Source: Alphaproteobacteria bacterium UBA6544 (GTDB lineage: Bacteria; Pseudomonadota; Alphaproteobacteria; UBA8366). From it: a stretch of DNA of 33,954 nt. This document shows positions 1-33,954 of this stretch, one piece after another. Numbering within the stretch: position 1 is the first letter of the stretch; each line of letters starts with the position of its first letter. A program made the position numbers and the translations under genes. The notes beneath the pieces were generated by a model that did not search any database, had not been told where the DNA came from, and worked only from the letters and a program-made list of their open reading frames with translations. Location: NCBI GenBank assembly GCA_002434595.1, contig DJKK01000320.1, forward strand, positions 1-33,954. The letters run 5' to 3'.

Positions 1-55
1 CCCCCCGCCCGCCCCCGGCCCGCGTCCCTGAACACGTCAATTGGCTTTTCAGCAG

Positions 56-571
56 TTAGCTGGTACCGCCCTGAATTACGCTGACGCCACGACGATTTTG
101 TTGCCACGCGGACTCATTTGAGCCGAGCACAGCCGGGCGCTCCTTACCGTAGCTGATGGTATCGATCCGGTTGGCGGAAATTCCTCGGCTCACCAAATAT
201 TCCTTAACCGCATTTGCTCGGCGTTCGCCAAGCGCAAGATTGTATTCGCGCGTCCCGCGTTCGTCGCAATGTCCTTCAATGACGATCGTGACGTTCTGAT
301 ATCTTTTTAACCACGCCGCCTGATCGTTCAATGTCGACGCATCGCTAGAGCGAATTTCAGACTTATCAAAGTCGAAATAGATGCGATCGCCAACTGTTAC
401 AAATTCCTCCGCAGACCCCGGCGCCGGTGCGGAGACAGTCGACCCCGAGCTAACTGCCGCCGAAGAGGATTTCTGACCGCCGCCGGCAGTTTTGCCATCA
501 TCGGTCGACTCGGTCGCACAGGCCGCAACGAGCAGTAATGCGGCGGCGATGCTCAAAATCTTCATTTGCAT
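56..571 (-). CDS. pal: Peptidoglycan-associated lipoprotein Pal (OmpA-like C-terminal domain)
   Basis: Internal start MQMKILSIAAALLLVAAC gives a lipoprotein signal with lipobox LVAAC; ATG confirmed at 569-571. C-terminus VTIVIEGHCDERGTREYNLALGERRANAVKEYL is a canonical OmpA/Pal PG-binding motif. Lies directly downstream of tolB. The track ORF start at 682 is an upstream extension. Confidence 0.9.
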   Translation of the reverse strand: MQMKILSIAAALLLVAACATESTDDGKTAGGGQKSSSAAVSSGSTVSAPAPGSAEEFVTVGDRIYFDFDKSEIRSSDASTLNDQAAWLKRYQNVTIVIEGHCDERGTREYNLALGERRANAVKEYLVSRGISANRIDTISYGKERPAVLGSNESAWQQNRRGVSVIQGGTS

Positions 572-719
572 TAGATCACCTTTTCCCGTCAATTTCTCGG
601 AGTTTGTGGACGCACCCCTAGCGACTCGCCGATAATATGCATGCTGCATTATCAAACACAACCACTCATCACTAAAATTCACAATGTTGCAAAGCCGTTA
701 CGCAAAATTTTCGTGAGGC

Positions 720-2066
720 TTACTGCAACAGGGATGACCAAGCTGGATCGGAGGCATCGCCAGAGGTTACGACTTCGCGGAGGTTATATCCCGTCAGGTC
801 GACGGAGAATAGCCGGGTCCTGCCACCGCGACCTTTCGCGTCACTTCGCTCCTGTCGGAAAAACATGAGGACTCGGCCGTTCGGCGACCATGTTGGTGCC
901 TCGTCAAGGAAGCTCTTTGTCAGCAGGCGTTCACCGCTCCCGTCGGGTCTGATAACACCGATGTAGAACTCTCCCCGCATTTGTTTGGTAAAGGCAATCA
1001 GATCTCCACGCGGCGACCATACTGGCGTGGCATATCGACCGCGCCCGAAGCTAATTCGCCTGACATTGCTCCCGTCGGTGCCCATCACGTAGAGTTGGGG
1101 TGAACCGCCGCGGTCCGAATTGAACACCACGAAACGAGAGTCGGGCGATGCGCTGGGCGAAGTATCGATTGCGGGATGGGTCGTAAGTCTCTTAGATTTG
1201 CGCGTCCGTAAATCCATCGACCAGATATCCGAATTGCCGCGCTCCGCAAAGGCCATAACCACGGACTGGCCATCCGGCGTAAACCGCGGCGCAAACGTCA
1301 TTCCCTTGAAATTACCGAGCAGTTCCTCGCGGCCGGACTCGATGTTGAAAAGATACACGCGTGGCGTGTTGTTGAAATAAGAAAGATATGTGATCTCCTG
1401 CGCCGTCGGAGAGAACCGTGGCGTCAGCACTAGAGCGTCGCCGTTCGTCAGGTATCGAATATTCGCGCCGTCCTGATCCATAATGGCAAGGCGTTTGACG
1501 CGCCGACGCAACGGGCCACTCTCCGCGACATATACGATCCGCGTATCGAAATAACCACTCTCTCCAGTGATCCTTCGGTAAATTGCATCGGAAATTATGT
1601 GTGCAACGCGACGCCAGTTACCCGGCTCTGTAAAATAGGCAAGGCCCGTCATCTGCGCCTCTGCAAAGACATCCCAAAGTCGGAATTCTACACGCAAGCT
1701 TCCGTCCGTCTGCAATTTGACGCTCCCGTTCACGAGAGCTTGCGCATTGATCACGCGCCAATCGGAGTACCGCGGTTGCACACGCAGGTCCGCCGGTTTC
1801 TGCAGGAACGCTCCCTTGTCGATCGGCTTGAATAGGCCCGAGCGTTCGAGATTGCCGGAAATGACTGTCGCAATATCGATACCGGTTTCTCTGCTTTGGC
1901 GATTCGAACCAAAGAATTCAGTTATCGCAATCGGTAAGGGTTCGAGATGGCCCCGCAAGATATCGATGCGAACTTCCGCGCTGCTTTTCTCGATCGGTAG
2001 CAATAGCGCAAGTGCCAAGACCGACACCATGCCAATCAATGCATGCCTGAGCCGACTTACTCTCAT
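720..2066 (-). CDS. tolB: Tol-Pal system beta-propeller protein TolB
   Basis: Start [23 protein letters not shown] is a signal peptide. Repeated propeller motifs are present ([58 protein letters not shown]). The ATG at 2064-2066 overlaps the tolA stop as ATGA. Confidence 0.92.
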
Positions 2067-2944
2067 CGTCCCACCATTTCGCTTGGATTGAATCGCAAGA
2101 CCATGTCCTTCCATACGTCGTATTTCTGCAGCGGCAGCGTAAATTTATTGCATCGTGGGTTGCGTACCGCGCGAAGGGCGCTTTCCGCAACCGCTTTATA
2201 TGACGGATTTGTCTCCATTCGAAAACTGTCGACGATTCGAGATTCACGCAGTGTCCCATCCGGGTTTAATTTAATACGTATCTGAACCGCCATCTCTTCA
2301 ACGTTCTTGGCACCTATGGCTGCCGGCACCAGCCAGCACCGTTCGATCTGTCGACGGATTGCATCGATCTCGCTGATTGACAGGTCCTCTCCGAGCGGCG
2401 CTCGTTGTGCCCGTCCTGGTTGGCTTCGCGACTGGCGCTTCATCAGCGCCGCCATTTTCTCATCGAAGCTCTTCTTTTTCTCCTTTGATTTTTCCGGTTT
2501 TGCTGGCGGCGTTTCTTTCAGCTTCTGAACTGTCTTCAACATCATCGACGCAAAATCGGGTTTGGGCCGGGGCTTCGGTCGAGGCGCGACGCGCTTCGAC
2601 GGCGGCTTTGGCTGCTTTTTCGCTTTTGGCTCCAGCTTTGGTTCGAGTTTTTTTTCCACCGGCTTGGGCAGTGACTCCGGCGCGGGTTCGGATGGCAACG
2701 AGGCAACCTGCTTCGGCGGTTCAGGAGGTTTCAGCGGTGGGGGTGGCGGTGCCTTAACCTTTTCGGGCGGTGGCGCCTGCTTCGAAATCGGTTCCGGATC
2801 TGGTGTCTCCGTCACGGCAATGAGCTCGACGTCGATCACCTGATGATCAATGACGATACTCTTACTCGTACTCGGAAGTCCATAAATCGCGAACACGAAC
2901 ACCGCGATATGAAACCCGAAGGAGAGCACCAATGAGACGCGCAT
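2063..2944 (-). CDS. tolA: Tol-Pal system protein TolA (N-terminal anchor, Pro/Lys-rich spacer, TonB_C-like C-terminus)
   Basis: The N-terminal [25 protein letters not shown] carries the SxxxH motif typical of TolA/TonB anchors. A long [21 protein letters not shown] / [12 protein letters not shown] spacer follows. Sits between tolR and tolB. Confidence 0.82.
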
Positions 2945-2956
2945 CCAGCCCCTCCA

Positions 2957-3421
2957 TTACCTCTGAGATTTGGCGCCGGGCGGCTTCGGCAATTCGGCCA
3001 TCAACGACACCCGCTTGAAGCCTGCGGCACTGATAGCGCCCATAACCTCCATAACGCGTCCATAGTGAATAGCCTTGTCACCACGCACAAAAATCTTGAT
3101 GCCCGGGTTGGCACCAGTGACCGCCACGAGCCGCGGCACCAAATTCTCAAGTGGCGTTTCATATTCCTGCAGAAATATCGACCCGCTAGCGTTCACGGTC
3201 ACCACGAGTGGTTCGTCAGTATCGGACAGCGACGCCGCCCGCGTCTTCGGGAGATCGACGGGAACGCCAACTGTCAGCAAAGGCGCCGTAATCATGAAGA
3301 CGATCAACAGAACCAGCATCACATCGACAAACGGTGTCACATTGATCTCGGACATGGCCCGATACCGACCCCTCTGTGCCCGACCCGTGGAACGCCCGTT
3401 GCCATTGGTCTGAAAGGCCAT
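2957..3421 (-). CDS. tolR: Tol-Pal system protein TolR (ExbD/TolR family)
   Basis: EINVTPFVDVMLVLLIVFMITAP is a single TM with the conserved Asp. Size 154 aa. Immediately downstream of tolQ. Confidence 0.88.
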   Translation of the reverse strand: MAFQTNGNGRSTGRAQRGRYRAMSEINVTPFVDVMLVLLIVFMITAPLLTVGVPVDLPKTRAASLSDTDEPLVVTVNASGSIFLQEYETPLENLVPRLVAVTGANPGIKIFVRGDKAIHYGRVMEVMGAISAAGFKRVSLMAELPKPPGAKSQR

Positions 3422-3424
3422 CGC

Positions 3425-4153
3425 TCAGCTGGTCTCCTCGATTTGGCGCGAGAGGATCGCGATGAACTCACCGGCAAACGTTTCCATTCGGCCCGCATAA
3501 CGTCCAAGGTCGTTCGATAGTTTGTTGTAGGCGATGACCGCAGGGATCGCCGCAATCAGGCCGAGCGCGGTCGCGAAAAGGGCCTCCGCGATGCCCGGCG
3601 CCACCACAGCAAGGTTGGTCTGCTTTGTCACCGCGATCGACTGGAAACTATTCATGATACCCCAGACGGTACCGAAAAGGCCGACGAACGGCGCCGTCGA
3701 CCCCACCGACGCGAGGAACATCATGTAGCGTTCAAGCCTTTCGATTTCACGGGCCACCGTTACCTGCATTATCCGGTCCAGGCGGTCCTTCAGGCCCGAT
3801 TTTCCTGACTCGCTGTATACCAGTCCTTTGGCAGACGACCGTCGCCATTCTCGCATGCCCGCGGCAAATACCGCGGTCATCGGATCACTTGGTTGCTGGC
3901 CGACCTGCTCGAAGAGCTCCTCCAACGAGCCGCCAGACCAGAACTCATCCTCAAACTTGTTGGCGCGGCGCTGCAGCCGCTTGAGACGGAATGTCTTGTC
4001 CAAAATGATCGCCCAGCACCAGACCGAGGCCAGCAAGAGAATCAGCATCACGGCCTTTACCACCCAATCGGCGCTGAGGAATAGACTCCATAGCGTCAAC
4101 TGCGATTGCCCTAAGGCCTGTCCAACCGCGCCTTCTACAACTGCCTGTTCCAT
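3425..4153 (-). CDS. tolQ: Tol-Pal system protein TolQ (MotA/TolQ/ExbB proton channel)
   Basis: Three TM segments. Signature APFVGLFGTVWGIMNSF ... APGIAEALFATALGLIAAIPAVIAYN. Confidence 0.92.
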   Translation of the reverse strand: MEQAVVEGAVGQALGQSQLTLWSLFLSADWVVKAVMLILLLASVWCWAIILDKTFRLKRLQRRANKFEDEFWSGGSLEELFEQVGQQPSDPMTAVFAAGMREWRRSSAKGLVYSESGKSGLKDRLDRIMQVTVAREIERLERYMMFLASVGSTAPFVGLFGTVWGIMNSFQSIAVTKQTNLAVVAPGIAEALFATALGLIAAIPAVIAYNKLSNDLGRYAGRMETFAGEFIAILSRQIEETS

Positions 4154-4192
4154 TAAGTGTCGATTCCGTTCCGCTGTTTAGTCTTTTTCGAT

Positions 4193-4615
4193 CTACGAAT
4201 TTAAACTGGAGGAGAGCGCGCTTCGCAATGCCGCCGGCATACGCCGTGGCCGACCGTCATCGCCAATACACGCCAGACGCACGGTAAGGCGCACCAGTTC
4301 GTCCATTTTCCGTTTCACCACCTGCTCCGCCCGAAGGCTTGCGCCGCGGACTTCCAGGAACCTTGTATGCACCTCCAGGGGATCGTCCAGAAAGGCCGGC
4401 GACATGTAATCGACGGAACACTGGCGCACGGTAAAGGCGATGCCGTCTTCCGCCAAAAGGGATTGATCATCGGCAACCACCATACGCAGATACTCGGTCC
4501 TTGCCCGTTCCGCGAACCGGAGGTAATTCGCGTAGTACACTATACCGCCGGCATCGGTATCTTCGTAATACACACGAAGCGCAAATATGTGCGCGTCGGA
4601 TCGGGAGCTATTCAT
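4193..4615 (-). CDS. ybgC: YbgC/4HBT-family acyl-CoA thioesterase
   Basis: Hotdog-fold motifs [29 protein letters not shown]. Canonical position upstream of tolQ. ATG at 4613-4615 is preceded by GGAGGGAG. Overlaps the ruvB stop by 8 nt. Confidence 0.8.
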
Positions 4616-5666
4616 CCGCTCCCTCCGATACGACACCAAGTAAATCCAGCTGTTCCATCGCCGTCCTCGGCGCTTCGATGCCGAGATAACTCCAGCCTTG
4701 ACGGGCGAGCATGCGCCCGCGTGGCGTTCGCTGAATCAGGCCTTCCTGCATCAGGTAGGGTTCAATGACGTCCTCTATGACATCGCGCTGCTCTGCAAGG
4801 GCGGCAGACAGGGTTTCGACCCCGACCGGACCGCCTCCATAGTTCTCCGCGACGCAGGTCAAGTACCTGCGATCCATTGCATCGAGCCCGAGTGTGTCGA
4901 CACCCAAGCGCTGGAGCGCCGCATCCGCGGCCGCGGCATTTATACTCTGGACGCCGTCGACAGCCGCAAAATCGCGCACGCGTCGCAATAACCGACCGGC
5001 AACGCGCGGTGTGCCCCGACTACGCCGCGCGATCTCCTCGGCACCTTCACCGTCGAGCGGTGTGTCCAACAATCGCGCGCCGCGTGAGACAATCTCGCAA
5101 AGCTCGTCGAGTTCGTAAAAATTCATCCGCAGATGAATTCCGAAGCGTTCGCGCAGCGGAGTTGTAATGAGGCCGGACCGCGTCGTCGCGCCCACGAGTG
5201 TAAACGGCGGCAATGGAATGCGTACGGACCGCGCCGCCGGGCCTTCGCCGATAATCAGATCAAGTTCGAAATCCTCCATCGCGGGATAAAGGATTTCCTC
5301 AACCGCGGGATTAAGGCGATGAATTTCATCGATGAACAGTACATCGCGAGGCTGCAAATTCGTCAGGATTGCCGCGAGGTCCCCCGCCTTGGCAATTACA
5401 GGACCCGACGTTGCCCGGAAGCTCACGCCAAGTTCACGCGAGACGATTTGGGCTAGGGTCGTCTTTCCCAGTCCAGGCGGACCATGCAACAGCGTGTGAT
5501 CCAGTGCTTCTCCGCGATCACTCGCGGCTCGGATGAAAACGGATAGATTCTCACGGACCGTCCGCTGGCCGATAAAATCATCAAGCGTCTGAGGCCGCAA
5601 AGTGAAGTCAGCCCCGTCACCGGAATCGAACTCCGGATCTATAATGCGATCGGCGGGCTCGCTCAC
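4608..5666 (-). CDS. ruvB: Holliday junction branch migration helicase RuvB
   Basis: Walker [12 protein letters not shown] and Walker [11 protein letters not shown]. Full-length RuvB-like sequence of 352 aa. Confidence 0.96.
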
Positions 5667-6268
5667 TGGCTGAGCTCCTGCAGTCCGGCACGAATCAGGG
5701 CATCAACAGCCGCTCCGTCCCCAAGCTTCTGGCCGGCGCGGGCCACAGCGCCGAATGCGTCCGTCCTCGGAAAGCCGAGATTAACAAGCGCCGACACCGC
5801 ATCTTCGGTATCACCCCCTGCACGCGATGAAACAGCGGTGGTCGGCTCAAACGAAGAAGGTCCGATTGAGCCAACTTTGTCTTTCAATTCTAAAACGATC
5901 CGGCCTGCCAATTTCGGCCCGACACCATTAGCCCTGGAAACTGCGGCTTTGTCCTGCGCGGCGACGGCCTGCACCAGTTCCTCAGAGCCCAACACAGATA
6001 GGATAGCCAACGCCACCTTGGCACCGACGCCCTGAACCGTTGTCAGAAGCCGAAACCAGTCACGTTCCCCCGCATGAGAAAACCCATAGAGATGGATGTG
6101 ATCCTCACGTACGTGGGTCTCGACCTCAAAACGAACGGCCTCGCCGGGCTGCGGCAAATTGGAAAGCGTGCGCCCGGAACAAAAAATCAAATATCCTACC
6201 CCGCCGACGTCCACGACCGCCGATTCCTCGGCGACGGATTCGAGCACGCCTTTCAAAGATGCGATCAC
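5663..6268 (-). CDS. ruvA: Holliday junction DNA-binding protein RuvA
   Basis: The typical RuvA N-terminus (V)[11 protein letters not shown] starts at a GTG (6266-6268) that overlaps the ruvC stop as GTGA. HhH region [14 protein letters not shown] ... [13 protein letters not shown]. The track ORF is extended upstream to 6331. Confidence 0.9.
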
Positions 6269-6792
6269 GGCCGCGCCTCCGCTACCGCCGCCGACCAAAT
6301 ACGGCCGGTGCCGGCAAAATGACTGTGGCATATTGCGACGGCAAGAGCGTCCGCTGAATCTGCGCTTTCGAAATCGCAGCCCGGCAGAAGTCTGCGTACC
6401 ATCATCTGAACCTGCGGCTTCCCCGCATGGCCGACGCCAACAACGGATTTCTTGATGCGATTGGCGGAATATTCAGCAACCGGAAGGCCGGCGAGTGCCG
6501 GTGCCAACAGAACAACACCGCGCGCTTCTCCTAGTTTGAGGGTCGTCGTCGGGTTCTTGTTGACGAATGTCTCCTCGACCGCTGCTTCGTTCGGCTCATA
6601 AAACGTCAATACATCCGCGAGCCCCTCATGGAGAGAGCGCAGCCGCCAGGCCAAGGGGTCGTCCCGTTTTGAATGCACTGTGCCGTCGGCCACATAGGTA
6701 AGTTTGTTACCCATAATGTCGATCACGCCCCAACCCGTATTCTGCAGCCCTGGATCGAGGCCGATCACGCGTATGGTCCGTTTATCTCTCAA
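6265..6792 (-). CDS. ruvC: Crossover junction endodeoxyribonuclease RuvC
   Basis: [18 protein letters not shown] (catalytic Asp) and C-terminal [12 protein letters not shown]. Order ruvC-ruvA-ruvB. Confidence 0.93.
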
Positions 6793-7541
6793 GCCGCCGT
6801 CAACCGTTCCATAACATCCTCGGCGATATCGTAGTTCGCAGAGACCGACTGCACGTCGTCATTGTCATCAAGCACGTCGAGCAGCTTCAATAGTTTTGAA
6901 GCAGGACCTTCTTCGAGTGAGACGGTCGTCTGAGGACGCCACACGAGTTGCGCCGATTGCGGTTCGCCCAGACTTCCCTCGAGCACCTCGGCGACGGAAT
7001 GCAAGTCTTCAGGTTGGCACCGGATCTCATGCGTCTCATCGGTCGTCTCAATATCATCGGCGCCAGCCTCAAGAGCGGCTTCGAATATGGTATCGGAGTC
7101 GCCAGACCCAGACGCGTAGCGAATTTCGCCAATCCTATCGAAGAGGAAGCTGACAGCACCAGTCTCTGCGAGATTTCCGTTATATTTGGAAAACGCCGAG
7201 CGCACCTCGGAGGCCGTCCTATTTCGGTTATCCGTCAGCGCTTCGACGATCAGCGCGACGCCACCCGGCCCGTACCCCTCGTATCGAATTTCCTCGAAAT
7301 TGGCGCCATCGCTATCACCGGACCCGCGTGCAATGGCACGGTCGATATTGTCTTTAGGCATATTGTTGCTGCGAGCCGTGGCGATTGCGGAACGTAATCG
7401 CGGATTACCAGACGGGTCTGAGCCACCTTCCTTCGCCGCCACCATCAGCTCACGGCCCAGTTTCGCAAATAATTTGGCGCGTTTCTTATCCTGCGCGCCC
7501 TTGCGGTACATAATGTTCTTAAATTGCGAATGACCTGCCAT
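6789..7541 (-). CDS. yebC: YebC/PmpR-family DNA-binding transcriptional regulator
   Basis: [31 protein letters not shown] is the invariant YebC N-terminus. 250 aa. 4-nt overlap with ruvC. Confidence 0.93.
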
Positions 7542-7610
7542 GGCGATTATTAATCGTCTCTTTCAATCTATCGGATGTGTGTAAAAACCTAATTTATACC
7601 AGATATTGTT

Positions 7611-7632
7611 GCGGAAAGCCTAGCATTTCCGC
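7611..7632. other. Perfect 7-bp stem-loop (GCGGAAA-N8-TTTCCGC) between the ymdB-like gene and yebC
   Basis: Read directly at 7611-7632. No U-tract follows on the minus (transcribed) strand, so a terminator role is doubtful. Confidence 0.25.
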
Positions 7633-7698
7633 CCTTATAGACACCCAATATGGCGAATTTTGGGCATTGATCCTCCTCGCAACTGGTTCAATTGCGTT

Positions 7699-8517
7699 TT
7701 AAAGGTCCGGTATCTGCTCTTGGAGCCGCCCACCAAGCCTGACGGGTGAAATCCGGGCGGCCAATCCGGTCGAGCCATCTGTCTCGAGAAAAGTTGCGCA
7801 GAGCGTACCTTCCCCCTCTGCCGGCGCCAGCCGCCGACTGGGAAATCGGCGGCGAAATCGTTGCAGGCTGCCCGACTTTTCCATGCCAATTACGGAATTG
7901 TAATCGCCGCACATGCCGGCATCCGTCTGATACCCCGTCCCATTATCGAGAATATGCGCATCGGCCGTCGGAACGTGCGTATGGGTCCCGACAACCAGGC
8001 TAGCTCGCCCATCGGCGAGGTGACCCATGGCCATTTTCTCGCTCGTCGCCTCGCCATGCACATCAACAATGACGGCACCGTATCCGCCCGGTTTCGGCGC
8101 CGTCAGCGGCAATTCCGCATCGACCGCACGGAATGGGTCATCAAGCAGTTCCATAAACAAACGGCACATGACATTGATGACTTTTACTTTCGCGCCCCTG
8201 GACGTCACGAAATCCGCGACGCCGCGGCCAGGCGTCTCTCCCGGAAAATTGATTGGCCTTAGCATACGACGGTCGCTGTCCATGAACGGCGCGATTTCCG
8301 GCTTATCCCATGAGTGGTTTCCGCCTGTGATGCAGTCCGCGCCCGCTTGGAACAAGGTTTCGCAAATCTTTTCCGTAATACCGAAACCGTGTGCGGCGTT
8401 CTCACCGTTAACGATGACAAAGTCGAGCTTCAAATCCTCGCGGAGGCGCGGCAGATGCTCGGCGATCACGTCGCGCCCGCTGCGTCCCACCACATCACCG
8501 CAAAACAATATGCGCAT
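7699..8517 (-). CDS. YmdB-family metallophosphoesterase (TIGR00282-type, 2',3'-cyclic-nucleotide phosphodiesterase-like)
   Basis: MRILFCGDVVGRSGR ... DFVIVNGENAAHGFGIT ... ITGGNHSWDK ... DVHGEATSEK ... GTHTHVPTAD are calcineurin-like metal-binding motifs in the YmdB arrangement. Confidence 0.85.
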   Translation of the reverse strand: MRILFCGDVVGRSGRDVIAEHLPRLREDLKLDFVIVNGENAAHGFGITEKICETLFQAGADCITGGNHSWDKPEIAPFMDSDRRMLRPINFPGETPGRGVADFVTSRGAKVKVINVMCRLFMELLDDPFRAVDAELPLTAPKPGGYGAVIVDVHGEATSEKMAMGHLADGRASLVVGTHTHVPTADAHILDNGTGYQTDAGMCGDYNSVIGMEKSGSLQRFRRRFPSRRLAPAEGEGTLCATFLETDGSTGLAARISPVRLGGRLQEQIPDL

Positions 8518-8521
8518 TCCG

Positions 8522-9091
8522 TTAAACTCCGATCTCGATCGCTTCGCGTTCGGTGATTATCCAGTTAAGCGGCTGATCGTACTCAGCCACTGGCACTCTA
8601 TCGACTTCCTGCGCCGCAAAAGCGATGCCAATTGCAACCGGCGCACCATCTTGCCGCAGCGATGCGAGCGTTTGATCGTAGAATCCACCCCCATATCCAA
8701 GCCGGAAGCCCCGTCTGTCGAAAGCCAACATGGGGACCAACAATACGTCTGGTTTGACCTCGAAAGCTTCGGGCAGAGGTTCCCGGACACCGAAAACCCC
8801 TTCCGACATAAAATCGCCTTCACGCCATACCCGGAAGATAAGCGGCGCGCCATGTTCCGCCACGACGGGCAAGGCGATCTCATGACCTTGAGAACGCAGC
8901 ATGGCGAGGAGGGGTCGCGGATCAAGCTCCGTCCCGATGGGATGATAACCTGAGACGACGGCGTCGCGCGACGGCATCGGAATTTCGCGGAAGATGTCCG
9001 TGACTTGCCCAGCCGCGTCCGGTGACACGCGTTCTCTCTTGGCCGCGGAGCGACGGCGCAAATCCTTCTTTTGCTCGATCAGATTCGTCAT
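8522..9091 (-). CDS. 5-formyltetrahydrofolate cyclo-ligase
   Basis: Start MTNLIEQKKDLRRRSAAKR (ATG at 9089-9091). C-terminal RLGYGGGFYD motif. About 190 aa, typical size. The track ORF is extended to 9154. Confidence 0.85.
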   Translation of the reverse strand: MTNLIEQKKDLRRRSAAKRERVSPDAAGQVTDIFREIPMPSRDAVVSGYHPIGTELDPRPLLAMLRSQGHEIALPVVAEHGAPLIFRVWREGDFMSEGVFGVREPLPEAFEVKPDVLLVPMLAFDRRGFRLGYGGGFYDQTLASLRQDGAPVAIGIAFAAQEVDRVPVAEYDQPLNWIITEREAIEIGV

Positions 9092-9099
9092 CGCAAATA

Positions 9100-9280
9100 A
9101 AAAGGTGGGAATGTGGGCGGTGCCGCATCGGCCGTCGGTCTTGTTAATCCTCATGGGCCTGGATTACCAGGTGGGCGCCGTGTGCCGAGACCACGATCCC
9201 GACAGGGACAGCTCCCGAGAGGATTGTATAGCCCCCGGGATAACGAAGCCGTCGCACCGCGCAGCGAACCGCCCGTCCTT
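9100..9280 (-). ncRNA. ssrS: Putative 6S RNA (ssrS)
   Basis: A 192-nt gap with no credible ORF lies between zapA and the cyclo-ligase, all on one strand. This is the widely conserved zapA-ssrS-ygfA arrangement. The ends can pair (GGGCGGT at 9115-9121 with ACCGCCC at 9268-9274, also GCGGTGC with GCACCGC) around a GC-rich imperfect helix. The ends are not mapped. Confidence 0.55.
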
Positions 9281-9283
9281 TAC

Positions 9284-9640
9284 CTAGGCTTGTTCGATAC
9301 GCTCCGCAATAGCCTCAATCCGTCCGGCCAACAATTCGAAGAAATGGGCCGTCTTGGCGTCGGCCTTTTCCAACACTTCACCCCGCAGTCTCTGTACGGT
9401 GTCCAGATCAGGGTTGGATCGCGCGTCTTGAATCTCAGCCATCGTATCCGAGAGTTCGTCAGCGATCAGAAGGCTCGCCATGACAAGCAGCCTGTCTTGA
9501 CCAACCTGACCGACCATCGAAACAACATCTTGCAGGCGCGATTCCAAGAATTCGGCAAGCCGGCGCAGGTGATCCTCTTGATCATCTTCGCAAGCAATCT
9601 GATAGCTTCTCCCGTTAATTTGAATGGTGACGTCGCTCAT
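9284..9640 (-). CDS. zapA: Cell division protein ZapA
   Basis: MSDVTIQINGRSYQIACEDDQEDHLRRLAEFLE is a typical ZapA N-terminus. 118 aa from the internal ATG at 9640. The track start at 9691 would overlap the upstream gene. Confidence 0.85.
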   Translation of the reverse strand: MSDVTIQINGRSYQIACEDDQEDHLRRLAEFLESRLQDVVSMVGQVGQDRLLVMASLLIADELSDTMAEIQDARSNPDLDTVQRLRGEVLEKADAKTAHFFELLAGRIEAIAERIEQA

Positions 9641-9650
9641 ACCAGTCTCG

Positions 9651-9884
9651 TCAATCGCCCAAGGCACCGTGGAGCCGCTCGATCGTGGCATCCATACGGA
9701 CCGCGGCGGTCTCCAGGCGCTTTTCCGTTGCGTCCCGCTCGGCCTCTAAACTGGCAATTTGCGCACGCAATTCCAATTCCGCCATCGCCCCGGCCTCGCT
9801 CGCGTCGGCACGCGTTTCAACAGCCGCTACGAGGCGGGAAATTGCGTCATGCAAGCGCTTCTCGGCGCTATCGAGTCGGGACAT
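9651..9884 (-). CDS. Small coiled-coil protein, DUF4164 / ZauP-like (encoded upstream of zapA)
   Basis: 77 aa, all-helical heptad-like sequence (LELRAQIASLEAERDATEKRLETAAVRMDATIERL). Lies 10 nt upstream of zapA, as for the alphaproteobacterial zauP-zapA pair. Confidence 0.6.
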   Translation of the reverse strand: MSRLDSAEKRLHDAISRLVAAVETRADASEAGAMAELELRAQIASLEAERDATEKRLETAAVRMDATIERLHGALGD

Positions 9885-10131
9885 TTTCTCTTTCCGGCGC
9901 GGGATTCGCAGCTTCGTGCCACGAAGGTCAAATTAGATCGGCAAAGTACGCACCCTGCGAGCACCCGTCAATAACAATGAAATCAAGGCAGTAAGCATCT
10001 ATTTTTAGACACTGAATGAGACTCCGCGTCTCGCCATTGACGGGCCTGAAAACGGGCGGCATGTTGCCGCCTGTTCCGCGCTTCGCCGCGTAGCTTCGCG
10101 GTGCCGCCAAGCAAACTCCGAGGAACCCGCC

Positions 10132-12117
10132 GTGACCGCCATGACCACAGACCCGAAACAGATGGCGAATGCCATCCGCGCCCTTTCCATGGATGCCGTC
10201 CAACAGGCAAATTCCGGGCATCCCGGTGCTCCGATGGGAATGGCGGACATTGCAACGGTCCTTTTCACCCGCTTTCTGAAGTTCGATCCGGCGGACCCGG
10301 ACTGGCCGGACCGCGATCGTTTCGTGCTGTCGAACGGACATGGCTCAATGCTGCTCTATTCGCTGCTCTACCTCACGGGGTATGAAGATGTGGATATCGA
10401 GCAAGTTCGAAATTTCCGCCAGCTCGGCAGCCGAACCGCCGGCCATCCTGAGTATGGACATGCCCGCGGGATCGAAACCACGACAGGACCGTTGGGTCAG
10501 GGGATTGCCAACGCTGTCGGCATGGCGCTCGCCGAAAGAATGCTGGCGGCGCGCTTCGGCAATGACGTCGTCGACCATTACACATACGTTTTCGCAGGCG
10601 ACGGTTGCCTGATGGAGGGGATCAGTCATGAAGCGATCTCCATGGCCGGACATCTGAAGCTCAGCAAACTGATCGTGCTGTTCGACGACAATGAGATTTC
10701 GATCGACGGTCCGACAGACATGGCCGTGAGCGACAATCAGTTGGCACGGTTCGAAGCGAGCGGTTGGGAGACGTCCCGGGTCGACGGTCACAATCAGGAT
10801 GACATCGCCGCAGCAATTGAAGCGGCACGCGCAAGCGACAAGCCGTCATTAATCGCCTGCAGGACAATTATTGGTTACGGATCGCCCAACAAGGAAGGAA
10901 CGGCAGCCACCCATGGCGCGCCGCTCGGTGCGGACGAAATCGCCGCAACCCGCGTGAAGCTGGGCTGGTCCCACCCGCCATTCGAAGTTCCGGATGAGTT
11001 GCTGGAAGCCTGGCGGGCGACCGGACGTCGGTCGGTAGGCGAGCGACAAGCATGGAACGGTCGTCTCTCTGCCCTCGACGATCAGGCTAGATTGGCCTTT
11101 GAACGGACGATGGCGGGCGAGCTGCCGGACGAACTCGAAGCCGCGGTCGATGGATACAAGAAGTCTCTTGCCGATGACCCACCGAAGCTCGCCACGCGGC
11201 AGTCCTCACAAAAAGCCCTGAATGTGCTGACCAAGGCCGCCCCCGAGCTTGTGGGTGGCTCGGCCGACCTCACAGGCTCAAACCTTACGCTGGCCGATGG
11301 CATGGAGGCGGTTTCCGCTGACAATTACGGCGGTTCGCACATCTATTACGGTGTTCGCGAACACGGCATGGCGGCCGCAATGAATGGAATGGCGCTTCAC
11401 GGCGGCTTGATACCCTACGGCGCGACGTTCTTGATCTTTACTGACTATTGCCGGCCTTCAATCCGCCTTTCGGCGCTGATGAAGCAACGCGTCATTTACG
11501 TCATGACGCACGATTCCATCGGTCTCGGCGAAGACGGCCCGACGCATCAGCCGATTGAGCACCTGGCCAGTCTGCGCGCCATGCCGAACGTAAATGTATT
11601 CCGGCCTTGCGACGCCGTCGAAACAGCAGAATGCTGGCAACTCGCACTGCAATCGAAGGACGCGCCATCCATTCTGGCCCTCACCCGACAGGGATTGACG
11701 CCCGTCCGCACCGAGCACTCGCCGGCAAATCTCTGCGCCAAAGGTGGGTATGTCGTCGCGGACGCGGGAAGCGACCGTAAGGCAACTATACTTGCAACCG
11801 GCTCCGAAGTTGAGATCGCCCTCGCAGCACGCGAAAGCCTCGAGCAAAGCGGCATTGGCACGGCGGTCGTCTCGATGCCGTGCCACGAACTCTTCGACGC
11901 ACAGGACGAAAACTACCGGCAATCTGTGCTCGGCACCGGTACTGTCCGCGTCGCGGTAGAAGCGGCTGTCCACGCCGGGTGGGACCGCTATATAGGTCCG
12001 GAAGGCGGGTTCATTGGGATGGACGGCTTCGGTGCGTCAGCCCCGGCGGACGCATTATACGAGCACTTTGGCATTACGGCGGCGGCAGTCGAAGCAGCTG
12101 TCCGCGAAAGACTATAG
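10132..12117 (+). CDS. tkt: Transketolase
   Basis: [30 protein letters not shown], ThDP motif [13 protein letters not shown], and [16 protein letters not shown]. 661 aa from GTG 10132; an alternative ATG is at 10141. Confidence 0.96.
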
Positions 12118-12128
12118 GGAAGCAGAAC

Positions 12129-13136
12129 ATGGCAGTGCGTGTAGGTATCAACGGTTTTGGTAGGATCGGTCGTTTGGTCATGCGGGCGGCGGTCGAAGCC
12201 AGACGCGACGACATTGAGTTCGTCGGCATCAACGACCTCGGCGACGTAAAAAGCAACGCCCATCTCTTGAAGTACGACACGGTACACGGACGTCTCGACA
12301 CCGATATCACGACCGGCGATGACTGGATGGATTTCGGCAAGGGCAAGATCAAGGTGACCGCGGAGCGCGACCCGGCAAAGCTGCCGTGGCAAGAGTTGGA
12401 TATCGATATCGCAATGGAATGCACGGGTATCTTCACTGATAAGGAATCCGCTTCAAAGCATCTTGAGGCCGGCGCTAAGCGCGTCCTGGTATCCGCTCCC
12501 GCTTCCGGCGCGGACCTCACCCTCGTTTACGGCATCAACCACGATCAGCTGGACCCGAGCCACACGGTCGTCTCGAATGCTTCTTGCACAACAAACTGCC
12601 TCGCCCCGGTCGCTTATGTCCTGAATCAGGCCATTGGCATTGAGCGCGGATACATGACGACGGTCCATGCCTTCACCGGGGACCAGCGGACGACGGACAC
12701 GCTCCATTCAGATATGCGGCGCGCCCGTGCCGCTTCTCAGTCGCTGATTCCGACATCCACGGGTGCGGCCAAGGCCGTTGGGCTCGTTCTTCCGGAACTA
12801 AACGGCAAACTCGACGGCACCTCGATCCGCGTCCCGACGCCCAATGTCTCGCTGATCGACTTCAAGTTCGACGCGGCTCGCGATACGGACGTGGCTGAAA
12901 TTAACGGCGCAATCCAGCAGGCAGCAGCCGGTTCGCTGAAAGGCGTTCTCGACACGAACGATGAGCCGCTTGTTTCCATCGATTTCAACCACAATCCGGC
13001 GAGTTCGATTTTCGATCTGACACAGACCCAGGTCATTGAAGGCCGCCTCGTCCGCGTGCTGTCCTGGTACGATAATGAGTGGGGCTTCTCGAACCGTATG
13101 TCGGATACCGCTGTGGCAATGGCGAAACTCGGCTAG
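12129..13136 (+). CDS. gap: Glyceraldehyde-3-phosphate dehydrogenase
   Basis: [16 protein letters not shown] and active site [12 protein letters not shown]. 335 aa from the ATG at 12129. The track ORF starts far upstream, inside tkt. Confidence 0.96.
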
Positions 13137-13157
13137 GGTTCCACCTATACTGTCGCC

Positions 13158-13571
13158 GTGATGGCGATGGAACGAAAAGCGGTTACGGTCTACGGATTGG
13201 AACACGCCGTCTTGGCCGCACGTGTCGCGACAGAGACGGGCGTGCCCGTTAATTTGATAAGCGGCGATTCTGCGGCCGCATATGCCGGCCCAGCATGGTT
13301 TCGATCGCTTCTTGAGGAAACGCGCAGGCAGTCCCCGGACGCCAAAATTGAAGGCGCGCTCGATTGCGATGATTTCACTGGATACGCCCTTGCCGCGCTC
13401 CGCGAAGGCCTTCCCACCATTATTTACGACGGTACCGCGAACGACGCCGTCGACGACATCGCCCGGCAGTGCGGCGCGACGGTGTTGCGGAGAAGACCCG
13501 AATCTCTGGACGCACGTGCGGCGGATTTCACAGGTTCGCTCGAAGCCGCTATGCGCGCCTGGTTTACGTAA
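13158..13571 (+). CDS. Hypothetical protein (137 aa), no family recognised
   Basis: Only long ORF in the gap-to-cupin interval with sense-strand-like composition. No motif recognised. The competing 267-aa minus ORF overlaps gap antisense. Confidence 0.4.
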   Translation: MMAMERKAVTVYGLEHAVLAARVATETGVPVNLISGDSAAAYAGPAWFRSLLEETRRQSPDAKIEGALDCDDFTGYALAALREGLPTIIYDGTANDAVDDIARQCGATVLRRRPESLDARAADFTGSLEAAMRAWFT

Positions 13572-13641
13572 CCGTCTTTCCCAAGCCGCTGCGAGAAACA
13601 AGTAGAGCTATTCGGCACGGATCATCAGCTGGAGCTCAGAC

Positions 13642-13992
13642 ATGCGTATCCACAATCTCTACGAAGATGAAAACGGCGAGTCCCACTTCCGCGATATCGA
13701 GATCGAATGGGCGGAGGAACGGAACTTCAGTAAGTATTCGGCGAGAATGCCGACCAACGGCATCATCTTCCGTGAGACATCGGGAGACTACAATCTAGAC
13801 TGGCACCCAGCCCCCCGCCGCCAGTACATCGTCAACCTAGACGCGGGTGTGAAGATCACTGCGAGTGACGGCGAGAGCCGCGAGATCAAGGCGGGTGAGA
13901 TCATTCTTGTCGAAGATCTAACCGGCAAGGGCCACCTTTCACAATCGGTCGGCGGCCAGCTGCGCCATTCACTCTTCATCCCGGTCGAGTAG
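13642..13992 (+). CDS. Small cupin-fold protein
   Basis: 116 aa. Beta-rich pattern with WHPAPRRQYIVNLDAGVKITASDGESREIKAGEIILVEDLTGKGH, typical of single-domain cupins. GGAG lies 7 nt upstream of the ATG. Confidence 0.55.
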   Translation: MRIHNLYEDENGESHFRDIEIEWAEERNFSKYSARMPTNGIIFRETSGDYNLDWHPAPRRQYIVNLDAGVKITASDGESREIKAGEIILVEDLTGKGHLSQSVGGQLRHSLFIPVE

Positions 13993-14026
13993 TTTGACGT
14001 ACCAATAGAAGACGGAGGCAATTGTT

Positions 14027-15127
14027 GTGACTAATAAAATCAGGGTAGGTATCGTCGGCGCGACCGTTACACCGGGTGGTAGCGGTTGGGGTGCTAACGC
14101 GCATGTTCCCGCTTTGCATGCATTGCCCAACTATGAACTGAAGGCCGTTTGCACCGCGCATAAAGACACGGCGAAGGCCTCGGCCGAGAAGTTCGGCGCC
14201 GACCTCGCATTTCACGACATGGCCGAAATGGTTGCACATCCCGATGTCGATCTCGTCACCGTCGTTGTCCGCGTCCCATGGCATAGGCCACTGGTTATGC
14301 AGGCGATCGATGCTAAGAAACCGGTCTGCTGCGAATGGCCGCTCGGTGCGCATATTGCGGAAGCAACCGAGATGGCGGACGCCACACAGAGCGCAGGAAT
14401 CGCCAGTTTGGTAGGCCTTCAGGCGCAAAGCGACCCAGCGATCATGTACGCCCGCGACATCGTCGCCAACGGTAAGATTGGCGATATCGTCACCGTCAAC
14501 CTGCGTGTAATGGTCAATGCGATCCCCGAGCGTGGCGACGGCCGCATTTGGCAAGGCATTCGGCAGAATGGGGCCAACCCCATGACCATACCGGGTGGCC
14601 ATGCCGTAGACGCGCTTTGTTACATTGTTGGAGAGTTCGCTGAACTCAGCGCACGAGTGACGACACGAATCCCGATGTGGAAACACGCCGTCACCGGAGA
14701 AGATTTTCCCGTCGACGCGCCAGACACGGTGACGGTTGCCGGACTGTTGACGAATGGGGCCGAAGCAGCATACCAGGTTGCGAGCGTGCCTTATAACGCA
14801 AGCGGCACCCGAATGGAGATATACGGCCAAAAGGGAACGCTGGTTCTGACGTCGAAATCGGTCAATATCGGGCCAAGCCAACTTTTTATGGCCATCGGGG
14901 ACGCCTACATGGCAGAGATCACGCCACCTGACGCGTACCGGCTTATCCCGGCTGATATGGCTGCCGGACCGGGACGCAATGTCGCACAGGCCTACGCCCG
15001 CTATGCCGACGCGGTGCAATCAGGTTCTGCCACATCGCCGGATTTCCAGCACGCGGTCGTACGCCATGCGATGATCGATGCTATGGAGCGCTCCCACACG
15101 GACGGCAAGGCCATCAAGCTCGGCTAA
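14027..15127 (+). CDS. Gfo/Idh/MocA-family NAD(P)-dependent oxidoreductase
   Basis: N-terminal Rossmann IRVGIVGATV..., EWPLG motif (CCEWPLGAHIAEA), 366 aa. GTG start at 14027. Confidence 0.85.
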   Translation: MTNKIRVGIVGATVTPGGSGWGANAHVPALHALPNYELKAVCTAHKDTAKASAEKFGADLAFHDMAEMVAHPDVDLVTVVVRVPWHRPLVMQAIDAKKPVCCEWPLGAHIAEATEMADATQSAGIASLVGLQAQSDPAIMYARDIVANGKIGDIVTVNLRVMVNAIPERGDGRIWQGIRQNGANPMTIPGGHAVDALCYIVGEFAELSARVTTRIPMWKHAVTGEDFPVDAPDTVTVAGLLTNGAEAAYQVASVPYNASGTRMEIYGQKGTLVLTSKSVNIGPSQLFMAIGDAYMAEITPPDAYRLIPADMAAGPGRNVAQAYARYADAVQSGSATSPDFQHAVVRHAMIDAMERSHTDGKAIKLG

Positions 15128-15189
15128 CGCCTTTCTAGCCCAGATACCGACGCGCTTCATCTGTCCTGCAAGACAGCGTTCTCCCGCGG

Positions 15190-15294
15190 TCACGCCCGGC
15201 TCAAAGCCGCGATCTCCGAATCCGACAATGGCCGTGTCAAATCGACATCCGATACTTCACCGGCGAAACAAGGCCCAACTTTTCGGATAACCAT
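15190..15294 (-). pseudogene. N-terminal remnant of a TauD/TfdA-family Fe(II)/2-oxoglutarate dioxygenase
   Basis: Not in the ORF track. The minus strand reads MVIRKVGPCFAGEVSDVDLTRPLSDSEIAALSRA then TGA. DLTRPLSD is identical to the E. coli TauD N-terminal segment (GAQISGADLTRPLSD). Only 34 codons remain, with GGGAGG upstream, directly after the FAH gene stop. Confidence 0.5.
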
Positions 15295-15316
15295 CGCCAA
15301 GCCCGCCTCCCGTTTG

Positions 15317-16249
15317 TTAACTCTCCGCGTATTTACCTGTCAGTTGGGACGTATGGGCGCCATCCAACCCTTTTTCATGGTGTTGGAGCCGAGTATCCCG
15401 CGCCCATGTCCGCTTCAAGTCGTCCTGCACATCGAAATTCAGCCGACCGAGGCCCTCAACCTCCAGTTCAATCTTATCACCGTCCATAAAGGAATTGAGC
15501 CCTCGATGGTTGGTTCCCGTCGCCACCAAGTCGCCCGGCGAAAGGGTGTGGATCGAACTGAGCCATTCAATGCATCGCGGAATCTTGTGTGCCATATCAT
15601 CCGTATTGAAGTCTTGCATCAAGGTTCCGTTGTTCCAGAGCCGTACCTGCAGGTTCTGCGGATCTTCAATCTCGTCGGCCGTCACGATGTATGGTCCAAT
15701 CGGCGCAAAAGTGTCCCGCGACTTCACCTGAAAGAAAGTATTGCCGGGCGGCGGCAGGTTGCGCGCCGAACCATCGATAAAGTTCACATAGCCGAAGATA
15801 TGGTCATAAGCATCGGCCTGCGACACGTTCGTTGCCGTCTTCCCGATCACCAAGCCGAGTTCCGCCTCACCCTCGAAGATGGTCGCGGGTGCATCCGGAA
15901 GAACCATCGTGTCCCCGCAGCCAATAACGGCTTCCGGTGCCTTGTGAAATGCATTGATAGGCGCCGGCGCGCTCAGGGTGCCATCTTCCATGTAATTGAC
16001 AGCCATGCAGTCGATCTTACCCGGTTTCGGCAGTGGCGGACGGATGCGGACACTTGTCACCGGCACCCCGTCTCCGTCTTCCGCCAGTTTCTCCAGTGCG
16101 CTGCGATAGTCGTCAAATCGCGCAATCAGGCCGCTGATCAGATCATGAGGACCCGTATGCGGGATATCGGACACCGCCGCCGATAAATCGATGACATCGT
16201 CACCACGCAACACGCCGAGTTTGAAATCATCAAAATACAGAATCTTCAC
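15317..16249 (-). CDS. Fumarylacetoacetate hydrolase (FAH) family protein
   Basis: FAH motifs EGEAELGLVIGK, VNFIDGSARN, GDLVATGT. The GTG start at 16247-16249 is preceded by GGAGGAG and overlaps the upstream stop as GTGA. The track start at 16462 is an extension. Confidence 0.85.
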   Translation of the reverse strand: MKILYFDDFKLGVLRGDDVIDLSAAVSDIPHTGPHDLISGLIARFDDYRSALEKLAEDGDGVPVTSVRIRPPLPKPGKIDCMAVNYMEDGTLSAPAPINAFHKAPEAVIGCGDTMVLPDAPATIFEGEAELGLVIGKTATNVSQADAYDHIFGYVNFIDGSARNLPPPGNTFFQVKSRDTFAPIGPYIVTADEIEDPQNLQVRLWNNGTLMQDFNTDDMAHKIPRCIEWLSSIHTLSPGDLVATGTNHRGLNSFMDGDKIELEVEGLGRLNFDVQDDLKRTWARDTRLQHHEKGLDGAHTSQLTGKYAES

Positions 16250-17505
16250 AGTTTCTCCTCCCGGTCTTCGGTATAGGTACCGTTCCTTTTTCGCGCCTGT
16301 CGAAGTGCACTTTCCCACGTCGCTTCCGTCGCGATTTCCCGCGTCCATGGCCGCATCACGGAAGATGCCTGGGCGTCCCGCAGGAATCGTTCCAGCGGAA
16401 ACCGCTTCAGGAGAGCCCGCCCGCCGCAAATACGTATCGCTTCCTGGGCGACCTCGACGCATGTGCGCTGGACCAAGACGTGCGCCGCGCGGGCGCGCTG
16501 CCGGATTTCATGGTTCGGCTCAAGTTTTGCTTCCGATGCGGCCCTATAGTAAAGAGATTTCGCCGCCTCGATCTTGAAAAGCATATCCGCCAGGCCATTC
16601 GATATAACCGGCCCGATATCTTCCTTCATGGAAGCGCCTTCAACGCCCCCTGTGAGATAGTCGAGAGTGAATTCATAGGCGCGCTGCATCATGCCGAGAA
16701 ACGTCGCCGAGAAAAGCATCGGCCCGTGTGCCGCCGAGAGGTAGAGCCCGCCGAAGACGCTTGGCGGCAGCACTTCGTCATCATCCGGCACGAAGACGTC
16801 TTCAAGCACCATGTCCCGGCTGACCGTCGCCCGCATGCCGATCGGATCCCATTCGCCTGAAAAGGTAAGCCCCTCAGCTTCCCGCGGCACTCTCAGGTAC
16901 AAAGTGCGCTCAAGCCACGGTGCATCACCAATCAAAATAGCCGGTGTTGCGAAATAATCGGCAGCATCCGAGAGCGACACAAAAAATTTACGCCCGTTTA
17001 CGCGATATCCGCCATCTACCTTCTCCGCCCGTGTGCCGAACCGTCGTCCGCCCACTTGAAAGGCCGTATCTGTCTGACCTTGTTCAACAGGTTCGCTATG
17101 CGGCTGCCCATAGAACACACCCTTTTCAACGACTTCACGGAAATGCCGCGTGCGCAGTTCTTCATGCCGTGACCGCTTCTCTTCGGTCATCTCATGCGCA
17201 TCGGCCATCTCCCCCATCATCAACATGGTCAGGCAATGCATGTTGTAGGTCAGGGCCGTGGATGCGTTGCCCATGGCGATCTGCTCCGCGACGAGGACAT
17301 ACGTCTCCAGGTTCCCGCCCAGTCCGCCATACTGCTCCGGGATGCAAAGCGCCAGCAATCCAGCATCGCGAAGATCGTCATAGTCCTCGAACGGGAAGCG
17401 GGCCTCCCGGTCATATTCCGCCGAGCGCGGCTCGAAGCGTTCTCTTGCAAGAGTCCGGGCGAGCTCGATCAGCTCCTGCTGACGCGGAGTCGGCCGCATA
17501 TCCAT
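16246..17505 (-). CDS. Acyl-CoA dehydrogenase-fold flavoprotein (non-canonical active-site positions)
   Basis: ACAD-like N-terminus (QQELIELARTLARERFEP...YDREARFPFEDYDDLRDAGLL) and C-terminus (ICGGRALLKRFPLERFLRDAQAS). By eye the YEGT catalytic-Glu position reads MRPW. Start is MDMRP, ATG at 17505. Confidence 0.85.
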   Translation of the reverse strand: MDMRPTPRQQELIELARTLARERFEPRSAEYDREARFPFEDYDDLRDAGLLALCIPEQYGGLGGNLETYVLVAEQIAMGNASTALTYNMHCLTMLMMGEMADAHEMTEEKRSRHEELRTRHFREVVEKGVFYGQPHSEPVEQGQTDTAFQVGGRRFGTRAEKVDGGYRVNGRKFFVSLSDAADYFATPAILIGDAPWLERTLYLRVPREAEGLTFSGEWDPIGMRATVSRDMVLEDVFVPDDDEVLPPSVFGGLYLSAAHGPMLFSATFLGMMQRAYEFTLDYLTGGVEGASMKEDIGPVISNGLADMLFKIEAAKSLYYRAASEAKLEPNHEIRQRARAAHVLVQRTCVEVAQEAIRICGGRALLKRFPLERFLRDAQASSVMRPWTREIATEATWESALRQARKRNGTYTEDREEKL

Positions 17506-17515
17506 GGCCTCAATC

Positions 17516-18328
17516 CTATTCCGCCGCCTTCTGGCGGTGCATGGCGTCCCAATCATAGAGACGCGGCTCTTTGGTGATGAACCGTCTTACGGCCTCATTG
17601 TGAAACTTGGTATCTCGACATTCGAGTTGAGCAGCGCATTCCGCGTCGATCATTTCCTGCTGTGTACTCTGCAGCGAAATGTCGATCAGTTTCTTCGCTT
17701 CCGCCATGGCGGTCGGCGAGCCATGCGTCAAACCTCTGGCCAAGTCCAGCGCCGCGCCAAGAAGATTTTCAGGTTCATGTATTTGCTGCACAAGTCCCAA
17801 CTGCATTGCTTCTTCTGCGGAGAAAGAACGCGCAGTGAAGGTCAATTCCTTCGTCTTATTTGGGCCAATGCGCCGTGGAAGAACGTAGGCAGCGGTCATA
17901 TCCGGAATTAGGCCGATTCGGCCGAAGACCAGACTGAACTTTGCGCGGGACGTTGCCAGCACCATATCCGCGACCGCCGCCAGGCTGAGGCCGCCACCAA
18001 ACGCAATTCCATCAACTGCCGAGATCACCGGCTTCGGCAGATTTATTAGATCGTAGAGATATCCGAGCGTATTCCGAAGGTGACTGCCACGTTGCTTAGG
18101 CGACGGTTTGTTCACCCCGCCCATGCGGGACACATCGGCACCCGAACAGAAATTCCCACCAGCGCCTGTCAGAATCAGGACCCGGATATCGTTATCTTCA
18201 CGTGCCCGTGCGACCATCTCCGGCAGATCCGTCAGAAACATATCCTGGCTGATCGCGTTCATTTTTCCCGGCCGGTTAAGGGTAAAAACGGCAACACCGT
18301 CTTCGATCTCAAAGGTCGTTTCACTCAT
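17516..18328 (-). CDS. Enoyl-CoA hydratase/isomerase (crotonase) family protein
   Basis: VAVFTLNRPGKMNA ... LILTGAGGNFCSGADV ... VDGIAFGGGLSLA. ATG at 18328 with AGGAGA upstream. Confidence 0.88.
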   Translation of the reverse strand: MSETTFEIEDGVAVFTLNRPGKMNAISQDMFLTDLPEMVARAREDNDIRVLILTGAGGNFCSGADVSRMGGVNKPSPKQRGSHLRNTLGYLYDLINLPKPVISAVDGIAFGGGLSLAAVADMVLATSRAKFSLVFGRIGLIPDMTAAYVLPRRIGPNKTKELTFTARSFSAEEAMQLGLVQQIHEPENLLGAALDLARGLTHGSPTAMAEAKKLIDISLQSTQQEMIDAECAAQLECRDTKFHNEAVRRFITKEPRLYDWDAMHRQKAAE

Positions 18329-18339
18329 GGCATTTCTCC

Positions 18340-19200
18340 TTACTCGAACTCGCGATCTTCCCACCAGGGATAGTAATCTGGCATATCGCGGCTAACCTTC
18401 ATCGGAAACTTCGGCGGCCGTTTCTCCAGAAACGAAACGACGCCTTCCTGGCAATCCGGAAGCTTGCCAAGCGTCCGAATTCCGCGCGAATCAACCTTAT
18501 GCGCTTCCATTGGGTGATCCGCACCGGCCATTCGCCAGAGCATCTGGCGGCACAAAGCGACAGAAATCGACGACGTATTCTCGGCAAATTCCCGCGCAAG
18601 TTTCCGAGCAGCCGGCAAAAGCGCCTCAGACGGAAGAACTTGCTTTACCAATCCCCCCGCCTGCGCTTCCTCAGCATCGAAAACGCGACCTGACATCACC
18701 CACTCGAGTGCCTGGCTCATCCCGACGACCTTCGGCAGGAACCAACTGCTGCAGGCTTCCAGGATTACGCCCCGTTTCGTAAAGACGAACCCCATACGCG
18801 CCTCGGTCGACGCCAAACGTACATCCATTGGCAGGGTCATCGTGGCTCCCACGCCAACGGCTGGACCGTTGATCGCCGCGATCAACGGTTTTTTGCAATC
18901 ATACAGCCGCAAGGTCAAACGGCCGCCACCATCGCGCCAGTTCTCAGAATCCTCGCCCGGATAGCGGCTCGAAACATCGAAACTGTCGGCACCTGCGGAG
19001 AGATCCGCCCCGGCACAATATCCGCGCCCGGCGCCCGTAAAGATGATCGCGCGAACGTCATCATCCTCGTCCGCCTTGTCGACAGCATCAATCAGTTCAA
19101 AAAGCATTTGACGATTAAAGGCATTCAATCGGTCCGGCCGATTGAGCGTGATCGTCAGGATATTTTCTTCAATCTCGTACAGGATGGTTTCGTATGTCAT
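18340..19200 (-). CDS. Enoyl-CoA hydratase/isomerase (crotonase) family protein
   Basis: ILTITLNRPDRLNAF ... IIFTGAGRGYCAGADLS ... INGPAVGVGATMTL. 286 aa. Confidence 0.88.
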   Translation of the reverse strand: MTYETILYEIEENILTITLNRPDRLNAFNRQMLFELIDAVDKADEDDDVRAIIFTGAGRGYCAGADLSAGADSFDVSSRYPGEDSENWRDGGGRLTLRLYDCKKPLIAAINGPAVGVGATMTLPMDVRLASTEARMGFVFTKRGVILEACSSWFLPKVVGMSQALEWVMSGRVFDAEEAQAGGLVKQVLPSEALLPAARKLAREFAENTSSISVALCRQMLWRMAGADHPMEAHKVDSRGIRTLGKLPDCQEGVVSFLEKRPPKFPMKVSRDMPDYYPWWEDREFE

Positions 19201-19210
19201 GGATATCGCC

Positions 19211-19990
19211 TTAGGCGGTCACGCCGCCGTCGACGGGAAGTGCGGCTCCCGTGACGAACGAGGCTTCGTCGGAGAGTAGGAACAAGGCGGCATTGGCAAC
19301 CTCTTCAGGCCGACCTGGACGTCCGAGGCGCGTCATTCCACCGCGTGTTCTGACGAGTTCCTCCTTGTCCATGCCCATCGTCGACTGCTGATCCGGTCGC
19401 GCGACAAATTCACGCAACATCGGCGTATCAATCGGACCAGGGCAAACCGCGTTAACGCGTATATTTTCTGAGGCGAGACGGCCTGCCAGCGCCCGCGCAA
19501 ACCCGACAACGCCAAATTTTGCCATCGAATAAACCGGGCTGAACATCGATCCCTGCAGCCCCGAAGTCGACGCCGTAAAAACGATGGAGCCGCCCCCGCG
19601 GGTCCGCATTTCGGGAATTGCCGCCTCGGTTGTCACGAGGATGGTCCGCATATTGAGGTCCACCGCCGTGTCAAAATCCTTCATTTCAATTCCCTCGATC
19701 GAGGCAGGTCCGGGATGCCCTACGTGATCCCACATGAAATCAAGCCCACCGAAGGCATTCGCCGTCTCCGTTACGATACGGCGTGAATCTTCGTCCTTGG
19801 TCAGGTTCGCAACGATCCCGATAGCCCTACCCCCAGCGCCTTCGATCTCATCGACGACGGCCTTAACCGCATCCGCGTCGATATCCACCACGCCGACCGA
19901 TGCACCTTCCTTCGCGAACCGAATGGCGCCAGCGCGTCCCATTCCCGATCCTGCTGCCGTTACCAATCCATTTTTGCCTTCGAGCCGCAT
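19211..19990 (-). CDS. SDR-family oxidoreductase
   Basis: Cofactor motif VTAAGSGMGRA, catalytic YSMAKFGV, and NAVCPGPIDTPM. AGGAGA lies upstream of the ATG. Confidence 0.9.
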   Translation of the reverse strand: MRLEGKNGLVTAAGSGMGRAGAIRFAKEGASVGVVDIDADAVKAVVDEIEGAGGRAIGIVANLTKDEDSRRIVTETANAFGGLDFMWDHVGHPGPASIEGIEMKDFDTAVDLNMRTILVTTEAAIPEMRTRGGGSIVFTASTSGLQGSMFSPVYSMAKFGVVGFARALAGRLASENIRVNAVCPGPIDTPMLREFVARPDQQSTMGMDKEELVRTRGGMTRLGRPGRPEEVANAALFLLSDEASFVTGAALPVDGGVTA

Positions 19991-20071
19991 CTCGCTCTCC
20001 TTAAGTGCGTAATGACCTTGAATTCCGATGGAGATGAATTTGGCGCGAAAACCCGTGAGGGCGACATACCG

Positions 20072-20557
20072 CTACATCGCAAAGAGGCCCTTGAAGATGT
20101 AAACCACGCCTACGACGATGCAGACCCCCGCGAACACGACCAACCGATACCCAAGCTGGATCATAAAGATCGCGCGCTCCATCAGCCGTCTCACGGGAAT
20201 TCTTGGCGGAAAGTCGGGATCGGTCGGATCATCGCGATCGTCTAAGGCTTTTGCGCGCGCCTCACACCACTCCGCCGCTTTGAATAGGGAAAAAATCACA
20301 GCAAGTGCGACCACACCGAAGGCAATAATCGTGGCGCTCGACATCAGTGTCTCGTGCGCTTGACCCCCTGGTTCGACTTGGCCGATCAGGTACCAGACAA
20401 TCACCAAAGCAGCGGCACTGGCTGCCAGGAAATAGCGCACGTACTTCGCCGCCATATTCATTATGACGGAGTTGTTTTCTGTCAGCTGGCCCGGCGGTAT
20501 TTGTCCCGCCTGCTTGCGAATTTCCTCGCGCCGCCTGTTGAAAATTCTAAGCTGCAT
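20072..20557 (-). CDS. Hypothetical membrane protein (about 3 TM segments)
   Basis: Hydrophobic segments YFLAASAAALVIVWYLI, IIAFGVVALAVIFSLF and LVVFAGVCIVVGVVYIF. No family recognised. The start is uncertain (internal Met at MNMAAKY). Confidence 0.45.
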   Translation of the reverse strand: MQLRIFNRRREEIRKQAGQIPPGQLTENNSVIMNMAAKYVRYFLAASAAALVIVWYLIGQVEPGGQAHETLMSSATIIAFGVVALAVIFSLFKAAEWCEARAKALDDRDDPTDPDFPPRIPVRRLMERAIFMIQLGYRLVVFAGVCIVVGVVYIFKGLFAM

Positions 20558-20712
20558 TTTGTTTCCTACATGATCCAGCGAAAGATCATAGGGTAACCAG
20601 ACGGTTCCTTACAGCTTCAAGCGTATGGTTTGTTTTGCGGCGTTGAAAAAGCTGCACGGGTCATATATCCAGAACTAGGCCCTATAAGACCCGATTGAGG
20701 ATAGATGCGGAT

Positions 20713-21633
20713 ATGAAAATCACCCAACGCGTTAAGAAAATTCTCTATAATTACGAAAGCGATTCGCCTGGCACAAAGACGAACATCGCCCGCATCTTGA
20801 TGACCGGCAAGCTCGCCGGTACCGGCAAGATGGTGATCTTGCCTGTCGACCAAGGCTTCGAACATGGGCCGGCGCGAAGTTTCGCAAAGAATGCGCCTGC
20901 TTATGACCCGCATTACCACTATCAGTTGGCCATTGACGCAGGTCTCAATGCATATGCTGCACCGCTTGGCATGCTGGAAGCTGGTGCGGACAGTTTTGCC
21001 GGAGCAATTCCGACCATCCTAAAGCTCAACAGCTCCAACAGCCATGCAGTTACCAAGGATCAAGCCGTTTATGGCAGTGTTTCAGATGCCTTGCGCCTCG
21101 GCTGTTCGGCAATCGGTTTCACGATCTATCCAGGTTCCGAAGATCAGTTCGAGCAGATGGAAGAATTCCGCGAGCTTGCCGAGGAAGCGAAAGCTGTCGG
21201 TCTTGCGGTCGTGCTTTGGTCCTATCCGCGTGGCGGCAATCTCTCAAAGGGGGGCGAGACCGCCATCGATGTCTGCGCTTATGCAGCGCACCTCGCTGCC
21301 GAAATGGGCGCCCATATCATCAAGGTCAAGCCACCGACGGATTTCATCGAACAGGACGATGCCCGGAAGGTTTACGATGCGGAAGGGATTGACATCTCTT
21401 CACTGCCCAAGCGAATCGAACACGTTATGCAATCCGCATTCAACGGGCGGCGCCTTGTTGTCTTCTCGGGGGGGTCCGCGCGGGGTACCGATGGTCTGCT
21501 GAACGAGATCCGCGAAATTCGCGACGGTGGCGGCAGCGGATCGATCATCGGTCGAAACTCTTTCCAGCGCCCGAAGGAGGAGGCCATGCATCTCCTCGAT
21601 ACAATCATCAATATTTACAAGGGCAAGGCCTGA
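20713..21633 (+). CDS. fbaB: Class I fructose-bisphosphate aldolase (FbaB/DhnA type)
   Basis: GKLAGTGKMVILPVDQGFEHGP matches E. coli FbaB [20 protein letters not shown]. Also has IPTILKLNSS and the Schiff-base region IIKVKPP. Confidence 0.88.
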   Translation: MKITQRVKKILYNYESDSPGTKTNIARILMTGKLAGTGKMVILPVDQGFEHGPARSFAKNAPAYDPHYHYQLAIDAGLNAYAAPLGMLEAGADSFAGAIPTILKLNSSNSHAVTKDQAVYGSVSDALRLGCSAIGFTIYPGSEDQFEQMEEFRELAEEAKAVGLAVVLWSYPRGGNLSKGGETAIDVCAYAAHLAAEMGAHIIKVKPPTDFIEQDDARKVYDAEGIDISSLPKRIEHVMQSAFNGRRLVVFSGGSARGTDGLLNEIREIRDGGGSGSIIGRNSFQRPKEEAMHLLDTIINIYKGKA

Positions 21634-21658
21634 ACCAACGCATTGATCGGCACCGGCC

Positions 21659-22303
21659 ATGAGCGAAGACGCAAGTACCGCATTGTATCTCATAACGCCG
21701 CCGCGCCTGGATGATCCTTTGGCATTCGCCGAACAACTGAAAGCCGCGTTGGATGCGGGCGGAGTTGATTGCGTCCAGCTCCGTCTGAAAGATGTCGATG
21801 ACGACGTCATTCGGCGCGCCGCTGATTGCTTGCGGCCGCCGACGCAAGAACGGGATATCGCATTTGTTATGAACGACCGGCCCGACCTCGCACGCGAGAC
21901 AGGCTGCGACGGTGTTCATGTCGGCCAGGATGACGCCAGCTATAAAGATGCGCGCGTATTGCTTGGTTCGGACGCAATTGTCGGCGTCACCTGTAAAGCT
22001 TCGAGGCATCTCGCCATTGAGGCGGGGGAAGCGGGTGCAGACTATGTAGCGTTTGGCGCGTTCTATGGATCGGCAACCAAGGACACGACCGTACAGGCGT
22101 CTCCAGAAATTCTTTCCTGGTGGACCGAGACGACCACGGTACCCTGTGTAGCCATCGGAGGCATTACACCGGTGAACTGCGGCCCCCTGGTAGCCTCAGG
22201 CGCCGATTTTCTCGCCGTCATCTCAGCGGTTTGGGGCCATCCGGAAGGTCCCGCAGCGGCCATGGCTGATTTTCGTCACGCGATATCTGAGACGGTATCT
22301 TAA
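21659..22303 (+). CDS. thiE: Thiamine-phosphate synthase
   Basis: LYLITPP ... VQLRLKD ... [10 protein letters not shown] ... DGVHVGQDD ... [14 protein letters not shown] ... VAIGGI, typical of ThiE. Confidence 0.88.
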
Positions 22304-22382
22304 TCCTGCCATTGCGCCCGCAAACCGCTGGGTCTATAAACCGCGCCGCAAGGCCATTCAGCACAACAGCGGCGGCGGAACG

Positions 22383-22952
22383 ATGAAAATCAACGGTAAT
22401 GCGGTTCGACCGGGCAATATCATCGAACATCAGGGCCGCCTCTGGCGCGCCACGAAGATACAGCACACCCAACCAGGCAAGGGTGGTGCCTACCTGCAAG
22501 TCGAACTCCGGGATATTCGCGACGGCACCAAACTCAACGAACGGTTCCGTTCTTCGGAAACTATCGAACGGGTGAGACTGGACCAAAAGAATTTCCAATT
22601 CCTGTTTACCGATGGCGACGACTACACCTTCATGGACAACGAGACCTACGAACAGGTCACCGTCCACGAAGACTTCATCGGCGAAGACACGGTGCGTTTC
22701 CTTCAGGAGGGCATGGCGGTCGAGATGGAGTTCCACGAGGATTCACCGATCGGTGTTTCGCTGCCTGAGAAAGTGACGCTTGAGGTAACCGAGGCGGACG
22801 CCGTAGTGAAAGGCCAAACTGCTTCGTCATCCTACAAACCAGCCACCTTGGAAAACGGTGTAAAAACACTGGTTCCGCCACATATCGAGTCTGGCACCCG
22901 TGTCGTCATCAGTACCGCCGACGCCTCCTATGTCGAGCGCGCTAAAGATTAA
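22383..22952 (+). CDS. efp: Translation elongation factor P
   Basis: Full-length EF-P of 189 aa with the loop [17 protein letters not shown] (Lys-type tip). Confidence 0.96.
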
Positions 22953-22985
22953 CCGACCGGCGCCTCTGGCGCGGAAAGTAACCAT

Positions 22986-23789
22986 ATGCCGAGACGCTCC
23001 GCCGATGTGAATGTAATGGTGCGTGCCGCCGAGCGCGCCGGACGTGCGTTGATTCGAGACTTCGGCGAGGTCGAGCAGCTACAAGTCAGCCAGAAGGGAC
23101 CTGGTGATTTCGTGAGCGCGGCCGATCTCCAGGCCGAGAAAATCGTCAAAGAAGAACTTAAAAAGGGACGGCCGGAATTCGGGCTCCTCATGGAAGAGAG
23201 TGGCCGCATCGGTGGTTCGGACAAATCCCACGTTTGGATCGTCGACCCACTCGATGGGACAACGAATTTCTTGCACAGCCTACCACATTTTTGTGTGTCG
23301 ATCGCCTTGTCGCGCGATGATGAGATCATTGCCGGTGTGGTGTTCGATCCGATAAAGGATGAGGTGTTTTGGACGGAGCGCGGCATGGGCGCCTTTGTCA
23401 ACAACCGTCGCCTTCGGGTATCGGGACGCACGCGACTCGATGAGGCATTGTTGGCGACAGGCACGCCTTTTAATCGTAATGACGAGGAGACCTGCGACTT
23501 GTTCATGGATCAAATGCGATCCGTGATGAAAAAAACGGCGGGCATCCGGCGTTATGGTGCGGCGGCGCTCGATCTCGCTTATGTCGCAGCCGGCCGGTAT
23601 GACGGCTTTTGGGAAAACGGATTAGAGCCTTGGGACGTTGCCGCCGGCCTTTTGTTGGTCCGCGAGGCGGGCGGGTTCGTGACGAACCTGGAAGGCCAAC
23701 GATACGATCTCGGTGCAGCCGATATCCTGGCGACGAACGAGGGTCTCCATCGGAAACTCACGGATCTTCTGGTGCGAGGCACCCCCTAA
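22986..23789 (+). CDS. suhB: Inositol monophosphatase family protein (SuhB-like)
   Basis: IMPase motifs WIVDPLDGTTNF and LDLAYVAAGRYDGFWE. 267 aa. Confidence 0.9.
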   Translation: MPRRSADVNVMVRAAERAGRALIRDFGEVEQLQVSQKGPGDFVSAADLQAEKIVKEELKKGRPEFGLLMEESGRIGGSDKSHVWIVDPLDGTTNFLHSLPHFCVSIALSRDDEIIAGVVFDPIKDEVFWTERGMGAFVNNRRLRVSGRTRLDEALLATGTPFNRNDEETCDLFMDQMRSVMKKTAGIRRYGAAALDLAYVAAGRYDGFWENGLEPWDVAAGLLLVREAGGFVTNLEGQRYDLGAADILATNEGLHRKLTDLLVRGTP

Positions 23790-23895
23790 ACGGCACATAC
23801 GATCTCCGACTTTCTGTTGTCGCTGCAGACGCTCTGAGATAACTTCGGAAGAAGAATTAGGTCGCTCTTGGGACCGTCGACAAATTAAGGCGAAG

Positions 23896-25035
23896 ATGAA
23901 AAGAACGATTTCGCGCCGCAAACACGGGAAACTGACATCCGTCGGAATCCCCTTCTTCCTCTCTGTATATCTGCTCGGAAGTTTTTCCGCCGCCGCACAG
24001 ACACACGTTTACACGGATCAATACGGCAATCCGACGGTTAGCGTGGATTTGCGAGTTCTCGATCGGCTCGGCCCTCAACAGAGTTTACCAGATATCTATC
24101 GGAAGACAGCGCCGATACCTACCAGGCCGGTCATGGCGCGTCGCCCGGCGCCTGCTGCGGGAGGCGCACGCGGCGGACTCTTAGCGCCACCACCGCGAAC
24201 AATGCCTCGCTCGAAATTGAATTTGCCAGCTGGCAATATCTCCAGCGGGACCGCGACACGACAGATCGCTCCGCCGGCACCGGTAAGCGTCGCTACGCCG
24301 CCCCCACCGATTAAGCGCTCGCCCTCACCGGTCGAAAGGCCCGTAACACCGTCGCGGCCAGCACCGAAAGTCGCGGTTCGTCGCCCCGCTGCGCCCACAC
24401 CAATTGCGCCCCCGAAACCAACAGCACGCCTGGCACCTCCGTCCGTGCCGACGGCACCCGCACCTCCAACCGTTAAACCGAAATCCATTGTAACTGCCCC
24501 GGCGTCTATTCTGCCCCCCGCACCAATCCGTGCGCCTGCACCAATTCGACCGCCATTGCTGGCACCGCCGAAGACTGCACTGGCAAAACCGGTGGTGCCC
24601 GACCCGAAACCCGCCACAGCCCCGCCGCCGATAAAGGCGCCGCCCGCCGTACAGTTAAGCGTTACCGCCGCACCGGCATCACACCCTGCCGGTCCAGTCG
24701 GGAGCATCTCTGTCAGTCCGGACGGCAACCGCTACAGCATCCCCTTCTCCGCTGGGACACAGGATTTACCATCGAACGCATCGGACGCCCTCAACAGGCT
24801 CGCGGCACGCATGAAGAAGGATGACGATATCCGCATCCAGTTGATGGGCTTCGCATCCAACGGCGGCGGGTCCGCAAGTCAGGCACGCCGGAGTTCTCTC
24901 TTCCGAGCGCTCGCGGTAAGAACCTACTTAATGAAGGAAGGAATCCGGAGCACGCGTATGGATGTGCGCGCTCTCGGCCAGACCAACGTCGAAGGCGTAC
25001 CACCGGATCGCGTCGACGTCCTCGTCCAAAAATAG
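23896..25035 (+). CDS. Secreted or anchored Pro-rich protein with C-terminal OmpA-like domain (first gene of the stator-like module)
   Basis: The ATG at 23896 gives MKRTISRRKHGKLTSVGIPFFLSVYLLGSFSAAAQ, a signal peptide or anchor. About 200 aa are Pro/Ala-rich, including an imperfect 18-bp tandem at 24520-24555 encoding APIRAPAPIRPP. The C-terminus IPFSAGTQDL...IRIQLMGFAS...ARRSSLFRALAVRTYLMKEGI...RVDVLV has an OmpA_C-like pattern. The track start at 23713 overlaps suhB. Confidence 0.7.
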   Translation: MKRTISRRKHGKLTSVGIPFFLSVYLLGSFSAAAQTHVYTDQYGNPTVSVDLRVLDRLGPQQSLPDIYRKTAPIPTRPVMARRPAPAAGGARGGLLAPPPRTMPRSKLNLPAGNISSGTATRQIAPPAPVSVATPPPPIKRSPSPVERPVTPSRPAPKVAVRRPAAPTPIAPPKPTARLAPPSVPTAPAPPTVKPKSIVTAPASILPPAPIRAPAPIRPPLLAPPKTALAKPVVPDPKPATAPPPIKAPPAVQLSVTAAPASHPAGPVGSISVSPDGNRYSIPFSAGTQDLPSNASDALNRLAARMKKDDDIRIQLMGFASNGGGSASQARRSSLFRALAVRTYLMKEGIRSTRMDVRALGQTNVEGVPPDRVDVLVQK

Positions 25036-25073
25036 ACGCTCAACGCCCACACGACAGGGATTCCACGGACCAG

Positions 25074-26213
25074 ATGACCAAGCCTCAAAGCTATCTCGTC
25101 CGTATGCTGATTTTCCTGGCCGCGGTTTGCACCGCCGGGTTCTTCCTCCTCGGCCCGTTGCGCGACGCCTTTCTCGCCAATACGGTACTCAACAGCGTGA
25201 TCCTAGGTGTGTTGCTGATCGGCATACTTCATATGTTTCGGCTCGTCCACATGCTACGACCCGAGGTGGCCTGGATCTACTCCTTCCGTCGCGACGGTGT
25301 ATCGGTTTCCAGCGGAAGCGGTCCAAAGCTGCTGGCCCCCATGGCGGCGATGCTCGGTGAGCGAAGTGGCGACCGGTTCAGTCTCTCCACTATGGCGATG
25401 CGTTCTCTTCTCGACGGAATTGCAACACGTCTAGATGAAGGGCGGGAAACAGCGCGGTATTTTATTGGCTTGCTCGTATTTCTCGGATTGCTCGGTACTT
25501 TTTGGGGCCTGCTTGAAACAGTTCGGTCCATCGGCGACGTCATCTCCGGACTTTCGGTTGAAGGCGACGCGATGCAAGAGGTCTTTCAGCGCCTCAAAGG
25601 CGGATTGCAGGCCCCACTTGCAGGCATGGGCACAGCATTTAGCTCATCACTTTTCGGTCTCACCGGATCTCTCATACTTGGCTTTCTCGCGCTGCAGGCC
25701 GGACAAGCCCAGAACCGTTTCTACAATGACCTTGAAGAGTGGCTTTCCGGACAGACCCGCCTTGGAGGCGGCGGACCCGTCGGAGACGGCGATCAGGCAG
25801 TTCCCGCGTATATACAGGCGCTGCTCGAGCAGACCGCGGACAGTCTCGAAAATCTTCAGCGAACGCTAGCGCGCGGTGAGGACAGCCGCATTGACGCCAA
25901 TCGACGCATCGTTCAATTGACGGAAAACCTCGGTTCCCTCAGCGAGTCAATGCGGGCACAGCAAGATTTGCTTCTCAAGTTGGCCCAAGGCCAATCCGAC
26001 CTCAGGCCGCTTTTATCCGCAATGGCGGAGGCGCAAACCACGTCGCACAATAGTCAAACGGCAGCAGCCCTCAGAAACATAGATGCGCACCTGGCACGCC
26101 TGCTTTCCGATCAGACGACGGGACGTGAGGAAGCAGTACAGGAAGTTCGTAACGAAATTCGCTTGCTCGCGCGTACCATTGCCGCCCTGGCCCAGGGCGA
26201 AGACCCGCAATAG
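25074..26213 (+). CDS. MotA/TolQ/ExbB-family proton-channel subunit with long C-terminal coiled-coil tail
   Basis: Two N-terminal TMs, then GLLVFLGLLGTFWGLLETV and LAGMGTAFSSSLFGLTGSLILGFLALQ. These parallel the in-window TolQ segments GLFGTVWGIMNSF and GIAEALFATALGLIAAIP. Residues ~212-379 are heptad-like helical sequence. Starts 38 nt after the upstream gene. Confidence 0.8.
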   Translation: MTKPQSYLVRMLIFLAAVCTAGFFLLGPLRDAFLANTVLNSVILGVLLIGILHMFRLVHMLRPEVAWIYSFRRDGVSVSSGSGPKLLAPMAAMLGERSGDRFSLSTMAMRSLLDGIATRLDEGRETARYFIGLLVFLGLLGTFWGLLETVRSIGDVISGLSVEGDAMQEVFQRLKGGLQAPLAGMGTAFSSSLFGLTGSLILGFLALQAGQAQNRFYNDLEEWLSGQTRLGGGGPVGDGDQAVPAYIQALLEQTADSLENLQRTLARGEDSRIDANRRIVQLTENLGSLSESMRAQQDLLLKLAQGQSDLRPLLSAMAEAQTTSHNSQTAAALRNIDAHLARLLSDQTTGREEAVQEVRNEIRLLARTIAALAQGEDPQ

Positions 26214-26225
26214 GCGGATTAAGCC

Positions 26226-27410
26226 ATGGCACTGGCACGGCGCAGCTCGACAAACGGATTTGACATCTGGCCCGGCTTCGTTGATGCGCTCGCGACCCTG
26301 CTCATGGTCATTATCTTTCTGCTGATGATCTTCGTGGTTGCTCAGTTCTTCTTGAACGATGCTATTTCTGGTCGCGATCAGGCACTTGAACGACTTAACC
26401 TTCAAGTAGAAGAATTGGCAGACTTACTCGCACTCGAGCGCCTCGCGAGTGAGAACCTTCGCAACAACGTGACGCAACTTTCTTCGGAACTTCAGAGCAC
26501 GCTTGTCGCCCGTGACGGGCTGGAGGATGATCTCTCCAAATTGAGCAACAAACATACCGCGCTCAGCGAAAGCCTGAGAGACGCGCAAGGAAAACTATCG
26601 AAATCGGACAAGGAGAGGGCGCGCCTTAGCCTGCGCCTAGACAAGCTACGTCAGGATGTCGCCGCCATGACCGCTCTGCGTGACGAAATCGCGGAGGATT
26701 TTGCAGCAGCGCGAACAAAGCACAAGGCAGATTCAGAGAAGGCAGCCATCCAGTTGACCGAAGAACAGAAAATTTCCGAAGCTGCCAAAGCTCAGGTTTC
26801 TTTGCTCAACAGGCAAATGGTGGAATTTCGAATACAAGTAGCCCGTCTCAACACCGCGCTTGAAGCCTCGGAGGCGGCTTCAAAGGCGCAGAAGGCGGAG
26901 ATCGTAAATCTCGGCAAACGCCTAAACGCCGCATTGGCAAGCAAGGTGCAGGAACTCGAGCGCTACCGTTCGGAGTTCTTCGGGCGGTTGCGGCAAGTTT
27001 TGGGCAACCGACGCGATATTCGCGTCGTCGGCGATCGGTTCGTCTTTCAATCCGAGGTCCTGTTCGGTTCGGGTTCCGCGGAGATGGGAAAAAATGGTAA
27101 AGGGCAGCTTACGCAACTTGCACGGACCTTGAAGTCCATTTCGGCAAAGATTCCAAAGGACCTTAATTGGGTACTTCGCGTGGACGGGCACACGGATCGC
27201 GTTCCGATCAAGACCGCAGCGTTTCCGTCGAATTGGGAACTCTCGACGGCGCGAGCCATTTCAGTGGTTAAATTCCTGGTTTCTCAAGGAATTCCCGCAC
27301 GGAATCTAGCTGCGGCGGGTTTCGGAGAATTTCGTCCCCTCGACGACCGAACTGACGAGATCGCCTACCGGCGCAATCGCCGGATCGAACTCAAGCTGGA
27401 TCAACGCTGA
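26226..27410 (+). CDS. MotB/TolR-like subunit: TM with conserved Asp, ~200-aa coiled coil, OmpA-like PG-binding domain
   Basis: IWPGFVDALATLLMVIIFLLMIF parallels the in-window TolR segment TPFVDVMLVLLIVFM. Residues ~50-250 are continuous coiled-coil-like sequence. The C-terminus LRVDGHTDRVP...NWELSTARAISVVKFLVSQGI...NRRIELKL is a canonical OmpA/MotB domain. Starts 12 nt after the A-subunit stop. Confidence 0.82.
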   Translation: MALARRSSTNGFDIWPGFVDALATLLMVIIFLLMIFVVAQFFLNDAISGRDQALERLNLQVEELADLLALERLASENLRNNVTQLSSELQSTLVARDGLEDDLSKLSNKHTALSESLRDAQGKLSKSDKERARLSLRLDKLRQDVAAMTALRDEIAEDFAAARTKHKADSEKAAIQLTEEQKISEAAKAQVSLLNRQMVEFRIQVARLNTALEASEAASKAQKAEIVNLGKRLNAALASKVQELERYRSEFFGRLRQVLGNRRDIRVVGDRFVFQSEVLFGSGSAEMGKNGKGQLTQLARTLKSISAKIPKDLNWVLRVDGHTDRVPIKTAAFPSNWELSTARAISVVKFLVSQGIPARNLAAAGFGEFRPLDDRTDEIAYRRNRRIELKLDQR

Positions 27411-29196
27411 GATTGAACTGCCGTTCCGCGAGACGGGCGTAAAGACCCCCTTCCGCGATCAGCGCATCATGCGTACCCTGCGCGACGATCCCCCCGCCAT
27501 CGAGTACGATAATCCGATCCGCGCTCCTGATCGTCGACAATCGGTGTGCGATGACGACACTGGTCCGCTCCACCATGACCCTCTCCAGGGCAGCCTGAAC
27601 CAGATGCTCCGATTCAGAATCGAGCGCACTTGTCGCTTCGTCCAGCAGAAGAACCGCGGGGTCGCGGAGGATCGCACGAGCAATGGCGATACGCTGCCTT
27701 TCACCACCGGACAGTCTAACACCCTTTTCGCCCAGATGCGTGTCGAAGCCTTCCGGCAAACGTTCGATAAAGGCGGTCGCCGCCGCCGCTTCCGCCACGG
27801 CGCGTATTTCCGCGTCGCTCGCTTCAATGCGTCCATAGCGGATGTTCTCCATCGCACTCGCCGAGAAGATCGTGGGTTCCTGCGACACCAGCCCAATGTG
27901 ACGGCGAACAGCGACGGGATCTGCTTCGTGGAGATCAACACCGTCAAGAAAGACTCGGCCCGCACACGGATCGTAGAACCGCAGCAGCAGCTGAAATACC
28001 GTGGTTTTCCCGGCACCGGACGGGCCTACAAGCGCGACGCGTTCTCCCGAAGAGACAGAAAGGTCAAATTCGGTCAACGCGGATACCGCGTCTTGAGCCG
28101 GATAACGAAAGGTCACATTGGAGAATACCACCTCGCCACGCGACGGTTCGGGAATTGTCTGCGGCTCAGCTGGTGCAGCGATTACCGGTTTCGTTGCAAG
28201 CAGTTCGAAGATACGCTCTGTCGCTCCCGCGGCGCGCTGCAGGTCCGCGATAACTTCCGAGACCGCCCCGACCGAGCCGGCGACAAGTATCGAATAGAAT
28301 ACAAATGCAGACAGAGCACCGGCACTCATACGCCCGGCAAAAACATCGTGACCGCCCAGCCATAGGATTAGACCGACCGCACCGAATACCAATAAGATGA
28401 CCAATGCCGTCAAAGCGGCCCTGGCGCGAATCCGATCGAGTGCGGCGGACAACGCGGCATCGACCGTCGCGCCAAAGGCGGCGCGGTCTGAGTTCTCATG
28501 CGTGAAGGCTTGAACTGTCCGAATCGCCCCCAGAGTTTCCTCAGCATAGCCGCTGATTGCCGCTACCTCGTCCTGGGCTGCGCGACTGCGCCGCCGAACG
28601 ACACGCCCGATCACAACGATCGGCGCGACAACGAATGGCACGAATAAAAATACAATTCCCGTCAATTTCGGACTGGTGATTACTAGGAGCACCGCTCCGC
28701 CGAGAAACAACAGAATATTCCTCAAGGCGACGGAGATCGATGAGCCGATTACGACCTGGAGCAACGTCGTATCGGTTGTGAGACGGGACAGCACTTCACC
28801 GGTTCGAGTGAGCTCAAAAAATCCGGGGCTCAGCTTTAAGACATGATTGAAGACGGACCGCCTGAGATCCGCAACGACGCGCTCGCCAATCCAAGACACG
28901 ATGTAAAACCGGGCATAAGTCGACGCAGCTAGGATCGCAACAACACCCAGCATGACCCCGAGCGCAAGGTCGAGCGTTGCCGCACCGCCGCTTCCAAACC
29001 CTCGGTCAACCATGAAGCGCAATCCCTGGCCAAGGCCAAGAACCGTTCCAGCCGCAATGACGAGGGCGAGGCCCGCAGCGAACACCGCAGGAAGGTATGG
29101 CCTAAGATACGGCCACATCGACGACAATATCTTAATATTACCGCTCTTCTCGCGGTCCCCGTCGATCGACTGATCCATGTAGGTGCGATGCCGCAT
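27391..29196 (-). CDS. ABCB-type (MsbA/Atm1-like) fused permease/ATPase exporter
   Basis: Six-TM N-terminal half. Walker A GPSGAGKTT, signature LSGGERQRIAIARA, Walker B LLLDEATSALD. The start is ambiguous among Met codons at 29238, 29196 and 29178. The track start at 29433 would overlap divergent ridA. The 3' end overlaps the convergent motB-like gene by 20 nt. Confidence 0.88.
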   Translation of the reverse strand: MRHRTYMDQSIDGDREKSGNIKILSSMWPYLRPYLPAVFAAGLALVIAAGTVLGLGQGLRFMVDRGFGSGGAATLDLALGVMLGVVAILAASTYARFYIVSWIGERVVADLRRSVFNHVLKLSPGFFELTRTGEVLSRLTTDTTLLQVVIGSSISVALRNILLFLGGAVLLVITSPKLTGIVFLFVPFVVAPIVVIGRVVRRRSRAAQDEVAAISGYAEETLGAIRTVQAFTHENSDRAAFGATVDAALSAALDRIRARAALTALVILLVFGAVGLILWLGGHDVFAGRMSAGALSAFVFYSILVAGSVGAVSEVIADLQRAAGATERIFELLATKPVIAAPAEPQTIPEPSRGEVVFSNVTFRYPAQDAVSALTEFDLSVSSGERVALVGPSGAGKTTVFQLLLRFYDPCAGRVFLDGVDLHEADPVAVRRHIGLVSQEPTIFSASAMENIRYGRIEASDAEIRAVAEAAAATAFIERLPEGFDTHLGEKGVRLSGGERQRIAIARAILRDPAVLLLDEATSALDSESEHLVQAALERVMVERTSVVIAHRLSTIRSADRIIVLDGGGIVAQGTHDALIAEGGLYARLAERQFNLSVDPA

Positions 29197-29301
29197 ATGA
29201 GCTCCAAAGCATTCCGCTGATTCTGACGCATCGGTCATATCAACAATTCGCCCATACCGCACTATCTTGCTCATCAGCCACCCATCTCTTTGGAGAAGAT
29301 C

Positions 29302-29652
29302 GTGAGCATCAATCGATTTCGAGGTTCCGCCACCGGACGAAACCGGTGTGTCGAACATGCGGGTATTGTCTACGCCGTTGCGACGGCTCCCGGTGACGAC
29401 ATCAAGGTGCAAACACGGGACACACTCGCCCATCTTGACGAAAGTCTGAAAATGGCCGGGTCGGACAAGACACGCATTTTACAGGCCCAGATTTTTCTTG
29501 CCGACATGGCGGAAAAGTCGCTCATGGATGAGGTCTGGAACGATTGGATTGGGCCAGATTGGCAGAACTGGCCTCAACGGGCCTGCGTCGGAGCTCCGCT
29601 GGCGCCCGCCACTTTGGTTGAAATCATCCTGACGGCTATGAAGAAGGATTAA
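29302..29652 (+). CDS. RidA/YjgF/L-PSP family protein
   Basis: About 116 aa with family-like segments [30 protein letters not shown] and [11 protein letters not shown] ... [12 protein letters not shown] at 29302 lies 6 nt after GGAG. The track begins at TTG 29290. Confidence 0.78.
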
Positions 29653-29662
29653 ACCACAGGGT

Positions 29663-29691
29663 TGCATCAAATCGCGTGCTAAGCTATACAG
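29663..29691 (+). promoter_or_regulatory. Candidate sigma70-type promoter of rpmE (TTGCAT-N17-TATACA)
   Basis: Read directly: TTGCAT at 29663-29668, a 17-nt spacer, TATACA at 29686-29691, about 27 nt upstream of the rpmE ATG. Motif match only. Confidence 0.4.
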
Positions 29692-29717
29692 CCGCGCCTG
29701 ATTTGAGGAGTCGAGCG

Positions 29718-29942
29718 ATGAAAGCGGATACCCATCCCGATTACCATGAAATTACCGTCCAGTTGACCGACGGATCGACCTATACGACGCGGTCGACCTG
29801 GGGAAATGAGGGCGACACCCTAAAACTGGATATTGATCCGAGTTCCCATCCTGCATGGACAGGTGTGCATCGCCTTGTCGATACGGCTGGCCAACTCGCG
29901 AAGTTCAATAAGAAGTTTGAGGGTTTTGGCTTGAAGGCCTAA
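29718..29942 (+). CDS. rpmE: 50S ribosomal protein L31 (Cys-less form)
   Basis: [27 protein letters not shown] ... HPAWTG ... FNKKF. GAGGAG lies 7 nt upstream of the ATG at 29718. No CxxC zinc motif. Confidence 0.92.
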
Positions 29943-29993
29943 ATCTGTTTAGTCAATCGGATCCGACATGGGGCACCAAGGGGCAGCCCTAGT

Positions 29994-30380
29994 TTAATGC
30001 GCAATAAACTTCTGATCCAGACGCTGCATGCTACGATACAAATTGTAACTGCACCCGAGTAGGCTAAACAATAAAGGCGGCAGGTCGCATCCCGTCGCGA
30101 ATTTCCAGTCGACACACGCACTCTCCTCCGAAAGACGATATGCGTCCGTCGAGATTTTTTCACGGATGATTTTTCCCGCCTGATAGGCTCGCTGAGCAAG
30201 CAACCAAGCCACAATGTGCGCCAACCTGGACGTTAATCGGAAGCTTTAACAATTCTGGACCAGTCGATTCTTGCAGTGCGCGTTCGTCCCGGTCCCATAC
30301 TGAAGTTGGGAAAACCCTCTTGCCTCAATCAGGAGCTGGCAGGCTTCGTCATAGGTGCGGGACAGGTAAAGCGCCGGCAA
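29994..30380 (-). pseudogene. DUF1465 / RcdA-like gene interrupted by one in-frame TAA
   Basis: Minus-strand frame: (TTG)PALYLSRTYDEACQLLIEARGF...NRLVQNC, then TAA (30246-30248), then SFRLTSRLAHIVAWLLAQRAYQAGKI...LPPLLFSLLGCSYNLYRSMQRLDQKF. Both halves resemble the DUF1465 pattern (LY..EA..L.EAR.Y ... ESMRLTTRLM.LASWLL.QRAV.EGE). The stop sits where the family has a conserved Glu, so GAA to TAA is one substitution. GGAG lies 7 nt upstream of the TTG at 30380. Confidence 0.6.
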
Positions 30381-30491
30381 TTCACCACTCCGACCAAATG
30401 CACAAGATCAAAATTTCGTCGTTGAGGTATGGTTATAACATATCCGGAGGCGGCATGGCGTAAATTCGGTCTCAGTTCTGTCCGGTACCGT

Positions 30492-30524
30492 CTTGAATAT
30501 CCAAAAGCCCTTCCAACCTATAAT
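30492..30524 (+). promoter_or_regulatory. Possible heat-shock promoter of hsp20 (CTTGAA ... CCTATAAT)
   Basis: CTTGAA at 30492-30497 and CCTATAAT at 30517-30524 resemble RpoH-type elements (CTTG / CYTATNT). The spacing (19 nt between the blocks) is 2-4 nt longer than consensus, so this is a weak call. Confidence 0.25.
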
Positions 30525-30530
30525 AAGTCT

Positions 30531-30621
30531 CAGATGCCAATTGAGGATCTGGGCATTGCAAAAACGGGTCGGCCCGAGGGCGGCCCCCAATACCATGTCG
30601 CTTAAAAGGAGGATATGGAAA
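30531..30621 (+). promoter_or_regulatory. ROSE-like RNA thermometer in the hsp20 5' UTR
   Basis: The final hairpin 30593-30618 (CCAUGUC-G-CUU / AAAAG loop / GAG-GAUAUGG) pairs the SD (GGAGGA, 30608-30613) with UCGCU (30598-30602). That is the ROSE U(U/C)GCU motif, with G30600 bulged. Further GC-rich hairpins lie upstream (30531-30558, 30567-30589). Confidence 0.6.
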
Positions 30622-31074
30622 ATGCGTAGTTTAGATTTCTCCCCCCTGTTTCGGAATACCGTTGGCTTTGATCGGATGGCGCATCTCATGGATTCGCTCG
30701 CCAATGAGCCAACCAATAGTTATCCACCCTATAACATCGAATCCGCTGGCGAAGACGAATACCGTGTTACCATGGCGGTCGCTGGCTTTGGCGAAAATGA
30801 CATCGAAATCACAACTCAAAACGGCCAGTTGTTGGTTGCCGGCCGAATTTGTCGCGATGAAGATGACGGACGAAATTTTTTGCACCGCGGCATAGCGGAA
30901 CGAGCCTTTGAACGGCGTTTCAATCTCGCGGAACACGTCGTCGTAAACGGCGCTCAACTTGAAAACGGCCTGTTGCACATCGATCTGATGCGCGAAATTC
31001 CCGAGGAAAAGAAGCCGCGTAAAATCTCTATCGCGGCCGGGAACCCAAAAACAATCGGGGGCAAAGCCGCTTAA
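30622..31074 (+). CDS. Small heat-shock protein, Hsp20/IbpA family (alpha-crystallin domain)
   Basis: MRSLDFSPLFRNTVGFDRMAHLMDS...YPPYNIE...DEYRVTMAVAGFGENDIEI...LLVAG...FLHRGIAERAFERRFNLAEHV...GLLHIDL. AAAGGAGGA lies 8 nt upstream of the ATG at 30622. The track ORF is extended to 30493. Confidence 0.92.
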   Translation: MRSLDFSPLFRNTVGFDRMAHLMDSLANEPTNSYPPYNIESAGEDEYRVTMAVAGFGENDIEITTQNGQLLVAGRICRDEDDGRNFLHRGIAERAFERRFNLAEHVVVNGAQLENGLLHIDLMREIPEEKKPRKISIAAGNPKTIGGKAA

Positions 31075-31105
31075 TTTAGGCGCAAGAAACCCATTCCGGG
31101 GTTCG

Positions 31106-31142
31106 GGGCGTGCCGACATATAGTCCGCACGCCCTCTTATAT
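31106..31142 (+). terminator. Rho-independent terminator candidate after hsp20
   Basis: GGGCGUGC (31106-31113) pairs with GCACGCCC (31127-31134) around a 13-nt loop, followed by UCUUAUAUA. Confidence 0.5.
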
Positions 31143-31153
31143 AAAGACCGATA

Positions 31154-31598
<445 letters not shown>

Positions 31599-31687
31599 TT
31601 AGACGCGCTTGGGGAAACACATCGCATAAATTCTAATGAGACGGTGCTAACAATTCGTTTGCGATAAAACAGGAAAGGTATCGTCCA

Positions 31688-31879
31688 CTACCTTTTGAAC
31701 ACGGCATCCGCCGCCACTTTCTGCTCTTCCTTCCGGACAATCGCCGAACGAACGCGCTCGATCTCACTCTCTAATTCTCCGATATACTCACTCAACTCAC
31801 CGACCGACATAACATCGAGATCAAGTGGTTTCGGTCGTAACGCGTGCGGTTGCTCGTCCAGATCTTCTGACATAGCCAA
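31688..31879 (-). CDS. DUF1192 family protein
   Basis: 63 aa: ...PKPLDLDVMSVGELSEYIGELESEIERVRSAIVRKEEQKVAADAVFKR. This is the characteristic DUF1192 pattern (LDLLSV.EL...I..L..EI.R......K......A..LF). Confidence 0.85.
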   Translation of the reverse strand: MAMSEDLDEQPHALRPKPLDLDVMSVGELSEYIGELESEIERVRSAIVRKEEQKVAADAVFKR

Positions 31880-31980
31880 ACTTCTCTCGCTTCGTTCCCA
31901 GCTGCTTGCAAGTGTGATCCCGTCAAGCTAGACCTGCAACCCATTCCAGACATTTGAATGCTGCGACGGGAGCGACTGAA

Positions 31981-32985
31981 ATGCCCTTGCCCAATATGAT
32001 GAACGCGATGGAGATATCCGAGTACGGCGGACCCGAAGTCCTGCAACCCGTGACACGCTCCATCCCAACACCTGGCGCCAGCCATGTCTTGATCCGAGTT
32101 GCGGCCGCCGGGGTCAACCGGCCGGATGCCATTCAACGCGCCGGACATTATCCACCTCCGCCCGGCCAATCGGATCTACCGGGCCTCGAAGTCTCCGGCG
32201 AAATCGCGGCTTTGGGCTCGGACGTAACGGGTTTGAGCATTGGAGAATCGGTGTGCGCACTCACTCCGGGTGGCGGATACGCGGAGTATTGCATCGCGCC
32301 GGCGGCGCATTGCCTCCCAATCCCGAAGGACGTTTCCATCGTCGACGCCGCCGGACTGCCGGAAACCGCGTTTACCGTATGGCATAATGTCTTTCAGCGC
32401 GCGTATTTAACTTCTGGGGAAAGCTTTCTCGTACATGGCGGCTCGAGCGGAATTGGGACAACCGCTATTCAACTCGCGAAAGCCTTCGGCGCTACTGTAT
32501 ATGCAACGGCCGGATCGGATGAGAAATGCGCAGCATGCTGCAACCTCGGCGCTGACATGGCAATCAACTACAAAGAAGATGACTGGGCGGCAGAGATACG
32601 AACGGCGACGGAAAAGCGCGGTGTCGATGTCATCCTGGACATGGTCGGCGGCGACTACATCCAGAAAAACATTGATAGTCTCGCGGTCGATGGCCGCCTT
32701 GCCATCATCGCTTTTCTCAAAGGCGCAAAAGCAGAGCTTACACTGAACCGTTTTATGGTGAAACGACAAACGATTACCGCCTCAACTCTGAGGGCACAGT
32801 CCGACACGGTAAAAGCCGGAATTGCCGCCGAACTGCGCGATAAGGTCTGGCCACTTATCTCTGAAGGCCGTTTCCGCCCGGTTGTCGATACAACTTTCGA
32901 TTTTTCCGATGCGGCGCAAGCGCACCAACGGATGGAAGCGAGCGAACATATTGGAAAGCTTATCCTTAACGTGACTAAGGAGTGA
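31981..32985 (+). CDS. qor: NAD(P)H:quinone oxidoreductase (zeta-crystallin / PIG3-type MDR)
   Basis: GGPEVL, VRVAAAGVNRPD, GLEVSGEI, cofactor motif VHGGSSGIGTTAIQLAK, C-terminal GKLIL. GGGAG lies 8 nt upstream of the ATG at 31981; other in-frame ATGs are at 31996-32008. Confidence 0.88.
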   Translation: MPLPNMMNAMEISEYGGPEVLQPVTRSIPTPGASHVLIRVAAAGVNRPDAIQRAGHYPPPPGQSDLPGLEVSGEIAALGSDVTGLSIGESVCALTPGGGYAEYCIAPAAHCLPIPKDVSIVDAAGLPETAFTVWHNVFQRAYLTSGESFLVHGGSSGIGTTAIQLAKAFGATVYATAGSDEKCAACCNLGADMAINYKEDDWAAEIRTATEKRGVDVILDMVGGDYIQKNIDSLAVDGRLAIIAFLKGAKAELTLNRFMVKRQTITASTLRAQSDTVKAGIAAELRDKVWPLISEGRFRPVVDTTFDFSDAAQAHQRMEASEHIGKLILNVTKE

Positions 32986-33109
32986 TGAGACGAGAGGCAT
33001 TGCACCTCGGACAACGTGCGGTATAAATGCGGTAATTGAAGTTGAAAATGGGATTGCGCCGCGCTCACGCAACGCGCGCCCTGAAATTCGTAAGGAATCG
33101 AGGATTATT

Positions 33110-33706
33110 ATGTCGAAACCGCTCATGCCGCAGGCGACGGCAGTATGGTTGGTCGAGAATACAGGGCTTTCATTCCTGCAGATTAGTACTTTTTGCGGCT
33201 TGCATGAGCTCGAAGTTCAGGCAATAGCTGACGAAGAAGTCGCTGTCGGCATGCAAGGCATCGACCCCGTGATCAATGGGCAATTGACCCGCGATGAGAT
33301 CGCGCGCTGCGAAGGCGACCCTGCCAGCCGCCTGGAAATGGCGAAGTCGGATATTCCTCAGCCGGTCGCCCGGCCGAAAGGCCCGCGATACACACCTCTG
33401 TCGCGCCGTCAGGAGAAACCGGATGCAATCGCTTGGATATTACGGCATCATCCAGAGTTATCGGATGCACAGATTGGCCGTCTGATTGGAACTACCAAGC
33501 CGACCATCAACGCAGTCCGAGACCGCACACACCGTAATATGCCAAACCTGCGGCCACGCAGCCCGGTCGAGCTCGGTCTGTGCAGCCATGACGATCTCGC
33601 TCAGGCAATCGAGAAAGGTATCAAAGCCGGCCGCCAGCCCCGGCTAATCGATCCTCTGCCGGAGGAACCAACCGAAGCGATGACTGATCCGTTCGGAGAC
33701 ACCTAG
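33110..33706 (+). CDS. DUF1013 family protein (TrcR-type cell-cycle transcriptional regulator)
   Basis: MSKPLMPQATAVWLVENTGLSFLQISTFCGLHELEVQAIADEEVAVGMQGIDPV and LIGTTKPTINAVRDRTHRN match the alphaproteobacterial DUF1013 pattern. Confidence 0.82.
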   Translation: MSKPLMPQATAVWLVENTGLSFLQISTFCGLHELEVQAIADEEVAVGMQGIDPVINGQLTRDEIARCEGDPASRLEMAKSDIPQPVARPKGPRYTPLSRRQEKPDAIAWILRHHPELSDAQIGRLIGTTKPTINAVRDRTHRNMPNLRPRSPVELGLCSHDDLAQAIEKGIKAGRQPRLIDPLPEEPTEAMTDPFGDT

Positions 33707-33743
33707 TCCGAGTGGAGCGATTGCCGCGGGGGGAGGGGGTGAT

Positions 33744-33954
33744 ATGAGCGACAGCAGGCGGCGACAACGGCAAGGTCGAATCGGCTGCCAGATCGCCCTC
33801 ACCGCTCTGGTAGCCCTGATCATGATCGGATCCATGTCACAACAGGCCGACCCGTGCGCCGAACGCAACAAATTGTTGCAAGTGGAGGAAATCGTCTGGT
33901 CGGAGATCGCGGCTTCCCGTCACCCAGTCAAATTGCCAACGCCGGCCAAGGAAA
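33744..33954 (+). CDS. Partial ORF running off the window end (hypothetical, N-terminal signal or anchor)
   Basis: Not in the track. ATG at 33744 follows GGAGGGGG. Translation MSDSRRRQRQGRIGCQIALTALVALIMIGSMSQQADP... is open to the window end. Confidence 0.3.
   Translation, partial: MSDSRRRQRQGRIGCQIALTALVALIMIGSMSQQADPCAERNKLLQVEEIVWSEIAASRHPVKLPTPAKE

What the first reader, a model, noticed from the sequence alone, without database searches (positions are those of the whole stretch)
23896..27410. Compact three-gene stator-like / Tol-like module of unknown function, distinct from the canonical Tol-Pal genes in the same window
Three same-strand genes separated by 38 and 12 nt. (1) A Pro-rich spacer protein ending in an OmpA-like domain. 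(2) A MotA/TolQ/ExbB-type channel subunit. (3) A MotB/TolR-type subunit with the hallmark TM aspartate (GFVDALATLL, Asp codon 26283-26285) and an OmpA-like PG-binding domain. The parts list mirrors Tol-Pal/TonB logic: channel A subunit, Asp-bearing B subunit, Pro-rich periplasm-spanning element, OmpA-like anchor. The domain fusions differ, and both motor subunits carry long coiled coils. The real tolQRA-tolB-pal is at 56-4153, so this is an additional ion-driven machine. No flagellar, TonB-receptor, gliding or nuclease/helicase genes flank it (neighbours are suhB, efp and an ABC exporter). I cannot tell from sequence alone whether the family is characterised.
Basis: partly seen in the sequence, partly recalled or inferred. 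Interest (0 to 1): 0.75.

Follow-up and report, generated by a model that had tools for sequence, protein, structure and literature searches.

The report
Orphan ZorAB-like ion motor, Alphaproteobacteria
Three adjacent genes encode an uncharacterised ion-driven membrane motor, anchored to the cell wall, that is inherited as a core chromosomal module across Alphaproteobacteria, resembles the anti-phage ZorAB motor more than flagellar or Tol/Ton motors, and has no known job.

Summary
Three same-strand genes, separated by 38 and 12 nt, encode p1, p2 and p3.

- **p1** is a secreted Pro-rich protein with a divergent OmpA-like end.
- **p2** is a MotA/ExbB/ZorA-type channel subunit with a cytoplasmic helical tail.
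- **p3** is a MotB-type subunit with an invariant membrane Asp20, a helical stalk of about 215 residues and a canonical peptidoglycan-binding domain.

The p2-p3 pair is strongly co-conserved. It is adjacent in about 80 alphaproteobacterial genomes that share efp-suhB synteny, in Sinorhizobium, and in distant relatives with different neighbours. p1 is a frequent but dispensable third partner.

The module is not a flagellar stator, not a Tol or Ton set and not a Zorya defence system, because defining features of each were tested and failed. Its membrane core matches ZorA models best, and its B subunit belongs to the unnamed NCBIfam family PRK09039.

I found no functional study. The probable S. 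meliloti orthologue SMc03993 turned up in only one paper of the searched library, as a ChvI-bound DNA fragment; its neighbour SMc03992 turned up in none.

Best reading: a housekeeping 5:2 ion-driven motor anchored to peptidoglycan, with a cytoplasmic output. Its cellular role is unknown, possibly sensing of envelope state. I rate it a new variant of a known kind, of moderate to high interest.

The parts
23896..25035 (+). p1 gene (379 aa): secreted accessory protein with an N-terminal motif, a Pro-rich spacer and a divergent OmpA-like domain
   Evidence: ORF. Pfam OmpA 2.4e-10. Family alignment A3. Present between suhB and p2 in 55 of 64 scorable loci, and as a short form in the distant locus L089.
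23896..24000 (+). p1 signal peptide (aa 1-35), ending in AAAQ before the mature N-terminus
   Evidence: A basic n-region and a hydrophobic core can be read directly from the sequence. Ala34 is nearly invariant and Gln35 invariant across 25 homologues. Cleavage is inferred, not tested.
24001..24120 (+). p1 conserved N-terminal motif (VDLxVLDxLGP...LPxL), a candidate docking segment
   Evidence: These are conserved columns in A3 (V48, V50, D51, L55, G59). The docking role is inferred.
24121..24690 (+). p1 Pro/Ala-rich low-complexity spacer of variable length
   Evidence: Composition is 29% Pro and 19% Ala. Length and sequence vary among homologues.
24703..25032 (+). p1 divergent OmpA-like domain (GYA/GFA in place of GHTD; conserved SQARRxSLFRALAVR...DRVD)
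   Evidence: Pfam OmpA over residues 284-364. Invariant R331, R332, R337, R372 and D374. The canonical peptidoglycan-binding Asp of GHTD is absent, as read from the sequence.
25074..26213 (+). p2 gene (379 aa): A (channel/rotor) subunit of a 5:2-type motor
25452..25694 (+). p2 TM3-loop-TM4 core (aa 127-207) carrying FLGLLGTFWGLLxT and PLxGMGTAFSSSLFGL
   Evidence: Invariant L137, G138, G141, T142, G145, L146, T149, P181, M185, F189, G195 and L196 in 48 diverse members. This region aligns to ZorA models and to the window's TolQ.
25803..26192 (+). p2 cytoplasmic helical tail (aa 244-373), predicted as two helices, 244-322 and 327-373
   Evidence: AF2 secondary structure. Strong 3.5-residue hydrophobic periodicity: 0 of 2000 shuffles reach the observed value. 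The start (PAYxxALLEQTAE) and end (ExRxEIRLLxRTIAA) are conserved and the middle varies. Cytoplasmic location is inferred from the positive-inside rule.
26226..27410 (+). p3 gene (394 aa): B (stator/anchor) subunit, a member of NCBIfam PRK09039
   Evidence: NF006543 scores 462.9 bits against a cutoff of 305. Also.
26268..26354 (+). p3 transmembrane helix (aa 15-43) with WPGFVD
   Evidence: P16 is present in 76 of 77 orthologues, G17 in 74 of 77 and D20 in 77 of 77.
26283..26285 (+). Asp20 codon (GAT), the presumed ion-binding residue
   Evidence: Sequence. Invariant in 77 of 77 orthologues.
26355..27002 (+). p3 periplasmic helical stalk (aa 44-259): helix to residue 170, break at 171-178, helix 179-259
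   Evidence: AF2 model. Heptad periodicity. Indels are confined to about residues 100-172, and protein lengths step by 7 (390, 397, 404, 411).
27003..27407 (+). p3 MotB-type peptidoglycan-binding (OmpA-like) domain with canonical GHTD, NWELSxARA and NRRIE motifs
   Evidence: Pfam OmpA 1.2e-14. PDB MotS, MotB and PomB sequence hits. Foldseek hit to MotS, TM-score 0.81, rmsd 2.1-2.8. The motifs are invariant.

Best explanation
The locus encodes a non-flagellar, vertically inherited member of the 5:2 ion-driven motor superfamily.

Shown:
- p2 has the ZorA/MotA/ExbB-type membrane core, followed by a heptad-periodic helical tail of about 135-170 residues.
- p3 has one N-terminal membrane helix with an invariant Asp, then a helical stalk of about 215 residues, then a canonical MotB-type peptidoglycan-binding domain.
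- The two genes stay adjacent across Alphaproteobacteria, even where their neighbours change.

Inferred from solved MotAB and ZorAB structures:
- Five p2 subunits surround a p3 dimer.
- Proton (or Na+) passage via Asp20 and the Thr/Ser-lined p2 helices turns the p2 ring around the wall-anchored p3 dimer.
- The only sizeable extramembrane parts of p2 are cytoplasmic: the TM2-TM3 loop and the tail. The mechanical or signalling output is therefore delivered inside the cell by the tail, to a partner not encoded in the locus.

p1 is a secreted periplasmic accessory. A conserved N-terminal motif could dock on the motor, a flexible Pro-rich spacer follows, and the protein ends in a divergent OmpA-like domain. 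Many lineages have it and several lack it, so it modulates anchoring or reach rather than forming the core.

The cellular role is unknown. I favour a housekeeping function that senses or transduces envelope state, as an effector-less counterpart of ZorAB. I do not favour motility, uptake or defence.
For: - **A subunit.** All 48 diverse family members hit the PADLOC ZorA1 and ZorA3 models (best 1e-15), and 38 of 48 hit Pfam MotA_ExbB. The top 50 Foldseek hits of the p2 model are all ZorA, TolQ, ExbB or MotA chains, with type I ZorA best. hhalign to the window's own TolQ gives 83% probability over the GLLGTFWG helix. The Gly/Thr/Pro core residues are invariant.
- **B subunit.** D20 is present in 77 of 77 orthologues. 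The C-terminal domain is MotS/MotB/PomB-like by sequence and by fold. The protein reaches PRK09039 above its cutoff.
- **Helices.** The helical stalk and tail are supported by AF2 and by heptad periodicity, and p3 lengths step by heptads.
- **Co-conservation.** The order efp-suhB-p1-p2-p3 recurs in about 80 genomes. S. meliloti has suhB-A-B without p1. The A-B pair stays adjacent in different neighbourhoods (L087 and L088). A short p1-like gene plus A plus B is found at 38% identity.
- **Housekeeping character.** The 33954-base window holds only core metabolic, translation and envelope genes. Among 72,556 plasmid records only 5 match, all of them chromosome-sized replicons of 3.5-4.6 Mb.
- **Family size.** The family comprises 563 clusters at 50% identity with E below 1e-30.
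Against: - There is no experimental datum for any member.
- Stoichiometry, ion flow and rotation are inferred by homology only.
- The p2 monomer model has low confidence (pLDDT 62), and the Foldseek E-values are weak (2e-3 or worse).
- The window's p2 falls below the Pfam MotA_ExbB cutoff.
- No cytoplasmic partner for the tail was identified.
- A long, torsionally soft stalk is a poor torque reaction arm.
- In the most divergent relatives (Holosporales-like; L084-L086, L090) the A gene has no adjacent B gene.
- The envelope-sensing role is conjecture.
Confidence: 0.68

Rival explanations
1. This is a Tol/Ton-like envelope force transducer. The p2-p3 motor pulls on or positions p1, whose Pro-rich spacer spans the periplasm and whose OmpA-like end grips the wall or outer-membrane side. 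The output is therefore periplasmic.
For: p1 has the layout of a force transducer minus the anchor: a conserved N-terminal strand-like motif, a Pro-rich spacer and a globular C-terminal domain. This compares with the TolA/TonB 'motor box' layout described in PMC12204202. p1 is co-oriented 38 nt upstream of p2 and is present in 55 of 64 scorable loci and in the distant locus L089. Loci without p1 have the shortest p3 stalks.
Against: p1 ends its hydrophobic segment with a near-invariant Ala and an invariant Gln (AAAQ in the window), typical of a signal-peptidase site, and lacks the S-x3-H anchor seen in the window's real TolA. It has no TolA/TonB C-terminal domain. p1 is absent from Sinorhizobium, from the Stellaceae-type loci, and from L087 and L088, where the A-B pair persists. 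p3 itself already carries a canonical wall anchor. The periplasmic loops of p2 are short.
Confidence: 0.15
2. This is a spare or specialised flagellar stator (a MotAB/PomAB paralogue), as the automated annotations 'flagellar motor protein MotA' and 'chemotaxis protein MotB' suggest.
For: Sources name close homologues MotA and MotB. The p3 C-terminal domain is most similar to MotS, MotB and PomB, with partial hits to the MotD and MotS models.
Against: No flagellar MotA model is hit at E of 0.01 or better. The MotB-type models score far below their cutoffs (107.6 against 283). The TM2-TM3 cytoplasmic loop is only about 70 residues and is poorly structured, which contrasts with the torque-generating interface that defines flagellar stators (PMC12505986). 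No flagellar genes occur in the window or in the syntenic loci. A 215-residue stalk is unlike the MotB linker.
Confidence: 0.05
3. This is a Zorya-type anti-phage system, or a degenerate remnant of one.
For: The best HMM matches of p2 and good matches of p3 are to ZorA and ZorB models. The A subunit has a C-terminal helical tail, as ZorA does (ZorAB description in bioRxiv 10.1101/2023.12.18.572097).
Against: No ZorC, D, E, F or G gene, or any nuclease or helicase gene, occurs in the window or in related loci. The NCBIfam ZorA score is 18.8 against a cutoff of 500. The tail is about 135-170 residues, against about 500 in E. coli ZorA. The core-genome synteny is conserved from Rhodospirillales-type genomes to Sinorhizobium, unlike sporadic defence islands. 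The module is absent from true plasmids.
Confidence: 0.04
4. This is a non-rotary structural element. p3 would be a membrane-to-wall tether or ruler whose coiled-coil length sets periplasmic spacing, and p2 a gated ion channel or chaperone for it, with no mechanical output.
For: p3 stalk length is quantised in heptads and varies between lineages. The stalk is long enough (about 23-31 nm if extended; inferred) to span much of the periplasm. No output partner is known.
Against: The invariant Asp20 and the invariant Gly/Thr/Pro channel-lining residues are the hallmarks of energy-coupled 5:2 motors and would not be needed for a passive tether. The conserved p2 tail also implies a cytoplasmic function.
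Confidence: 0.08

Closest known systems
ZorAB, the motor of the Zorya anti-phage system (ZorA5B2; PDB 8qyd and 8vvn)
   Same: The A subunit has a MotA/ExbB-like membrane core followed by a C-terminal cytoplasmic helical tail. The B subunit has a membrane Asp and a dimerising MotB-type peptidoglycan-binding domain. ZorA models are the best sequence-model match for p2, and a type I ZorA chain is the top fold match, ahead of TolQ, ExbB and MotA chains. ZorB is a strong match for p3, though MotD and MotS models and MotS structures score higher on its C-terminal domain.
   Different: There are no ZorC, D, E, F or G effectors. The tail is about 135-170 residues and is predicted as two helices, not a bundle of about 500 residues. 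The B subunit carries a periplasmic stalk of about 215 residues that ZorB lacks. The module is core-genome and vertically inherited, not a mobile defence island. The NCBIfam ZorA cutoffs are not met.
Flagellar stators MotAB, PomAB and MotPS
   Same: The two-gene A-B layout, the Asp in the B membrane helix, and the fold and motifs of the MotB-type peptidoglycan-binding domain.
   Different: There is no torque-generating cytoplasmic domain and no hit to flagellar MotA models. There is no flagellar gene context. The module also has an extra stalk, an extra tail and the p1 partner.
TolQRA-Pal and ExbBD-TonB
   Same: It belongs to the same superfamily of A subunit (hhalign 83% to the window's TolQ over one helix). 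It also has a Pro-rich periplasmic protein and an OmpA-like wall binder in its parts list.
   Different: The B subunit has an OmpA-like domain, not a TolR/ExbD domain. p1 is secreted and not SHLS-anchored, and it has no TolA/TonB domain III. The real Tol-Pal operon is present separately in the window.
NCBIfam PRK09039 (NF006542-NF006546), 'peptidoglycan-binding protein'
   Same: p3 is a full-length member (462.9 bits against a cutoff of 305), and so is the S. meliloti orthologue (692 against 362).
   Different: This is a naming model only. It carries no function and does not cover the partner A subunit, for which no NCBIfam model is reached.
Non-flagellar 'generic ion transporter' MotAB relatives (PMC12505986) and SiiAB
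   Same: These are also non-flagellar A-B pairs with extra N- or C-terminal extensions on the A subunit.
   Different: Those B subunits are described as lacking the extended plug/linker and OmpA-homologous domain, whereas p3 has a canonical OmpA-like domain and an unusually long linker. This family is not described in that paper.

Membership tests
5:2 ion-driven motor superfamily (MotAB/ExbBD/TolQR/ZorAB) | A subunit with the MotA_ExbB-type membrane core (GxxGT helix plus the following Pro/Thr/Ser helix) | tested here: met
   38 of 48 family members hit PF01618 and 48 of 48 hit ZorA models. The Foldseek top 50 are all A subunits. hhalign to TolQ gives 83%. The window protein alone scores below the Pfam cutoff (18.5 against 22.9).
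5:2 ion-driven motor superfamily (MotAB/ExbBD/TolQR/ZorAB) | B subunit with a single N-terminal membrane helix carrying a conserved Asp | tested here: met
   D20 is present in 77 of 77 orthologues, within the conserved WPGFVD motif.
5:2 ion-driven motor superfamily (MotAB/ExbBD/TolQR/ZorAB) | A and B genes adjacent and co-inherited | tested here: met
   The exceptions are Holosporales-like contigs, where the A gene stands alone.
5:2 ion-driven motor superfamily (MotAB/ExbBD/TolQR/ZorAB) | A5B2 stoichiometry and ion-driven rotation | not testable with these tools
   Only single-chain prediction was available. This needs a multimer prediction, cryo-EM or biophysics.
Flagellar stator (MotAB/PomAB) | A subunit matches flagellar MotA models and has the large TM2-TM3 torque-generating domain | tested here: not met
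   No NCBIfam MotA model is hit at E of 0.01 or better. The loop is about 70 residues with pLDDT below 50 over residues 71-104.
Flagellar stator (MotAB/PomAB) | B subunit with a MotB-type peptidoglycan-binding domain | tested here: met
   MotS and MotB structures align with TM-score about 0.8. The whole-protein MotB, MotD and MotS cutoffs are not reached.
Flagellar stator (MotAB/PomAB) | Encoded with, or dependent on, flagellar genes | tested here: not met
   No flagellar genes occur in the window or in syntenic loci. Functional dependence was not tested.
Tol-Pal / Ton (TolQRA, ExbBD-TonB) | A subunit reaches the TolQ or ExbB equivalog models | tested here: not met
   There is no TolQ or ExbB hit for p2, whereas the window's real TolQ scores 291.9 bits.
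Tol-Pal / Ton (TolQRA, ExbBD-TonB) | B subunit with a TolR/ExbD periplasmic domain | tested here: not met
   p3 has an OmpA/MotB domain and no ExbD or TolR hit.
Tol-Pal / Ton (TolQRA, ExbBD-TonB) | Transducer with an SHLS-type N-terminal membrane anchor and a TolA/TonB C-terminal domain | tested here: not met
   p1 has a signal peptide ending in a near-invariant Ala and an invariant Gln, has no His in the hydrophobic segment, and has a C-terminal OmpA-like domain. This contrasts with the TolA ORF in the same window.
Zorya (ZorAB plus effectors) | ZorA and ZorB family membership | tested here: inconclusive
   PADLOC ZorA1 hits at 1.2e-11 and ZorB3 at 9.6e-23, but both are partial. NCBIfam ZorA_4 scores 18.8 against a cutoff of 500.
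Zorya (ZorAB plus effectors) | Linked effector genes (ZorC/D, ZorE, ZorF/G) | tested here: not met
   p1 has no PADLOC hit at all, and p2 and p3 match no Zorya effector model. The neighbours are housekeeping genes.
Zorya (ZorAB plus effectors) | Very long ZorA tail (hundreds of residues) | tested here: not met
   The tail spans residues 208/244-379, against E. coli ZorA residues 223-729.
NCBIfam PRK09039 peptidoglycan-binding protein | Full-length match above the curated cutoff | tested here: met
   NF006543 scores 462.9 bits against 305, covering residues 1-394.

The most novel reading that the evidence does not exclude
The module is an ancient, effector-less, housekeeping relative of the Zorya motor. 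In this reading it is a wall-anchored rotary or torsional sensor. Its periplasmic stalk, tuned in heptad steps and assisted by p1, reads the geometry or tension between inner membrane and wall. Its cytoplasmic tail relays that state to a core cellular process such as growth-zone or division control, or envelope stress signalling. That would make it a new physiological class of 5:2 motor, and possibly the stock from which anti-phage ZorAB was recruited.
Probability: 0.2. Interest if true: 0.85.

Novelty: new variant of a known kind. Interest (0 to 1): 0.58.

Why it matters
5:2 ion-driven motors are known to power only a handful of processes: flagella, gliding, Ton uptake, Tol-Pal, SiiAB-dependent secretion and Zorya defence. 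This family adds a large, vertically inherited module with an unassigned job: at least 563 clusters at 50% identity. It is present in genetically tractable species such as Sinorhizobium meliloti.

It combines a ZorA-like tail with an unusually long B-subunit stalk and an optional secreted partner. It therefore offers a direct way to ask what a Zorya-like motor does when no defence effectors are attached. It may also reveal an unrecognised envelope function in Alphaproteobacteria. In addition, it corrects the misleading automated names 'flagellar motor protein MotA' and 'chemotaxis protein MotB'.

Tried and rejected
- **PDB sequence searches for p2.** A single-sequence search found nothing, and the family profile found only spurious coiled-coil matches caused by the tail.
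- **Rfam.** I looked for the alphaproteobacterial suhB RNA motif between suhB and the trio. It is absent, and only a 6S RNA elsewhere was found.
- **Promoter and terminator scan of the trio.** The counts did not exceed chance.
- **Literature.** Ten searches found no characterisation. They covered PRK09039, 5:2 motor names, non-flagellar MotAB, ZorAB homologues, Tn-seq, SMc03993/SMc03992 and guessed R. leguminosarum tags. The RL403x guess was wrong, because that region is the che2 cluster. Targeted look-ups in the Brucella envelope review, the ChvGI papers, the Rgs/Tol-Pal paper and the alpha-signature-protein paper were also negative.
- **Essentiality in S. meliloti.** SMc03993 and SMc03992 do not appear in the stored parts of the Tn-seq supplements. 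This is uninformative, because several of the files were cut when stored.
- **Taxonomy.** The listing of cluster members gave almost no taxonomy for distant relatives.
- **Rejected readings.** Fortuitous adjacency, flagellar stator, Tol/Ton membership and Zorya defence were all rejected; see the rival explanations and the membership tests.

Full report
**Observation**

All are on the + strand, with intergenic gaps of 38 and 12 nt. The codon at 26283-26285 is GAT, which is Asp20 in WPGFVDALATLL. G+C content is unremarkable for the window.

The canonical Tol-Pal genes lie on the minus strand at 56-4153. TolQ scores 291.9 bits, and TolR, TolB and Pal all score above their equivalog cutoffs. The ORF in the TolA position has no model hit, but it shows the TolA layout: an S-x3-H membrane anchor, a Pro/Lys-rich middle and a globular end.

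The immediate neighbours are thiE, efp and suhB upstream, and a convergent MsbA-related ABC exporter (TIGR02204) downstream. The rest of the window is core metabolism, with Hsp20 and TrcR. There are no flagellar, TonB-receptor, gliding, nuclease or helicase genes.

**The three proteins**

p3 is a clear MotB-type B subunit.
- It has a short N-terminus and one membrane helix.
- A long helical region follows.
- It ends in an OmpA-like domain with the canonical GHTD, NWELSxARA and NRRIE motifs.
- It is a full-length member of NCBIfam PRK09039.1-2, named only 'peptidoglycan-binding protein' (462.9 bits against a cutoff of 305).
- Its C-terminal roughly 155 residues match the MotS, MotB and PomB periplasmic domains by sequence and by fold (TM-score about 0.8, rmsd 2.1-2.8). 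ZorB chains also match.
- AF2 (pLDDT 76) predicts one helix over residues 15-170, a break at 171-178, a second helix over 179-259, and then the globular domain.
- In 77 orthologues Asp20 is invariant and the WPGFVD motif is nearly so.

p2 has four hydrophobic helices.
- The third and fourth carry FLGLLGTFWGLLxT and PLxGMGTAFSSSLFGL. Their Gly, Thr and Pro residues are invariant in 48 members that are 36-57% identical to the window protein.
- The window protein alone hits Pfam MotA_ExbB below the cutoff. Across the family, 38 of 48 members hit MotA_ExbB and 48 of 48 hit the PADLOC ZorA1 and ZorA3 models, with a best E-value of 1e-15.
- No NCBIfam TolQ, ExbB or MotA model is hit.
- The AF2 monomer has low confidence (pLDDT 62). 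Even so, its 50 best PDB matches are all A subunits of 5:2 motors. Type I ZorA comes first, followed by TolQ, ExbB and MotA.
- Profile comparison with the window's own TolQ finds homology only around the GLLGTFWG helix (83% probability over 42 columns).
- After the last membrane helix there is a helical tail, residues 244-322 and 327-373, with strong heptad periodicity. Its beginning and end are conserved and its middle is variable.
- By the positive-inside rule the N-terminus, the loop of about 70 residues between TM2 and TM3, and the tail are all cytoplasmic. This topology is an inference.

p1 has four parts.
- A signal peptide ends in a near-invariant Ala and an invariant Gln (AAAQ in the window).
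- A conserved N-terminal motif follows (VDLxVLDxLGP...LPxL).
- Next is a Pro/Ala-rich spacer of variable length (29% Pro).
- The C-terminal OmpA-like domain is divergent. It keeps the Arg of the peptidoglycan-binding site but replaces GHTD with GYA or GFA.
- It has no PADLOC hit and no TolA/TonB domain.

**Conservation**

A scan of one genome per species returned 533 confirmed relatives of p2. In the 80 best loci, which are 55-94% identical, the order efp-suhB-p1-p2-p3 recurs, often with the convergent ABC exporter. Nearly all of these are Rhodospirillales-type MAGs.

p1 lies between suhB and p2 in 55 of the 64 loci that could be scored. In six loci, comprising five Stellaceae-type or unclassified alphaproteobacterial MAGs and Sinorhizobium, the suhB-p2 gap is 400 nt or less, so p1 is truly absent.

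Sinorhizobium meliloti has thiE2, a Sel1 protein, suhB, a 'MotA/TolQ/ExbB family protein', a 'peptidoglycan-binding protein', the convergent ABC exporter and rpmE, in that order. Its two proteins are 54% and 45% identical to p2 and p3. Its B subunit scores 692 bits on PRK09039.1-3.

More distant A subunits (43-47% identity) sit in unrelated neighbourhoods, yet an OmpA protein of 388-407 residues still follows them immediately, and no p1 is present. One A subunit at 38% identity keeps a short p1-like gene plus A plus B. The A-B pair is therefore a functional unit rather than a product of synteny inertia, and p1 is an ancient but dispensable partner.

There are exceptions. In Holosporales-like contigs (36-37% identity) the A gene has no adjacent B gene.

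The family is large. There are 563 clusters at 50% identity with E below 1e-30, and more than 8000 clusters at 90% identity for both p2 and p3. Among 72,556 plasmid records only five match, and all five are chromosome-sized replicons.

**Stalk length**

p3 orthologues range from 328 to 489 residues. Their lengths cluster at 390, 397, 404 and 411, and 32 of 77 fall in a single mod-7 class. All sizeable indels fall within residues 100-172. This fits a coiled coil under register constraint.

Loci without p1 have the shortest p3 proteins (328-368 residues; Mann-Whitney p = 0.001). These loci are phylogenetically clustered, so this is only a lead. Whether the stalk is extended (about 23-31 nm) or folded back at residues 171-178 cannot be resolved here.

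**What it is not**

- Not a flagellar stator. There is no MotA model hit, no torque-generating cytoplasmic domain and no flagellar context. The source names 'flagellar motor protein MotA' and 'chemotaxis protein MotB' look like over-annotation.
- Not a Tol or Ton system. p2 hits no TolQ or ExbB model, p3 has no TolR/ExbD domain, and p1 is not an SHLS-anchored TolA/TonB.
- Not Zorya. There are no effector genes, the curated ZorA cutoff is not met, the tail is far shorter than the roughly 500-residue ZorA tail, and the core synteny is stable.

**Literature**

Ten full-text searches and several targeted look-ups found no study of this family.

By gene order the S. meliloti orthologues are probably SMc03993 and SMc03992, since suhB is SMc03994 and the Sel1 protein RgsF is SMc03995. 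This mapping is an inference.

The only mention I found is a ChvI-bound DNA fragment inside SMc03993 (PMC3687685). Recent surveys of 5:2 motors list MotAB, PomAB, LafTU, AglRQS, ZorAB, SiiAB, TolQR and ExbBD, plus a new class with a von Willebrand A (vWA) domain, but not this family (PMC12204202; PMC12505986). Publications outside the searched library cannot be excluded.

**Mechanism**

The shown facts are the domain architectures, the invariant Asp and channel residues, and the co-inheritance of A and B. The rest is inferred from solved MotAB and ZorAB complexes.
- Five p2 subunits would surround a p3 dimer.
- Ion passage through Asp20 would drive p2 around the wall-anchored p3.
- The output would be cytoplasmic, through the p2 tail, because p2 exposes little to the periplasm.
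- p1 probably modulates anchoring or reach in the periplasm.

I favour a housekeeping role in sensing or transducing envelope state. This last step is conjecture.

**Verdict**

The module is a new variant of a known kind of machine. It is widespread, misannotated and unstudied. Interest is moderate to high.

Noticed in passing
window 9116-9270 (-): A 6S/SsrS RNA gene (Rfam RF00013, 53.9 bits against a gathering score of 46.4). It is the only Rfam match in the window.
   Followed up: no
window 2063-2944 (-): The ORF in the TolA position of the tol-pal operon hits no Pfam or NCBIfam model. It nevertheless has an S8-x3-H12 membrane anchor, a Pro/Lys-rich middle and a globular C-terminus. It looks like a divergent alphaproteobacterial TolA that current models miss.
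   Followed up: partly
window 27391-27410: The 3' ends of p3 and the convergent MsbA-related ABC exporter (TIGR02204, 837 bits) overlap by 20 nt. This convergent pairing recurs in many related loci and in S. meliloti.
   Followed up: partly
window 24096-24728 (-): A 210-aa Gly-rich ORF lies antisense to the Pro-rich spacer of p1. It is a compositional shadow (CCN codons read as GGN on the other strand), not a gene.
   Followed up: no
L083 4430-5575 (S. meliloti), compared with window 22383-22952: In S. meliloti the essential Sel1/TPR polar-growth protein RgsF (SMc03995) sits between thiE2 and suhB, two genes upstream of the A-B pair. The window has efp in that position. A functional link to the motor is untested.
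   Followed up: partly
L084 6001-8674; L085/L086 4620-7949; L090 1394-2521: In Holosporales-like contigs the p2 homologue (36-37% identity) has no adjacent p3 or p1 gene. In L084 a soluble MCP-signal-like protein and a STAS protein follow it. In L085 an unknown secreted 409-aa protein and BamD flank it.
   Followed up: partly
loci L013, L022, L037, L075: These contigs carry the full alphaproteobacterial efp-suhB-trio synteny but belong to MAGs labelled Flavobacteriales, Gammaproteobacteria, Sulfotelmatobacter and Patescibacteria. They are probably mis-binned.
   Followed up: no
p3 orthologues in loci L001-L083: p3 lengths are quantised in heptad steps (390, 397, 404, 411). The loci that lack p1 have the shortest stalks (328-368 aa). 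This correlation is confounded by phylogeny.
   Followed up: partly
window 33110-33706 (+): A TrcR (PF06242/DUF1465) transcriptional cell-cycle regulator gene. A DUF1465 gene also lies near the pair in S. meliloti, so the conserved synteny extends beyond the trio.
   Followed up: no
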